The translations under genes were made by a program, and so were the position numbers. Below are positions 1-64,000 of a DNA stretch of 64,000 nucleotides, piece by piece. Under the pieces are notes generated by a model that was not told the DNA's origin, searched no databases, and saw only the letters and a list, made by a program, of their open reading frames with translations. The DNA comes from Candidatus Babelota bacterium (GTDB lineage: Bacteria > Babelota > Babeliae > Babelales > CAIQNR01). The stretch's first letter is position 1, and each line of letters opens with the position of its first letter. The stretch lies in NCBI GenBank assembly GCA_965658655.1, contig CBFHTA010000003.1, positions 52,969-116,968 of the forward strand, written 5' to 3'.

Positions 1-638
1 CTGAAAAAAGCGGTATTAAACAAGGAGATAAAATTATATCTGTTAATAACAACGATGTAAGTCATAGCATTGGAAAATTACTTAAAACTATTAATGAACA
101 TCCTAAAGAAAAATTATCTTTTGTCATTGAGAGAGAAAACAAGCAGAAAAATGTATCTGTTACTCTAAGTTCTAAAATAGTAAAAAACAAAGAAATTGGA
201 TCCTTGGGTATCCAGTTCTCTTTCCCTTCAATGCCCCCAGTAAGCTTCTTTAAGGCCACCGAGAAAGCTGGCACGCTCGTTAAACGCTTATTCTTAAATA
301 CGTTTAAAGGTATTGCTCAAGCATTTACCAAACGATCTGCCGAAAACTTTGCAGGGCCACTCATGATGATTTCATTAACTGCAGAAAGTGCTGGTCAAGG
401 TGTAAGCTTATTTCTATTGTTTCTAGCCTTTATTTCTGTAGGGCTTGCAGCATTAAATGCAATTCCTTTGGCAGTACTTGATGGTGGGCATGCACTTATC
501 TATACCATTGAAGCAATCATCGGTAGAGACGTTGATGAAACATTTCAAGTATATTTCCAATACATCAGCCTTGCTCTCATTGGAGGACTGTTTTTATACT
601 TAACCTTTAAAGATGTTTTTCTATTATTCTTCAGTTAA
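1..638 (+). CDS. rseP: RIP metalloprotease RseP (M50 family, PDZ domain), 5'-truncated by window edge
   Basis: Frame is open from position 3 (EKSGIKQGDKIISVN..., PDZ-like). C-terminus has AGP..I and LNAIPLAVLDGGH (NxxPxxxLDGG motif). Confidence 0.9.
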   Translation, partial: EKSGIKQGDKIISVNNNDVSHSIGKLLKTINEHPKEKLSFVIERENKQKNVSVTLSSKIVKNKEIGSLGIQFSFPSMPPVSFFKATEKAGTLVKRLFLNTFKGIAQAFTKRSAENFAGPLMMISLTAESAGQGVSLFLLFLAFISVGLAALNAIPLAVLDGGHALIYTIEAIIGRDVDETFQVYFQYISLALIGGLFLYLTFKDVFLLFFS

Positions 639-646
639 TTTTGAAC

Positions 647-681
647 AAAAAAATAAGGGCTCTTTCGAGCCCTTTATTTTT
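647..681. terminator. Bidirectional intrinsic terminator between convergent rseP and rplM
   Basis: gggctc-tttc-gagccc hairpin flanked by A and T tracts. Confidence 0.85.
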
Positions 682-697
682 AGGTAACTTGTAAAAC

Positions 698-1123
698 TTA
701 TAACCCAAACTTTGATTCGTGTGGGTGTTCTTTACCAACGTAAAGTCTCAAGTATTTTTTCATAACATCACTAAGCTTGTTTTTAGGAAGCATTCCGTGA
801 ACTGCGTGCTCAATAATACGTGTTGGATGTTTTTCTAGAATTTGTTTTGCTGTAAATTCTTTTTTACCACCCATGTAACCTGAATAGCGAATGTAGATTT
901 TGTCTTCAAGTTTCTTACCGGTAAGCTTAACTTTTTCTGCATTAATAACTACAACGTAGTCACCGCTCGCTGTTTGAGGGGTATAAGTAGGCTTATTTTT
1001 ACCTCGTAAAAGATCTGCAATCTCTGTTGCTAATCTTCCCAAAACTTTTCCTTCGGCATCAATCAAATGCCATTTTGGCTCACGATCTTCTTTACGTAAA
1101 AAGAAAGCCTTATTCATATCCAT
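698..1123 (-). CDS. rplM: 50S ribosomal protein L13
   Basis: WHLIDAEGKVLGRLA, GDYVVVINA and GMLPKN motifs. Confidence 0.98.
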   Translation of the reverse strand: MDMNKAFFLRKEDREPKWHLIDAEGKVLGRLATEIADLLRGKNKPTYTPQTASGDYVVVINAEKVKLTGKKLEDKIYIRYSGYMGGKKEFTAKQILEKHPTRIIEHAVHGMLPKNKLSDVMKKYLRLYVGKEHPHESKFGL

Positions 1124-1216
1124 GAAATATTCCTTACTGTCTATCGCACTTTATTTTATTTTTTATGTGAAAAAACGAACGGATACCCCTTAAAGTACGG
1201 CAAAAAAGGAATTTGG

Positions 1217-2794
1217 TCAACTCGATTTTTCTTCATGATATTCTTGTTCTGTGTTCACTGACCATACATTAGCCTTATCTTTTCTGCCCGCTACAATATT
1301 ATCTACCGCAGTCATAGCAGTTAACATAGAATGATCTTGATTATTATACTTATGCTGACCATTACGACCTAACAAGAATAAATTCTCAAAAGTGTCGGTA
1401 AATTTTTTCACCTTATCAAAATCTTTGTAAGCTCCAAAGTAAGCAGGATAAGTCTTTTCCATTCTAATGATAGTGCCATCTTGAACAAAAACTTGTTCAA
1501 GAATACCAATTCGTTCAAGCTCTTGCTTTCCTAGTGCTATAAGATCTTCGTCCTTCATCTTCCACAAATCATCTGTGGTGTAACAAAAATATTCAAGACC
1601 GATCCATACTTTAGTTTTATCTTCAACCATGAACGGACTCCAGTTATTAAAGATCTGTAACCGCCCTACTTGCACATCAGGCTCCTGAATATAGATCCAA
1701 TTATCTTTAATTAAGTCACCTTGTTCTTCAATCTTAAGTTTATCAACCAGAAGACCAACAGTAAGAAAGTCTCGATACTGCAAATTATCACTTACTGCTT
1801 TAACATCTTCTTGAACCGGAGACTGAAAACCCGCAATAAGCTCTTTTACTGATGTGGTAGAAAACACGTAATCAGCTTCAAACTCTATACGTGAACCATC
1901 TTTTTTAACTGCTCCAACTTTAGTTACTGAAGTGTCTTGAGTAAAAATTTGATCTACATCACATTCGGTAATAATTTCTACACCCTGCTCTTTAATTTGA
2001 TCTGCTACAACTTCCCACATTTGCCCAGGACCAAACTTTGGATACAAAAACTGTTCGATTAAAGTTGTTTCAGTATCTTTCTGTGCAACATCTTGTTTTT
2101 GTTTAGAAGCAAATAATTGTTTAGCAAAATGTGTCACCGCTTTAGTTACAGAAAGACCTTTAATTCTTTGAGCTCCCCATTCCGCACTAATTTCTGAACA
2201 CGGCACACCCCAAACTTTTTCTGTATATGATTTAAAAAAGGTTTGATAAAGCTCAGTACCAAATCTATTAATAAAAAACTGCTCTAAATTTTTTTCATTT
2301 TTAATAGGAAACACACACCGATATCCATAACTCATACCAATTTTAACCATACGATTAAAACCAAGCTTAGTAACTGTTGCAGGAGTTATCTTCAAAGGAT
2401 AATCAAAAAATTTACGGGTGAAATAAATACGAGATTTACGTTTACGAAGCAACATAACATTATCAGTAGCATTAGGATCTGGTGCCTGATCAGAAGTTTC
2501 TACGGTTCGCTTTTTATTTTGATAACCAATAGTTGTATCCTTACCATCGGTTTTTTCTATAGGCAAAATATTTAGCCACCACTTCATAACACGATCTGAC
2601 TTTGAAAAGAAACGGTGACCACCAATATCTATTCTGTTACCTTTATAACGAACAGTTCTAGATATACCACCCATATACGTACTACGCTCAAGAATAATAG
2701 GCTGAATATCTGTCCTCTTTAACAACTCATATGCCGCTGTTAATCCTGCTGGTCCTGCTCCAATGATGATCGCTCTTTTTTTTCTGTCTCCCAC
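1217..2794 (-). CDS. FAD/NAD(P)-dependent oxidoreductase (HemY/UDP-galactopyranose mutase-like)
   Basis: GAGPAGL Rossmann motif, [32 protein letters not shown]. Confidence 0.85.
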
Positions 2795-4089
2795 TTCTCA
2801 TCCTCTTTTAGTTGATTGTGTTTCATGAGATTCTCAATTTCCTTAATGGTCTTAGGAATTCCCTCACTCAAACAAACAGCTTCATCTTTAACAATCCAGT
2901 ACATGTCTTCAATTCTAACCCCTAATTTTTCCTCAGGAATGTAAACACCTGGCTCAATGGTAATAATGTCACCTTCAGCCAATGGTTCGGTATAATCACC
3001 TACATCGTGCACGTCTAAACCAACGAAGTGACCTATCCCGTGAGGAAAATATTTTTCATACCCCTGTTCTTTCAAAAACTCATACGCCATATGATGCAGA
3101 GACTCTTTTGGCTTATCTTTATTTTTTAACCATAACCCTGGGCGTGCTTGAGAAGCGACAAATTCTTGGGTTTTTAAAACAACTTCGTAAATTTCTTTTT
3201 GACGATCGGTAAACGTTCCAGAAACAGGATAGGTCCGAGTAATGTCTCCACAATAGTGATGAAACGAAGCACCTATATCAACAACAACAAGATCTCCTTT
3301 TTGTAAAACATCTTTATTGTCGACATAATGCAATACTGTGCTATTTTTTCCTGAACCCACAACACTTGCAAATGCACGAGTCGCTTGGCCTTCTGTAAAA
3401 ATGTAATCTATAGCCGCCTGAACATCTGACTCTCTTCTTCCTGACCTAATAACGCCTGCCGCTGCTTCTTGTGCTATTGCAGTTATTTCAACAGCACGAT
3501 ACAAATACTCTAACTCTTGCTGCTCTTTCTTTCTACGTAACTGAGCGATAAGCGGAGCACTATTAATAAGATTATTTTTAAGTTCAGGAACAAGTTCACA
3601 TAGTTTATCTATAACAGCTCTACATTCAAATTGTATCTCTGTTAAAGGCGTAAAAATAACACCACCTTCTTTAACAATGCCCTCTATTTCTTCAGCAAGC
3701 TTTAAATAAACTTTTTTGCTAGAGAAAGGATTAAGAGCATATCCAAGAGCTTCATTCCCCATACTCTCTATTTTGGTAACATCAAGTTCTTGCAAATACT
3801 TTTTATCATAAGTCTCTGGTAACCAAGCAGAACGATCTACTTGATATTTTGGCTCATAAAGAACAGCTTCACCGCCAATTTTTTGTAAAAGAGTTACTCC
3901 AGGCTCTACCAATCCTGTTAAATAGAGAAAAGAACTATCCTGATAAAATTGCTCTCGTTCTTTTTCAAAAGCAGAGCATAAAAGAAGTGCGCCCTTTTTA
4001 TCTGGATAGGTTTGTTGAATAAGTTTAAGCAAAGCGTTTCGGCGTACAACATAAGATGCACACTCTTCGTAAGGTACTACCATATCCAT
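2740..4089 (-). CDS. pepP: Xaa-Pro aminopeptidase (M24B)
   Basis: [39 protein letters not shown] and GVRIED metal motifs. Confidence 0.92.
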
Positions 4090-4097
4090 CTTCCTTT

Positions 4098-4694
4098 TTA
4101 AAAAGGTCTCCGTTCTGAAAGAGCTTTATAGACTGTTAATTTATCCATCAATTCAAGATTAGATCCTACTGGAATTCCTCGGGCAAGACACGACACCATA
4201 ACGCGGTTTTTTAATTTACGTGCAATAAATGCAGCGGTTGCTTCACCTTCTGGTGTTTGATTTGTTGCCAAAATAATTTCTTTTGTTTCGCCTGTTAAAC
4301 GAGTAAGCAACATATCAATAGAAAGATCTTCTGGTCCAATACCATCAAGTGGACAAATTGCTCCACCCAATACATGGTATAAACCTTTATAACCATCTGT
4401 CTTCTCTATGCTCAAAAGTTCCTGCCACGTTTCTACAACACAAATTGTTGTTTTATCTCGTCTAGGATCACTACAAAAAATACATTGTTTATTTCTTTCT
4501 TGCCACACACAGCATTGTGGACACGCAATAATGTTTTTCCGTGCCTCCAGCAAAGCTGTACAAAAACGTTTGACTTTCTCGTCTTCTGTTGTCAAAAAAT
4601 AGGTTGCTACTTTATATAAGTTTTTTGATGCCAAAAATGGCACCTGCTGTAAATTTTTACAAAGCTGAGCCAACGAGGGAAGTTTATTAATCAT
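4098..4694 (-). CDS. recR: Recombination mediator RecR
   Basis: C4 zinc finger, YHVLGGAICPLDG, ATNQTPEGEATA TOPRIM motif. Confidence 0.96.
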   Translation of the reverse strand: MINKLPSLAQLCKNLQQVPFLASKNLYKVATYFLTTEDEKVKRFCTALLEARKNIIACPQCCVWQERNKQCIFCSDPRRDKTTICVVETWQELLSIEKTDGYKGLYHVLGGAICPLDGIGPEDLSIDMLLTRLTGETKEIILATNQTPEGEATAAFIARKLKNRVMVSCLARGIPVGSNLELMDKLTVYKALSERRPF

Positions 4695-4697
4695 AGA

Positions 4698-6218
4698 TTA
4701 AAAAGCCTTCTGCAACTGATTTTGACCTACCTGTAACAACATACTTGTCGCTAAATATAATGTAACACCCGCAGACATTGTTGTAGAAAAAGCTCCAAAC
4801 ATTAAAGACATTGCAACAGGACCCATAAGTGTTTTTGCATCTTTTTTACCTGGCCCCATGAAAACACTTGCTAAGAAACTTACAAAGACAACAAATGGTA
4901 AAACGTAGTAAGGATCTGGCAAAGACAAATCTTTAATCCAAAAAACAAACGGTGCTCTGTACAACTGAATAGAGTTATTAAGTGCACCCATCAATCCTAC
5001 AAAGAAAGGAATTTGCACAACCATAGGAAGCGCACAACCAAGCATTCCACCCGTACCATGCTTTTTCATATGTTCGAGTCGTGCTTCTTCAAGTCTGTCT
5101 GGATCATTTTTATATTTTTGAGTAATGTACTCAAGTTTTTTTTGATTCTCTTCAAACTTTTTACGCGATTTTTCTGCATTAAGATTGAATGGCAACAAAA
5201 TTAAACGCATTAAAAGCGTTACCAGAATAATTGCCCAACCATAATTGTCGGTATACTTTTCTATAAATGAAAGTAACCACAAAACAGGTTTCGTAATGAA
5301 AGAGAACATACCATAGTTAAGAACTTTCTCTAAACGAACGTCAACCGCAGACATTGATTGAGGCTCTTTTGGACCCACATAGTATGAAATATTCCAAGTA
5401 GTTTCTTCTTCAATTGTTTTCGACTCTATGAACGAAAGCAAAGATCTGTCGATAGATTTATAATACGCTCGCTGTGCAAAACCTTGTGGATCAGAGAACA
5501 TCATAAAAGCAAAGTATTTGTCTGCAGTACCAAAAAGTTTTGGTTGCATGAACCCTTGATTGAATTTTATACTTCCTGCTGCAACTTGCTTAAACTTACC
5601 GTTACTTGTAGTAATATTTGCAGTGACAGGATCATCCTCTTGAAGCGCTTTCAAATGAGGAGAAGGCCAAATAAGACGAGCCTGCAAAGCCTTTTTAGGT
5701 TTTACAGTCAGCGCAAGGTCAATTCTGTGTTCATGTTTATCAACAGTAAACGCTTTTTCAATAGTACCTACAGAAGTAGCTGTTTTATAAGTAACCTTTG
5801 CGCTACTTTCATCTTCTTCATGACCTATCAACTTATAGTAATACGGAGTTTCTTTTTCTAGAGCAACCAAAAATGGCTGTTGCTCTCTATCTACCGCTTC
5901 ATTTGAATTCCACACATGAAATGTTTGCACTTTATGATCAAGGTTACGAGTGAAGACTAAGTCACTAATTGTTCCGCCTGCACTCGAAAAAGTCATATCT
6001 CCATAAGCTGTTTTAATATGAACAGGAGTATCTTCTATTTTTTGTTCTTTATCATAAAAATCTACCTCTACCTGCAAAGGAGCTTGGGCTGCCACCGCTG
6101 TTGCAGCAGTAAAGCTTCCATCTGGTTGAGAAACTCCGAAACCTCCCCAAAATAATTTGAATAAAATGACCGTTCCAATCGCTAACGATGTAGTTCCGAG
6201 AACTTCTCGCATATTCAT
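4698..6218 (-). CDS. yidC: Membrane protein insertase YidC (long form with periplasmic domain)
   Basis: YVGPK, NYGWAIILVTLLMRLILLP, GCALPMVVQIPFF, WIKDLSLPDPYYVLP. Confidence 0.95.
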   Translation of the reverse strand: MNMREVLGTTSLAIGTVILFKLFWGGFGVSQPDGSFTAATAVAAQAPLQVEVDFYDKEQKIEDTPVHIKTAYGDMTFSSAGGTISDLVFTRNLDHKVQTFHVWNSNEAVDREQQPFLVALEKETPYYYKLIGHEEDESSAKVTYKTATSVGTIEKAFTVDKHEHRIDLALTVKPKKALQARLIWPSPHLKALQEDDPVTANITTSNGKFKQVAAGSIKFNQGFMQPKLFGTADKYFAFMMFSDPQGFAQRAYYKSIDRSLLSFIESKTIEEETTWNISYYVGPKEPQSMSAVDVRLEKVLNYGMFSFITKPVLWLLSFIEKYTDNYGWAIILVTLLMRLILLPFNLNAEKSRKKFEENQKKLEYITQKYKNDPDRLEEARLEHMKKHGTGGMLGCALPMVVQIPFFVGLMGALNNSIQLYRAPFVFWIKDLSLPDPYYVLPFVVFVSFLASVFMGPGKKDAKTLMGPVAMSLMFGAFSTTMSAGVTLYLATSMLLQVGQNQLQKAF

Positions 6219-6416
6219 GTGTGTAATCCTTTAAATTTTGAAATAGGCTGATCTGCTACATATAGAGGGCTCAAGTCTACCAAGAAGCAGCAATTTGCGC
6301 TAGTCCCCAAAAGAGCCTTTTAACTATAATCTCTTCACTTATTTTACATAAAGTGGTACTTGAAGTATAAAGGACAGTAGTACATGCTCAGAATCATAGA
6401 AAAGGGAGCAGGGTAT

Positions 6417-6767
6417 ATGAAAATGCAAAGAAAACAATTTCGCATAGGAGAGCTTGCCAAAAGCCTCGGAGTTAAGCGGTTTGTCATTCGTTTCTGGGAA
6501 AAAGAATTCAATTTCAATGCGCATCGCTCAGAGGGCGGTCAACGGTTTTACGAAGAGCGCGACCTAGAACGCTTTCGATATATAAAAACACTTCTCTATG
6601 AAAAAGGATTCACAATTGCCGGAGCAAAAAAACAGCTCAAAACAACCGAAGCTCCATTCATAGCTTCGCAAAGAACCACCATCGACAAAGAGTCAAAAGG
6701 AGAATGGGAAAAAAATCTCTTAACTTTTAGAAGCAAATTGGTGGAATTCAAAAAACTCATTTCTTAA
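6417..6767 (+). CDS. MerR family transcriptional regulator
   Basis: FRIGELAKSLGV...IRFWEKEF...GGQRFY...LLYEKGFTIAGAK HTH pattern. Start placed at the ATG after GGAG. Confidence 0.9.
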   Translation: MKMQRKQFRIGELAKSLGVKRFVIRFWEKEFNFNAHRSEGGQRFYEERDLERFRYIKTLLYEKGFTIAGAKKQLKTTEAPFIASQRTTIDKESKGEWEKNLLTFRSKLVEFKKLIS

Positions 6768-6868
6768 ACAGAACAAACTAACCATTTTGTATAACGAATT
6801 TTAAAGAAGGAGACGTCATACTATAAAACACAGAGTTGTAATGTTTATTTCAATGTAAGGAGTTTTTA

Positions 6869-7264
6869 ATGAATACACACTCGCTCTACTTATGGGCATG
6901 GGCCGGATCAGCATTCGTTGCAACGTTTGTAGGTGCTGCTGCTTTAGGATGTAATGTGCTTACATCTGTTGGTATCGGTTCTTATCGAAAAATACTGCAA
7001 TACCTTGCCGGTGCCGCTGGATTTATGTCACTATGCGCTTTTTGCATGAAAAACGAAGCTGTTCTTACCAGTATTCATGCTACTGGAAATTCTTTACACA
7101 AAGCTACTTGGCTGATAAGCGCTTTTACAGCTTCTTGCGTTGGACTCGAAGCATTTGGTGTAAGAATACTCAAATCTTTTAGTCTCGATTCTTATAGAAA
7201 AGTACTGCAATACATTGCTGGTATCGCTGGTGCTTATAGTCTTTATTTGTATTTTGGAAAATAG
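6869..7264 (+). CDS. Small multi-pass membrane protein with two internal DUF378-like repeats (paralog 1)
   Basis: AGGAG RBS; YRKILQYLAGAAG and YRKVLQYIAGIAG repeats. Confidence 0.8.
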   Translation: MNTHSLYLWAWAGSAFVATFVGAAALGCNVLTSVGIGSYRKILQYLAGAAGFMSLCAFCMKNEAVLTSIHATGNSLHKATWLISAFTASCVGLEAFGVRILKSFSLDSYRKVLQYIAGIAGAYSLYLYFGK

Positions 7265-7304
7265 TTATTTCTTATATTCTTTTTAAAAACGAAGGAGTCT
7301 TCTC

Positions 7305-7700
7305 ATGGTAGTAACTTCATATCTTGATTATGCATGGCCAATCACTGCAGTTGTAACACTTTGCACAGGCCTTGCTGCATTCGGATTTAATGCATTGAAA
7401 GTATTACACCTTGATATGGCTAGAAAAGTAATGCAATACATTTCTGGTGTTGCTGGATTAGTAAGTCTTTACTGCTGGTTCACAGCGCGCAAAATGATTG
7501 CAGTTGGTTTCTCTGGTAACCCTAAGCTTGCAAGCATTACCTGGTTCGTTACCGGTCTTGTAGCATTATGTGTGGGTCTTGCAGCAATCGGCTTTGATGT
7601 TATTAAAACAGTTAAGTTGAATGCATACCGCCCAATGCTTCAATATGTTGCAGCTGTATTTGGTATTTACTCTTTAATCGCCTACTTTGGTATGGCATAA
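7305..7700 (+). CDS. Small multi-pass membrane protein with two internal DUF378-like repeats (paralog 2)
   Basis: AAGGAG RBS; RKVMQYISGVAG and RPMLQYVAAVFG repeats. Confidence 0.8.
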   Translation: MVVTSYLDYAWPITAVVTLCTGLAAFGFNALKVLHLDMARKVMQYISGVAGLVSLYCWFTARKMIAVGFSGNPKLASITWFVTGLVALCVGLAAIGFDVIKTVKLNAYRPMLQYVAAVFGIYSLIAYFGMA

Positions 7701-7711
7701 GGTATAATTCT

Positions 7712-8077
7712 ATGATTCCACATATTCATTGGTGCGTTTCTGGTTTTGTTTCTTTATTTATCGGTTTAGCAGCATTTAATTTTAACATTCTTAAAGTTTG
7801 CAAACTAGAAAAACAACGCTCTCTCTTACAAATGATTGCTGGTGCATTTGGTGCATTAAACCTTTATAGATGGTTCAAATATGCACACAGCTGCTCTTGC
7901 AATTTAAACAATGCTGTTTGGTTTATCACCGGCTTTGCTACATTGTGTGTAGGCCTTGCAGGAATTGGATTCAATGTAATCAAAGTAACTAAGTGCGAAA
8001 AAGCCCGTGTTATTTTGCAATACATTGTAGGAGCTGCAGGAACTTATTCACTCTTGCACTATTTCAAATTTGCATAA
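7712..8077 (+). CDS. Small multi-pass membrane protein with two internal DUF378-like repeats (paralog 3)
   Basis: RSLLQMIAGAFG and RVILQYIVGAAG repeats. Confidence 0.8.
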   Translation: MIPHIHWCVSGFVSLFIGLAAFNFNILKVCKLEKQRSLLQMIAGAFGALNLYRWFKYAHSCSCNLNNAVWFITGFATLCVGLAGIGFNVIKVTKCEKARVILQYIVGAAGTYSLLHYFKFA

Positions 8078-8088
8078 TCATTTCTAAG

Positions 8089-8120
8089 AAAAGGCCCTCT
8101 TTTATTAGTGGGCCTTTTTT
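8089..8120 (+). terminator. Intrinsic terminator after the paralog triplet
   Basis: aaaaggccc...gggcctttttt hairpin with T tract. Confidence 0.8.
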
Positions 8121-8183
8121 ACACTCTTTTTTTTTTGAGATACTCTAATACACAATTAATACACACCAAAGAAAAGAGTAAGC

Positions 8184-9572
8184 ATGTATAAAAAAAATTT
8201 CCATTTACATTTTATAGGGATCGGCGGCATTGGCATGAGCGGATTAGCACAGCTATTAGCAAAACAAGGCTATACCGTTTCAGGATGCGATAATAATCAA
8301 AATCAAAAAACCATAACCGATTGTAAAAATGCAGGGTGCATCATTGCGCCAGGAAATTTTTCTAAAGATTGTCAAAATACAGATATCGATATTTTTGTTT
8401 ATACAACAGCTATTAAAAAAGATAATCAAGAACTTATGTTCGCTCGAAAACATAACATTAGAACAACACATCGTTCAAAAATACTTGCGGAACTCATGCG
8501 GCAAAAGCATAGTATTGCCGTCGCTGGTTCACATGGAAAAACAACTACCAGCTCTTTAATAGGACATGTACTTTTAGAAGCCGGGCTCGATCCAAGCATT
8601 GCCATTGGTGGTCATTTGAATCGTATCGAAAACAATTCATATCATGGATCAGGAAACCTTTTTGTAGCTGAAGCAGATGAAAGCGATCGATCACTCCTTA
8701 ACCTTAGTCCAAGCATTGCAATTGTAACCAATATAGATTTAGAACATTTAGAAACGTATAAAAACTTGCACGATGTTACACACACATTTCAAAAGTTTCT
8801 AAACAAACTACCTTTCTATGGTAAAGCAATCATGGGTATAGATAGCACTGAAGTACAAGCACTACTACCCCTAAAAGATAGGCAAGCAATTACGTATGGT
8901 CTCCACGAAGATGCAGACTGGACCGCAAAAAACATTACTCACTTCGGGGATTACTCAACATTTGACGCATGGTACAAAAATAAAAATATGGGACCTGCAC
9001 ACGTTGCTTTGCCCGGTATTCATAATGTAAAAAATGCCTTATCTGTCTTAGCACTCGGCCATGAATTAGAGATTCCTTTTGCCACTTGCGCACAAGGACT
9101 CAAGTCTTTCACTGGAGTAGACAGGCGATTCACTTTTAAAGGAACCTGCAAAGGTGCCTCTATTTTTGATGACTATGGTCATCACCCCCTTGAGATAAAA
9201 CACACACTTGAAACCGCTCAGCGAAAAACTAAAGGGAAAGTTATAATGCTCTTCCAACCTCATCGTTACACTCGTACTCATAAGCTATGGGACGACTTTG
9301 TAGAACTGTTTGCAACTGCCCCTATCGACCATCTGGTTATTACCGATATTTATGAAGCAAGCGAAACCCCTGTTCCAGGGATTACGAGTCAAAAACTAGT
9401 AGAAACTATTAAAGAAAGACGCCCTTCATTAAAAACACAATACATTTCCCTTAATCCTAATTTTTCTAAGCTTAAAGAGCATATAAGTTCAGAGCTAGAA
9501 GAAGGTGATCTTTTACTTCTTCAAGGTGCTGGAAAAGTGAATGATATTTATGCTCAACTCATAGAAAAATAA
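8184..9572 (+). CDS. murC: UDP-N-acetylmuramate--L-alanine ligase
   Basis: GIGGIGMSGLA, GSHGKTTT, EADESD, DDYGHHP, FQPHRYTRT. Confidence 0.97.
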   Translation: MYKKNFHLHFIGIGGIGMSGLAQLLAKQGYTVSGCDNNQNQKTITDCKNAGCIIAPGNFSKDCQNTDIDIFVYTTAIKKDNQELMFARKHNIRTTHRSKILAELMRQKHSIAVAGSHGKTTTSSLIGHVLLEAGLDPSIAIGGHLNRIENNSYHGSGNLFVAEADESDRSLLNLSPSIAIVTNIDLEHLETYKNLHDVTHTFQKFLNKLPFYGKAIMGIDSTEVQALLPLKDRQAITYGLHEDADWTAKNITHFGDYSTFDAWYKNKNMGPAHVALPGIHNVKNALSVLALGHELEIPFATCAQGLKSFTGVDRRFTFKGTCKGASIFDDYGHHPLEIKHTLETAQRKTKGKVIMLFQPHRYTRTHKLWDDFVELFATAPIDHLVITDIYEASETPVPGITSQKLVETIKERRPSLKTQYISLNPNFSKLKEHISSELEEGDLLLLQGAGKVNDIYAQLIEK

Positions 9573-9669
9573 GCTTAATAGCACTGTTCAGAGCTAAAAA
9601 CCTTGTTTTTTGACCTTCCATTTATGTATACTTAAACAGTAATTAAATAGTAATTAAATGGAGAAAGCA

Positions 9670-9975
9670 ATGAAGAAAAAATTACTCACACTTATTCTTT
9701 TATCTGCAGGCACTATAAGTTTACAAGCAGGTTTTGGTAAATCATTTGGTGCTTCTTTTGGAGGCTCTTTCCTAGGCTCTTCTTTAGCAAATGCTGGTAA
9801 CCGTAACAATGATTACGAAGATTGTAGCTTTGAAAAAGCTGAGCTTCGTAAAGTTAAGCGCACTTACAAAAAACTTAAGCAAAGAAACAGCAAGCTAAAA
9901 GCTTTAAACCGTAAAGTTAATAAAGCTAAAAAAGCTAGAATTAATAAAGCTAAAAAAGCTAGAAAAAGAAATTAA
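9670..9975 (+). CDS. Secreted small protein: signal peptide, glycine zipper, basic coiled coil
   Basis: GGAG RBS, MKKK-hydrophobic-LQA, GxxxGxxxG repeats, K/R-rich tail. Confidence 0.75.
   Translation: MKKKLLTLILLSAGTISLQAGFGKSFGASFGGSFLGSSLANAGNRNNDYEDCSFEKAELRKVKRTYKKLKQRNSKLKALNRKVNKAKKARINKAKKARKRN
9917..9964 (+). repeat. Perfect 24-nt tandem duplication within the CDS
   Basis: ttaataaagctaaaaaagctagaa at 9917-9940 and 9941-9964. Confidence 0.9.
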
Positions 9976-10001
9976 TTTAAAGAATAGAAATGGAGATTAA
10001 A

Positions 10002-10310
10002 ATGAAGAAATTAGTAATCATAGCACTCCTTACTTTCGGAGTAGCATCAATAGAAGCTAAGGGTGGATCTGCTGGTGGAGCATTTGCCGGTTCATTCATG
10101 GGAAGCGCTTTAGGTAGCTCAACAGCTCGTGGTGGCAGTGGTAACTGTGATCGTCACGAAGCTCAAATCGAAAAATATGAAGATAAAAATAACGCTCTTC
10201 GCAAAGAAAATTCTCGCCTCCTAAAAGACATTAACCCTCACCGTGCACTACTTCCAGAGCTAAAAGATGACTTTGAACAATGGATTGATGATTTTGAAGA
10301 AGAATTATAA
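10002..10310 (+). CDS. Secreted small protein: signal peptide, glycine zipper, coiled coil with acidic tail (paralog of upstream gene)
   Basis: GGAG RBS, MKK-hydrophobic-IEA, GGAFAGSFMGSALG. Confidence 0.75.
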   Translation: MKKLVIIALLTFGVASIEAKGGSAGGAFAGSFMGSALGSSTARGGSGNCDRHEAQIEKYEDKNNALRKENSRLLKDINPHRALLPELKDDFEQWIDDFEEEL

Positions 10311-10322
10311 AAACTAATTCAA

Positions 10323-10359
10323 CAAAAAAGAGGTGGAATTTTTCTGCCTCTTTTTTTTG
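10323..10359. terminator. Bidirectional intrinsic terminator
   Basis: caaaaaagaggtgga...tctgcctctttttttt between convergent genes. Confidence 0.8.
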
Positions 10360-10360
10360 G

Positions 10361-10897
10361 TCAACTCACAAAAACATTAAGTATAACGTTCTTAGATTTG
10401 TCCCAATTTTTACGAGCAGGACGAACAGACACAGAACAGAATCTATCTGGTTTTTTAAAACTTAAAAGCATTTCTTCACCCTCAAAATAATACTCTTGCC
10501 TCCAACCAAAACGTTCCATCTCTTGAATATAGAATCTCTTAATATCTTGAGCCGGCATAGTACTACTATAAGAAAGCAACTTGGCTCTGCGATCACCAAA
10601 ACTTACCGCCATAGGTTTAACAGAAACAGGTATCGGCACATCTACTAAACGTGCTTCTATTTGCTTTGCTTGTTCTTTAGCAGAGAGTTTTTTTGTTTTT
10701 TTAGATTGAGAAGAAAGAGGAAAAGCGCACGGCTCTGATTGCTCAGATAGTGCGCTTAATTCTTTAGAAGGCATAATTAACCGATTTTGACCTTGCCTGT
10801 TGGTCTGTACAATACGTGGCTTTTTTTCTTTCTTTTGTGTTTTAACACATCCAGAAAAAAGCATAAGTGCACCTAAACAACAAACAAGCTTCTTCAT
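10361..10897 (-). CDS. Hypothetical lipoprotein
   Basis: MKK-hydrophobic-FSG|C lipobox. Confidence 0.7.
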   Translation of the reverse strand: MKKLVCCLGALMLFSGCVKTQKKEKKPRIVQTNRQGQNRLIMPSKELSALSEQSEPCAFPLSSQSKKTKKLSAKEQAKQIEARLVDVPIPVSVKPMAVSFGDRRAKLLSYSSTMPAQDIKRFYIQEMERFGWRQEYYFEGEEMLLSFKKPDRFCSVSVRPARKNWDKSKNVILNVFVS

Positions 10898-10923
10898 GCA
10901 ACATTACCCCTCTGACAAGAAGA

Positions 10924-11520
10924 TTACTCTTTTTTGTCAGACTCTTTTTTTTCTGCAGCTGGAGCTTCTGCTTTTGGTTCAGCAGCTTTTGCCTCTACCT
11001 TTGGAGCTTCAGCAGCCTTTTTTTCAACCGGCTTAGCGGCTTTTTCTGCTTCTTTCTTTTCTGCAGCAGCTTTTGCTTCTGCTTTTGCAGCAAATTCAGC
11101 TTTCTTTTTCGCTTCTGCTTCTTTAGTTTTTGCACGTAAATGCGCACGAGCTTCTTTAGTTAGAATTTTTTCTTTTACTTGAGCTTTCTTACCTACACGG
11201 TCACGCAAGTAATACAATTTTGCTCGGCGAACATCACCCTTACGAACAATTTTGATACTGTCGATAATAGGAGTGTAGAATGGGTAAATACGTTCAACAT
11301 ACACACTGTTTGCACTAATTTTACGAACAGTAAAGGTACTTGAAGCACCCTTGTGATGCATTGCAATTACGTCACCTTCAAATACTTGGAGACGTTTTTT
11401 ATTACCCTCAGTAATCCACTGAGAAACTGCAATGTGATCTCCAATCTCAAAACGAGGAAAATCACGTTCTTCTGCACCTAGTCCACGGATAGTCTCACGT
11501 GTTAATTGTTGTGCCTTCAT
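10924..11520 (-). CDS. rplS: 50S ribosomal protein L19 with long Ala/Lys/Glu-rich C-terminal tail
   Basis: RLQVFEG, TFTVRKIS, GDVRRAKLYYLR. Confidence 0.97.
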   Translation of the reverse strand: MKAQQLTRETIRGLGAEERDFPRFEIGDHIAVSQWITEGNKKRLQVFEGDVIAMHHKGASSTFTVRKISANSVYVERIYPFYTPIIDSIKIVRKGDVRRAKLYYLRDRVGKKAQVKEKILTKEARAHLRAKTKEAEAKKKAEFAAKAEAKAAAEKKEAEKAAKPVEKKAAEAPKVEAKAAEPKAEAPAAEKKESDKKE

Positions 11521-11620
11521 AAATTTGATTCCTTTAAACAGGTCCGAGAAACGGACACGTTATGCCAATTGACTTCAAAAAATGCTTAATTAAGTTTGAT
11601 CATTATACAACAATAAAGCC

Positions 11621-12922
11621 CTATTGGCCAGCAAAATTAATGCCCAACCACCGGTCAAAAATAATGGCAGCTGCCGATCTGACCGAAAGATGATTAAAAT
11701 TAGAGAAGCCCAAAACTGGGCCAAGCACATAATCGCACTGTCTCATAAGCTCCTGGCTCAACCCCTTGGCTGTTCCAAAGATCAATAAAACAGGCCTTTT
11801 TTGGCTCCAAACTTCTTGTTGATCAAAATACGTAATAGAAGGAACCCCTCCTACCACTTGAGCCGATGTTGCAATCACCAAAGGCTCAATCCCCTCTTTT
11901 TCTTTAATGGCGGCTTTAACCGCTTCTAAATCTCGTGCAAGCTTAACATGACTTACTGCATCTGCTCTATTGTGATTATAAGCTACCCCTGCGGCATCCC
12001 AAAATCCAAGAATAGAATTTACAATTTTTTGCTGATCTTCAAGCGGAGTTACCACAAAATATTCTTTAAACCCGTAAGTTCGAGCCGAACGAGCAATATC
12101 ATGAATGTCTAAAGTTGTTACAGAAGAATTACCTACTCGACCTTTATCTACCACTACATCACCATGAAGCAACGCACAATAGTGAGTTGGAATATATTTT
12201 GCAGCTCGCTCCTGATCTTTTCTTTCTAGGCAATGAGACCGAACCCAATCAAAATGCTCTAAAACCGAACGCTCTGCAGCTTTATCTAGCCGTTGCTCGT
12301 CCATAGCCTTGTGGTTACCAGAAAGAAGCACCTCAGGAATTTTATGCCCTTTCCACTCGCGTGGAGGTGTAGTGTAAGGAGGAAAATCTAAAAATGGACC
12401 TGAAAATGAATCTTTTTCTACTGATTCTTCACGACCTACCACATTTGGTAAATAACGAGAAACGGCCTCAATGGCTACCATCGCAGGGAGATCTCCTCCC
12501 ATTAACACATAATCACCAATAGAAAGCTCAAGATCGGCATATTCTTGTACCGCACGCTCATCTATACCCTCATAACGCCCTGCTATAAACATAACATGTT
12601 TCTGCTCTTGAAGCTTTTGAGCCACTTTTTGAGCCAGGCGTTGATCTAATTTTTTACCTTGAGGGGTAAGAAAAATACGATACGCTTTACCATGCTTTTC
12701 TTCTTGCGCGGTGACCGATCGCTCGATAACTTCAGGACGAATCGCCATACCAGAACCATGACCAACCGTTGGACCATCGATACGTTCTTTTGGCTCACAA
12801 AAAGAAGAAAACGCCCGCACATCAAAAGATATTGTCTCTTGTTCTTGCGCACGTTTTATTAAACTTGTCTGGAGAAAATTGTGATAGATTTCCGGAAAAA
12901 CCGTAAGTATCGAAACTTCCAT
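11621..12922 (-). CDS. trmD: tRNA (guanine-N1)-methyltransferase TrmD fused to a second SPOUT methyltransferase (TM1570/DUF2168-like)
   Basis: N-half: GRYEGIDER, SIGDYVLMGG, PEVLLSGNH. C-half: DIHDIARSARTYG, LLIFGTAKGL, FNHLSVRSAAAIIFDR. Confidence 0.93.
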   Translation of the reverse strand: MEVSILTVFPEIYHNFLQTSLIKRAQEQETISFDVRAFSSFCEPKERIDGPTVGHGSGMAIRPEVIERSVTAQEEKHGKAYRIFLTPQGKKLDQRLAQKVAQKLQEQKHVMFIAGRYEGIDERAVQEYADLELSIGDYVLMGGDLPAMVAIEAVSRYLPNVVGREESVEKDSFSGPFLDFPPYTTPPREWKGHKIPEVLLSGNHKAMDEQRLDKAAERSVLEHFDWVRSHCLERKDQERAAKYIPTHYCALLHGDVVVDKGRVGNSSVTTLDIHDIARSARTYGFKEYFVVTPLEDQQKIVNSILGFWDAAGVAYNHNRADAVSHVKLARDLEAVKAAIKEKEGIEPLVIATSAQVVGGVPSITYFDQQEVWSQKRPVLLIFGTAKGLSQELMRQCDYVLGPVLGFSNFNHLSVRSAAAIIFDRWLGINFAGQ

Positions 12923-12940
12923 TTACCTATTTTCTAGATT

Positions 12941-13351
12941 TTACGCTTTGTCTTTAGACTCTGCAGGTTTTTCTTCAGTCTTTTCAGCTTTTTCTTCTGC
13001 CTTAGGCTTTGCGGCTTCTTCAGCTGCTTTTTTCTTTGCTTCTTCAGCTTCTAGTTCAGCTTTTGAAGGAGTTTGCTTTTTAATAGGCTCTACACGCTCT
13101 AAAGCAGACTTTTCACCTTTTTTTACACGGTGTTGTAATTTTTTAACGGTATCACTTGGAATAGCACCTTTTTCGATCCATGCTTGAACACGGTCTGCAT
13201 GAAATTGGATAATTTCACCTGAAACTGGGTTAAATGTTCCTAAGTTTTCTAGAAATTTACCGTCGCGTTTTACACGCTTATCGATAGCTACAATTCTATA
13301 AAAGGGAGCTCTTTTCTTCCCTATACGAGCAAGCCGTATGCGTACTGACAT
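12941..13351 (-). CDS. rpsP: 30S ribosomal protein S16 with charged C-terminal tail
   Basis: VRIRLARIGKKRAPFYRIV, RDGKFLENLGTFNP, GAIPSDTV. Confidence 0.97.
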   Translation of the reverse strand: MSVRIRLARIGKKRAPFYRIVAIDKRVKRDGKFLENLGTFNPVSGEIIQFHADRVQAWIEKGAIPSDTVKKLQHRVKKGEKSALERVEPIKKQTPSKAELEAEEAKKKAAEEAAKPKAEEKAEKTEEKPAESKDKA

Positions 13352-13497
13352 GCACAAAATCCTTCTAAGTCATAAATAGTTAAGCTTAAAGACACGAGAA
13401 AATCATTGTACCACAGATTGCAAATATCGCAAGCATTGCTATACTCAAAAAAGCTTCTTTAAGCCTTATAAGCCGATATTGAATTCAAGGAACACTC

Positions 13498-14604
13498 ATG
13501 GTTAAGCCAAAAGCAACTGCAACCAGAACTCACCCGAAAACCCTTTTAATTGGGGTACATGCACCTTATAACAAGACTAAACATATACAATCTTACTACA
13601 GTGAGTTCCTACATTTAGTTGAATCTAACGATATCGAATATGATGAAATCATCTATGTAAAGCTTAGATCCATTGACGCTGGTTACTTCTTTACCAAAGG
13701 TAAATTAGAAGAGATTCAAGAGCTATGCGAGAAAGAAGGATACGAAGAAGTAATTATTTCTGATCAGCTTACAGCTATGCAGGAGCGTAATCTCACCAAT
13801 CTTTTTAACACAAAAGTATTTGATAGAACTCAATTAATTCTAGAAATTTTTGAAAAAACTGCTCACTCCGCTGAAGGTAAGATGCAAGTTGAAATTGCCA
13901 TGTTTCATTATCGTAAAGCACGATTGTCTGGTATGGGAATCCATATGAGTCAGCAAGCTGGTCATATTGGTGGAAAAGGTCCTGGTGAAACAGAAAAAGA
14001 ACGTCAAACACGCCATATTGAAAGTCATATCAACAAATTAAAAAGACATCTTAAAGGGCTTGAAAAAAATAGAGGCACACAGCGTAAACGCCGTGTAGAA
14101 AACAAAATACCTCATATTTGCTTAATTGGTTACACTAATACCGGAAAGTCTACATTGCTCAATCAATTGACTAAGGCAGACGTTCTGGCTCAAGACAAAC
14201 TGTTTGCAACGCTTGATACTACAACTCGAGAACTTTTTATTAGCAACAAGAAACTGGGTGTAATCTCTGACACTGTCGGCTTTATTCAGCAGTTGCCACA
14301 TCATCTTATTAATGCTTTTAAATCAACTTTAAGCGAACTTCAGTATGCAGATTTATTATTACATGTTGTTGATATTGCTGACCCTAACTGGGAAGAGCAC
14401 ATTGCCATTGTAAATAAAATTCTAGTGGAACTTGATGTTAATAAAGAACAGCTCTATGTATTCAACAAAGCGGATACACCAAAAGAGATGCACGCAGATG
14501 AAGAATTACGTACAAAATATCAACCAAGCGTTACTGTCTCTGCACGCTCTAAAGAAGGCATTATCGAGCTTGTAAACTTCCTAGAAAATTGGAAACAAAA
14601 CTAG
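13498..14604 (+). CDS. hflX: GTPase HflX
   Basis: DRTQLILEIF, GPGETE, GYTNTGKST, LFATLDTT, DTVGFI, NKAD. Confidence 0.96.
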   Translation: MVKPKATATRTHPKTLLIGVHAPYNKTKHIQSYYSEFLHLVESNDIEYDEIIYVKLRSIDAGYFFTKGKLEEIQELCEKEGYEEVIISDQLTAMQERNLTNLFNTKVFDRTQLILEIFEKTAHSAEGKMQVEIAMFHYRKARLSGMGIHMSQQAGHIGGKGPGETEKERQTRHIESHINKLKRHLKGLEKNRGTQRKRRVENKIPHICLIGYTNTGKSTLLNQLTKADVLAQDKLFATLDTTTRELFISNKKLGVISDTVGFIQQLPHHLINAFKSTLSELQYADLLLHVVDIADPNWEEHIAIVNKILVELDVNKEQLYVFNKADTPKEMHADEELRTKYQPSVTVSARSKEGIIELVNFLENWKQN

Positions 14605-14708
14605 TCTTCTTACATTTACTTTATTAGAACTCTTAACTTGACTTTTATCCTTATTCGGGGGTACAACTAGGCCTTGTTGTTGTTTCTTAAAAACCAAAAG
14701 GAGTTCGA

Positions 14709-16547
14709 ATGAAGAAAAAATTATTTTTCTTAGTCTTAATTGGATTGGTCTTTTCTGCAGGCATTTCTGCTGCTCACTCAAAAATGAAACCGCCTAGTAA
14801 AGAAGGAGCTTTGGGAACCTCAGTTCAGAAAGTAACATCTGCCCCACTACCTGTAGAAAGCTTTTCTGACAGTGATAATGAGCCTGATACAAAAAGACCA
14901 GACACCCCAAGAACTAAAAAACTATCCTCTACAAATAAACACGGTATTACTTCAATGGCAACGGTAAAAGCAACTAAGAATGAATGCTTAGATGGCAATG
15001 AAGGTAACGATAATGGTGCTACAGCTAGAGAAGGAGTAGACACTACAGAACCTAAAGAAGAATCTCCTGAAACAGGTGGCTGGCTCTCTGTAATAGCAAC
15101 CAAAGCAGCGGCACTCGTAGCAGGAGAAACAAGAGAAATAGAGTTTGTGCCGACAAAGAGCCAAGAAGAATTAACACCTAAAGAAGCTGCTGATAAAAAA
15201 ACAAATGAACTTTGTGCTGATATAAAAGAATTGGAAGACCTTTTGGCGGACACTCCAAATACTGAAGACCAAACTGAAAAAAGAAAAAAAATAACAGATC
15301 AAATTGGAGAAAAAGAAGCTGAAATTGTGAAAATTGCTGACACTTATAAAACACCTGACGACAAACATTCTTACTTGAAAAAAGGTGATGGTCCTGTATT
15401 AACATTCGATAGACGTCAACGCGTGCGCGAAGCACAAGCTATTAAAGCAAAAGAAAAACATGCTGTTCTTAGAAACAACATAGCGGAAGAAACAAAAAGA
15501 ATAGCCAACATTACACTACCAGAACTTAAAGAAAGCAGAGCGATTGAGTTCCATAAAACAAAAGCAGAAGAAATTAAAGCGCTAGAGAGCGATGATGGCA
15601 TAGAAGAAATTAAAAACACTCCTGACGCTTCCAAAGAAGTAACTCCACAAATTAAGCTTCCATCAAGAGCAATTGTTACACCATATTCTGTTCAAATGGA
15701 AACACAAAAAATAAAAAAGGGGGAAGATGGAAATTGTGTAGAAATACGAGTTCCTGTGTATAAGAAAACTACCAAATTTGATTACGGCGCCCCACAATTA
15801 AATCGAAATGACATACCTCTCACTCCAGAACAAAGATATGAAACTGTAATTCAAGAATTAAATACTCGAGAAATAAAAGCAAAGCTTAAGAACCGTATCC
15901 TAAACGCGGCCGGATACCAATACAATTTAAAAACAAAAAAACCCTTACACGAAGGTAAAGCAAAACGGGAGTCCCTCAAAAAACGTGTTTTAGAGCAAAA
16001 CATTGCTGCCACTCTTTCTCGTGCAAGTTTGGAAAATCTAGAAAAGATTCAATCTAGCAAACAATTACGAAAATTGTTAAAACGTTCCGTTTTATCCGAC
16101 GCATTCCATCAACATCAACTTGCTCTTGCACTAAACACAGTTGAAGGTCATGGCCTTGTAACTGAACTAGATCCAATCACTATTTCTACGCATCAAGGAA
16201 GTTCAGAAAGAAAAGCAGAACTTAAAGAAGAAAGAGATAGAACAAGGATAATCAAACAAGAATTAGAAAGACAATCAACCACAACGGCTAACACCAAAGA
16301 TCGGGCAGCAACAGCTATTGCGGCTACAGATAGAAAACTTAAAAATGCATCTGAACAACTTAAGGAACTTAGCGAGAAAGTCACCACACTAAAAGAACAA
16401 CGAGACGCGGAAATAAAAACACTTGCTCACGCTAAAATAATAGATAAACAAGCACAACAAAAAGTTGAAACCTACAATAAAAACAGACAGCCGTTGGTAG
16501 ATGCTCACAACGGACTTAGTGGTATATCCTGGCTCTGGCGATCGTAA
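14709..16547 (+). CDS. Large secreted hypothetical protein with disordered N-region and coiled coils
   Basis: AAGGAG RBS, MKKK signal peptide, long charged helical stretches. Confidence 0.75.
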   Translation: MKKKLFFLVLIGLVFSAGISAAHSKMKPPSKEGALGTSVQKVTSAPLPVESFSDSDNEPDTKRPDTPRTKKLSSTNKHGITSMATVKATKNECLDGNEGNDNGATAREGVDTTEPKEESPETGGWLSVIATKAAALVAGETREIEFVPTKSQEELTPKEAADKKTNELCADIKELEDLLADTPNTEDQTEKRKKITDQIGEKEAEIVKIADTYKTPDDKHSYLKKGDGPVLTFDRRQRVREAQAIKAKEKHAVLRNNIAEETKRIANITLPELKESRAIEFHKTKAEEIKALESDDGIEEIKNTPDASKEVTPQIKLPSRAIVTPYSVQMETQKIKKGEDGNCVEIRVPVYKKTTKFDYGAPQLNRNDIPLTPEQRYETVIQELNTREIKAKLKNRILNAAGYQYNLKTKKPLHEGKAKRESLKKRVLEQNIAATLSRASLENLEKIQSSKQLRKLLKRSVLSDAFHQHQLALALNTVEGHGLVTELDPITISTHQGSSERKAELKEERDRTRIIKQELERQSTTTANTKDRAATAIAATDRKLKNASEQLKELSEKVTTLKEQRDAEIKTLAHAKIIDKQAQQKVETYNKNRQPLVDAHNGLSGISWLWRS

Positions 16548-16595
16548 TTTTAAAAAAAGCTCTCGAGAAATCGGGAGCTTTTTTTAAAATTACGA
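16542..16595 (+). terminator. Long intrinsic terminator hairpin
   Basis: tcgtaattttaaaaaaagctctcga-gaaa-tcgggagctttttttaaaattacga. Confidence 0.85.
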
Positions 16596-16777
16596 ATAGC
16601 TAAAGAATTATAGGTTTCATACAATCTCTACAACGAAAAACTAAACAAAACAATCTCCCCCATACACTTAAGCTTATTTTTTGCATATTTTTCACTTTTT
16701 TACCCCAAACTCTACACTTTCTTGTTTTTAGCATGATACACCTAGTAAACTTTTAAACATAAACTAAAGGGGATATT

Positions 16778-17761
16778 ATGAAAAAAAGTTTACTAGGGAT
16801 GGCACTCGTACTCACCACTCAAGCACAGACAGCAGACAGCGTGCAGCTACCAGGCCAACTAGCCTCAACCCATCTATATACTCTTGAAACAAAAGATTCA
16901 GCACCCCATAAAACGCCCGGAACCGTTGCTGCACAACCAATACCTATCCAACAACAGATACACTATCAAACACACCCTCTTTCACCTAGCACTCACAACT
17001 CAGCAAGTTATCCCGGTACATCTTCTTTAAAAGAGATTCACCCACAAAAACGCAGTAGGCTATATAGCTCCCATGATATAATTGAACCAACTGCACCAAC
17101 AAGAACCGATTTTTCTTCTCCAGGGTCTTTTGAACAACACCCTTATTCACATGGACCCTCAAGCCAACATGAATGGGAACAATATCAAACATTCAAAAGA
17201 CAACAAGAAGAGGTACGTGCTAGAGAAGAATCTCAACGTAACACAAAAGAGCTAGAAGCTTTTGAATTGTTGAAAAAAGCACGGTCGACACATGAATTAC
17301 AGACTGCAAGTGGCAGAATTTCACCAACCGGCTCCGTACCTCCGCACTATAATACTCTTGACACACAGATCAGTCCCACAGACAAAACCCTTCCTTTTGT
17401 TTCAGCCGCTATAAACGAAGGGAGCACCGCAAATGAAAACCTTAGTAAAGTGATGCAATCTTTCGTTACAGCAGTTAAAGGATTAGCAATAAAACGAGAT
17501 ACCTATCAAGCTCCTGCTACTGATTCTCCAAAGTCGAGAAGTAGACTAGGATCTATTAAATCTAAAGGGACTTCCGTAGAGGCAATGATGAAAACAGCTA
17601 AAAAAGAACAAAAAGGTAAAGACTCATATCTGCGCAAAGAGGCAAGCGGTATACAAAGAATACTCGCTACATTAATGATTTGTAACAAAACTCTTGAAGA
17701 TTGTAAGAGGAAAACAAATGCAGAATTATTTAGAGAAGCGGGAATGGATTCCGAGGCATAA
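16778..17761 (+). CDS. Secreted Ser/Thr/Pro-rich hypothetical protein (AQTADS-type signal peptide)
   Basis: MKK-hydrophobic-AQTA|DS; AAGGGG RBS. Confidence 0.75.
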   Translation: MKKSLLGMALVLTTQAQTADSVQLPGQLASTHLYTLETKDSAPHKTPGTVAAQPIPIQQQIHYQTHPLSPSTHNSASYPGTSSLKEIHPQKRSRLYSSHDIIEPTAPTRTDFSSPGSFEQHPYSHGPSSQHEWEQYQTFKRQQEEVRAREESQRNTKELEAFELLKKARSTHELQTASGRISPTGSVPPHYNTLDTQISPTDKTLPFVSAAINEGSTANENLSKVMQSFVTAVKGLAIKRDTYQAPATDSPKSRSRLGSIKSKGTSVEAMMKTAKKEQKGKDSYLRKEASGIQRILATLMICNKTLEDCKRKTNAELFREAGMDSEA

Positions 17762-17781
17762 TTCAAATCTTTAGTTGATAA

Positions 17782-17810
17782 TTGATAAGAAAGATAAGAA
17801 GCGGTACAAT
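17782..17810 (+). promoter_or_regulatory. Sigma70-type promoter (copy 1)
   Basis: TTGATA-17 nt-TACAAT, 35 nt upstream of ATG 17846. Confidence 0.7.
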
Positions 17811-17845
17811 AAGTTCAAATTCACATTACACACAAGAGATGTTAC

Positions 17846-18241
17846 ATGAAAAACGTATTGCACCTTCTTATTTTAACACTTACTTTCTTTACCGTTGCAC
17901 AAACTGCAGACAGTAAAAAACGCCATCACCCTTCTCCTATACAAGAACGCAAAAAGAAAAGACCTGCCTTCACCTTTACACAAAGGGATTTAGATAACGC
18001 TTGGGAAATGGCTGCTCTCACACGAAATCTAGAAAGAAACATTGGAAAAGCACCAAGAGAGAAAACAACTCTAGAAATTGTAGCCGCGCAAGAAGATGTT
18101 TATGATGCTGCAATAAAAGAATATACAGCAAGTATACTAACTCAAAAAAGCACTAATACCAGTGCAGCATCTTCAGCAGTACCTAGCGGCACAGAAACAC
18201 AAGTGCCTTCTGCTATGCCCGTTAAAATGGACGTATCGTAG
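17846..18241 (+). CDS. Secreted hypothetical protein (AQTADS-type signal peptide, basic NLS-like cluster)
   Basis: MKN-hydrophobic-AQTA|DS then KKRHHPSPIQERKKKRP. Confidence 0.72.
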   Translation: MKNVLHLLILTLTFFTVAQTADSKKRHHPSPIQERKKKRPAFTFTQRDLDNAWEMAALTRNLERNIGKAPREKTTLEIVAAQEDVYDAAIKEYTASILTQKSTNTSAASSAVPSGTETQVPSAMPVKMDVS

Positions 18242-18273
18242 CTTAACGTATACAACAAGCTTATAGTTTATAA

Positions 18274-18302
18274 TTGATACAAGAGATAAGACGCGGTACA
18301 CT
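18274..18302 (+). promoter_or_regulatory. Sigma70-type promoter (copy 2, homologous to 17782-17810)
   Basis: TTGATA-17 nt-TACACT; spacer similar to copy 1 (agataag..gcgg). Confidence 0.7.
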
Positions 18303-18332
18303 GTTTAAAGTTTTAACTACAAAGGAATTTAC

Positions 18333-18491
18333 ATGAAACAGTTATCGCGTCTTATTTTATTTCCTTTTCTTCTTAGTGTTACAAAAAGACAAACCCTTAA
18401 TACTAACTACAGAGAAAACAATAAAAATATAAGTCTCATGACTTTACGCGACAAAATGAACCAAAAAAATTCCGGGCAAAATAGCGAGTAA
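18333..18491 (+). pseudogene. Short 52-aa ORF, probable eroded paralog of the upstream secreted genes
   Basis: AAAGGA RBS and MKQLSRLILFPFLLSV; 5' nucleotides resemble the 17846 gene; not in ORF track. Confidence 0.45.
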
Positions 18492-18496
18492 CTTAT

Positions 18497-20755
18497 ATGG
18501 AACAAAAAGAATTTTCATTTAAAGATTTTGTAAAAAATGATCTCAACCCCGAGCAACGCAAGGCGGTTAAGCATAAAAACGGTCCTCTGGTTGTTATTGC
18601 CGGTGCAGGGTCTGGAAAAACACGTGTGATTACTGCACGGATTACCCAGTTGTTATTGGAAGAAGATCTACATCCTGCTCAGTTAGTTGCGCTTACCTTT
18701 ACCAACAAAGCCGCTAACGAGATGAAAGAACGAATTATAAAGTTTGTAGGTAAAAAGTCTGGCATTCCGTTTATTGGCACATTCCACTCCTACTGCTTAT
18801 ATTTGCTCAAAACAAACACGCACTTACTGCCTTTTGATACGTTTTCTATTTTAGATGAAGATGACAAACGTTCCATTTTAAACAAACTATTAAAACAAAG
18901 TACCCTTCATAAAAAAAGCACCGCTCAGCAACTTGCTTACCAAATATCAAAAATTAAAAACGACATTGCAGACCCAACTAAAGCCAGTTTTGACTCAGTA
19001 GAAAATGTTCCTCTACGCGAAATTTTTCAAGGATACGAAAAAGAAAAAGCCGCAAGCAAATGTTTTGATTTTGACGATTTACTTATTGAAGCAACCAAAT
19101 TATTTCACAAGAACCAAGAATTAAAACTCGCACACCAAAACCAAGTTCGCCATCTTTTAGTTGACGAATATCAAGATACCAACCGCATTCAGCACGCGTT
19201 ACTCAAACATATGGGGCTCGATGAAAATAAAAAATTAGCCGTTGATTCTATTTGCGTCGTGGGTGACGAAGACCAGTCAATTTACTCATGGCGTGGTGCA
19301 ACAGTTGATAATATTATTAACTTTAAAAAAGATTTTAAGGGCAGCAAGCTCATTAAAATTGAACAAAACTATCGATCTAAACAGCCAATTCTACACGTTG
19401 CCAACACTGTTATTACTCACAATAAAAAACGTAACGCAAAAAAATTATGGTCTTCTCGCGAAGGAGCAGACTGTGTGCGCTCACTTCAATGTCTCTCTGG
19501 GTACCAAGAAGCTGACATTATTGCACGGTACTGCAAACTACTCCACTCCCATAAAAAACTTGCCTCTACAGCGATCCTTTATCGAACTCACTTTCAATCT
19601 CGGGTACTTGAAGAAGCATTATTGCGGCATGCCATTCCCTATTTAATTATTGGCGGTATTCGATTCTATGAACGAAAAGAGATTAAAGACCTGGTTGCTT
19701 ATTTACGTTTAGTCGTTAATCCATTTGACCGCGTAGCGTTTACTCGTATTGTAAATTGCCCTTCTCGTGGCCTAGGTGATAAATTCTTAGAACAGCTCTT
19801 TGAAGCATGGGATGCAGAGCCACTTTTAAACCTGCAGCAAATTGGTGGAAAAGTTATTACAGAAAAATTATTTCCGCCGGCAAAGACAGAATCCTTTCAA
19901 AGTTTTCTAGCGATTTATAATAACTTAACTGCTCAATCACCCGCTGCACAAACGCTAGCAGATGTTATTACCAAGAGTGGTTACCTTGCTTACTTGAAAA
20001 AAAGTTACGAGAAAAACGAATCAACCGAACGACAAGAAAACATTAAAGAACTTTTAAACGCTGCTCACTATTTTGCCAGTCAAGGTAAAGCAACGGTAAG
20101 TGCATTTCTTGACGAAGTCACCCTTCTACAAGAGAAAGCTGACCTTGAACAAATAAAAGAAGACGGTGTTATGCTCATGACTATTCATGCAGCAAAAGGT
20201 TTAGAATTTAACAACGTGATCATTGCAGGCCTAGAAGAAAACCTCTTCCCATCAAGCCGTTCGCTTACAACACAAGAACAACTAGAAGAAGAACGACGTC
20301 TATTTTATGTAGGTATTACTCGTGCAAAGAATAGACTTTTGTTAACACATTCTCGTTATCGACAAACGTATGGCCAAATGGAACAGCAAATTGGATCACG
20401 CTTCTTAGACGAAGTTCCGGTATCTTCATGCAAAGCTGCACAAGCACAACAATGGCAACAATACGAAGTTAATAATTTCTTCACACAATGGATTGGACTG
20501 CGTCAGGCAAACCCAGAAGTGTTTACCTTTATGCCTCGTAAAGAAACATCTAGAGATAATATTCAATCGAAACAAGCAGTTCCAAAAACAACATCTTCTA
20601 AATCGTTCTTTAAAAAACATCAGACTATAAAACATAAAAAGTTTGGCGTTGGCATTGTTAAAGAAGTGGAACAAAAGAAGTCAAAAACCTTTGTCACCGC
20701 TCATTTTAAAGTAGGTTTAAAAAAGATTGAAGCATCGTTTCTCGATGTTGTATAA
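18497..20755 (+). CDS. uvrD: UvrD/PcrA family SF1 DNA helicase
   Basis: AGAGSGKT, TFTNKAA, VDEYQD, VGDEDQSIYSWRGA, TIHAAKGLEF, EERRLFYVGITRAK. Confidence 0.96.
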   Translation: MEQKEFSFKDFVKNDLNPEQRKAVKHKNGPLVVIAGAGSGKTRVITARITQLLLEEDLHPAQLVALTFTNKAANEMKERIIKFVGKKSGIPFIGTFHSYCLYLLKTNTHLLPFDTFSILDEDDKRSILNKLLKQSTLHKKSTAQQLAYQISKIKNDIADPTKASFDSVENVPLREIFQGYEKEKAASKCFDFDDLLIEATKLFHKNQELKLAHQNQVRHLLVDEYQDTNRIQHALLKHMGLDENKKLAVDSICVVGDEDQSIYSWRGATVDNIINFKKDFKGSKLIKIEQNYRSKQPILHVANTVITHNKKRNAKKLWSSREGADCVRSLQCLSGYQEADIIARYCKLLHSHKKLASTAILYRTHFQSRVLEEALLRHAIPYLIIGGIRFYERKEIKDLVAYLRLVVNPFDRVAFTRIVNCPSRGLGDKFLEQLFEAWDAEPLLNLQQIGGKVITEKLFPPAKTESFQSFLAIYNNLTAQSPAAQTLADVITKSGYLAYLKKSYEKNESTERQENIKELLNAAHYFASQGKATVSAFLDEVTLLQEKADLEQIKEDGVMLMTIHAAKGLEFNNVIIAGLEENLFPSSRSLTTQEQLEEERRLFYVGITRAKNRLLLTHSRYRQTYGQMEQQIGSRFLDEVPVSSCKAAQAQQWQQYEVNNFFTQWIGLRQANPEVFTFMPRKETSRDNIQSKQAVPKTTSSKSFFKKHQTIKHKKFGVGIVKEVEQKKSKTFVTAHFKVGLKKIEASFLDVV

Positions 20756-20938
20756 CTAATCTTGATCTAAAAAACCAAGGTACAAGGTCCTAGTGGGATG
20801 CGGTGTATAAAAGCCATAGGCGTAGTGAATAACACACACTGAAAAAAGCAAACTTAAACAAATAGTGGCAAATACTGGAAAGTAGTTATACATTAAGCAG
20901 ACATATTTATTGTTATTTCGGCATGGTATTTTGTTCAT
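20756..20938 (-). CDS. Putative small single-pass membrane protein
   Basis: 60-aa ORF with GAAGGGA upstream of the ATG and one hydrophobic segment. Confidence 0.4.
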   Translation of the reverse strand: MNKIPCRNNNKYVCLMYNYFPVFATICLSLLFSVCVIHYAYGFYTPHPTRTLYLGFLDQD

Positions 20939-21027
20939 AGTAATCCCTTCTTCCTAACCCTTTTCCTCGTTTCGTACAAGTACTTAAGTTAGCAAAAAGC
21001 AGAAGGTAATTTCTAGAGTTTTTTATT

Positions 21028-22029
21028 TTAATAATTTAAGAACATCGCCTCTTTAACTTCTACAAGCGTTTTTTGCGTTACTTCATTAGCAACTTTTGTT
21101 CCTTCAAACAAGATTTTCATTACACCTGTTTTGTCTTTTTCGAATTCTTTTCGGCGTTCTCTCATTGGTTCTAAGAATGCATTAAGCACCTCTAGTAAAT
21201 AGTTTTTAACAACCATGTCACCAAGACCACCCTTTTGATACTGGGCTTTAAGTTCTGCAACTTTTACAGTATCAGCATCAAAAGCATCCAAGTATTCAAA
21301 TACTGTGTTACCTTCAATTTTGCCCGGATCTTCTACTCTCAAGTGATTTGGATCGGTGTACATACTTTTTACTTTTTTTGCCAATTCGTCTGGAGAATCT
21401 CCCAAGTAAATGCAATTCTTTAAAGACTTAGACATTTTTGCCTGACCATCAAGTCCTGCAAGGCGAGCTATTTTAGGAACCAAGGGCTTTGCCTCTACCA
21501 ACACATTTTTTTTATAAATTCTATTAAAAGAACGCACCACTTCATTGGTCTGTTCAATCATAGGCAATTGGTCTTCACCCACAGGAACCAGGTTTGCTTT
21601 AAACGCAGTGATATCTGCAACTTGGCTGATTGGATACGTAAAAAACCCTACAGGCAAGCTCTTTTCCATGTCCTTCTGTTTAATCTCCGCCTTTACCGTT
21701 GGATTACGTTCAAGACGAGCAACAGTAACTAAGTTCATGTAATATTGCATAAGCTCAGGTAGCGCCGGAAGCTGAGATTGTAAGAAAATGGTGGTTTTTG
21801 CAGGGTCTATGCCTACAGCCAAATAGTCACAGATAACCTCAAATACATTGTCTCTAACCTTCTCTGGATGCTCAAAATTGTCTGTCAGGGCCTGAACATC
21901 GGCAACCATTACATACTGGGTACATGAGTCCTGAAGCTTAATTCGATTGCCAAGAGAGCCTATAAAATGACCAAGATGTAATTTTCCTGTAGGTCGATCT
22001 CCAGTTAAAATAATGTCTTTTTTATCCAT
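21028..22029 (-). CDS. trpS: Tryptophan--tRNA ligase
   Basis: [34 protein letters not shown]. Start placed at MDKK after GAGG. Confidence 0.97.
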
Positions 22030-22122
22030 AGGGGGCCTCTTTCTAGAGTAAATAAGCTTAAAACTCAATACTACCACAAATAGAACAAAAATCTTACCCA
22101 TATTCAAAAAGCGCCTGCTGGA

Positions 22123-22303
22123 TTGACTTTTTACCCTGCTGCTTTATCCTTGATTATAGATAACTTGAGAATGGAGTAGGTCCTAAATTATACTTTTTTT
22201 ACGGCACTTTTTTAAAACCGAACTGCGGTTGCCAGGGGGACTCACTTGTTACTCAATCACCTATCCCGTAACTAAGTAAAAATTTATACTTTTAGGAACC
22301 CAT
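22123..22303 (+). promoter_or_regulatory. Candidate promoter and ~150-nt structured 5' leader of the DEAD-box helicase gene
   Basis: TTGACT-16-TATCCT; nested complementary segments ttgag/ctcaa, gtcct/gggac, ggc/gcc, aaccg/cggtt. Confidence 0.5.
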
Positions 22304-23818
22304 ATGTCAGATACTAAATGCGAAAATTTAAAGAAAACATTTGATCAGCTCGGTCTATCTACGACCACACTTGCTGCACTTAAGAAAAAAGGCTTTGAAT
22401 ACCCAACGCCTATTCAGGCACTTACCATTCCAGCTTTACTTGAAGATAAAAAAGACATTGTAGGCCAAGCTCAAACCGGAACTGGGAAAACAGCAGCTTT
22501 TGGTTTACCATTAATCGATATGCTTTCAGAAAAAGCTGATGGAGTGAAGGCGATCATTCTTGCTCCAACACGTGAGCTCGCGATTCAAGTCGCAACAGAA
22601 CTTGATTCTTTAAAAGGATCTAAAAAATTAAACGTGCTTCCAGTATATGGTGGTCAGTCTATTACCGTACAACTTCAAAAATTACGTAAACAGGTAGACA
22701 TTGTAGTAGGAACTCCTGGTCGTGTAATTGATCATATTGAACGCGGTACACTTAAACTTAACAGTGTAACCAATGTAGTTCTTGATGAAGCAGATGAAAT
22801 GCTTAACATGGGTTTTGCTCAAGACGTTAAAGCAATTTTAGACCACACACCAAAAGGCAAACGTGTGGTACTTTTCTCTGCAACTATGGCTCCAGAAATT
22901 TTAAAAATCGCTAAAAAACACATGGGCGATTACGAAATATTAAAAGTGGCACAAACTCAAATTACTTGTAATGCCATTGAGCAAGTTTACTACGAAGTTT
23001 CTCCTCGTCAGCGTTTTAATGCATTATGCAGAATTATTGATAGTGAAGAGCCTTTTTATGGATTAGTATTCTGCCGTACTAAACGAGACACAGAAACTGT
23101 TGCTCGTAAACTTTCTGAGTTTGGATACCATGCCGATGCACTTAATGGTGACATGTCTCAAAGTGCTCGTGAAAAAATCTTAGCTAAGTTTAAAAAACGT
23201 CAGATTTCTATTTTGGTTGCTACAGATGTTGCTGCTCGTGGTATTGACGTTCAAAATGTTTCTCATGTAGTAAACTACGCATTGCCAGAAGAACCAGAAG
23301 CATACGTTCATCGTATTGGTAGAACTGGACGTGCAGGAAAAACAGGAAAAGCTATCTCTTTTGCTGGCGGAGGTGACCGTAGAAAACTTCAAATGATTGA
23401 ACGCAAAACAAAAGGCAAGATTAAACTAGTAGAACTGCCAACAGCAGAAGATATTATTGCCAACAAAAAAGACAACATGATCAATCAGATTAAAACAAGC
23501 TTAGAGAAAAACCCTCAAGAATATTACGTAAGCATTGCAAAACAATTACTCGAAGAAAAAGACGCAGAAGCAATTATTGCGATTCTTTTAAAACGTACGT
23601 TTGCAAGCAAGCTAGATCCTAAACGTTACACCATGGAAGAAGAGAAAGCTCCAAAAAGTAGCGGCGAACGCAGCTCTCGTGGTGGCGGACGTCCAAGACG
23701 TCGTTCCAATAGCGACAGAGATTCAGGTGGACGAAGAAGAAATTCAGATGGTGGTGGTTCTGGTAGAGGAAGAAAACGCTCTGGCGGATTTTCTCGAGGT
23801 AGAAAAAGAAGCTCATAA
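22304..23818 (+). CDS. deaD: DEAD-box RNA helicase (DeaD/CshA-like) with RG/RS-rich tail
   Basis: Q motif, AQTGTGKT, PTRELA, TPGR, DEAD, SAT, ARGID, HRIGRTGR. Confidence 0.93.
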   Translation: MSDTKCENLKKTFDQLGLSTTTLAALKKKGFEYPTPIQALTIPALLEDKKDIVGQAQTGTGKTAAFGLPLIDMLSEKADGVKAIILAPTRELAIQVATELDSLKGSKKLNVLPVYGGQSITVQLQKLRKQVDIVVGTPGRVIDHIERGTLKLNSVTNVVLDEADEMLNMGFAQDVKAILDHTPKGKRVVLFSATMAPEILKIAKKHMGDYEILKVAQTQITCNAIEQVYYEVSPRQRFNALCRIIDSEEPFYGLVFCRTKRDTETVARKLSEFGYHADALNGDMSQSAREKILAKFKKRQISILVATDVAARGIDVQNVSHVVNYALPEEPEAYVHRIGRTGRAGKTGKAISFAGGGDRRKLQMIERKTKGKIKLVELPTAEDIIANKKDNMINQIKTSLEKNPQEYYVSIAKQLLEEKDAEAIIAILLKRTFASKLDPKRYTMEEEKAPKSSGERSSRGGGRPRRRSNSDRDSGGRRRNSDGGGSGRGRKRSGGFSRGRKRSS

Positions 23819-23832
23819 AATCTAAAGTAAAA

Positions 23833-23886
23833 TTAGTAAAAAAAAGACATCTTGAACATTTATTCAAGATGTCTTTTTTTTACTAA
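23833..23886. terminator. Bidirectional terminator, perfect 24-bp inverted repeat
   Basis: ttagtaaaaaaaagacatcttgaa-cattta-ttcaagatgtcttttttttactaa. Confidence 0.88.
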
Positions 23887-23897
23887 AACTAATGTAA

Positions 23898-24329
23898 TTA
23901 TTTTACAGCAGGCACAGGAGAACGCAGAGAAGAGCGACTAGCAGGAGAAAAAGATGTAGGTCCACATGGTGAACCAGCATTAGTCGGTGTTTTAAATCCA
24001 TCAATCTTTTTCATAGAAAAACCATTTCCATGAGCAACTTCTTCTAACACTGCCTTTTGCAACGCTTCAGGCAAAGATTTAAGACAATCAAATATAGTAG
24101 CCTTTACCTTTATTTTTTTTTCATTTTCTACACTCATCTCCCAAGCTCTATATGCATCTTCTTGACTTTGCATAGGTCCGGGACCACCAAGCCAATCATC
24201 AGTTCCTACACAACAACCGCTACCAGCAGTTGTTCTATCATAATTTTCATAGTCAACATTAGCTGGAACAGCAGCGCTTAAATTTTGAGTCAGTGAACTT
24301 ACTAAAAAAAGAACAATAAATTTTTTCAT
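23898..24329 (-). CDS. Secreted hypothetical protein
   Basis: MKKF-hydrophobic-LSA signal peptide. Confidence 0.7.
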   Translation of the reverse strand: MKKFIVLFLVSSLTQNLSAAVPANVDYENYDRTTAGSGCCVGTDDWLGGPGPMQSQEDAYRAWEMSVENEKKIKVKATIFDCLKSLPEALQKAVLEEVAHGNGFSMKKIDGFKTPTNAGSPCGPTSFSPASRSSLRSPVPAVK

Positions 24330-24489
24330 TTTTTCCCACATTGTTATAACTTAAATTACCAATACGGGGTTTTATCGTACACAGCTTTTATCCTTTTGTA
24401 CAGCACATTTCTACCAATCATTGCTCTGCAAAGATGAGTGCGCTATTCTTAAAAAGAATGTTTAGTAATTTAAAAAAGGAGATACAAAT

Positions 24490-25326
24490 ATGTTCAACTC
24501 ACCCTTCTGGTGGAATTGGTATATCTTCCGATGGCAAGACATTATAGAAATTTTAGCGTTCTCAGGAGGTATCCTATACCTTTCTCTCTGGCTTAGGAGA
24601 GACACTTCAACACCATTGCTTGGTATTTTCTATGGATACTGCACTATCTTTTTATCCGCTTACTATTTTGAACTTTTCACACTGAGCACTGCACTCTTAA
24701 CCTTTGCTCCCATTACCGTTGCTGTTTGCTTAATGCTCCATCAATCAACACTACAAAAAAATTTTATTGCTCTTCATGCCATTACCTCAACAGAAGATAC
24801 ATCCGACTGGGTAGATTTAGTTATCCGCTCAGCACTCGTTTCACTTGGAGAAAACAAACCGGTTACTGCTATCATTGAGAAAACTCAAGCATTAGACACG
24901 CTACTTACGTCTATATACCCTTTTGACTGCCAATTCTCTGAAGGACTTTTCCAAGTTTTAATACATAGTAAAACATTCTCTTCAGACAACATGCTTTGGA
25001 TAACCAACGCAGGAAAATTGCGAGCAATAAACAGCAAATGGAAAAAAAGCTCAGTGGATGAATGGCTTGCTCAAGAAGTAAAAGAGCAAGAACAATGGCT
25101 CCAAGATGCACTTTTTTTTACCACTAGAACAGATGCCTTATTCTTTAAACTGAACCCCAAAACAAGAACGTTTACACTTGTTGCTCAAGGTAAAATTTTA
25201 CAACACGCTTCTGCCCACGCTGCTTTACGAATGATAAAAAAATATCTTGGATTAAACGCTCAAGAGAAGGAAAACGATTATGCTCATCTCGAAAAAACCA
25301 CATCTTCTGAACACACTCTCTCTTAG
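24490..25326 (+). CDS. CdaA/DacA-like membrane protein (3 TM + DisA_N/DAC fold) with degenerate active site
   Basis: DIIEIL..3 TM..HQSTLQK (cf. FQPELRR), AIIEK (cf. IVIER), RTDA (cf. TDA), AQGKI; upstream of a cdaR-like gene and glmM. Confidence 0.8.
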   Translation: MFNSPFWWNWYIFRWQDIIEILAFSGGILYLSLWLRRDTSTPLLGIFYGYCTIFLSAYYFELFTLSTALLTFAPITVAVCLMLHQSTLQKNFIALHAITSTEDTSDWVDLVIRSALVSLGENKPVTAIIEKTQALDTLLTSIYPFDCQFSEGLFQVLIHSKTFSSDNMLWITNAGKLRAINSKWKKSSVDEWLAQEVKEQEQWLQDALFFTTRTDALFFKLNPKTRTFTLVAQGKILQHASAHAALRMIKKYLGLNAQEKENDYAHLEKTTSSEHTLS

Positions 25327-25648
25327 TATAGTATCTTTAATTTTAGGATACTCGTTATGGCAAGCAATGAGCCAACCGTATACATTACATACCGTAATCA
25401 CTGTACCTATCTCATTTTACAATACAGAAAATTTAGCAATTGTAGCACCAGAGACAATCTCTTTACGCTTACAAGGTACACGCACAGATTTATATAAAAC
25501 AATTTCAAACCTTGCACTTCATTACGATGCAGCACAACTAGAGACAGGAACACACACGCTTAAAGTTACCCACGAAAATTTATTTTTACCTGACTCTGTC
25601 CTCTTGCTACACTATTTGCCAATAGAAGTCACAGTTACCAAAACATAA
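25280..25648 (+). CDS. CdaR/YbbR-like protein (single TM plus one YbbR-like domain)
   Basis: SIVSLILGYSLW TM, VPISFYN, PETISLRLQG; position between cdaA-like gene and glmM. Confidence 0.75.
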   Translation: MLISKKPHLLNTLSLSIVSLILGYSLWQAMSQPYTLHTVITVPISFYNTENLAIVAPETISLRLQGTRTDLYKTISNLALHYDAAQLETGTHTLKVTHENLFLPDSVLLLHYLPIEVTVTKT

Positions 25649-25660
25649 ATAAGGAACGTA

Positions 25661-26974
25661 ATGCACGCAACATTGTTTGGCACCGACGGTATAAGAAAAA
25701 CCATGGGACAAGAACCCTTGACCACTTCAAGTCTTATGAAGCTAGGTAACGCCATTGGCTATTGGATGACACATCATAATAAAACAAAGGTTGCCATTGC
25801 ACACGACACTCGTCTTTCCTGTCCACTGATAAAAGCAGCTCTTAAAAGTGGACTTTTGCTCTATCCTCTAGAAATTTCTGACTTGCACATACTCCCTACT
25901 CCTGCACTTTTTACTACGATTGAAAAAGGCATTGCAGATGTAGGAATTATGATCACCGCTTCTCATAATCAACATAAAGATAATGGGCTCAAAATTTTTA
26001 CACAAGAAACAGGAAAAACCACATTAATGCAAGAAAAAGAACTCTCTAAACTCTTTTACACATTACCTTCTTTAGTTTCTTCTTATGAGCATATTGGCAG
26101 CGAAACACAACCCTCCAATCCATCTATTGCATATCAAGAAAAACTATTACAGTATTTTGAAAAAAACTTTTTAAAAAACAGAACCATAGTACTCGATTGT
26201 GCTCACGGTGCCTACTTTAAACTTGCTCCTACATTGCTTAGAGTTTTGGGTGCAAAAGTTATTACTCTTTCAGATAAACCAACTGGCAAAAACATTAATT
26301 TAAACTGCGGATCACAATATCCTGAACAACTACAAAAGACAGTACTCAAACACAAAGCAGACTTAGGCTTTGCATTTGATGGAGACGGAGATCGTGTAGT
26401 GATGGTAGATGACAAAGGAAAACTCTACAATGGAGATCATATTTTAGCTTTGTTGCTCAATAATCCTACATACAAAGACCAAACAACCATTGTAAGTACC
26501 ATCATGGCAAATCAAGGGCTAGATAATCATCTTGCACAACAAAATAAAACATTAGAACGCACTGCTGTTGGAGACAAAAACGTACTCAAACGTATGCAAG
26601 AACTTAACTGTTTAGTGGGAGGAGAACCGTCTGGACACATTATCTTACGAGACTTCAACCAAACTTCTGACGGTCTTTTTACCGCACTCAGACTAGCAGA
26701 AACTGTTATAAACTCACCTCTTGAAACGTTTAAAAATTATCCACAAGTGCTCATCAATGTTCCCATTGAACTCAAAAAAGACTTATCCCTCAATCCCTAC
26801 GCAGCCATTATAAAAAAACACCAACAACAGTTAGTTGATGGAAGACTTATTGTTAGATATTCGGGAACAGAACCAATATTACGTGTTATGATAGAAGACC
26901 AAACCAAAGAGCATGCACAAAACATTGGTGCACTTTTATCGCAAGAATTAACCGCAACTCTTGCCCAGGAATGA
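25661..26974 (+). CDS. glmM: Phosphoglucosamine mutase
   Basis: LFGTDGIR, ITASHN phosphoserine loop, DGDGDR, GGEPSGH, RYSGTEP. Confidence 0.95.
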   Translation: MHATLFGTDGIRKTMGQEPLTTSSLMKLGNAIGYWMTHHNKTKVAIAHDTRLSCPLIKAALKSGLLLYPLEISDLHILPTPALFTTIEKGIADVGIMITASHNQHKDNGLKIFTQETGKTTLMQEKELSKLFYTLPSLVSSYEHIGSETQPSNPSIAYQEKLLQYFEKNFLKNRTIVLDCAHGAYFKLAPTLLRVLGAKVITLSDKPTGKNINLNCGSQYPEQLQKTVLKHKADLGFAFDGDGDRVVMVDDKGKLYNGDHILALLLNNPTYKDQTTIVSTIMANQGLDNHLAQQNKTLERTAVGDKNVLKRMQELNCLVGGEPSGHIILRDFNQTSDGLFTALRLAETVINSPLETFKNYPQVLINVPIELKKDLSLNPYAAIIKKHQQQLVDGRLIVRYSGTEPILRVMIEDQTKEHAQNIGALLSQELTATLAQE

Positions 26975-27603
26975 AAATGAAAAAAACATCTTTTTTTGAA
27001 ACAATATACAATTTGATAAAATCATTTTTTATCAATGGGTTGTTAACTCTGCTCCCTATTGTCATAACCCTTAGTTTCTTTTCGTTTACTTTTAGAATTA
27101 TTAAAGCTTGGCTTGCTCCATTACAAAAGCTTGATATACCCTATATCAATTTGATTCCTCATGGCGAAATTATACTTGTGGTTGTAGCTATTTTTACTGC
27201 CGGCATAGTTTTGCGATCTTTCATTGTTCAATCAGTTGTTAGTTTATTTGAGTTAGTACTCTCAAACGTTCCAATCATCTATCCAGTCTACAATGGTGTA
27301 AAGCAACTACTACATGCTTTTTCCCCAAGTGGAAAAGAAACATTTAAGCAAGTAGTGTTGGTTGAATTCCCATTGAAAGGAACCTACTGTTTAGGATTTT
27401 TAACAAGCGAACTTAAAACAGAATTATCTCCAAATAAAAAGGAGCCGTTTTACAATATTTTTGTACCAACGACTCCAAATCCTACTACCGGTTATTTTGT
27501 GATAGTCCCCGCTCAAAACTTTACTCCTGTTGACTTAACAACCGAAGAAGCAATGGCACTTATTATTTCTGGCGGCATTATTCAACCGGATAGATTTAAA
27601 TAA
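26971..27603 (+). CDS. DUF502 family membrane protein
   Basis: GLLTLLPIVIT, FKQVVLVEFP, FVPTTPNPTTGY, IISGG. Confidence 0.88.
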   Translation: MKMKKTSFFETIYNLIKSFFINGLLTLLPIVITLSFFSFTFRIIKAWLAPLQKLDIPYINLIPHGEIILVVVAIFTAGIVLRSFIVQSVVSLFELVLSNVPIIYPVYNGVKQLLHAFSPSGKETFKQVVLVEFPLKGTYCLGFLTSELKTELSPNKKEPFYNIFVPTTPNPTTGYFVIVPAQNFTPVDLTTEEAMALIISGGIIQPDRFK

Positions 27604-27607
27604 AAGA

Positions 27608-28054
27608 CTAAACTTTTAAAGCACGATTAGATTGCCCGGAAATACCTGAACGACTACTTTGATTATAATCAGTTCTTTGTACACGAGTATGAAGTTTGTG
27701 CTTAGGAAGTTTTTTAGATCTTCTTTTTTCTTCAAGTTTTGCTGCTTCTTCTGCTAGTTTAGCAAAATCAAAAGGAATTTTTTCTTCTCTTAAATCTCGA
27801 AACGATTCATCGATAAAATTGCTCCCATCTAAAACCCCTAAAAATCCACCTGCTCGTGGAGTAGAAGGCTCTTCCTCTTTTGCTACAGATGATTTCACAT
27901 ATCCATTTCTAGAAGCTCTTACTCGTCGTCCCTGAACTATTCGCGGTTTACCATACATTTTAAAAAGTCTATCTTGTACCTTTTTTTCTTCTTCCCCTGC
28001 TTGAATGCCCATAATCGTAAGTAATAAAATACTTAACACTTTCTGGTTAATCAC
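27608..28054 (-). CDS. Secreted hypothetical protein
   Basis: GTG start with AAGGAAGG RBS; hydrophobic segment ending IQA. Confidence 0.65.
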   Translation of the reverse strand: MINQKVLSILLLTIMGIQAGEEEKKVQDRLFKMYGKPRIVQGRRVRASRNGYVKSSVAKEEEPSTPRAGGFLGVLDGSNFIDESFRDLREEKIPFDFAKLAEEAAKLEEKRRSKKLPKHKLHTRVQRTDYNQSSRSGISGQSNRALKV

Positions 28055-28221
28055 TAATGCCTTCCTTATTGTTTATTATACAAATTGATCACACTTTTTT
28101 TGCGTTTTTTTCTTCTTGGTAATTTGTATCACTATTTAATTTATCATTCCTTGAATCTCACTCAAAGTACTCTACAAACAACAAAAACTATGTCCTTGTT
28201 CACCTTATTTTCTTTTAGTAG

Positions 28222-28509
28222 CTATTTTTCTTTTTTCCCTCTTTTTTTCCTTGCAGCTTCTGCAGAAGCTGCAATTGCCGCCTCTCTTTGTGCAACTCGA
28301 GTCCCCTTTTTACCCAGTTGATAAAACCTTTGTTTCGCTTCAAGATCATCTAGATCTAGCAATACAGGTTTCTTACTTTGATTTACTAAATCTCGCCACT
28401 CTTTTTTTTCTTGTTTAGAAGCACCTTTGGGTGGTTTTTTCCCCTTTGGACAAAATACAGTGGTCGTTGCTGCAATTAATAAAACAGAAAATAATAATTT
28501 TTTATTCAT
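28222..28509 (-). CDS. Secreted, very basic hypothetical protein
   Basis: AAGGTGAG RBS; MNKK-hydrophobic-VFC; Lys-rich mature part. Confidence 0.65.
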   Translation of the reverse strand: MNKKLLFSVLLIAATTTVFCPKGKKPPKGASKQEKKEWRDLVNQSKKPVLLDLDDLEAKQRFYQLGKKGTRVAQREAAIAASAEAARKKRGKKEK

Positions 28510-28603
28510 ATAATTAACTCACCTTATAAAAATTATCACATAGAATTAATAAGGCATTAAATGTACCATTATAAGCAAAAAAAACAAATGACTTTTCTGT
28601 AAT

Positions 28604-28632
28604 AAAAAAGAGGCTTTTGTTACAAAGCCTCT
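28604..28632 (-). terminator. Intrinsic terminator
   Basis: agaggcttt...aaagcctct hairpin with T tract on the minus strand. Confidence 0.7.
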
Positions 28633-28656
28633 CTAAAAATTTGTTAATGTTTTTAA

Positions 28657-29172
28657 TTATTGTTTTTTCTTTTCTTGTGTTGCATTAACACTATCTCCCC
28701 AAACTAACCATAAGATACCTGTATATACTTTTGAGCAACAATTTCTTGCACCGCCATGATTCGCTCTAGAAGGAAGTTTTCCACCATCTTTAGCAACTAT
28801 TTTTTTCGAAGATAGAAGATCATAATCCCTTTCTCTGCGCACAAGAGACTGATCTCGTGAAAATAGCTTAGGAGATCCATCTCCCGTAGCAAGTTTATGT
28901 TTAGTGTCTCCTGCTTCTGATCCTACAACCCTCTTTTTGTCGTTATATGCTCTCACAGCATTTTGAATTGTGATTGCAGCTTTAATCTGAAGATCTTTTT
29001 TTTCTGCTTCTACTTCTCTTAGCTCTTCATTTAATACCGCTACGTTTTCTTCATCTTTTTCTTGAAAACACTCAGAAGGACCAATACCGCCTGAATTTAT
29101 TGATTCACTATTAGATGCATGCATCTGTACAACAGACAGTAACAACACAATACTTAATGCTTTTTTCTTCAT
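28657..29172 (-). CDS. Secreted hypothetical protein with IQ-like motif
   Basis: MKKK-hydrophobic-MHA signal peptide; KAAITIQNAVRAYNDKKR. Confidence 0.7.
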   Translation of the reverse strand: MKKKALSIVLLLSVVQMHASNSESINSGGIGPSECFQEKDEENVAVLNEELREVEAEKKDLQIKAAITIQNAVRAYNDKKRVVGSEAGDTKHKLATGDGSPKLFSRDQSLVRRERDYDLLSSKKIVAKDGGKLPSRANHGGARNCCSKVYTGILWLVWGDSVNATQEKKKQ

Positions 29173-29362
29173 AATCATACCCTTTCTTACTTACTCATTT
29201 TTTCTTTTTCAAATCAACATAGCCCACAAGATAAACAAAAAACATCGTTGATTCTTATTTTTTGATCCACCAATGCTTTCTTTGTTAATCAGAATCTCTC
29301 ACCCAAAATTGTATAGTAAAAAAATAAGAATCACAGTTATTATTTTTTAGTCACCACTAGCA

Positions 29363-30310
29363 CTAAAATTGCTTTGAAAAAAAATTATTGAAAAATACTT
29401 CTAAAAACAAATCCGAAGATCCATTTTTGCTATTAAAGTCTGCAGTATACATAAAGCTATGGGCTTTTTGTAGCTCTGACTCAGAAACATTCTTCCAGTC
29501 CCGTTGCAAAAAAGAAAATGGTAATCGATAAGCCATCTGTTTTGCTTCAGCTAATTTATTCTGTTTACGTAATACTAATGCATAATGAGCACGCCACAAC
29601 TGCTCAGACCAAAATGTAGTCCAAAAGACAGGAACATAGTTATCTTTAATACTATGCCAAGTTCTGAAAAAGTGCTGAGGCTTGCGAGCAAAGAACCATT
29701 GAGTAAGAGTAAATAAAGATTCATCTGGAGCTAATAATTTTTCAAACCACTGTTGCATAAACAACTGAGTATTCTTCCCTAAAACCAATCTATATTGTGC
29801 CAAGAGAACCAATGTATCCAGAGACATAGTTTTATAACTCTCTTTCGTCAGTTCATGCACTTGCTTCCATTGCAAGCGATCAAACAACAACGTAACTAAC
29901 TGTTCACGCTCAGCGGGAGAAAGAGGATCATCTAAATTTACTATACATTGTTTATCTACGCTGGCAGGAAGATCTTTAGAAGTCATAAATGCTAGTAATG
30001 CATGAGGGCCCTGATACGCTGATGTAAAAGGAATCATTTTTTTTCTGGTAGAAAGATCTAACCCAGAAAGATTCCCACACCATAGAATATCTTGTTGTCC
30101 CAAAAAAGTGGTGCTCAACTGCGCTTGTAATGCAGTAAAATCTGCCTCTAAAAATGAAAGGGTTTTAGGAGCCGGAGTAATAATTTTTCGTAATCGATCT
30201 AAAAGTGTAGCAAAAAAAAGAACCGGGTACTCTTTTGCGGTAAAAAGAATAAGCGGTTTTTTATGAAATTCAGTACTTTTGCAAATCTGCAAGAACGTGC
30301 GCATCTTCAT
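29363..30310 (-). CDS. holA: Probable DNA polymerase III delta subunit (divergent)
   Basis: Size and layout fit: LSTTFLG (cf. sLFG), SLFTL, FWSEQLWRA, and C-terminal ADFNSKNG (cf. D...K.G). Confidence 0.65.
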   Translation of the reverse strand: MKMRTFLQICKSTEFHKKPLILFTAKEYPVLFFATLLDRLRKIITPAPKTLSFLEADFTALQAQLSTTFLGQQDILWCGNLSGLDLSTRKKMIPFTSAYQGPHALLAFMTSKDLPASVDKQCIVNLDDPLSPAEREQLVTLLFDRLQWKQVHELTKESYKTMSLDTLVLLAQYRLVLGKNTQLFMQQWFEKLLAPDESLFTLTQWFFARKPQHFFRTWHSIKDNYVPVFWTTFWSEQLWRAHYALVLRKQNKLAEAKQMAYRLPFSFLQRDWKNVSESELQKAHSFMYTADFNSKNGSSDLFLEVFFNNFFSKQF

Positions 30311-30322
30311 AGTTACAACTCA

Positions 30323-31099
30323 TTATTGTTGTTTTTGTAAATCACCTACTGTAACAGATAAATGACTGGAAGCAGGATCGCACGATAATTCAACTTCGTC
30401 AACACGAGAAAGAACGTTACGAATACCTTTCTGTGCAAATGCACGCATAGTTTCAATCAACTGCCATTCAAGCGGAGCACTTTCTGTTGCACCTTGCATT
30501 TCAATTACTTTTCCTGTTCCGGTCATAACAAAGTTAAAATCTGCATCAGTAGTACTGTCTTCTTGGTAATTAATATCAAGAAGCGCCTGACCATTTGAAA
30601 CACCAACAGAAATTGCACCTACTGTATCAAGCAGAAGTCCGGAACGTAATTTTCCATCAAAAGTCCATTTATCAATAGCTTGACGCAGTGCACAGTAAGC
30701 ACCAGTGATAGCAGCAGTTCTAGTCCCACCATCAGCTTGCACCACATCGCAATCAATATAAATAGTACGCTCACCCAACACTTTTAAATCAACAACAGAT
30801 CGTAAAGAACGACCAATAAGACGAGAAATCTCTATAGACCTACCATTGCGACGCATAGTAGAAGCTTCGCGCTGTGTACGTGTTTGTGTAGCTGCTGGAA
30901 GCATAGTGTATTCTGCAGTTAACCAACCAGAACCTTTGCCCCGTAAAAACGAAGGAACACCATCTTGCATCATGACTGTACACAATACTTTGGTGTTTCC
31001 TAAAGCGAATAAAACTGAACCATGAGCGTTACCACAGATACCGTAGGTAACAGAAGTTGGGCGCACCTGATCAGGTAAACGCCCATCAATTCTTTTCAC
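30323..31099 (-). CDS. rph: Ribonuclease PH
   Basis: RIDGR, GWLTAEYTMLP, EISRLIGRSLR, DCDVVQADGGTRTA. Confidence 0.96.
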   Translation of the reverse strand: MKRIDGRLPDQVRPTSVTYGICGNAHGSVLFALGNTKVLCTVMMQDGVPSFLRGKGSGWLTAEYTMLPAATQTRTQREASTMRRNGRSIEISRLIGRSLRSVVDLKVLGERTIYIDCDVVQADGGTRTAAITGAYCALRQAIDKWTFDGKLRSGLLLDTVGAISVGVSNGQALLDINYQEDSTTDADFNFVMTGTGKVIEMQGATESAPLEWQLIETMRAFAQKGIRNVLSRVDEVELSCDPASSHLSVTVGDLQKQQ

Positions 31100-31104
31100 G
31101 CTTA

Positions 31105-33189
31105 TTACGCCTTAACAAAGCGTAGACGAACACGATCCAGTTCTTTATCGTACTCTACAACTTCAACTTTGATTGAAGAGTTCACAGGATAATGTTCATC
31201 AAGGGAACGTTGCTGCTCTCTAGGAATTGCAGAAACGTGTACCAAGCCATCTTTGCCTGGGACCAGTTCTACGAAAATTCCAAAGTCAGCGATACGTCTA
31301 ACAACACCTTCGAAGACCATGCCTTTTTCAATTTGACCAGCAAGAGTCTTAACCCATAGAACAGCGCGTTCCATGCCTTGGCCTGGCTGACCAAAGATTT
31401 TGACCATTCCGTCATCTTCGATATCAATAGAAGTAGCTGTTTTATCGATAATTTCTCGAATAACTTTACCACCACTACCAATAACAGCGCCAATTTTGTC
31501 TGAATCAATTTTAAATGAAGCAACTTGTGGAACGAGATCAGACATTTTTTCGCTTGGCTTAGACATCACTTTTTTCATTTCGCCAAGAATATGCAAACGT
31601 GCATCTTTTGCTTGCGCTAATGATTTTTCAAATACATCGCGAGGTAAACCTTTTTTGTATTTGATGTCCATTTGAATCGCGGTAATACCTTCTTCAGTAC
31701 CCGCAACTTTAAAGTCCATCAAACCAAATGCATCTTCGAAACCAGTGATATCTGTTAGTACAGTAAAGTCACTCTTGTCGCTCTTTAAGAGCCCCATAGC
31801 AACACCACCAACCATATCTTTAATTGGAACACCACCGTTTAAGAAAGCCATAGTAGAACTACATACTGTAGCCATAGAACTTGACCCATCAGACTCTAAA
31901 ATGTCTGATACTACACGAATAGTGTATGGGAATGCTTCTTTATCTGGCAGAATATAACGGAATGCAGAAGCTGCTAAATGACCATGACCAACTTCACGTC
32001 GGGAAGGCGGCCTTAGAGGTCTAACTTCCCCTACTGAATATGGAGGAAAATTATAGTGCAACATGAATGAACCGTCCACTTCCCCACCCATAATATCTTC
32101 TATTCTTTGTTCGTCTTGCCCACTACCAAGAGTCAACGTCGCTAGACTTTGTGTGCCACCACGAGTAAACACAGCAGAACCGTGTGTAAATGGCAACAGA
32201 CCAACTTGTGTTTCAATAGAACGAACTTGATCAAAAGAACGATTATCAACACGTTTTCCTTGCTCACAGATAACTGCAGTCAAACGTTCTTTAAGTTGTG
32301 AATCAAAAATATAGTCAACAATAGATTTTGAATCTTCTATTCCAACAATTTCTTCTTCAAACTGAGTGTCGAAATCTTCTTTAAGTTTTTTAATCGCCTC
32401 TTTACGTTCTACTTTTGAAGTACCAAAAATAGGCTGCAAACGTTCATTAGTTAAGAAATCAACAGAACGCTTTTCCCATCCATTCCAGTCAATATCAAAG
32501 CTTGAGCCTTCTTTTTCTGGACTGTAGGTTTTAATGATTTCTTCTTGCCATTCAACCTGTTCTTTAATTGCATCATGCGCCAAGAAGAGTGCTTCAATTA
32601 ATTCTGCTTCTGAAATCTCGTTAGTAGCACCTTCTACCATGCAGATACCATCTTTTGTACCTACTACAACGATTTTAACATCAGACTCAGTGCTTTGTTC
32701 ATAATTAGGATTAACAACCCACTTGCCATCTAAGCGACCAATTTCTGCAATACCAATAGGACCCATAAATGGAATCTTGGAAACACTCAACGCAACAGAA
32801 GCTGCAAGTGCTGCCAACATGTGCGGTGCGTGTTTTTTATCAACAGAATAAACAGTAACGTTGATTTGAACTTGATTAAAATAATCTTTAGGAAAAAGAG
32901 GACGGATTGCACGATCAATAATACGTGATGTCAAAACTTCTTTATCCGATGATTTCCCTTCTCTTTTGAAAAATCCACCAGGAATTTTTCCTGCAGACGC
33001 AAATGGTTCTCTGTAATCAACCATCAAAGGGAAGAACCCCATAAAGTCTTTAGCAGGAGCCGATACAGCTGTTGCTAAAAGAACTGTACCTTCATGTTGA
33101 AGCCATGCAGACCCATCGGTTTGACGAGCAAACTCGTTCACCTTAAGCGTTACATTTCGTTTTGGCATCGTAAACGTATTTTTAGACAT
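31105..33189 (-). CDS. pnp: Polyribonucleotide nucleotidyltransferase
   Basis: IPGGFFKREG, HYNFPPYSVGE, RREVGHG, EDAFGLMDFKVAG; KH and S1 domains. Confidence 0.97.
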   Translation of the reverse strand: MSKNTFTMPKRNVTLKVNEFARQTDGSAWLQHEGTVLLATAVSAPAKDFMGFFPLMVDYREPFASAGKIPGGFFKREGKSSDKEVLTSRIIDRAIRPLFPKDYFNQVQINVTVYSVDKKHAPHMLAALAASVALSVSKIPFMGPIGIAEIGRLDGKWVVNPNYEQSTESDVKIVVVGTKDGICMVEGATNEISEAELIEALFLAHDAIKEQVEWQEEIIKTYSPEKEGSSFDIDWNGWEKRSVDFLTNERLQPIFGTSKVERKEAIKKLKEDFDTQFEEEIVGIEDSKSIVDYIFDSQLKERLTAVICEQGKRVDNRSFDQVRSIETQVGLLPFTHGSAVFTRGGTQSLATLTLGSGQDEQRIEDIMGGEVDGSFMLHYNFPPYSVGEVRPLRPPSRREVGHGHLAASAFRYILPDKEAFPYTIRVVSDILESDGSSSMATVCSSTMAFLNGGVPIKDMVGGVAMGLLKSDKSDFTVLTDITGFEDAFGLMDFKVAGTEEGITAIQMDIKYKKGLPRDVFEKSLAQAKDARLHILGEMKKVMSKPSEKMSDLVPQVASFKIDSDKIGAVIGSGGKVIREIIDKTATSIDIEDDGMVKIFGQPGQGMERAVLWVKTLAGQIEKGMVFEGVVRRIADFGIFVELVPGKDGLVHVSAIPREQQRSLDEHYPVNSSIKVEVVEYDKELDRVRLRFVKA

Positions 33190-33227
33190 ACACGTCTCTC
33201 TATAAGTATAAATTTAAAACATCCCTG

Positions 33228-33464
33228 CTATTTCTTGAGCCCAACTGCTGCAAGAACTTTTTTGTATGTAGCAACACTGGTACGTTTTAAGTATTTTAAA
33301 AACTTTTTACGAGTTGCTACTTTTTTCAAAATACTACGACTTGAACTGTAATCTTTTTTGTTCTTCGCAGTGTGCTCTGACAAACGAGCAATTTCTTTAG
33401 TCAAATTGACAATCTGTACCTCTGAAGAACCGGTATCTTTGTCATGTTTTTTAATATCGTTCAT
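33228..33464 (-). CDS. rpsO: 30S ribosomal protein S15 (short, 78 aa)
   Basis: DTGSSEVQI, KKDYSS, RKKFLKYL; immediately upstream of pnp. Confidence 0.93.
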   Translation of the reverse strand: MNDIKKHDKDTGSSEVQIVNLTKEIARLSEHTAKNKKDYSSSRSILKKVATRKKFLKYLKRTSVATYKKVLAAVGLKK

Positions 33465-33523
33465 AATAACTCTTATGATTTATTCAACTATTATTTATTC
33501 TCTAAATTAACTTTGGCGAAGTA

Positions 33524-33598
33524 TGGTAGGCACGAGCGGGATCGAACCGCTGGCCCCTGCTACGTCAAAGCAGTGCTCTACCACTGAGCTACGCGCCT
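33524..33598 (-). tRNA. tRNA-Val(GAC)
   Basis: Reverse complement folds as a cloverleaf: ctgct-ttGACgt-agcag anticodon arm, GTTCGA T-loop, encoded CCA. Confidence 0.95.
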
Positions 33599-33626
33599 AA
33601 TACTACTTACAACACCAACCAGTGTA

Positions 33627-36600
33627 TCACGCTTTTACGCCTTTGGCACGCATTTCATCTTGTCGAACCTTTTGTTCTTCAAGCTGAGCTTGACGTTCAA
33701 GTTTCGACAAATTATCTCCCAAGTATTTCTTCCTGTAAGATGGAATACCTGTTCCCGCAGGAATAAGCTTACCAATTACCAGGTTTTCTTTAAGACCATA
33801 GAGATAGTCCGTTTTACCTGAAATCGAAGCTTCGGTTAAAATTCGTGTAGTTTCCTGGAAGGCTGCAGCAGAAATTAAACTCTCTGTGCTTGTAGAAGCA
33901 ATGGTAATACCCATCAATGTAGGAACCGCCTTAGCAACCTTTTTACCCTCTTGTTTGAGCATTTCATTAATCGTTTTGAAGTGAATACGATCAACTTTAT
34001 CCCCAACTAAGAAGTCAGAATCACCAGCATCAGTTACCTGTACTTTACGCATCATTTGCTTAACAATAACCTCAATATGAGAATCGTTAATATCAATGCC
34101 CTGCAAACGATAAATTTCTTGAATATGATCAACAATATAACGTTGTACCACATCTGGTCCAAGAATACGTAAAATGTCATGAAGCACCGGCTCACCAGCA
34201 GTCAAATGATCACCAGCTTTAACCTGTTCACCTTCTTGAACATTGATTTGTTTACCGCGAGGCACTAAGTAATCATAACTTGTTGCACCGTCAGAAACTG
34301 CGAGCTTACGCATACCACGGTATAATCCACCAAACGTAACTGTACCATCAATGTCAGAAAGAATTGCAGCTTCTTTAGGAGTACGTGCTTCGAATAATTC
34401 TGCAATACGAGGTAAACCACCAACGGTAATATCTTTTGTTTTTGATACTTCCTGTGGAAGTTTCGCAAGGATATCACCAGGCTTAATTTCTTGACCAGGT
34501 GTTACAGAAAGATACGCTCCAGATGGAAGATAGTAATGTGCCACTTCTTCACCAGCAGTATTTAAAACTGCAATGGCTGGTTGATACTTTTCACTCTTAT
34601 GCTCAAGAACTTGAAGTTCTGTACCTTGACGTGTTCCAAATTCTTCTTGAATGGTAACGTTTCTAATAAGGTCAACAAACTCAACCTTACCACCTTTTTC
34701 GGTAACAATAACATCAGCGTTAACATCCCACTCTACAAGCATATCGCCAACTTTTACTTTTTGTCCGTTAGCAACATGTAAAGTAGAACCATAATCTATA
34801 ATATGATGTTGAAGCTCACGACCATCTTCAGAACGTAAAGAAATTTCACCTTTACGACTTAATACAATCTGATTCCCATCACGGTTTGTTACAGTGGTAA
34901 TACCACGTAATTCAATAACGGCATCATGCTTTGCTTTCCAATAAGGTTGCGACGCAGAACCACTCGCTGTACCCCCAATGTGGAACGTTCTCATAGTAAG
35001 CTGCGTACCCGGTTCACCAATCGATTGTGCTGCCACAATACCAACGGTTGAACCAATATCAACAAGCTGACTTCTTGAAAGATCAAAACCATAACATTGC
35101 GCACATACACCACGTTTGGCTTGACAGGTTAATACAGAACGTACGATTACTTCAGAGACAGCTGATTTACCAATTTTTTGAGACATTGTACGGTCAACAA
35201 TTTGCCCTTGTTTACCGATGATTTCTCCAGTCACCATATCTTTAAGATCTGCAGCTAAAGTACGACCATACACGCGCTCATTCAACGCATAAATAGTATC
35301 CCCAGACTCTTTAAGATCTAAAATAGTACGATATCCAAGAGTGCCACACTCATTGATACTTATCACTACATCTTGAGAAACATCTACAAGACGACGCGTT
35401 AAGTAACCAGAGTTTGCTGTTTTCAATGCAGTATCAGCCTGACCTTTACGCGCACCATGAGTGGAAATAAAGTATTCAAACACACTCAAACCATCTCTAA
35501 AGTTGGTTCGAACTGGAGTTTCAATAATTTCACCTGACGGTTTAGACATCAAACCACGCATACCAACAAGCTGCTTAATCTGTGCTCGAGAACCTTTCGC
35601 TCCCGATGCTAAAATCATGTAAATAGAGTTAAATGGCACATTCTTACCATCTTCATTTTTATACGCAATTTCATTCTGCTCTTCAAAACTATCCATCATC
35701 TGATTAGTAATGCTTGAATCAGCACGGAACCATGTGCTCACCACTTTGTTTTTGCGCTCACCATTAGTAATAACACCTTCTTGATAAAGCTTTTCAACTT
35801 TATCAATCTCTTTATCACCATCTTTAAGTATTTGCTTCATATCTTCTGAAACCAAGAGTTCTTCAATACCAAAAGATGCACCACTCATAGTAGAGTGATA
35901 GAAACCATATTTCTTGATGTTATCCAAGAACTCAATAGATTCTTTACGTGAGAAAGTTGCATATACTACTTGAATAAGTTTTTTCAAATCATTTTTACGC
36001 AGTACTTTGTTGATGAGGTCAAAGCTAGCACCCTTTGGTAAAATATCAAAGAGCAACACACGACCAACCGTTGTATCTACAACAGAATCATCATCAAGAC
36101 GTACTTTAATACGCGCATGCAAGCTTACTTGTTCACATTGGAACGCAGTAATTACTTCTGCAACACTAGAGAAGACAACACCCTCACCTTTTACGTTACA
36201 ACGAACTTTAGACATGTAATGCAGCCCAAGAATCATATCTTGAGAAGGAACCATTACAGGCTGCCCGTTAGAAGGAGAAAGAATGTTTTTAGAAGACATA
36301 ACAAGTTCTTCAGATTCTTTAACAGCTTTATCACTCAATGGAAGATGAACAGACATAGTATCACCATCAAAATCCGCGTTAAATGCAGAACATACAAGTG
36401 GGTGAATCTTAATCGCTTTACCATCTACCAAGAGCGGTCTAAATGCTTGAATACCTAAACGATGCAATGTTGGAGCACGGTTTAGAAGAACTGGACGCGT
36501 TTTTACCACGTCTTCAAGAACGTCCCATACTTCTGGAACACTATCTTCTACCATCTTTTTTGCTACACGAAGGTTAGGAGCCATTTCTCGCTCCAACAAC

Positions 36601-37760
36601 CCTGCATAAACATATGACTTAAAGATTTCGAGCGCCATTTTCTTAGGCAACCCACATTGATCAATTTTAAGTTCTGGGTCAACAACAATTACTGAACGAC
36701 CAGAGTAGTCAACACGTTTACCCAATAAATTTTGACGGAAACGACCTTGTTTACCACGAAGCATTTCACTTAAAGACTTTAATGGACGCTTGTTTGAACC
36801 ACGAACAGGCTGACCACGACGACCGTTATCGATCAACGCATCAACAGATTCTTGTAACATACGCTTTTCGTTTTTGATAATAACGCTAGGCGCTTCAATC
36901 TCTAGTAAACGACGAAGACGAATATTACGGTTCAATACACGACGATACAATTCGTTTAAATCAGAACTTGCAAAACGTCCACCCTCTAAAGGAACCAACG
37001 GACGAAGATCCGGCGGCAATACCGGGAGAATGTCCATTACAACCCATTCAGGACGCAAGTTTGATTGCAACATACTTGTAAAAATACGTTGTCGACGAAT
37101 AATCTTATGACGTGTTGCTACAGAATTTGTCTTTTTATAGGCATCTTTTAAAAGCGTAATTTCTTCTTGAAGATTAATAGTAGAAAGCAAATCCTTAAGA
37201 GCTTCTGCACCATTTTCAGCTTTAAACATAAGATCTTCTGGATGAGCATCTATGTACTGTTCAGCTTCAGAAACAGAAAGTAATGTTTTACGAGGATACG
37301 GTGAACTTCCTTGGTTCAAAACTACAACGCTATCAAAATAGATAATACGTTCTAGTTCTTTAACCGGCATGTCCAAAATAAGACCCAAGTAACTTGGAAT
37401 CCCTTTAAGGTACCAAATATGGCAAACTGGAGCCACCAATTCAATGTGCCCCATACGTTCACGACGCACACGAGATTGAATTACTTCAACGCCACATTTT
37501 TCACAGGTAACACCACGATGCTTCATACGTTTGTACTTACCGCAGTTACATTCCCAATCTTTTACCGGACCAAAAATACGAGCACAAAACAAACCATCTT
37601 TTTCTGGTTTAAGTGTTCGATAGTTAATAGTTTCTATCTTTTTCACTTCACCATAAGAAAGCGATTTTATTTTTTCAGAAGAAGCCAATCCAATACGAAA
37701 CGCATTAAACTGAGTAACGTTTATATACTCCTTAAAACGTTCGAGCATTTGACTATTCAT
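33627..37760 (-). CDS. rpoC: RNA polymerase beta' subunit
   Basis: ETINYRT, zinc ribbon, RFRQNLLGKRVD, NADFDGD, GEPGTQLTMRTFH. Confidence 0.99.
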   Translation of the reverse strand: MNSQMLERFKEYINVTQFNAFRIGLASSEKIKSLSYGEVKKIETINYRTLKPEKDGLFCARIFGPVKDWECNCGKYKRMKHRGVTCEKCGVEVIQSRVRRERMGHIELVAPVCHIWYLKGIPSYLGLILDMPVKELERIIYFDSVVVLNQGSSPYPRKTLLSVSEAEQYIDAHPEDLMFKAENGAEALKDLLSTINLQEEITLLKDAYKKTNSVATRHKIIRRQRIFTSMLQSNLRPEWVVMDILPVLPPDLRPLVPLEGGRFASSDLNELYRRVLNRNIRLRRLLEIEAPSVIIKNEKRMLQESVDALIDNGRRGQPVRGSNKRPLKSLSEMLRGKQGRFRQNLLGKRVDYSGRSVIVVDPELKIDQCGLPKKMALEIFKSYVYAGLLEREMAPNLRVAKKMVEDSVPEVWDVLEDVVKTRPVLLNRAPTLHRLGIQAFRPLLVDGKAIKIHPLVCSAFNADFDGDTMSVHLPLSDKAVKESEELVMSSKNILSPSNGQPVMVPSQDMILGLHYMSKVRCNVKGEGVVFSSVAEVITAFQCEQVSLHARIKVRLDDDSVVDTTVGRVLLFDILPKGASFDLINKVLRKNDLKKLIQVVYATFSRKESIEFLDNIKKYGFYHSTMSGASFGIEELLVSEDMKQILKDGDKEIDKVEKLYQEGVITNGERKNKVVSTWFRADSSITNQMMDSFEEQNEIAYKNEDGKNVPFNSIYMILASGAKGSRAQIKQLVGMRGLMSKPSGEIIETPVRTNFRDGLSVFEYFISTHGARKGQADTALKTANSGYLTRRLVDVSQDVVISINECGTLGYRTILDLKESGDTIYALNERVYGRTLAADLKDMVTGEIIGKQGQIVDRTMSQKIGKSAVSEVIVRSVLTCQAKRGVCAQCYGFDLSRSQLVDIGSTVGIVAAQSIGEPGTQLTMRTFHIGGTASGSASQPYWKAKHDAVIELRGITTVTNRDGNQIVLSRKGEISLRSEDGRELQHHIIDYGSTLHVANGQKVKVGDMLVEWDVNADVIVTEKGGKVEFVDLIRNVTIQEEFGTRQGTELQVLEHKSEKYQPAIAVLNTAGEEVAHYYLPSGAYLSVTPGQEIKPGDILAKLPQEVSKTKDITVGGLPRIAELFEARTPKEAAILSDIDGTVTFGGLYRGMRKLAVSDGATSYDYLVPRGKQINVQEGEQVKAGDHLTAGEPVLHDILRILGPDVVQRYIVDHIQEIYRLQGIDINDSHIEVIVKQMMRKVQVTDAGDSDFLVGDKVDRIHFKTINEMLKQEGKKVAKAVPTLMGITIASTSTESLISAAAFQETTRILTEASISGKTDYLYGLKENLVIGKLIPAGTGIPSYRKKYLGDNLSKLERQAQLEEQKVRQDEMRAKGVKA

Positions 37761-40700
37761 TGATTTCCTCCTTGCTCACTTTGCAGAGATCCACTTGTAC
37801 CCCTAAACTTTGCAACTCTTTAATCAAAACGTTAAACGATTCTGGTAAACCTGGTTCAGGAATAGTATCGTTTCTAACAATCGCTTCATACACACGATGC
37901 CTTCCAGTTACGTCATCTGATTTGTAAGTTAACATCTCTTGTAACGTATACGCAGCACCATGTGCTTTAAGAGCCCATACTTCCATTTCACCAAGACGCT
38001 GTCCACCCATTTGAGCTTTACCACCAAGTGGCTGCTGTGTAACCAATGAGTAAGGACCAACAGAACGAGCATGCAACTTATCGTCAACCATATGATTCAA
38101 TTTCAACATGTAAATAGAACCTACTGTAACTGGTTGATCAAACAATTGCCCTGTTCTACCGTCACGTAATGTATAAGTTGCACATTCTGGAAGATTTAAA
38201 TCTTTAAGAATTGGCTTAATATCTTTGTCAAACTTTGGTGCTTCAAAAACTGGAACTTCATAGCGAACACCCTCTTTAGCTGTTCTTTGTGCCAATGACT
38301 GAAGACCATCTTTACCGTAGGTTTTCTCAAAGTCTTTTACAAGTTCTACGCCATAATGATGACCCAAAAACTTTTTAACTTCATCTTGACCTTTAGTATC
38401 AATAATCTCTTGAAGTTGTTTTCCAGCTTCTCTACCTGCAAATCCAAGAATTGTCTCTAAGATCTGACCAACGTTCATACGAGCAGGTACACCAATTGGG
38501 TTTAGAACAACGTCAACCGCAGTTCCATCTTCCATATATGGCATATCCTCTCGAGGAACAATAGTAGAAACTACACCTTTGTTACCATGTCGACCCGCTA
38601 TTTTATCACCTACTTTAACAGTACGCTTATGAGCGATATACACTTTAACCATTTTAATAACACCAGAAGGAAGAGGATCACCCTTTTTCAAACGATTGAT
38701 CTTTTCTTCTTTCAAGTTTGCTAAAACATGTACTTGTGTTTCGAACGCAGTAATAGTTTGCTTAATAGATTCAGCTACTTTTTTATCTGCAACTTTAAGA
38801 GCTATCAGCTTTTTAGCATCAGCATCTTTACATTTTGCTTTATCAAACACACCTTTTACTAAGAACTCAGAACCGCTTTTCCCTGCAGGTTTTTGACCAT
38901 GAGCCAAACTTGCAATCTTATTAGCGATCATTCTTTCTAGTAATGAGACATGATGAACTGAATCTGCTTCTAGTTTTTTAACTTGTTTAATAACTTCTTC
39001 TTTATAGCGTTTATCTTTTCTGATACCACTACGAGAGAAAATCTTAACATCAGTAACCATACCCTCAATGCTCGGTGGAACGCGCAATGAAGTATCACGT
39101 ACTTCCCTAGATTTTTCACCAAAGATTGCACGTAATAATTTCTCTTCTGGAGAGTATTGAATGTCACCCTTAAGCGTCACTTTACCAACAAGCACATCAC
39201 CCGCTTTTACACGAGAACCAATCTTAATGATTCCGTCTTCATCCAATGCAGAAAGTGAAGATTCACTTGCATTTGGAATATCACGAGTAATTTCTTCTGG
39301 CCCAAGCTTTGTATCACGAGCATCAACCATGTACTCATCGATAGTAACCGATGTCATAACATCGTCACACACCAACCGCTTATTAAGAATAATAGCATCT
39401 TCAAAGTTATATCCATGCCATGGCATGAACGCTACAATCATATTTGCACCAAGAGCCAACTCACCGTGATCCATTGCAGAGCCATTGGTCAGAACGTCAC
39501 CTTCGTGAACTTTTTGACCCGCTTTAACAATAGGCACATGGTGAATCCAGGTACTCATACTTGATTTTTGGAATTTTTTAAGATTGTAAGTATCGATTCC
39601 TCGAGCTGCCCAATCTTCCACAGATCCAAATTCTTTTTCGTCTGAACGAACAACAATTTTGTCACCTGAAACGTATTCAACAACACCAGGACGGCGTGCA
39701 GTAAGTGCAACACTTGAAGATTTACCAATTTCACGTTCCATACCAGTACCAACAAGAGGAGCCTCTGTTTTAATAAGAGGAACAGCTTGTCGTTGCATGT
39801 TTGCACCCATTAACGCACGAGAAGCATCATCATGCTCCAAGAACGGAATCAATGCTGTAGAAACAGATACTAATTGTTTAGGAGATAAATCGATATAGTC
39901 CACTTGTTCTGTATCAACAGGAAGAAAGTTTGTCTCGTGACGAGCAACTACACGTTTACCTTCAATTTCGTTTTTACCAGGTTTTACTGAATCTGCTTGA
40001 GCAATAAACTTTTCGCTTTCTTGGAACGCATCCATGAAAACAACGTCTTTTTGAATCTTACCGTCTTTAACAGGACGATACGCGGTTTCAATAAACCCAA
40101 GATCATTCACCATCGCATACGATGCAAGAGATGAAATCAAACCAATTGTTTGACCCTCAGGAGTTTCAATAGGACAAATACGACCGTAGTGAGAAGTGTG
40201 CACATCACGAATTTCGAATGTTGCACGATCCTTCATAACACCACCGGGCCCAAGAGCTGATAAACGACGCTTATGCGCAACTTCAGCAAGTGGATTTGTT
40301 TGGTCCATAAACTGAGACAATTGACCTGTTCCAAAAAACTCTCTTAATACAGCACTCAATGGTTTTACATTAAGAAGATCTTGCGGCATTAATGTACCAT
40401 ACGCTTCTTGCATTCTGAATCTTTCACGAACAATACGCTCGATACGCAAGAATCCAAGATATACTTGGTTACTAAGCAATTCACCTACAAGACGAACACG
40501 TCTGTTACCTAAGTGATCGATATCATCTAATTCACCTTCTGCACGTTCACGCAAACCTACTAAATACTTAATAGTCGCAAAAATATCATCACGCGTAAGC
40601 GCACGTACATCTTCAGGAATAGAAAGACCAAGCTTTCTGTTTAAACGAATACGACCAACTGATGTAAGATCATAAAAACGTGAATTAAAGAACATATTTT

Positions 40701-42063
40701 CTAAACGTTCTTTAACTTCATCCAGAGTTGAGTTATCTCCTGGCCATACTTTTGAATGCAATTCTTTTAATGCTTCATTTTGTGTAGCGCATTGATCTTG
40801 AAGCAAAGTTGTTGCAAGTGTCGGCTGGAAAATATAACCAGACGAACTTACCATAGCAAATGAAAGTTTATCTTGTTCTAGAAGTTGTCCATATAGTTCA
40901 TCTGTTAGTGTTTCACCCTGCTCTGCAAGAATTTCCCCTGTTTCAGGAGAGATAACATCTTGTGCAAAAACACGATTAACAAGATTTTCTTTTTCTAGAG
41001 AAAGTTTTTTAATACCAAGAGAGATAAGCTTTGACAATAATGCTTGATCAATACGACGACCCAAAAAGTCTGCTTCGTGTTTTGCAGGAATCATTCCTCG
41101 CTCAATACGACGACCAATAAGGGAGTTATCTACCAAACTATAACATTTACCTTTTGCAACATGTACTTTTTCTGTTTGATAAAAGTGAGAAATAATCTCT
41201 TCGCGCGGAATACCCAACGCTTGCAAGAACGTAGTAACAAGGATCTTTTTCTTTTTATCAATACGCACATACAAGTGATCACTACTATCAAATTCAAAAT
41301 CCATCCACGAACCACGCATTGGAATAATACGAGCTAGATAGTAAGGACGACCACGAACATCTTTTATTTTTTTACTTTGAGAAAAAACTGCACCAGGTGA
41401 ACGATGCAACTGACTTACTACTACACGATCAATACCATTGATCAAAAATGTACCGTCAGTCCCTAATTGCAAGCGACCTGTTTTTTCGTGAATATCTGCC
41501 ATGATTGGCACATCTGCAAAGAAAATATCTTGCTCTTTAATATCACGAACAATACGGTCTTTACCTTCTCCATCCCAACAAATTAATTGTACCTTAATTT
41601 TGAGAGGAAGAGAAAAAGTTTGCCCGTTAGAACGACATTCATCAACATCCATAGGAAGTTGAATCGCCACACGAGACAAACAAACAGCACATGTTTTATA
41701 ACGCGCTGTTTTTGGGGCGGATTTATCAGTAGCCAAGTTAGAAGTCCCTGACTTCTTAGTGACAGGACAATACCACGCATAGCGACTTTCTATGCCGGTC
41801 AACTTTCCACAGGTACAAGCCCAGTTGCCCAATTCGTAACTAATATAATCCAAAGACATTTTTTCATTGTAATCAATGGGGAAAATGTCACGCAAAACCT
41901 TTTCAAGACCTATAACTTGTCTTTCTGAAGGGAGATAATCCAATTGAACAAAATCATTAAAAGACTTTGACTGGATCTCAATCAAATTGGGTACAGGAAC
42001 ATTGTCCTTAGCATCATTAAACGATCGTCTGATCGTATCTGTGCCCATCTGCAGGCTACTCAT
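37753..42063 (-). CDS. rpoB: RNA polymerase beta subunit (with N-terminal Cys-rich insertion)
   Basis: QLSQFMDQ..HKRRLSALGPGG, GDKIAGRHGNKG, HMVDDKLHAR, GQRLGEMEVW. Confidence 0.99.
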   Translation of the reverse strand: MSSLQMGTDTIRRSFNDAKDNVPVPNLIEIQSKSFNDFVQLDYLPSERQVIGLEKVLRDIFPIDYNEKMSLDYISYELGNWACTCGKLTGIESRYAWYCPVTKKSGTSNLATDKSAPKTARYKTCAVCLSRVAIQLPMDVDECRSNGQTFSLPLKIKVQLICWDGEGKDRIVRDIKEQDIFFADVPIMADIHEKTGRLQLGTDGTFLINGIDRVVVSQLHRSPGAVFSQSKKIKDVRGRPYYLARIIPMRGSWMDFEFDSSDHLYVRIDKKKKILVTTFLQALGIPREEIISHFYQTEKVHVAKGKCYSLVDNSLIGRRIERGMIPAKHEADFLGRRIDQALLSKLISLGIKKLSLEKENLVNRVFAQDVISPETGEILAEQGETLTDELYGQLLEQDKLSFAMVSSSGYIFQPTLATTLLQDQCATQNEALKELHSKVWPGDNSTLDEVKERLENMFFNSRFYDLTSVGRIRLNRKLGLSIPEDVRALTRDDIFATIKYLVGLRERAEGELDDIDHLGNRRVRLVGELLSNQVYLGFLRIERIVRERFRMQEAYGTLMPQDLLNVKPLSAVLREFFGTGQLSQFMDQTNPLAEVAHKRRLSALGPGGVMKDRATFEIRDVHTSHYGRICPIETPEGQTIGLISSLASYAMVNDLGFIETAYRPVKDGKIQKDVVFMDAFQESEKFIAQADSVKPGKNEIEGKRVVARHETNFLPVDTEQVDYIDLSPKQLVSVSTALIPFLEHDDASRALMGANMQRQAVPLIKTEAPLVGTGMEREIGKSSSVALTARRPGVVEYVSGDKIVVRSDEKEFGSVEDWAARGIDTYNLKKFQKSSMSTWIHHVPIVKAGQKVHEGDVLTNGSAMDHGELALGANMIVAFMPWHGYNFEDAIILNKRLVCDDVMTSVTIDEYMVDARDTKLGPEEITRDIPNASESSLSALDEDGIIKIGSRVKAGDVLVGKVTLKGDIQYSPEEKLLRAIFGEKSREVRDTSLRVPPSIEGMVTDVKIFSRSGIRKDKRYKEEVIKQVKKLEADSVHHVSLLERMIANKIASLAHGQKPAGKSGSEFLVKGVFDKAKCKDADAKKLIALKVADKKVAESIKQTITAFETQVHVLANLKEEKINRLKKGDPLPSGVIKMVKVYIAHKRTVKVGDKIAGRHGNKGVVSTIVPREDMPYMEDGTAVDVVLNPIGVPARMNVGQILETILGFAGREAGKQLQEIIDTKGQDEVKKFLGHHYGVELVKDFEKTYGKDGLQSLAQRTAKEGVRYEVPVFEAPKFDKDIKPILKDLNLPECATYTLRDGRTGQLFDQPVTVGSIYMLKLNHMVDDKLHARSVGPYSLVTQQPLGGKAQMGGQRLGEMEVWALKAHGAAYTLQEMLTYKSDDVTGRHRVYEAIVRNDTIPEPGLPESFNVLIKELQSLGVQVDLCKVSKEEINE

Positions 42064-42125
42064 TCAGCCGCTCCTTATACAAAACGGTACATCCATAAAC
42101 GACGCGCTTCATTACAAGGGAGAGA

Positions 42126-42515
42126 TTAAGATAATTCTACCTTAGCTCCTGCAGCCTCTAATACTTCCTTCATTTTTTTTGCATCTTCTTTAGATGCCGC
42201 TTCAGCAATAACTGTTGGTGCTTCTACAACAGCTTTCTTAGCTTCACCTAGTGGAATATCTTTTACCACTTCACGAAGTGCTTTAATAACTTTAACAGTT
42301 GGATTAGAACCAGCTTCTTTCAAAGTAACTTTGTACTCTGATTTTTCTTCTGCTGCTGGTGCTGCTTCACCTGCTGCTGGTGCTGCGCCCGCTACTGCTA
42401 CAGGTGCCGCTGAAACACCAAATTTCTCTTCCAACGCTTTAACCATTTCTGCCAATTCTAGAACTGACATTTCACCGATTTGATCAATCATTTTTTCGTA
42501 AGATTTACCCGCCAT
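42126..42515 (-). CDS. rplL: 50S ribosomal protein L7/L12
   Basis: LEEKFGVSAA, VIKALRE, LEAAGAKVEL. Confidence 0.96.
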   Translation of the reverse strand: MAGKSYEKMIDQIGEMSVLELAEMVKALEEKFGVSAAPVAVAGAAPAAGEAAPAAEEKSEYKVTLKEAGSNPTVKVIKALREVVKDIPLGEAKKAVVEAPTVIAEAASKEDAKKMKEVLEAAGAKVELS

Positions 42516-42562
42516 GGACATGCTCCCAAAAATTAAACCACTATTATTTAAAATTTATTTAC

Positions 42563-43087
42563 TTAACTATTTAGCTTCTTCTGCTCTACCTGTTTCAAAA
42601 CGTATACAAGACGTGCGATAAGTTGATGTAAAAGACTTGTAAGACTTGCATAAGGTGCTTGCAATGTTGCAGCCACATGACCCAACAATACCTCACGAGA
42701 AGGCAGCGTTGCCATTACCTTAATAGCAGATTCATCTAACAAACTTGCATCCATTGTACCAACAACAACACGCAGAGCTTCCATTTTTTTTGAAAATGTG
42801 CACAATACCTTTGCAATTGCTGGAACCTCTTTCTTGGCAAAAACAAGTCCTACTTGCTCACCCATATAAGGTTCTAAGCTTTGCACAGACTCAACTTCTT
42901 GAAGCGCACGCTTCATAAGACGAACTTTTGCAACTTGCAAACGCCCTTCTTCTTTTCGAAGCTCGCCTCTTAAACTTTCCAGCTCTTCAACTGTTAGCCC
43001 TTTTACTCCCACCAAGAAAGAAGCTGCGCTATCCGAAAATTGTTCTTTAATAGAAGCAACAACAACTTCTTTTTGCGATCTATTCAT
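42563..43087 (-). CDS. rplJ: 50S ribosomal protein L10
   Basis: GLTVEELESLR, LPSREVLL; position between rplA and rplL. Confidence 0.94.
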   Translation of the reverse strand: MNRSQKEVVVASIKEQFSDSAASFLVGVKGLTVEELESLRGELRKEEGRLQVAKVRLMKRALQEVESVQSLEPYMGEQVGLVFAKKEVPAIAKVLCTFSKKMEALRVVVGTMDASLLDESAIKVMATLPSREVLLGHVAATLQAPYASLTSLLHQLIARLVYVLKQVEQKKLNS

Positions 43088-43097
43088 AGCTTCTACC

Positions 43098-43790
43098 TTA
43101 TTTAAGCAACTCGTCAACTAGGATGCTTGAGCCAATCCCCATCGACGAAGACATTGTGAGTTTTTTAATAAACTTACCCTTTGAAGAAGGTGGCTTAGAA
43201 GCCATAAGCGCTTTTACAAATGCAAGTACATTTTCTTTAAGAGCTTTTTCTTCAAATGAAACTTTTCCAAGAGAAAAATGAACAATTGCATTCTTATCAT
43301 TCTTGAAGAATACACGTCCACCTTTCAACTCTTTAACAATATGAGCAACATCAAATGTTACTGTTCCAATTTTTTTGTTAGGCAACAACCCTCGAGGTCC
43401 CAAAATTTTTGCTAATTTACCAACAGCTCCCATTACATCAGGAGTCGCTACTGCATAGTCAAATTCCATCCAACCATTGTTAATTTTATCAATAAGCTCT
43501 TCGAGCCCAACATGATCAGCCCCTGCTTGTTGAGCTTCTTCTACATTTTTGCCTTTAGCAAAAACAACCACACGAACTTTTTTACCAGTCCCATGCGGTA
43601 ACATTACTGAACCTCGAACAACTTGGTCACCCTTAGATGGGTCGATACCAACGTTAACATCAACATCAACGCTTTCATCAAACGATGCGTACGCCTTACT
43701 TTTTGTACGAGCAACAGCATCATTTAACGAAAAAAAGCTTCCGGGCTCTTGCCCTTCTACAGCGTTTTTATATTTTTTTCCATGTTTCAT
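43098..43790 (-). CDS. rplA: 50S ribosomal protein L1
   Basis: FDESVD, VRGSVMLPHGTGK, ILGPRGLLPN. Confidence 0.97.
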   Translation of the reverse strand: MKHGKKYKNAVEGQEPGSFFSLNDAVARTKSKAYASFDESVDVDVNVGIDPSKGDQVVRGSVMLPHGTGKKVRVVVFAKGKNVEEAQQAGADHVGLEELIDKINNGWMEFDYAVATPDVMGAVGKLAKILGPRGLLPNKKIGTVTFDVAHIVKELKGGRVFFKNDKNAIVHFSLGKVSFEEKALKENVLAFVKALMASKPPSSKGKFIKKLTMSSSMGIGSSILVDELLK

Positions 43791-43815
43791 ACATCATTCC
43801 TTAACAAAACCTGTA

Positions 43816-44241
43816 TTAGCCTTCGATGATATCCACGCCCATACTACGAGCCGTACCTTCTACCACTTTTTTAGCCGCATCTAAATCAACTGCATTAAGA
43901 TCAGGCATCTTCACTTTGGCAATCTCTTCAACATCAGACTTCTTCAACTTCCCAACTTTATTTTCATTAGGACGAGAAGACCCTTTTGAAAGATTCAACT
44001 TCTTCTTGATCATCTCAGAAGTAGGTGCAGTTTTAATAATGAAATCAAACTTTCTGTTCTTGTAAATAGTAATAATTACAGGAACAGTTTCACCTTTACG
44101 CTGAGCTGTCTGTGCGTTAAACGCCTTACAGAAATCCATAATGTTAACACCCTGCGGACCAAGCGCAGTACCAATTTTACCAGCCGGAGTCGCAGAGCCT
44201 CCAGGGATCTGAACTTTTATTTTTGCTTTTATTTCCGCCAT
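43816..44241 (-). CDS. rplK: 50S ribosomal protein L11
   Basis: GVNIMDFCKAFNAQT, KMPDLNA, GTARSMG. Confidence 0.97.
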   Translation of the reverse strand: MAEIKAKIKVQIPGGSATPAGKIGTALGPQGVNIMDFCKAFNAQTAQRKGETVPVIITIYKNRKFDFIIKTAPTSEMIKKKLNLSKGSSRPNENKVGKLKKSDVEEIAKVKMPDLNAVDLDAAKKVVEGTARSMGVDIIEG

Positions 44242-44258
44242 GCCTAACCTTTATGCTC

Positions 44259-44783
44259 TTATTTTTTTATTTGATCAAAAGTAAGTTCGACCGGTGTTAA
44301 ACGTCCAAAAATACTTACCATAACCGTTAATCGCTCATTCTCTTCATCTATTTTTTCAATAATACCTACAAATCCTGCAAACGGACCTTCAGAAATATCA
44401 ACTTCTCCGCCTTCGCTAAGATCTGTCTTCTGAGCAGATACAACAGCCACTTCCCCTTTAACTTGACCGAGAATACGATCAATTTCTTTCTTTGTTAAAG
44501 AAGCTGGATCATGTTGCCCGCCTAAAAATTTCAAAACTTTTGGTGTTGATGTAACGAAGTTTATTGTTTCAGGATCTTTCTCCATTTCTACAAGAATATA
44601 TCCCGGAAAAAGACGCTCATCAGCCTCATCTTCTCCTAATGCAAAAAAACTTTTTAATTTTGCAGAAGGAACAAGAACCTGACCGAGACGTTCATCTTTA
44701 CCAGCCGCAATACGCTTGGTAAGGTCTTTTTGAACAACCTCTTCATATCCTGCATATACTTGAGCTACATACCATTTTTTCAT
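44259..44783 (-). CDS. nusG: Transcription termination/antitermination factor NusG
   Basis: WYVAQVYAGYE, FPGYILVEM, GPFAGF KOW, IFGRLTPVEL. Confidence 0.97.
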   Translation of the reverse strand: MKKWYVAQVYAGYEEVVQKDLTKRIAAGKDERLGQVLVPSAKLKSFFALGEDEADERLFPGYILVEMEKDPETINFVTSTPKVLKFLGGQHDPASLTKKEIDRILGQVKGEVAVVSAQKTDLSEGGEVDISEGPFAGFVGIIEKIDEENERLTVMVSIFGRLTPVELTFDQIKK

Positions 44784-44810
44784 GGACAAACAGACCCTAT
44801 TCTAAAAACT

Positions 44811-45002
44811 TTAAAAAACACGTGCTGCTAGACCTGTAAACAAGAAATCTACAAAACCAACATATACAGCAAAAAACACTACCAATAATAATACAATCAC
44901 CGTTGAACCAATAAGATCACTTCTCGTCGGCCAAACAACCTTTGAGAACTCTCTCTTAACTCCACGCAAAAACTGTATTCCGTCATTAAATTTTTCTACC
45001 AT
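44811..45002 (-). CDS. secE: Preprotein translocase subunit SecE
   Basis: EFSKVVWPTR followed by one TM segment. Confidence 0.95.
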   Translation of the reverse strand: MVEKFNDGIQFLRGVKREFSKVVWPTRSDLIGSTVIVLLLVVFFAVYVGFVDFLFTGLAARVF

Positions 45003-45026
45003 CTACTATCCTATTCAGATTGAATC

Positions 45027-45103
45027 TGGCAGGCCAGGAGGGATTCGAACCCCCAACCATCAGATTTGGAGTCTGCCGCTCTACCAATTCGAGCTACTGG
45101 CCT
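45027..45103 (-). tRNA. tRNA-Trp(CCA)
   Basis: Cloverleaf with ctCCAaa anticodon loop, encoded CCA; canonical position before secE. Confidence 0.95.
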
Positions 45104-45116
45104 CCGAAAAAACATC

Positions 45117-45275
45117 TTATTTCGTTTCCTTATGAGGACAGTGTTTGCGGCACTTTGCACAATACTTATTTAGCTTCAGTGACCCTACTGTTCTTTTTTT
45201 AGAAACAACTTGTGTATAATTGCGATCTTTGCAACCTTCACAAGAAAGATTGGTAATTACTTTATTTTTTGCCAT
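45117..45275 (-). CDS. rpmG: 50S ribosomal protein L33 (zinc-binding form); not in ORF track
   Basis: Translated by hand: MAKNKVITNLSCEGCKDRNYTQVVSKKRTVGSLKLNKYCAKCRKHCPHKETK. Confidence 0.95.
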   Translation of the reverse strand: MAKNKVITNLSCEGCKDRNYTQVVSKKRTVGSLKLNKYCAKCRKHCPHKETK

Positions 45276-45322
45276 TTTCTACCTTAAAGTTCTAATTTTT
45301 TACCCTAAAAATAGCGGAAGCA

Positions 45323-45398
45323 TGGAGCCCGCGACCGGATTTGAACCGGTGACCTCTCCCTTACCATGGGAGCGCTCTACCTACTGAGCTACGTGGGC
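45323..45398 (-). tRNA. tRNA-Thr(GGT)
   Basis: ctccc-atGGTaa-gggag anticodon arm, encoded CCA. Confidence 0.93.
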
Positions 45399-45559
45399 CA
45401 CTTTAAACAAGCGGCCAAATTCAGGCATATTCTAAGCGTAAAGCAAAAAATATAAAAAGACAAATCCTTTTTGCCTTCTTTAAAGGCTTTTTCGCCCTTT
45501 TATTTACTTTTTTACTCCATCACAACCAATTTACCCACATCTGAGCCTAATCTTAAGCT

Positions 45560-45635
45560 TGGAGCTGGCGATCGGACTTGAACCGATGACCTACTGATTA
45601 CAAATCAGTTGCTCTACCAACTGAGCTACGCCAGC
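45560..45635 (-). tRNA. tRNA-Thr(TGT)
   Basis: ctgat-tTGTa-atcag anticodon arm, encoded CCA. Confidence 0.95.
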
Positions 45636-45650
45636 GTCTTTATTTGATAA

Positions 45651-45726
45651 TGGAGCGGGAAACGGGACTCGAACCCGCAACCTACAGCTTGGAAGGCTGT
45701 CGCTCTACCAATTGAGCTATTCCCGC
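45651..45726 (-). tRNA. tRNA-Gly(TCC)
   Basis: cagc-cttTCCa-agctg type anticodon arm (gccttccaagc), GCGGGAA acceptor stem, encoded CCA. Confidence 0.95.
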
Positions 45727-45793
45727 ACATATCTGCCTTAAAGCCTTACCAGAAACTGGCTGTGCCAGACAAAGTTCCGCAAAGAACAAGGAC

Positions 45794-45878
<85 letters not shown>

Positions 45879-45972
45879 TTATTTTGGCTTTTCTATCAAA
45901 TAACATTTCAAACACGTGTTGATAGGATAATGTTTTTCTTTTGTAATTTCAAATTTAACTTTAGTTTTTTTT

Positions 45973-46185
45973 TTATCTATTCTCAGACTCTTTAACTTCT
46001 TTAAGAATTTCATATACCTCTTCAACGCAACTGGAGCACCCTGTACCCACTCCAAGCATGTCAGAAAGTTGCTCAAAAGTATCTGCTCCTTGATCAATTG
46101 CTTCAACAATTTGACTGTACATAACTTCCATACAGGTACACACCAAATAATCAGGCCGTGCAGACAATAAACTTTTCTCACTCAT
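45973..46185 (-). CDS. BFD-like [2Fe-2S]-binding protein
   Basis: VCTC...GVGTGCSSC cysteine pattern; GAAGGGG RBS. Confidence 0.85.
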   Translation of the reverse strand: MSEKSLLSARPDYLVCTCMEVMYSQIVEAIDQGADTFEQLSDMLGVGTGCSSCVEEVYEILKEVKESENR

Positions 46186-46310
46186 CGAAAACCCCTTCCT
46201 AGTACTAAAAAAGATTGACTAAGCCCATAGATACATTATCCTAAACCTTACTATGCTGCTACACCGTAGTATGTCATTATTTTATTCAATGTTCTACTTT
46301 TAGGGGTTTT

Positions 46311-48332
46311 ATGATCAAACAAAAAGGTCTTCTTAGCCTTACGTTACTCGTCTCTTTTTCCATTTTTGCTGAACAAGCACATGAAGCAACCCATCCATTT
46401 ACAAAACTCGGCAATGAACATTTAAGTGCATTCACAAAAAAAATTGAAAAGAAAAAAGATAAAGAAAAGAAAAAAAAATCTTTGTTTAGTAAAATGACTG
46501 GACTTGATAATCCTGACTTTACTATTCATCCACTTGATGAGTATGATCGCTACAATCTGCTTTTTAACGAGGTATTAGCTTCAGGCAAAACTGGAAAAAC
46601 CAGTACGGTGCTAGATCCTGTAAGCTGGAAAGATTTAGAACTTCTGTGTGGTGATCATAGTAAGGCAACCACTATGTTGAGCAAGATCGACAGAACAAAC
46701 ACTGGTTTCGGTCATGCTTATCTTGCTTACATGCTTACTAATCCAACAGATTCTATTCCCACTCTAAGAAACAGACAAGCAATCGTACGCACGCTACTAG
46801 AAAAACAAAATCTTGCAAATGCTATTGAAAAACCGCTTAAAGACATTAAAGAAAAAGAATCTGCATTACTCTGCTTCTGGAAAACAGAAACCAATAGTGG
46901 AAACAAAATACTTATTAATCGAATATACGCTGAACAAGATTCTTGGTTTGAACCTTTGAATAATTCTGTTCTATGGCAAGAAACACAAACTGATCTTGGT
47001 CACGCTTTTAATATTGGCTTCCCTGTGTTTTTCATGCCCGTTTATGCGGCATTTCTTGCAAGAGACTGTGGTCTTACTACAGGTTCACTCTGGACTATTA
47101 TTAAAAACACCCCAGGTATGATAGGTCAATTTATTACTGATTCAAACATTCCTCTTGGTAGTCGATTAGCTGCAGTAGGAATATCTGGAATAATGTTAGG
47201 CTACCAAGGTTTGATGGTGAAGGGCGGGATAAATGGACAGATACGTTATGCAAATCTTCTCAATTATCTTCACGAACAAGCCAACGGTGTTGCAATTGTT
47301 ATACAAACACTAAATAGCTTCGAAAAAACATTTAAAGAATATCCTACTCTAAAAAATCTTGAGCATGCACAAACAATCACTGACATAACAAAAGAAAACA
47401 AAGCGCTTTCAGCAAAACTTAAGCGTCTTATTACTCTCTTGAAAACTAACACCTTTAAAGGGCAGCAAACCGTATTTTCTCTAAAAGGTCGTGTACGTGT
47501 TGCTTACTATTTATTAAAAGAGATCAAGCAAGAAATTGCTCCTGCGCTCTACGCGATTGGTGAAATTGACACGTATCTTTCTACCGCAAAGCTGTACAAA
47601 GAATTTGAAAATCAAAGAGCTGGATATACTTTTGCATCTTATGATGAAGCTGATAAAGCGCACATTGTAATGAAAGACATGTGGAACCCGTTTGTACCTG
47701 TCGAAAAAGTTGTATCTAACTCAATTACTCTCGGTCAAAACATGCCACAAAACGTTATTCTTACAGGACCAAACGCTGGTGGCAAATCTACCTTCCTAAA
47801 AGGCTTAGCAACAAGCATCCTGATGGCACAAACATTCGGTATCGCACCAGTCAAAGAGCTTTCGTTTACTCCATTTACAAAGATCAATACCTATATGAAT
47901 ATCACCGACGATACAGCTGGTGGAAACTCACTCTTTAAATCTGAGGTATTACGTGCCCAAGGTTTGCTTAACAGCGTAAAAGCTCTTGATTCTAAGAAGT
48001 TCTCTCTTTCTATTATGGATGAAATGTTCAGCGGAACATCTCCAAAAGAAGGTGAAGCTGCAAGTTTTGGTGTTGCAAGACGTTTAGGTCAAATTGACAA
48101 CAGCATTCTATTGCTTGCATCTCATTTCCCTAAACTTAAACGCTTAGAAGCTCAAACTGCTAACTTTAAGAACTATCAAGTACGCGTTGTTCGTCATGAA
48201 AATGGATCTTTCAGCTATCCATTTAAATTAGAAGAAGGCGCTGCAGATCAAAACGTTGCAATTGATATTTTAAAAGAACAAGGGTTTGACGCGAGCATTC
48301 TTGATGATGCAAATGAACTTTTGAACGAATAA
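46311..48332 (+). CDS. MutS-related ATPase (domains III and V only) with N-terminal signal peptide and internal hydrophobic segments
   Basis: DLEL, IDRTNTGFG, RQAIV, TGPNAGGKST Walker A, SLFKSE, MDEMFSGT Walker B, ASHF. Confidence 0.88.
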   Translation: MIKQKGLLSLTLLVSFSIFAEQAHEATHPFTKLGNEHLSAFTKKIEKKKDKEKKKKSLFSKMTGLDNPDFTIHPLDEYDRYNLLFNEVLASGKTGKTSTVLDPVSWKDLELLCGDHSKATTMLSKIDRTNTGFGHAYLAYMLTNPTDSIPTLRNRQAIVRTLLEKQNLANAIEKPLKDIKEKESALLCFWKTETNSGNKILINRIYAEQDSWFEPLNNSVLWQETQTDLGHAFNIGFPVFFMPVYAAFLARDCGLTTGSLWTIIKNTPGMIGQFITDSNIPLGSRLAAVGISGIMLGYQGLMVKGGINGQIRYANLLNYLHEQANGVAIVIQTLNSFEKTFKEYPTLKNLEHAQTITDITKENKALSAKLKRLITLLKTNTFKGQQTVFSLKGRVRVAYYLLKEIKQEIAPALYAIGEIDTYLSTAKLYKEFENQRAGYTFASYDEADKAHIVMKDMWNPFVPVEKVVSNSITLGQNMPQNVILTGPNAGGKSTFLKGLATSILMAQTFGIAPVKELSFTPFTKINTYMNITDDTAGGNSLFKSEVLRAQGLLNSVKALDSKKFSLSIMDEMFSGTSPKEGEAASFGVARRLGQIDNSILLLASHFPKLKRLEAQTANFKNYQVRVVRHENGSFSYPFKLEEGAADQNVAIDILKEQGFDASILDDANELLNE

Positions 48333-48339
48333 TTAATTT

Positions 48340-48366
48340 AAAAAGAGGGGGCATAATGTCCCCTCA
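48340..48366 (+). terminator. Candidate intrinsic terminator
   Basis: gagggggc-ataat-gtcccctc hairpin after the mutS-like gene. Confidence 0.6.
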
Positions 48367-48383
48367 CTTTACCTAGGGTTGCC

Positions 48384-49106
48384 TTGTTAAACATTCGGTA
48401 TAACAATCTACTTTTATTATTTTCAGGTTTTTTAACTCCACTCTCACCAGACCTTGAACTCTACTCTCACGTAAGAGTTAATCAGCAGCTTATCTTCTTT
48501 GGATCTATTCATTCTCACAATCCTACAGATCCGTTGTACAAAAAAATGGAAACCGCTTTTACAGCCTTTCTACAAAATTCAACTAATACAAAAAAGATCC
48601 TTTTACACGAAGGCAACCCCCAGCCTTTAGCTTTTAATACGAACGAACAAGAAATTATACGCAACGAAGGCGATCGTGGTTTTGCTCATTTCTTGGCAAA
48701 ACGTAGTAACATAGAAAACTTAAATGCCGACATAAACAGAAATATCGCAGTAAAAATGCTACTTGAAGAATACTCATTAGAAGCCGTACATGCATGGGCC
48801 AGAGACCGATTTACTTTAATGTGGAAAAGATTTGCACCCAATAAGCGTCCTCATACTTCTTGTAATGACTATATAAACTATCATTTAGGCCAATGGTTTA
48901 AAGATATCGACTTAACACACCTTCAAGATATTGCTATCTCTTTTTGTAAAATTGCAGAGATCAACTCCACCTATCTTGCGATACGCCAGAAATATACTTT
49001 TGGGGTAATACAGAATTACTGGGACAATGGATACGATATTTTTATTATATTTGGAAATGCCCATGCTAAAGCGCATAAACAAAACATAAAAACACTTCTT
49101 AAATAA
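48384..49106 (+). CDS. Hypothetical protein, possibly TraB/GumN/Tiki (EreA/ChaN-like) fold
   Basis: FFGSIH...LLHEG...R...IFIIFGNAH spacing resembles that superfamily; start codon uncertain. Confidence 0.55.
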   Translation: MLNIRYNNLLLLFSGFLTPLSPDLELYSHVRVNQQLIFFGSIHSHNPTDPLYKKMETAFTAFLQNSTNTKKILLHEGNPQPLAFNTNEQEIIRNEGDRGFAHFLAKRSNIENLNADINRNIAVKMLLEEYSLEAVHAWARDRFTLMWKRFAPNKRPHTSCNDYINYHLGQWFKDIDLTHLQDIAISFCKIAEINSTYLAIRQKYTFGVIQNYWDNGYDIFIIFGNAHAKAHKQNIKTLLK

Positions 49107-49497
49107 TTTTTAGAATTCTACTCTTATCATCTTTATATTCAAGATTTACCTGACAAGCATCATCGAGCAACGGCTTAATGATTTCTGGCCATTCAATAAA
49201 ACAGATACCATTCGAATCATTTAAATATTCTTCAAAACCAGCTTGAGAAAATTCTTCTAATGAATTAAGACGATACAAATCAAAATGATATATTTTACGT
49301 CCATCAGCAGCTGTATACATACATACATAGGTATATGTAGGGCTCTGAATCGCACCTTCTACCCCAAGTTCTTTAAGCATTGCTTGAACCAATGTTGTTT
49401 TCCCCGCACCCAATGAACCTGTAAATGTATAAAGTTGTACATTTTTTCCTAATAAATTTTGGGCTGTTTTTTGCATATCATAAAGCGTTATATTCAT
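49099..49497 (-). CDS. tsaE: tRNA threonylcarbamoyladenosine biosynthesis ATPase TsaE
   Basis: GSLGAGKTT, SPTY, HFDLYRL, IEWPE. Confidence 0.95.
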   Translation of the reverse strand: MNITLYDMQKTAQNLLGKNVQLYTFTGSLGAGKTTLVQAMLKELGVEGAIQSPTYTYVCMYTAADGRKIYHFDLYRLNSLEEFSQAGFEEYLNDSNGICFIEWPEIIKPLLDDACQVNLEYKDDKSRILKII

Positions 49498-50081
49498 AAT
49501 TTATCTATCACCCGTAATTTTGAACGTCGTTTTTTTGAAACATCCTGACCTTTTGGTTCATGATGCCGTAGTACCGTATACTCTTCTGTGTCTTTATCTG
49601 GCATACTCATACCAGCAGCTTCTTGCATTAATGCATCAATATCTTCATCAGAGTCATCTGTTAGTTTAATCAATGTACCGTCTTGATCAAGTTGTTTTTG
49701 TTCTCTAGATACAAAAGCTTGGCGAACTTTACCATAAAATTCCAATGGATCTATCACCTCTTTTGAAAGCGCCATAACATGACGAATAATCTCACGATCT
49801 TTGGTGATTACCGCAATCTCTTTACTTGGATTGTCTTGCACAAACGTTACAATAACATCGTCGGCTGTTTGATATTCTCCTGAGTAAATTATTTGCACAC
49901 CATGACTTTTTTCTTTCATAGGATAAGTACAAGGACCCGCATCGAACACTACAACCACTTTGTGGTTACGTTTTTTCATATATCGCCCCATTAAATTAAT
50001 AAATGCTGAACGTTGCGTCTCTGAAAGATTTGGGCCGTGTATGAGTTTTAATAGGTTATACCCATCTATTACGATAATCAT
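49494..50081 (-). CDS. NYN domain (YacP/Rae1-like) ribonuclease
   Basis: IDGYNL, VVFDA, TADDVI, TKDREI. Confidence 0.85.
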   Translation of the reverse strand: MIIVIDGYNLLKLIHGPNLSETQRSAFINLMGRYMKKRNHKVVVVFDAGPCTYPMKEKSHGVQIIYSGEYQTADDVIVTFVQDNPSKEIAVITKDREIIRHVMALSKEVIDPLEFYGKVRQAFVSREQKQLDQDGTLIKLTDDSDEDIDALMQEAAGMSMPDKDTEEYTVLRHHEPKGQDVSKKRRSKLRVIDKL

Positions 50082-50153
50082 ACTCTTTAGTATATTGCAA
50101 AATACCGTTGGAACCTATACTTTGTTAGTAAACTTATTTTGTAAGGGGCACAC

Positions 50154-51020
50154 ATGTCACAGCTCATTCAAATGCGACGAAGAATCAAAGCAATTGAAAC
50201 TATTAAAAAAATTACCAGCGCAATGCGTCTTATTTCTCGATCTTTCCATATGCGAATGAACAAGGAACAAGAGACACTCAAGGAATATCGCGATACACTA
50301 TGTACCGTTTTTACACAACTTCGTGAAACAGCTCCTGAGTGGAAACCTACAAAATTTTTTCCATCAGAAAAACTTGTTGAAAAAGAACTTTTGATTATTG
50401 TTGGAGGCCAAAAAGGTTTGTGCGGTAATTTTAATACCAATTTATTTTACTGGATAGATACTCATAAAAATGAACTGAATGCTCCAGACAAACGCATTAT
50501 TGTACTTGGCAAACGCATTCAAGAACATTTAATTAAAAGAGCCATAGCCATTAAAAAAAATTACGAAGAGCTAAAACCAAGAAATCTTAATACACAAACA
50601 GAAGAGCTTCTAGAGGACATTTTTAATCAAGGCGAACATTACACAAAAGTAAGTATTCTAAGTAATCAATCTAAAACTTTTTTTGTGCACGAACAACGCT
50701 ATCAACAATTAATTCCTTTTATAGGATGTGCAGATAATAACAAAGCACATGCTTCTGAAGATTATCTGTGGCATCACAATTCAAGTAAAGTGCTCGATAC
50801 CCTAGCAGAAGATTTTATTAAAATATCTCTTAGAACAGCACTTTTTGAATCTTTACTAGCCGAGCAAGCAGCACGTTTTTTGTCTATGGATAACGCAACA
50901 AGAAACGCAAATAAATTCTTAGATAGCATGCAGCTACAATACAATAAAGCAAGACAAGCAAAGATTACTAAAGAGTTAACAGAACTTTCTGGAGCTTTTG
51001 AATCGGAATCACTCGTATAA
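50154..51020 (+). CDS. atpG: ATP synthase F1 gamma subunit
   Basis: KKITSAMRLIS, KGLCGNFN, EQAARFLSMDNATRNA, YNKARQAKITKEL. Confidence 0.95.
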   Translation: MSQLIQMRRRIKAIETIKKITSAMRLISRSFHMRMNKEQETLKEYRDTLCTVFTQLRETAPEWKPTKFFPSEKLVEKELLIIVGGQKGLCGNFNTNLFYWIDTHKNELNAPDKRIIVLGKRIQEHLIKRAIAIKKNYEELKPRNLNTQTEELLEDIFNQGEHYTKVSILSNQSKTFFVHEQRYQQLIPFIGCADNNKAHASEDYLWHHNSSKVLDTLAEDFIKISLRTALFESLLAEQAARFLSMDNATRNANKFLDSMQLQYNKARQAKITKELTELSGAFESESLV

Positions 51021-52328
51021 TTTTACATTTGCTCCAAGTGCACAGAGTTTATCTTCTAATCCCTGATACCCTCGTTTCCAATGATGCACACCCGAAATAG
51101 TAGTGCGCCCTTCGGCAACTAAACCAGCGAGTACAAGTGCACATGAAGCTCGAATATCACTTGCAATTACATGCTCTCCATACAACCGCTCTACACCGCG
51201 AATTAACGCAGTGTCGTGATCAATATCTATTTGGGCCCCCATTTTAGCCAATTCTCTTGCATGCATTAACCGATTCTCAAATACCGTTTCCTGAACACAA
51301 GATGTTCCTTGAGCTAACGCAAGAGCGGCAACCATATACGGCTGCATATCGGTGGGAAAACCAGGATAAGGTGCAGTTTTAATACGCACAGCTTGAGGGT
51401 TCTTTGTTGCTTTAATTTTAATACCAGTGCCACTTGGATGAATTAAAATGGTATGTCCCATTTCTTGAAACTTCATCAACAACATTCCCATGGCATGTGC
51501 AGGACCTTGAGGAAGATGAACGTATCCTCCCGAAATTGCTCCCGCCGTAAGAAGCGCCGCTGCCTCCATACGATCGAACATAATGGTGTAATCAACGGGC
51601 TTAAGTTCTTCTACTCCCCTAATAGTAATAGTCGCAGGTGCATCGACCTCTATACGTGCTCCCATTCTTTTTAAAACCGCTACCAGATCAAAAACCTCTG
51701 GTTCCAAAGCAGCATTAATAATACGAGATGTTCCGGGTGTAAGTGTGGCAAACATCAGTAAATTTTCTGTGGCTCCTACACTTGGATATTCAAGTAAAAG
51801 ATTACGCGCTTTTACTCTTTCCGTATGTGCATTCATAGTATGATCACGCTCTTCTACTACCACACCCATTTTTTCAAAATTAGTAACATGGTAATCAACT
51901 GGGCGTGCACCAATAACGTCTCCTCCCGGAAACCCTATCTTTGCTTTTCCAAAACGCGCAAGCAATGGACCCATAACCAAAACTGAAGCTCGCATTTTTT
52001 TCATCATATCAGGAGCTACACTATATTCTTCTAATCCCCGTGTATCTACTTCAAGAACATTTGCCATTGGATCAAATTCAACATCTGCACCTAAATTTTT
52101 GAGCAATTCAATCATATTAATAACATCTTCAGAGGCAGGAACATTACGCAATACCGAAACCCCTTTAGTCAAAATTAAAGAAGTCATAATAACCAAAGTA
52201 GCGTTTTTTGCACCCAACAAATTTGCTTGCCCTTCTAGAGGAGGAGAATGCTCTACCTCTAAATAAGGTGTTATGGGAGACTGCGAAGTTACAGGGGATG
52301 AAAAAGGTTGAATAACGTGCTCAGACAT
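51009..52328 (-). CDS. murA: UDP-N-acetylglucosamine 1-carboxyvinyltransferase (Asp at the Cys115-equivalent position)
   Basis: GAKNA, MRASVLVMGPLLAR, PGGDVIGARPVD, SVGATEN, PGFPTDMQ, DIRAS. Start placed at MSEH. Confidence 0.96.
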   Translation of the reverse strand: MSEHVIQPFSSPVTSQSPITPYLEVEHSPPLEGQANLLGAKNATLVIMTSLILTKGVSVLRNVPASEDVINMIELLKNLGADVEFDPMANVLEVDTRGLEEYSVAPDMMKKMRASVLVMGPLLARFGKAKIGFPGGDVIGARPVDYHVTNFEKMGVVVEERDHTMNAHTERVKARNLLLEYPSVGATENLLMFATLTPGTSRIINAALEPEVFDLVAVLKRMGARIEVDAPATITIRGVEELKPVDYTIMFDRMEAAALLTAGAISGGYVHLPQGPAHAMGMLLMKFQEMGHTILIHPSGTGIKIKATKNPQAVRIKTAPYPGFPTDMQPYMVAALALAQGTSCVQETVFENRLMHARELAKMGAQIDIDHDTALIRGVERLYGEHVIASDIRASCALVLAGLVAEGRTTISGVHHWKRGYQGLEDKLCALGANVKLYE

Positions 52329-52437
52329 CGACTCTCTTTTTTCTATAAAAATTCTATACGTAATAAAGAGGTAGTGTATACTAGAGATGTAGAGTTTACA
52401 AATCATCAATTCATTACTTTTTGTATGGAGAAAAGGC

Positions 52438-53040
52438 ATGGCATCGGAACAACCAAAAAAAGGAAGTTTGGAAGTTGTTTGTGGATCAATGTTTTCAGGG
52501 AAATCAGAAGAACTCATTAGAAAATTAAGACGCGCAAAAATCGCCAAGAAAAAAATTCTTGTATTTAAGCCAAGTCTTGATCATCGAACCTCACTTGCCC
52601 ATGTTTCTTCACACAATGGTAACAAGTTCAATGCTATTGCTGTAGATACTCCGCTACACATTATTGAGCAAACCCCTATTGATACAGACGTTGTAGGAAT
52701 AGATGAAGCACAATTCTTTTCACACGAATTAGTAAACACCGTACTAGACCTTGTTAATGATGGAAAAACAGTACTAGTCGCTGGTCTTAATATGGATTAC
52801 CGAGGCGTTCCTTTTGGGCCAATGCCAACTTTAATTGCATTAGCAGACAAAATTACAAAATTGAGTGCAATCTGTATTCAATGTGGAGACGAAGCTTATT
52901 TCTCTCAACGCTTAGTAAACGGACATCCTGCAAAGTATGAAGATCCACTCGTGCAAATTGGTGCAGAAGAAGCATATCAAGCACGCTGCAGAGATTGTTT
53001 TATTATCGATAGAAAACCATTATGGCAAAAAACTCTGTAA
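52438..53040 (+). CDS. tdk: Thymidine kinase
   Basis: GSMFSGKSEEL, IDEAQFF, zinc lasso CIQC...CRDC. Confidence 0.96.
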   Translation: MASEQPKKGSLEVVCGSMFSGKSEELIRKLRRAKIAKKKILVFKPSLDHRTSLAHVSSHNGNKFNAIAVDTPLHIIEQTPIDTDVVGIDEAQFFSHELVNTVLDLVNDGKTVLVAGLNMDYRGVPFGPMPTLIALADKITKLSAICIQCGDEAYFSQRLVNGHPAKYEDPLVQIGAEEAYQARCRDCFIIDRKPLWQKTL

Positions 53041-54386
53041 TTTTTAGTTGTTCTAACTGTACCCATACCAGTCCTAAATGGATGGGGTGCTGCCCCAGTT
53101 GTAGTGAATGGAATAGTTTTATTGAAGAAAAGAAAGCTACTCCTACACCAAAAACTACCGGTGCTCGAAAGCTACAGCCCGATTTGGGCAATACACTAAA
53201 CATGCATAAACTTGCAGACATTTCTACTACCTCGCAAAGCCGTTTACTCTCTGGTATTGGAGAATGGGACACCGTAGTAGGCGGTGGAATTATGCCTGGC
53301 TCCCTGCTGGTTCTCACTGGTGATCCCGGCATTGGGAAATCTACATTATTACTTCATGTAGCAAATAAACTCGCTTCAAAACATTCAGTTTTTTACTTTT
53401 CATCTGAAGAATCGTTAGAGCAAGTAAAGTCACGAGCTGAAAGAATTAATAGCCTAGACAGCAAGCTTCTGTTTTCTGACCAAGCTCACATCGAAAGTAT
53501 TATTACAACGAGTCAGCAACATAAACCCGATGTTATTATTATCGACTCTATTCAAAATTGTTTCTTCTCTGACTCACATACCTTTCCCGGCACCGTAGGA
53601 CAACTAAGAGAAACTTCATTTGCACTAATGCGCCTTGCCAAAGAACATAATATTGCCATTATCATGACCTGTCATATCACCAAAGAAGGTCACATGGCAG
53701 GGCCAAAAACATTAGAACATATGGTAGATGGTGTGTTTTACTTACAAGGGGAAGATCGCTGGCACACCCGTATTTTACGCAGTGTTAAAAATAGATTCGG
53801 AGCTCTACACGAACTTGGTTTTTTTGCTATGACGGGCAAAGGCATGGAACAGGTTCCCCATATAAACCAATATTTATTAGATGAGACAGCACACGCTCCC
53901 GGTGCAGTACTTGTCAGCTGCCTTGAAGGTTCCAGACCATTACTACTAGAGATTCAAGCTTTGGTAGTACCTACAAAATTTAATGTTCCTCAACGGGTTA
54001 TTACAGGACTAGACCACAAGAGAGTTGTTTTAATCGCCGCAATTTTAGAAAAATATTTGCAAATTCGATTCAGTGCACACGACATTTTTGTAAAAATCAG
54101 TGGTGGGATCAAAATAAATGAAAGCTCTTCAGACTTAGGAATCGCCCTTGCTCTGCTCTCTAGCTACTTTCAACAATCATTGCCAGAAAAAGCAATGGCC
54201 CTTGGCGAGCTCAGTTTAACCGGATCCGTAAAACCTATTAATGCGATAGACACACAAATAAAAGAAGCTCAAAAATTTGGTGTTAAACATTTGTTTTTAG
54301 CTCATTCGCAAAAACTAAATTCTCCCAATATTGTAAAGCTTAAGAGTGTATACCAACTCCTTGGTTTATTCGATACCGAAAAATAA
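53022..54386 (+). CDS. radA: DNA repair protein RadA/Sms
   Basis: C4 zinc finger, GDPGIGKST, IDSIQ, GPKTLEHMVD, KNRFG, Lon-like C-terminus. Confidence 0.96.
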   Translation: MAKNSVIFSCSNCTHTSPKWMGCCPSCSEWNSFIEEKKATPTPKTTGARKLQPDLGNTLNMHKLADISTTSQSRLLSGIGEWDTVVGGGIMPGSLLVLTGDPGIGKSTLLLHVANKLASKHSVFYFSSEESLEQVKSRAERINSLDSKLLFSDQAHIESIITTSQQHKPDVIIIDSIQNCFFSDSHTFPGTVGQLRETSFALMRLAKEHNIAIIMTCHITKEGHMAGPKTLEHMVDGVFYLQGEDRWHTRILRSVKNRFGALHELGFFAMTGKGMEQVPHINQYLLDETAHAPGAVLVSCLEGSRPLLLEIQALVVPTKFNVPQRVITGLDHKRVVLIAAILEKYLQIRFSAHDIFVKISGGIKINESSSDLGIALALLSSYFQQSLPEKAMALGELSLTGSVKPINAIDTQIKEAQKFGVKHLFLAHSQKLNSPNIVKLKSVYQLLGLFDTEK

Positions 54387-54453
54387 TCTCTTACGTCTTT
54401 AACAACTAATATGGTAAAAATAGACAACAAGTAAAAATAAAAAAGGAAAAACT

Positions 54454-55344
54454 ATGTTGTTCTCTCCCGCTACTGAAAATGGCCGTAAAGTTTTAAAAAA
54501 ATGTGTAAAGTTCTTCGCTTCTCATCCTCTTTCTCTGATCTTTCCTATTTTAATTATTGTAAATACCAGCGCTATATTTTTAAGTGTTCTCGCTGCAGAA
54601 GAACATTATTATGGGATATCTTTATTTAAACCCGAAACATTTTATAACTGGTTATCTATTGATATATCACATCACTTATTTAAAGCATTTTTTTTATTGT
54701 TTATATTATTTATCACATCATTTATTAATAATATTTTCAACACTGCCCTTACTTTCTACTTTTTGAAAAAATTAAACAAACAAAAACACTCTCTTTTGCT
54801 TGCACTTAAATGGTCTTTTTTGAAAATTCCTTTAATCAGTTATATAGCCACTATTCTCCTTATAGATCTTGTATACAACTTTCTTAACAACCTTTTATCT
54901 CCTTACATTTTTTTCGAAGAGCTCCTTGCCGTATTACAGGGGAAAAAACTTAATCCCAAAAATATGCTCCATGCAGAAGAAGGAATGATTTTTTTACCTC
55001 TTATAGTCAGCAACGATAAGAGTATTCCTGAAAATATTGTACAAAGTGATTCTTTAATGAAAAAATCATTTGGCGAAAATTTTATTTGGAATGTTTCTTT
55101 TCTAGAAATTAAATTTTTTACAATTCTTATTGTTGTAAGCACATTTGGATTCTTTACACATTATCATTACAATCTTTTGCCAGCCTTTATTTTTTCATTC
55201 TTTTTGATTTTTATAGTTTTTCTCCTTATAGATACCACTATCCTCTTTTTTAAAGCATGTCTTTTTAATTACATTGCAAAAAAACCTACAGGGAACTTTA
55301 CAAGAAAAGAGATAAATTCATATTTTATTAAAGAAGAACAATAA
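54454..55344 (+). CDS. Multi-pass membrane protein of unknown function
   Basis: AAAGGA RBS; several hydrophobic segments; very AT-rich. Confidence 0.7.
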   Translation: MLFSPATENGRKVLKKCVKFFASHPLSLIFPILIIVNTSAIFLSVLAAEEHYYGISLFKPETFYNWLSIDISHHLFKAFFLLFILFITSFINNIFNTALTFYFLKKLNKQKHSLLLALKWSFLKIPLISYIATILLIDLVYNFLNNLLSPYIFFEELLAVLQGKKLNPKNMLHAEEGMIFLPLIVSNDKSIPENIVQSDSLMKKSFGENFIWNVSFLEIKFFTILIVVSTFGFFTHYHYNLLPAFIFSFFLIFIVFLLIDTTILFFKACLFNYIAKKPTGNFTRKEINSYFIKEEQ

Positions 55345-55458
55345 AAAAAAAGCTCTGGCAACGCAAAGAAGAAAAAGTTGCAAAAAGAATATTTCTGTAT
55401 ATCTTGTCTTTACTCTAAAAAAATAAAAGAAATCTTAGCCATAGAAACGGATATGAAT

Positions 55459-55749
55459 ATGAAAAAAATTATTACCCTGAGTTTATCTTTATTAATTGTT
55501 GCAGGTTTAAACGCAGCAGATAATACAGAAAATAAAAGAATGTCTAATGAAGAAGCTGTAAAAAAAATTGAAATGGCTGGATGGAATATTGAAAACTATC
55601 AAGATAAAAAATCTTTTGAGAAAGTTGACCAAGCCCTCAATGCTTTAACTCCAGAAACTTGTAGAGAAAATATTGATCGAAAAGAATTTATGACTGTTCT
55701 TAATAAACGACTAAGTATATTTTACCCAGAATACAAAACAAAACCTTAA
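55459..55749 (+). CDS. Small secreted hypothetical protein
   Basis: MKK-hydrophobic-LNA signal peptide. Confidence 0.7.
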   Translation: MKKIITLSLSLLIVAGLNAADNTENKRMSNEEAVKKIEMAGWNIENYQDKKSFEKVDQALNALTPETCRENIDRKEFMTVLNKRLSIFYPEYKTKP

Positions 55750-55761
55750 ATTTTCCATTAT

Positions 55762-55816
55762 TTGCATAATAATTTTAAAGACGATACAGTGAATATTATT
55801 TCTGTATCGTCTTTTT
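55762..55816 (+). promoter_or_regulatory. Sigma70-like promoter overlapping a 13-bp inverted repeat/terminator
   Basis: TTGCAT-17-TACAGT; aaagacgatacag/ctgtatcgtcttt arms followed by Ts. Confidence 0.55.
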
Positions 55817-55837
55817 CATTGCCTTGAGGAGTTCTTT

Positions 55838-58800
55838 ATGTTCAAAGGGATGGTTCGTACAAAAAGTTTCTGGTCAGTCTTAGTAGCAGCGAGTCTAGTA
55901 AGCGCAGTAGTCGGAAGTAAATATTTATTCAAAGTACTTCCCATGATTTCTGTAGATGTAAAAATGAATAGGGAACAGGCTCTGGAAAAAACAGCCACCT
56001 TAGCAAAAAACAATAATTGGGCGCCCCAAGACTGCTGGCAAACAGCACATTTTCAACAAGATCATGTTACTCAATTCTTTGCAGAACTTGAATGCGGTGG
56101 CATTACAGCATTTCAAACAATGATCGAAGATAAACTGTATGAACCATATCAATGGCATGTTAGAAATTTTAAAGAAAGTGTCACCCAGGAAACACATATT
56201 TTCTTCACTGCTCAAGGAGAACCCTATGGTTTTGAAGTAAAACTAGCAGAAGACGAGACTCCTGGAAATTTGGGAATAACAGAAGCCCGCAAACTTGCAC
56301 TGCAACTTGCACAAAAAGACTGGAATGTTTCATTTGATGATTATAAAGAAGTAGAAACATCAAAAGAAGAAACTCCTAAAGGGCGAATAGACCATACTTT
56401 CTTATACGAGCGCACCAATGCAACACTTGGAAAAGAAGGTAAATACAGAATTAAACTAGTAGTATCTGGAAACGTTTTCGCACAACTAAAGCAGTTTGTA
56501 CAAGCCCCCGAAGGCTTTATGCGTCGTTACGAAGCAATGAGATCAAAAAATAATATTTTTGCGAGCAGTTTCGGCATGCTTTTTAAAGTATTATTCTTGC
56601 TCTTAGGTGGTTTAATTGGCGGTTTTATTCTTATTCGTAAAAGAAGGTATTTACTCATTCCTGCCGCTGCAGCAGTTGGAATTCTCTCTTTCTTTGCTCT
56701 TTTAAATACCTTTAATAATCTTCCACTAGCGTGGATGAATTACAACACTGCACAATCTTCTAGCAGTTTTATGGTTAGTCTTATTACCATGAGTCTTTTT
56801 GGGGTATTACAAAATTTTATAGCCTTCTTATTGGTGGTAGGAGCCGGAGAAAGCTTAGGAAGATGGGCATTTCCTAATCATGTTCAATTTTGGAAATCAT
56901 GGTCAAAGAAAACCGGAGGCACATTAACGGTGCTGGGACAAACTCTTGGTGGCTATGCGCTTTTCTGTTTTGAATTACCATTGATGGCTGCACTTTACTA
57001 TGCACTTACACAAGGGCTTGGCTGGTGGGCTCCAACAGGCACCTTAATAAACCCTAATATTCTTGCCACCTATGCACCATGGCTTGGCGCATTCTCTAAT
57101 TCTTTATCTGCAGGATTCTGGGAAGAATTCGCGTTCCGTGCATTGCCCATAGCCGGTATGATTGTTTTAGGTAGATACTTTAAACAAGAAAAACTTTTTT
57201 TAATTATAGCAATGATTGCACAAGCCATTATTTTTGGTGGCATGCATACATTCTACGCTCAACAACCTGTCTATTTTAGAATTGTAGAACTTCTTATACC
57301 ATCACTATTATGGGCAGCAGTTTATTTAGCATTTGGTCTACTACCTGGAATTATTTGCCATTACCTTTGGGATTTAATGTGGTTCTCTTTCCCTATTATG
57401 GCCTCAAACGCATCGGGAGCATTACCACAAAAAATTATTATTATACTCACAGCACTGTTACCCCTTTTAATTGTCCTATTTAGAAGATGGCAAATAGGCA
57501 AATGGGAATACGCTTCTAAATCATCTAAAAATAGTGCGTGGAAAGTTCCTGCAGAAACGATAGAAGAAGCAGGCCCTGTAAAAACTGTTACATCCACTCT
57601 ATCTGATTATAAATTGAAACTTATTCTTGGTGCCGGTGTGCTTGGTCTTGCTGCTTGTTTATTCTTTGGAAAAGAGAGAAATACCAACCCTCCATTAACG
57701 CTTTCTAAAGAACAGGCCATTGTTGCTGCAAAAGAAGCTGTAAATGCTTTACCTGATACTGATAAAAATTGGACTATTGTAGCTCAAGCAGATAATGGTG
57801 TTACACCACAACAATTGAGGAATTACACTCATATCCATCGCTTTGTATGGCGCACTCAACTAAGAAAAATCTATAAAAAACTCTTAGGCACCTATCTAAC
57901 AACTGTACATTGGAAAACTCGCTTCATGCTCTTTGAAGGTGATATTGCTGAACGCGCAGAAGAATATATATGTTTTATTAACACCAAAGGGGAAGTCTAC
58001 CGAATTTGGCATATATTACCCGAGGCTCAAAAAGGTAAATCTCTTTCAGAAGGTGAAGCTCGAGGCATTGCTCTTTCTACTGTTAAAGAGCATTTTGGTT
58101 TGAGTACCGATCAACTTAAAGAAATATCAGCTATCGATATTAAAAAGCCTGAACGTAAAGACTGGAATTTCATCTTCCAAGACACCACACATAAACTTAA
58201 AGACGGCGGACAAACACGTATTAACATTGTTATTGGTGGAGATAAAATTGTTGATTACGAACGATTTATTTTTGTTCCCGAAGCATGGACTCGCGCTGAA
58301 ACACTACGAGAAGGAGTACTTTCTTCATTTGGTATGATCTCTATGCTTTTTCTTGTATTGCTCATTATGCTCAGTGTAGGAACCACAGCAAAGACATCTT
58401 TTGAGGGATTTAAGTTTTCTAGGTTCTTAGTATTCTTTGGAACTGTTCTCGCTATTTCAGGAATAAGTGTTATTAATAAAATTCCACTTTTCTCTTTTAC
58501 CTTCAGCTCTGCGCAACCATTTAACAACCAACTTTTTTCTATTTTAACATCACTATTTGGCTCAGTTTTGCTTCAAGGCTTTGGTTTAGCCTTTCTTTTA
58601 ATTGGCTTTAGAGCTTACTGCATGCAAACACATTATAAGAAAACTACACTACTTCCTCTTGTAGGATTTGCACTTGCATTAATTATAGCCGGTATCAGTT
58701 CGTGCTGTGATGCATTTCTACCACAATTATCTCCTAAAGTAGCCGATTTAACAGGACTTTCCACTTCTTCTGTTTTAGTAAATATATTTATCTTTGGTAG

Positions 58801-59185
58801 TTTTTACCTATTTCTGCTGATAGCACTTTTTGTGCCGGTAAGTATTTGCTTAACAACAGTTACCAACTATTGGAAAAAAAGAAACATTGTTGGTTTTATA
58901 CTTTGCGTAGCAACCGGAATCGCACTGACTGCAATGGGTGGACCAGAATCTCTAATTGCTTGCTTTGTAATTGGAATACCTATGGGTATTGGTTTCTATG
59001 CTATTCACAGATACGTGCTGATGTATGATCCAAGCCTGTTTGTTCCATTTTTTGCAGGAAGCTTAGCTTTAGAAATGTTACAGAATGGATTGCTTTATGG
59101 ATACCCTACAGCTTTGACTAATACTCTAATAGGTATTGTATGCACATTTGCTATAGGAATATTCTGGTTTAAAAAAATAAGATAG
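55838..59185 (+). CDS. Large CPBP (CAAX protease/Abi) family intramembrane glutamic protease with internal duplication
   Basis: EEFAFR, FGGMH and HYLWD CPBP motifs; two homologous extracytoplasmic domains. Confidence 0.85.
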   Translation: MFKGMVRTKSFWSVLVAASLVSAVVGSKYLFKVLPMISVDVKMNREQALEKTATLAKNNNWAPQDCWQTAHFQQDHVTQFFAELECGGITAFQTMIEDKLYEPYQWHVRNFKESVTQETHIFFTAQGEPYGFEVKLAEDETPGNLGITEARKLALQLAQKDWNVSFDDYKEVETSKEETPKGRIDHTFLYERTNATLGKEGKYRIKLVVSGNVFAQLKQFVQAPEGFMRRYEAMRSKNNIFASSFGMLFKVLFLLLGGLIGGFILIRKRRYLLIPAAAAVGILSFFALLNTFNNLPLAWMNYNTAQSSSSFMVSLITMSLFGVLQNFIAFLLVVGAGESLGRWAFPNHVQFWKSWSKKTGGTLTVLGQTLGGYALFCFELPLMAALYYALTQGLGWWAPTGTLINPNILATYAPWLGAFSNSLSAGFWEEFAFRALPIAGMIVLGRYFKQEKLFLIIAMIAQAIIFGGMHTFYAQQPVYFRIVELLIPSLLWAAVYLAFGLLPGIICHYLWDLMWFSFPIMASNASGALPQKIIIILTALLPLLIVLFRRWQIGKWEYASKSSKNSAWKVPAETIEEAGPVKTVTSTLSDYKLKLILGAGVLGLAACLFFGKERNTNPPLTLSKEQAIVAAKEAVNALPDTDKNWTIVAQADNGVTPQQLRNYTHIHRFVWRTQLRKIYKKLLGTYLTTVHWKTRFMLFEGDIAERAEEYICFINTKGEVYRIWHILPEAQKGKSLSEGEARGIALSTVKEHFGLSTDQLKEISAIDIKKPERKDWNFIFQDTTHKLKDGGQTRINIVIGGDKIVDYERFIFVPEAWTRAETLREGVLSSFGMISMLFLVLLIMLSVGTTAKTSFEGFKFSRFLVFFGTVLAISGISVINKIPLFSFTFSSAQPFNNQLFSILTSLFGSVLLQGFGLAFLLIGFRAYCMQTHYKKTTLLPLVGFALALIIAGISSCCDAFLPQLSPKVADLTGLSTSSVLVNIFIFGSFYLFLLIALFVPVSICLTTVTNYWKKRNIVGFILCVATGIALTAMGGPESLIACFVIGIPMGIGFYAIHRYVLMYDPSLFVPFFAGSLALEMLQNGLLYGYPTALTNTLIGIVCTFAIGIFWFKKIR

Positions 59186-59322
59186 TAACTAATAGAAAAA
59201 AATTATAACTGCTACTCTTTAAAGAGCTGAGCCATCTATAAAAAAATAAATTGCTCAGTTCTTTAAAGAATAGTATTTTATATAATCTAAACTATTGAGC
59301 TTAAAAACTAACTGAATGCGTG

Positions 59323-59829
59323 ATGAACAAAAACATAACTTTATTATTAATAACCTTCTTTGGAACTTTCCCTCTATCAAGTGGTATTAATCGTAAAAGA
59401 ACACACGAAATATCTGAAGACGATTACTCAAAACAACATAAGAAAAAACCTGAAGAAGAACTTACAAGTGAACTAGAAAAACTTTTAGTTTCACCTCAAA
59501 AACGCTTTGCTTCAACTTTAGAAAAAAACGCTAAAAATGAGTCCTATAAAAAAAATCGAACCACTTCCGAAAAAGACCTGCGCATTTCGCAAGCTCAGAT
59601 ATTTTTGAATCTGCTTGAGAAACAGGAATACGCTCAACTTCTAGAAAAAGATGATCTGGGCCAAGTAAGAACAAACAATTACACTTTTGGTTTGGTAAAG
59701 CAACACCATGCTATACTTTCTTCTTTGCTCAAACAACCTGAAAACAAGTCAGATGAGCAGATTTTAGAGTTATTGAAAATGCTAAACACAATAGAACGAA
59801 TAGGGTATCGTTCTTTACCATTTTCATAA
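59323..59829 (+). CDS. Secreted hypothetical protein with bipartite NLS-like segment
   Basis: MNK-hydrophobic signal peptide then RKRTHEISEDDYSKQHKKK. Confidence 0.68.
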   Translation: MNKNITLLLITFFGTFPLSSGINRKRTHEISEDDYSKQHKKKPEEELTSELEKLLVSPQKRFASTLEKNAKNESYKKNRTTSEKDLRISQAQIFLNLLEKQEYAQLLEKDDLGQVRTNNYTFGLVKQHHAILSSLLKQPENKSDEQILELLKMLNTIERIGYRSLPFS

Positions 59830-60041
59830 TTATTATCTTTCGTTATTAGGAATATATTAATGAGTCATCGTTTTTTATTTTTGAATTATACCATTTGAAG
59901 AATTACCCAGGTGACTGGTATTTTTCCAAAAACTACCCTACACTGGAAGAATATCATACGATTCAAAAAAGCTCTCTCCAATAGCGATCTTGATCTGGCG
60001 ATCGTACATATTAAATTTTGATACTAAACAAGGATGTTATA

Positions 60042-60533
60042 ATGTTTATGGATACTTCTGTTCTTTTTTCTATAATTTCTGGTACTGCAACATTCTTACT
60101 TCTTTGGCTTGTAGGCACTCTTTTAGAACACAGCATTATGAGAATGGCTACACGCAGACACTATAGCCCTGCAATTCTAAGCTTTCTTGCAGTCAGCACC
60201 AAGCGCATTTGTATGCTTGTAGGTGCCATCAGTGCGGCCGGATCATTTGGTATCGACGTCCGTGGACTTTTAGCAGGTCTTGGACTCACCGGTTTTGCAC
60301 TTGGTTTTGCCCTCAAGGATCTTCTCTCTAATACTATTGCCGGAATCTTTATTTTGCTTTATCGTCCCTTTAAAATAGGTCAAGAAATCAAAATTCAAAC
60401 AAGCAAATCATGCTATGATCAAGGTAAGGTTATCGCTATAGATTTACGCTATACTAAACTTGAAAGCGATTCTGAAACCACTCTAGTACCTAATTCAGTA
60501 ATTTTCACTAACTCCATTAGTCTTTTAAAATAA
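60042..60533 (+). CDS. Small-conductance mechanosensitive channel (short MscS family)
   Basis: GLTGFALGFALKDLLSN, RPFKIG, IDLRYT, VPNS. Exact start uncertain. Confidence 0.88.
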   Translation: MFMDTSVLFSIISGTATFLLLWLVGTLLEHSIMRMATRRHYSPAILSFLAVSTKRICMLVGAISAAGSFGIDVRGLLAGLGLTGFALGFALKDLLSNTIAGIFILLYRPFKIGQEIKIQTSKSCYDQGKVIAIDLRYTKLESDSETTLVPNSVIFTNSISLLK

Positions 60534-60631
60534 GCTCCTCGTCAAAAATTAAACCTAAAACCTTGTTTCTTAATACCTCAATATGATAGTCTAATACCTA
60601 TATAAATGGATTATCTTAAGAGGAGGTTATT

Positions 60632-61303
60632 ATGAAAAAGATTAATTTGTTATTGCTCTTCACCCTATTAATAGGAACACAATATAATATTAATGCTGCT
60701 TTTGGCGGTAGCTTAACTGAAACTGATGAAGAACGATTTGAGCGTGAATTAGTAGAAGCGATAGAACGCTCTCAACAAGAAAATTATGGAGTAACTAACG
60801 ACACTTTAACAGAAGTTGAACTTGCACAAATTGCAGAAGCAGAAGCTGTAGCTAAAGCGGAAAGATTAAGACAAGAAGAAGAAGAAGCGACTATTCTAGC
60901 CGAAGTTCTTGCTGCATCTGAAATGGATCAAAGCGGTACTGCTGTCGGTGATAATAAAGAATCTATCGCAGAAGAATTTGCAAGAGTCGCCGCTGAAAGA
61001 CACAAAAGAGTTACTAAACAACTTGCGCGACAAGGTGGATTTTTAACTCCAGGAGAAAAGCCAACAATTAGTGTAAAACCTCGAGGGATTCGTATTAAAA
61101 AAGCATCTACTAATGATACCAATGACTTGCCCGCTCCTCCTGATGAAGAATGGCTTGCAGGACTATATACAGATGGCGGCGACTACGGAGCATCTGCTAA
61201 ACCTAAGAAAAAAGATTCAACTACTACAAACGATACAGAAGGCTTTATTTCTGAACTTAACGACCAATGGAACAAAATGTTTAGTAGGGAAAAAAAGAAA
61301 TAA
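60632..61303 (+). CDS. Secreted acidic hypothetical protein with UIM-like motifs
   Basis: GAGGAGG RBS, MKK signal peptide, ERELVEAIERSQQE. Confidence 0.75.
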   Translation: MKKINLLLLFTLLIGTQYNINAAFGGSLTETDEERFERELVEAIERSQQENYGVTNDTLTEVELAQIAEAEAVAKAERLRQEEEEATILAEVLAASEMDQSGTAVGDNKESIAEEFARVAAERHKRVTKQLARQGGFLTPGEKPTISVKPRGIRIKKASTNDTNDLPAPPDEEWLAGLYTDGGDYGASAKPKKKDSTTTNDTEGFISELNDQWNKMFSREKKK

Positions 61304-61318
61304 TAAAAACACTTTTAG

Positions 61319-61357
61319 ATAATAAAAAAGGCCCGCAGTTGCAGGCCTTTTTTATTA
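61319..61357. terminator. Bidirectional intrinsic terminator
   Basis: taataaaaaaggcc...ggccttttttatta between convergent genes. Confidence 0.85.
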
Positions 61358-61376
61358 CGTTATTATACGTAGAATT

Positions 61377-62555
61377 CTAGAAATTAAATCCAGCACCTAA
61401 CTTAAAGTTAAATGACCAGAGTTTAAATATAGGCGGAGTTAAAGTTACAAGATGACGAGCTACATCATGTTTTAAGTTATTAAAGTTATTGGTGTGATCT
61501 ATAGAAGCTCCTGCATCCGGTGAAACTAGATAAAGTTCTTTAGAGTAAGTTTGTTTTACATAACCTACGTCATAAGCAAAAATAATATCTAATGGACCAG
61601 CTTCTTTAGAAACGTTAAGACCAAATTCTACGGTTGGTCGAGACTTATTTGAAGCCAAGAATTGTCCAGTATTGTGTAATAGATCGTTGGTTCCTTCATA
61701 AATACGAAGATCTCTTAGTGCACCGACAGAAAGCCCTGTTCCTAGTTTAAAGTTATATCTGAATCCGTAATATCTAAAGAGCTCGTATTGCCCAAAGACA
61801 AGTACAGACCATTTTTTAATAGATTGGCGAGTTCGTAAGTCACCTGCAACTCCTACATCTTTATAAGTCCCTTGATAGGCATCGTTCTTCTTTGCAAAGG
61901 AAGCTTGAATACCCATAGCTCCTTCAACTGTTTTACCTGCTTTAAACAATGACGGTAGATTTTCGTAAACCGCTGACAACACATAAGAAACTTGAGGAGC
62001 TGGTTTTGACTTAGTGATTTCAATAGTATCTTTTTCTGTTTCTACTGCATTACTTAATAAACCATTTGCAGCTACGCCTGCTTGTACAGCATCAAGGAGC
62101 TCTGTCTTTTGTTCTTTGTGGTATACCATAAATCCATAATTGAATTCTTGTTGGTAGTTTTTAAATCTACCATCTTTGAACCTTACTTGGTTTCTTTTTG
62201 CTTCTGCACGATCTTTTTTACGTTGCACTTCTTTAACCTGAAATTTTGCTATTCTTTTTAACTTCTTATCATGTTTCTTTGATGAAGAAGAATGAGCAGG
62301 AGGCGTGGGAGCTTTACTAACAGCTATTTTATGTAACTTAGATTTTTTGTGAGGTTTAGTAATGTTTTTTGCTTTTAAAGTCTTATGATGTTTCTTTGAT
62401 GAAGAAGAATGAGCAGGAGGCGTGGGAGCTTTATTAACAGCCATTTTATTTGACTTTTCAGAGTCTCCATCGTTAATAAGTCTTTGACGTTTAGCATCCA
62501 ATGACCCTATGAGAAGAAGGAATATTGCTATTCCTAGTTTTTTACTTTTATTCAC
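61377..62555 (-). CDS. Probable outer-membrane beta-barrel protein with basic, repeated N-terminal extension
   Basis: Signal peptide; amphipathic beta strands; C-terminal FNFKLGAGFNF ending in Phe (BamA-type beta signal). Confidence 0.72.
   Translation of the reverse strand: MNKSKKLGIAIFLLLIGSLDAKRQRLINDGDSEKSNKMAVNKAPTPPAHSSSSKKHHKTLKAKNITKPHKKSKLHKIAVSKAPTPPAHSSSSKKHDKKLKRIAKFQVKEVQRKKDRAEAKRNQVRFKDGRFKNYQQEFNYGFMVYHKEQKTELLDAVQAGVAANGLLSNAVETEKDTIEITKSKPAPQVSYVLSAVYENLPSLFKAGKTVEGAMGIQASFAKKNDAYQGTYKDVGVAGDLRTRQSIKKWSVLVFGQYELFRYYGFRYNFKLGTGLSVGALRDLRIYEGTNDLLHNTGQFLASNKSRPTVEFGLNVSKEAGPLDIIFAYDVGYVKQTYSKELYLVSPDAGASIDHTNNFNNLKHDVARHLVTLTPPIFKLWSFNFKLGAGFNF
62271..62433 (-). repeat. Exact 46-nt intragenic direct repeat (KAPTPPAHSSSSKKH x2)
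   Basis: Copies at 62271-62316 and 62388-62433, 117 nt apart. Confidence 0.9.
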
Positions 62556-62631
62556 TCTACTTCCTTTCTTTTTTACAAAACACTATACTTCAGGATTATA
62601 CAAATAAAGTGAGTACGTCAACTTTTTTTGA

Positions 62632-62841
62632 AACGAACCCCATAAAAGCCCCTTCCTGATAGCCCTCCAGAAAATCAAAATTAATTATGCAGATTATATT
62701 AGTGAATCAATATCTCTGCAACATGAACTGCAAGTAGCATATAAGGCACTTCTACATACGCCCTATGACGAAAAGTTAATTATTGCTACCCTGCTACATG
62801 ACATTGTACAGCTACAAGAAAAACCTGTAAAAACCCTTTAA
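62632..62841 (+). pseudogene. Remnant of an HD-domain phosphohydrolase/oxygenase (PhnZ/HDIG-like)
   Basis: Frame without ATG/GTG/TTG start: ...DYISESISLQHELQ...DEKLIIATLLHDIV, stops 10 codons after HD. Confidence 0.6.
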
Positions 62842-63342
62842 GAGCTTCATTTTAATGAGTTGCTCCAATAACACCAATAAAACAATTCCTGTAAGATAAA
62901 ACAACGAAATTATTAGCACCAATACCCACTCCTAAGGCACTTTTATAGGCATTCGCAGACCCACACCAGACACAGAACATTTGATTAGTAAAAGACAGAG
63001 AATAAATTCATTTAGAATAACCTTTATCCCACAAAAAAATCTATTTTAAAAAAAACATTTTGTTAGAAAAAACAAAAAATCAAAGTTTTTATATCGCACA
63101 CATGAATTTTTTAAAATTATATTAATCGATTTCATTTTAATCACTTAAAGGATCGAAGAGAACGTAATTTTTTAAAGAAAATGGAGATTTTATAGTACCT
63201 GCAAGACATCAATAAACACTATATTTTTTTACTACTACTTTTAATCTCTTCTAAAAAAGAAAAAATGATGCAAAAAAGTACAATATTGAACCCAATATAA
63301 TACTTTTCACAATATAAACCTTCATTTTTTAATTTTAGGCAT

Positions 63343-63371
63343 AAAAAAAGACCCGTATTTCTACGAGTCTT
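63343..63371 (-). terminator. Terminator of the rRNA operon
   Basis: On minus strand aagactcgtag-aaa-tacgggtcttttttt directly after the 5S gene. Confidence 0.8.
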
Positions 63372-63378
63372 AATTTAA

Positions 63379-63493
63379 TTTGGCGGTACCTGCTTTCCCG
63401 GTCCGTTTCCAGACAAGTATCATCGGCAGTACAGACTTAACTTCCGTATTCGGAATGGTAACGGGTGTATCCCTGTACTTATCACCACCAAAA
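63379..63493 (-). rRNA. rrf: 5S rRNA
   Basis: Reverse complement has cccgttaccattccgaatacggaagttaag and gccgatgat; 5'/3' ends pair. Ends approximate. Confidence 0.93.
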
Positions 63494-63635
63494 ATTTGTA
63501 CTTCAAAATGTTCATACTTTAGAACTATACGACCATTTTGAAAAAAATTTTTCTTGCGATCTTGCGATCAGTTTGTAAATCAAGTAACTACTTTATAGAG
63601 CGACTACCACAATGATTCTCAACAAATTATAATGT

Positions 63636-64000
<365 letters not shown>

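Follow-up and report, generated by a model that had tools for sequence, protein, structure and literature searches.

We analyzed a 64,000-nt stretch of DNA (hereafter the window) and found that it encodes a 278-aa protein that is a genuine, though highly divergent, CdaA. This protein and its relatives have lost the DGA, RHR and SEE motifs, retain the DAC fold under strong purifying selection, and are inherited together with a CdaR-like protein. Taken together, these observations point to a retained pseudo-cyclase that probably works with CdaR independently of a messenger.

Organization and ancestry of the cdaA-like locus

The CdaA-like gene heads a group of four genes on the + strand, laid out in the window as follows.

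24476..24481, + strand: ribosome-binding site AAGGAG, read from the sequence, 8 nt upstream of the ATG of the CdaA-like gene
24490..25326, + strand: gene of the CdaA-like pseudo-cyclase, 278 aa and a stop codon, an uninterrupted ORF
24532..24780, + strand: N-terminal membrane part, residues 15-97, with helices 15-36, 43-59 and 63-97 (AF2 secondary structure)
24781..25257, + strand: DAC-fold domain, residues 98-256, without DGA, RHR and SEE (VIA, Foldseek and motif columns)
25280..25648, + strand: CdaR-like gene, 122 aa, one N-terminal TM helix and a single YbbR domain (ORF, profiles and AF2)
25661..26974, + strand: glmM, phosphoglucosamine mutase, 437 aa, four PGM_PMM domains
26971..27603, + strand: DUF502 membrane protein gene, 210 aa (PF04367, E 1.6e-29)

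The original prediction had described an uninterrupted 278-aa frame with a strong AAGGAG ribosome-binding site, an overlap with a one-domain YbbR/CdaR-like gene and glmM next in line, and each of these elements was found at the positions given above. The CdaR-like ORF starts 47 nt inside the end of the CdaA-like gene. Furthermore, the start of the DUF502 gene overlaps the stop of glmM through a shared ATGA, and DUF502 belongs to the operon as its fourth gene. It lies 3' of glmM in 14/16 relatives and is still located 3' of the cdaA-like/cdaR-like pair in all five inspected loci lacking glmM. No terminator-like site was seen on the + strand inside the operon, and the order cdaA-like, cdaR-like, glmM is found in 24 of the 29 loci having a CdaA-like match.

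A family profile built from 26 orthologues and compared with solved chains matched 15 CdaA/DacA/CdaM entries at E≤1e-3. The best match, PDB CdaA 9g69_C (E 3.1e-10), extended over profile positions 22-278 and chain residues 30 to 287, membrane part included. Identity to the solved chains is 11-17%. NCBIfam TIGR00159 (CdaA) matched the protein below its cut-off (E 6.5e-4, 19.1 bits vs 188.8), Pfam DAC (PF02457) gave no match at E≤1, and the best-scoring relative reached 22.3 bits against a PF02457 cut-off of 27. The AF2 model (mean pLDDT 77.2) was superposed by VIA on S. aureus DacA (6gyw_A) with a Z-score of 17.1 and an rmsd of 2.7 Å, 147/150 residues being aligned. Z-scores were 14-17 against 35 CdaA/DacA/CdaM-type entries and 11.5-11.9 against DisA, while the next unrelated fold scored 5.1. 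All Foldseek matches listed were DAC-domain proteins (E 2.3e-10; TM(target) 0.72-0.81 among the top chains). Hence, the DAC fold that the original prediction proposed to look for by HMMER/HHpred and AlphaFold superposition was detected, Pfam DAC itself remaining silent.

Both the AF2 model and the profile alignment revealed the layout of CdaA, in which the DAC domain comes after three membrane helices at the N-terminus. Conservation is highest in the membrane part, which contains the juxtamembrane motif H84-Q-x-T-L88-Q89-K-N91-F and has a mean top-residue frequency of 0.54 vs 0.45 for the DAC part, and 16 of the 25 columns conserved at 85% or more fall between residues 17 and 91. The conserved residues of the protein include D17, E20, D38, H84, Q89, N91, W107, N181, W184 and W203.

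Loss of the catalytic motifs and search for a c-di-AMP toolkit

DGA, RHR and [ST]E[ED] were each absent from the aligned places in all 248 unique family members (0/248), showing that the motifs have been lost in the whole lineage and not just in the window copy. In the alignment of the profile with solved CdaA, the TRHR column falls on Q202-W203-L204-Q205, with W203-L204-Q205 in place of RHR, and VSEETG falls on L221-N-P-K-T-R226 (LNPKTR), from which the acidic metal ligands are gone. These are the very residues that had been predicted to replace the two motifs. The third replacement was likewise real, in a slightly different register: the HMM register sets H-D-G-A on S164-S165-D166-N167 (DGA on S165-D166-N167), one residue off the earlier placement of the Asp on D166 (codon 24985), and no DGA is found in either register. 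The columns at the DGA place vary across the family. Given the loss of DGA, RHR and SEE, the sequence indicates that the CdaA-like protein most likely makes no c-di-AMP.

A search for another cyclase in the genome bearing the window (95.4% complete) gave no match to PF02457 at E≤10. Likewise, a DAC domain above the Pfam cut-off was found in 0/81 genomes of the order sample and 0/121 of the phylum sample, using a screen whose cut-off was passed by 11 of 14 control genomes. An ORF located behind radA (54454-55341) was considered as a degenerate DisA and ruled out, its sole match being a weak one to a membrane domain. We also searched the genome for PgpH, GdpP-type DHH proteins, DarA and the c-di-AMP riboswitch. 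This search revealed neither a PgpH 7TM-HD domain nor a GdpP-type DHH protein, RecJ being the sole DHH protein present, and it gave no match for a DarA-type receptor or the riboswitch. A KtrA-like RCK protein, which is a c-di-AMP target in Firmicutes, adjoins TrkH. The lineage is uncultured and most likely belongs to Dependentiae/Babeliales, with genomes of roughly 0.8-1.9 Mb, and these results suggest that it lives without c-di-AMP, which bears on its detection by hosts that sense this molecule.

Three other readings keep a chemical role for the DAC fold. Synthesis of c-di-AMP through non-canonical residues would fit the preserved fold and the presence of the KtrA-like RCK protein, but is exceedingly improbable given that each of the three motifs is missing from all 248 members and that the genome yielded no PgpH/GdpP-type phosphodiesterase, DarA-type receptor or riboswitch. 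A new enzyme, using a different active site to make or degrade another product, could explain both the strong selection and a set of conserved polar residues in the domain (E130, N181, D215, Q205, K213 and R226). However, the printed alignments pair E130 and D215 with identical residues in solved CdaA chains, and these two are probably fold residues; moreover, no metal-binding pair is evident and the operon content points to no new substrate, making this reading very unlikely. The domain could also sense a ligand, binding an adenine nucleotide or another planar molecule and relaying its presence to the membrane part and CdaR, much as degenerate GGDEF/EAL domains serve as c-di-GMP receptors. 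W184 is aligned with the adenine-stacking Tyr in 3/3 printed alignments, and of the 248 members, 206 carry W at this position, 8 carry F and 3 carry Y, from which a ligand pocket of some kind may survive. In L. monocytogenes CdaA, Tyr187 is reported to stack on the adenine, and backbone atoms of Leu188 help to hold this base (PMC10167629), a contact for which no particular side chain is needed. N181, Q205, K213 and R226 would be further family-specific residues of such a sensor. Nevertheless, every known phosphate and metal ligand is lost, the conserved Trp may simply be structural, and the DAC part is less conserved than the membrane part; we consider a ligand sensor improbable.

Selection, the CdaR-like partner and GlmM

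The possibility of a decaying pseudogene was ruled out, as 31 genomes carry the gene with an unbroken frame and no stop codon in it, and pN/pS is 0.16 (pN 0.117, pS 0.717) in the comparison with congener G001. The CdaA-like proteins of these two genomes share 81% amino-acid identity, compared with 66% for GlmM. At E≤1e-30, the family comprises 348 clusters (50% identity), the best 150 of 2039 matches being listed. The proposal that the protein is a pseudo-enzyme of DAC fold that has been retained is thus supported by the fold, by the lack of DGA and RHR in all 248 relatives and by strong purifying selection; neither a missing DAC fold nor relatives bearing DGA/RHR next to a neutrally evolving copy, the computable findings that would have spoken against it, were encountered.

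The CdaR-like protein is diverged as well. Pfam YbbR (PF07949) matches 8/26 members of its family (best 3.1e-7), the window copy itself giving no match at E≤1, and the family profile matched Lmo2119 (5hqh) with an E-value of 1.8e-5. The AF2 model (pLDDT 87.2) consists of a helix (residues 6-31) and a single beta domain (residues 35-121), and its top 5 Foldseek matches are YbbR proteins. Firmicute CdaR has several tandem YbbR domains; such a tandem is absent here, with one domain in 122 aa.

In the phylum sample, the CdaA-like and CdaR-like profiles were each found in 94/121 genomes, the counts per family and per genus being the same for both, and the coordinates show that the two genes adjoin nearly always. 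The pair was not found in the remaining 27/121 genomes, including seven whole families, indicating that its role is dispensable in some lineages. DUF502 was rejected as an obligate third partner: 84 genomes have the pair and DUF502, 10 the pair only, 23 DUF502 only and 4 neither.

GlmM of the window contains all four PGM_PMM Pfam domains and matches TIGR01455 (E 1.5e-114, 383.1 bits) below the cut-off of 447.55. This cut-off was passed by 0/121 genomes of the phylum sample, hence GlmM divergence is lineage-wide. The catalytic loops of GlmM are preserved: the SHN, FDGDGDR, GEPSGH and RYSGTE stretches do not vary among 17 GlmM orthologues.

The original prediction had envisioned a membrane scaffold coupling a periplasmic sensor to GlmM. 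The dead cyclase would tether or regulate GlmM at the membrane under the control of the periplasmic YbbR domain, linking the state of the envelope to hexosamine flux without a messenger. The conserved gene order, here and in 24/29 loci, and the lack of a terminator-like site on the + strand within the operon agree with this model. So does the presence in the genome of GlmS, GlmU and MurA, from which the pathway is taken to be active. Furthermore, binding of Firmicute GlmM to the DAC domain has been reported (PMC8573169). Conversely, in 18 sampled genomes the pair persists at a locus that lacks glmM, DUF502 lying directly 3' of cdaR. The best glmM-family (PGM/PMM-type) match of these 18 genomes is a weak one, with E-values between 1e-44 and 1e-60, or there is no match at 1e-40, and glmU and murA are still kept in five genomes having only a weak match. 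Moreover, all 21 genomes sampled from the seven families without the pair retain glmM. The residues that make the contact in Firmicutes are not preserved either. Acidic residues of B. subtilis GlmM contact CdaA R126 (PMC8573169); D151, E154 and D195 correspond to P154, A157 and V195 here, and an acidic residue occurs in these columns in 0, 1 and 1 of 17 orthologues, respectively. R126 maps near variable column 121 (E121 in the window), an approximate position derived from structure ranges; K123, two residues further, is K or R in 196/248 members. Finally, S. aureus DacA is reported to leave GlmM activity unchanged in vitro (PMC6368335). A complex prediction with 2 x GlmM(1-350) and 2 x DAC-like domain (105-254) scored 0.00 in both runs and was counted neither way. 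Overall, the comparative data (the pair without glmM in 18 genomes, glmM without the pair, and the lost contact residues) speak against a GlmM scaffold, which we regard as unlikely.

Proposed role and comparison with known systems

We therefore return to the retained pseudo-cyclase that probably works with CdaR, the reading we consider likely. The 278-aa protein descends from the membrane diadenylate cyclase CdaA and has retained its three N-terminal membrane helices, juxtamembrane helix and cytoplasmic DAC fold, having shed the residues for ATP phosphates, metal and catalysis (DGA, RHR and SEE) in an old, lineage-wide loss. Strong purifying selection keeps it as the obligate partner of the one-domain CdaR/YbbR membrane protein. 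Most likely, the two assemble into a membrane complex that needs no messenger and is left over from the CdaA-CdaR-GlmM module; this complex would work through envelope protein contacts rather than a nucleotide signal. GlmM and the DUF502 membrane protein are ancestral operon neighbours and non-obligatory partners. Homology, fold, motif loss, selection and co-inheritance with CdaR are thus shown by the data, whereas the missing cyclase activity, the physical complex and the envelope-related role are inferred from them.

To our knowledge, work on c-di-AMP has viewed CdaA as a cyclase and nothing more, with CdaR and GlmM regulating it; our literature search found no paper on a retained pseudo-cyclase/CdaR pair. 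In 94/121 sampled genomes, cyclase chemistry appears to have been lost, and still the CdaA-CdaR pair shows tighter conservation than GlmM. This makes it possible to test directly for a role of the pair that needs no messenger, with a natural control that separates the protein from its product. We tentatively raise the possibility that the CdaA-CdaR complex has an ancestral function independent of c-di-AMP, the lineage being a natural separation-of-function mutant that discarded the messenger, perhaps since hosts sense c-di-AMP, and kept the pair. If this were true, the same hidden function would be expected in Firmicute CdaA-CdaR, which would account for the lasting uncertainty about what CdaR does.

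Loss of catalysis with retention for another role is known from LapD, FimX and PelD, which are degenerate GGDEF/EAL proteins. These proteins bind a messenger made by other enzymes of the same cell, whereas no c-di-AMP maker was found in the lineage described here. Chlamydia trachomatis, an intracellular bacterium of Gram-negative type with a small genome, carries a similar dacA-ybbR pair; its DacA is an active enzyme whose c-di-AMP sets off STING in the host, while the catalytic motifs are gone from the protein of the window. Compared to Firmicute CdaA, the window protein lacks DGA, RHR and SEE, falls under the Pfam and NCBIfam cut-offs, is 11-17% identical to solved chains and occurs with a GlmM in which the contact residues are not kept; its CdaR-like partner carries a single YbbR domain where Firmicute CdaR has a series, and the operon carries an extra DUF502 gene. 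In common with CdaA of B. subtilis and L. monocytogenes and DacA of S. aureus, it has three membrane helices and the DAC fold, matched over the full length of the profile, and it shares with the Firmicute CdaA-CdaR-GlmM module an aromatic residue at the Tyr187 position and the arrangement of the operon, in which a YbbR gene and then glmM come after the cyclase-like gene.

Operon layout and fold of the CdaA-like protein

Four genes of the window run in the same direction without a plus-strand terminator-like site between them, and re-reading the ORFs upheld the coordinates and frame statements of the original prediction.

24476-24481, plus strand: ribosome-binding site AAGGAG, upstream of the 278-aa ORF
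24490-25326, plus strand: CdaA-like gene, ORF of 278 aa
25280-25648, plus strand: CdaR-like gene, ORF of 122 aa, overlapping the CdaA-like gene by 47 nt
25661-26974, plus strand: glmM, third gene, after the CdaR-like gene
26971-27603, plus strand: DUF502 membrane protein gene, starting within the glmM stop (ATGA) and translationally coupled to glmM

The order cdaA-like, cdaR-like, glmM, DUF502 is probably ancestral. GC content of the window is 37%, and its source genome measures 928,713 bp (95.4% complete). Four small minus-strand ORFs of 95-173 aa flank the operon (23898-24341, 27608-28054, 28222-28509 and 28657-29178); all have hydrophobic N-termini, a high content of Lys/Glu/Ser and no Pfam match, and from sequence they may encode secreted proteins.

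Single-sequence searches scarcely detect the CdaA ancestry of the 278-aa protein: Pfam DAC (the diadenylate cyclase domain, PF02457) gave no match at E<=1, and NCBIfam TIGR00159 gave E 6.5e-4 (19.1 bits, cut-off 188.8). A profile built from 26 orthologues (alignment A1) reached E<=1e-3 with 15 solved CdaA/DacA/CdaM chains. The strongest match, to full-length CdaA 9g69_C (E 3.1e-10), spans positions 22-278 of the profile and thus takes in the membrane part. The AlphaFold model (mean pLDDT 77.2) contains helices at 15-36, 43-59 and 63-97 followed by an alpha/beta domain, and every listed Foldseek match was a DAC-domain protein (best E 2.3e-10). VIA comparison gave Z 17.1 with S. aureus DacA (rmsd 2.7 A, 147/150 residues), Z 14-17 across 35 CdaA-type entries, Z 11.5-11.9 for DisA entries and 5.1 for the next unrelated fold. 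Profile and structure matches therefore establish the predicted CdaA homology and DAC fold, at 11-17% identity.

Motif loss, selection and c-di-AMP components

Profile alignments to solved CdaA chains place S164-S165-D166-N167 at the canonical H-D-G-A column, Q202-W203-L204-Q205 at T-R-H-R and L221-N-P-K-T-R226 at VSEETG. The predicted absence of DGA held in any register, the register originally proposed being one residue off. The loss extends across orthologues: among 248 unique family members, all matching the A1 profile at E<=1e-20, DGA, RHR and [ST]E[ED] each occurred at the aligned place in 0/248. The 25 columns conserved in at least 85% of these members are D17, E20, I21, Y29, W34, L35, D38, L43, F47, Y48, Y50, P74, H84, L88, Q89, N91, W107, L116, I129, E130, L135, G175, N181, D215 and G234; 16 belong to the membrane and juxtamembrane region, where overall conservation is 0.54 versus 0.45 in the DAC part.

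Orthologues without stop codons were found in 31/41 related genomes at identities from 81% down to 22%, and at E<=1e-30 the family comprises 348 clusters (50% identity) among 1.84 billion representatives.

Divergence from the related genome G001, a congener
CdaA-like gene: 81% aa identity; pN 0.117; pS 0.717 (saturated)
CdaR-like gene: 75% aa identity; pN 0.149; pS 0.579
glmM: 66% aa identity; pN 0.216; pS 0.636

In this comparison the "dead" gene evolves more slowly than that of the neighbouring enzyme GlmM. Its pN/pS of 0.16, together with dN/dS of 0.13, 0.18 and 0.33 in three further close pairs, agrees with the predicted retention.

As for other c-di-AMP components, PF02457 had no match at E<=10 in the source genome and passed the cut-off in 0/81 genomes of the order sample and 0/121 of the phylum sample (all 120 other genomes labelled "same order" or "same family"), with 11/14 control genomes passing; weak matches in the samples were orthologues of the CdaA-like gene. 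The sole DHH protein of the source genome is RecJ, and searches there for a PgpH membrane domain, a DarA-type receptor and a c-di-AMP riboswitch found none. A KtrA-like RCK protein adjoins TrkH, and GlmS, GlmU and MurA are present.

In some bacteria, disA follows radA. Here radA (53022-54383) is followed by a 296-aa ORF ending at 55341, which we rejected as a degenerate DisA: it lacks a DAC domain, and its one match, to a membrane domain, is weak (E 1.1e-4). In the murA ORF (51012-52547, minus strand; 512 aa) the EPSP_synthase domain begins only at residue 100, reflecting either an N-terminal extension or an over-called start. ORFs at 55838-59182 (1115 aa), 14709-16544 (612 aa) and 61380-62555 (392 aa) lack a Pfam match at E<=1e-5.

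Distribution of the CdaR-like partner, glmM and DUF502

The CdaR-like protein consists of one YbbR domain with a membrane anchor. Of 26 family members, 8 match Pfam YbbR, the family profile matches Lmo2119 (E 1.8e-5), and the best five fold matches of its AF2 model (pLDDT 87.2) are YbbR proteins. The CdaA-like and CdaR-like profiles each match 94/121 phylum-sample genomes, with tallies identical per family and per genus and adjacent coordinates; the exceptions seen were G053, where 6 kb separate the two genes, and G136, where they fall on different contigs. Neither gene occurs in seven families (0/3, 0/2, 0/7, 0/2, 0/5, 0/1, 0/1). The sampled genomes are related, so these counts and the 94/94 are non-independent events.

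At E<=1e-40, 117/121 genomes have a glmM-family match, among them all 21 of the seven families without the pair. In 18 genomes with the pair (G027, G033, G050, G055, G091, G092, G093, G094, G095, G102, G107, G128, G138, G139, G141, G145, G148 and G149), the DUF502 domain begins 200-300 bp past cdaR, and therefore glmM cannot fit between. At five inspected pair loci glmM was absent (0/5) and DUF502 present (5/5), straight after the pair in G033, G092 and G149 and beyond one unrelated ORF in G019 and G039. About 20 genomes of the phylum sample lack an operon glmM. Their glmM-family matches either fail to reach 1e-40 or score at best E 1e-44 to 1e-60, as does the additional PGM/PMM paralogue in genomes with both genes (G000:C3:27355-28701, 1.2e-51). 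All five tested (G033, G093, G019, G092, G149) keep glmU and murA. It looks as if the PGM/PMM paralogue displaced GlmM there. The NCBIfam equivalog cut-off for GlmM is reached in 0/121 genomes (window GlmM 383 versus 447.55 bits), so automatic annotation may name GlmM of this lineage only generically.

DUF502 occurs in 107/121 genomes and adjoins glmM downstream in pair-less genomes too. Our tally (both 84, pair only 10, DUF502 only 23, neither 4) reveals no association with the pair. The DUF502-mentioning papers listed included no functional study of the family. Within the operon, only the CdaA-like and CdaR-like genes are strictly linked.

Interpretation and comparison with canonical CdaA

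In our reading, the CdaA-like protein has been retained as a pseudo-cyclase, with CdaR rather than GlmM as its conserved partner. It is likely both dead and working with CdaR; the two would form a messenger-independent membrane complex, and ancestry and operon context suggest an envelope role. The original prediction suggested, as one option, a membrane scaffold through which the dead cyclase would couple a periplasmic sensor to GlmM. Pair and glmM are mutually independent, as the 18 genomes without room for glmM and the 21 pair-less genomes retaining it show, and such coupling is unlikely. In B. subtilis, CdaA R126 is described as contacting GlmM D151, E154 and D195, and R126A as destroying the complex (PMC8573169). 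Alignment to B. subtilis GlmM 7ojr_A puts P154, A157 and V195 of the window GlmM at these places, acidic in 0, 1 and 1 of 17 orthologues, respectively, which also argues against a scaffold; R126 maps near variable column 121 of the CdaA-like protein. S. aureus DacA is reported to leave GlmM activity unchanged in vitro (PMC6368335).

A ligand sensor built around W184 draws on the position of this residue, opposite the canonical Tyr in 3/3 printed alignments and Trp in 206/248 members; the equivalent Tyr187 of L. monocytogenes CdaA is described as stacking on adenine (PMC10167629). We consider such a sensor distinctly unlikely and a new enzyme very improbable, while residual cyclase activity is barely credible given a family devoid of all three motifs.

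Literature searches covering full text, listings and abstracts returned no paper describing this pseudo-cyclase family, and Dependentiae with diadenylate cyclase matched none in full text; the papers listed dealt with canonical CdaA or with Dependentiae genomes, and those of one listing do not mention c-di-AMP. None of the 86 database relatives has the DAC domain, and their records give either "hypothetical protein" or no protein name. One of them is labelled Candidatus Dependentiae bacterium, and the lineage likely belongs to Babeliales/Dependentiae. Public records of some close relatives carry ill-fitting names (an Alteromonas species, Epsilonproteobacteria), which disagree with genome size and gene content and so are probably mislabelled bins.

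New here are the 94/94 co-occurrence of the CdaA-like and CdaR-like genes, the independence of pair and glmM, DUF502 as an operon member, the aromatic retained at the adenine position (W184) and the loss of the Firmicute CdaA-GlmM interface residues.
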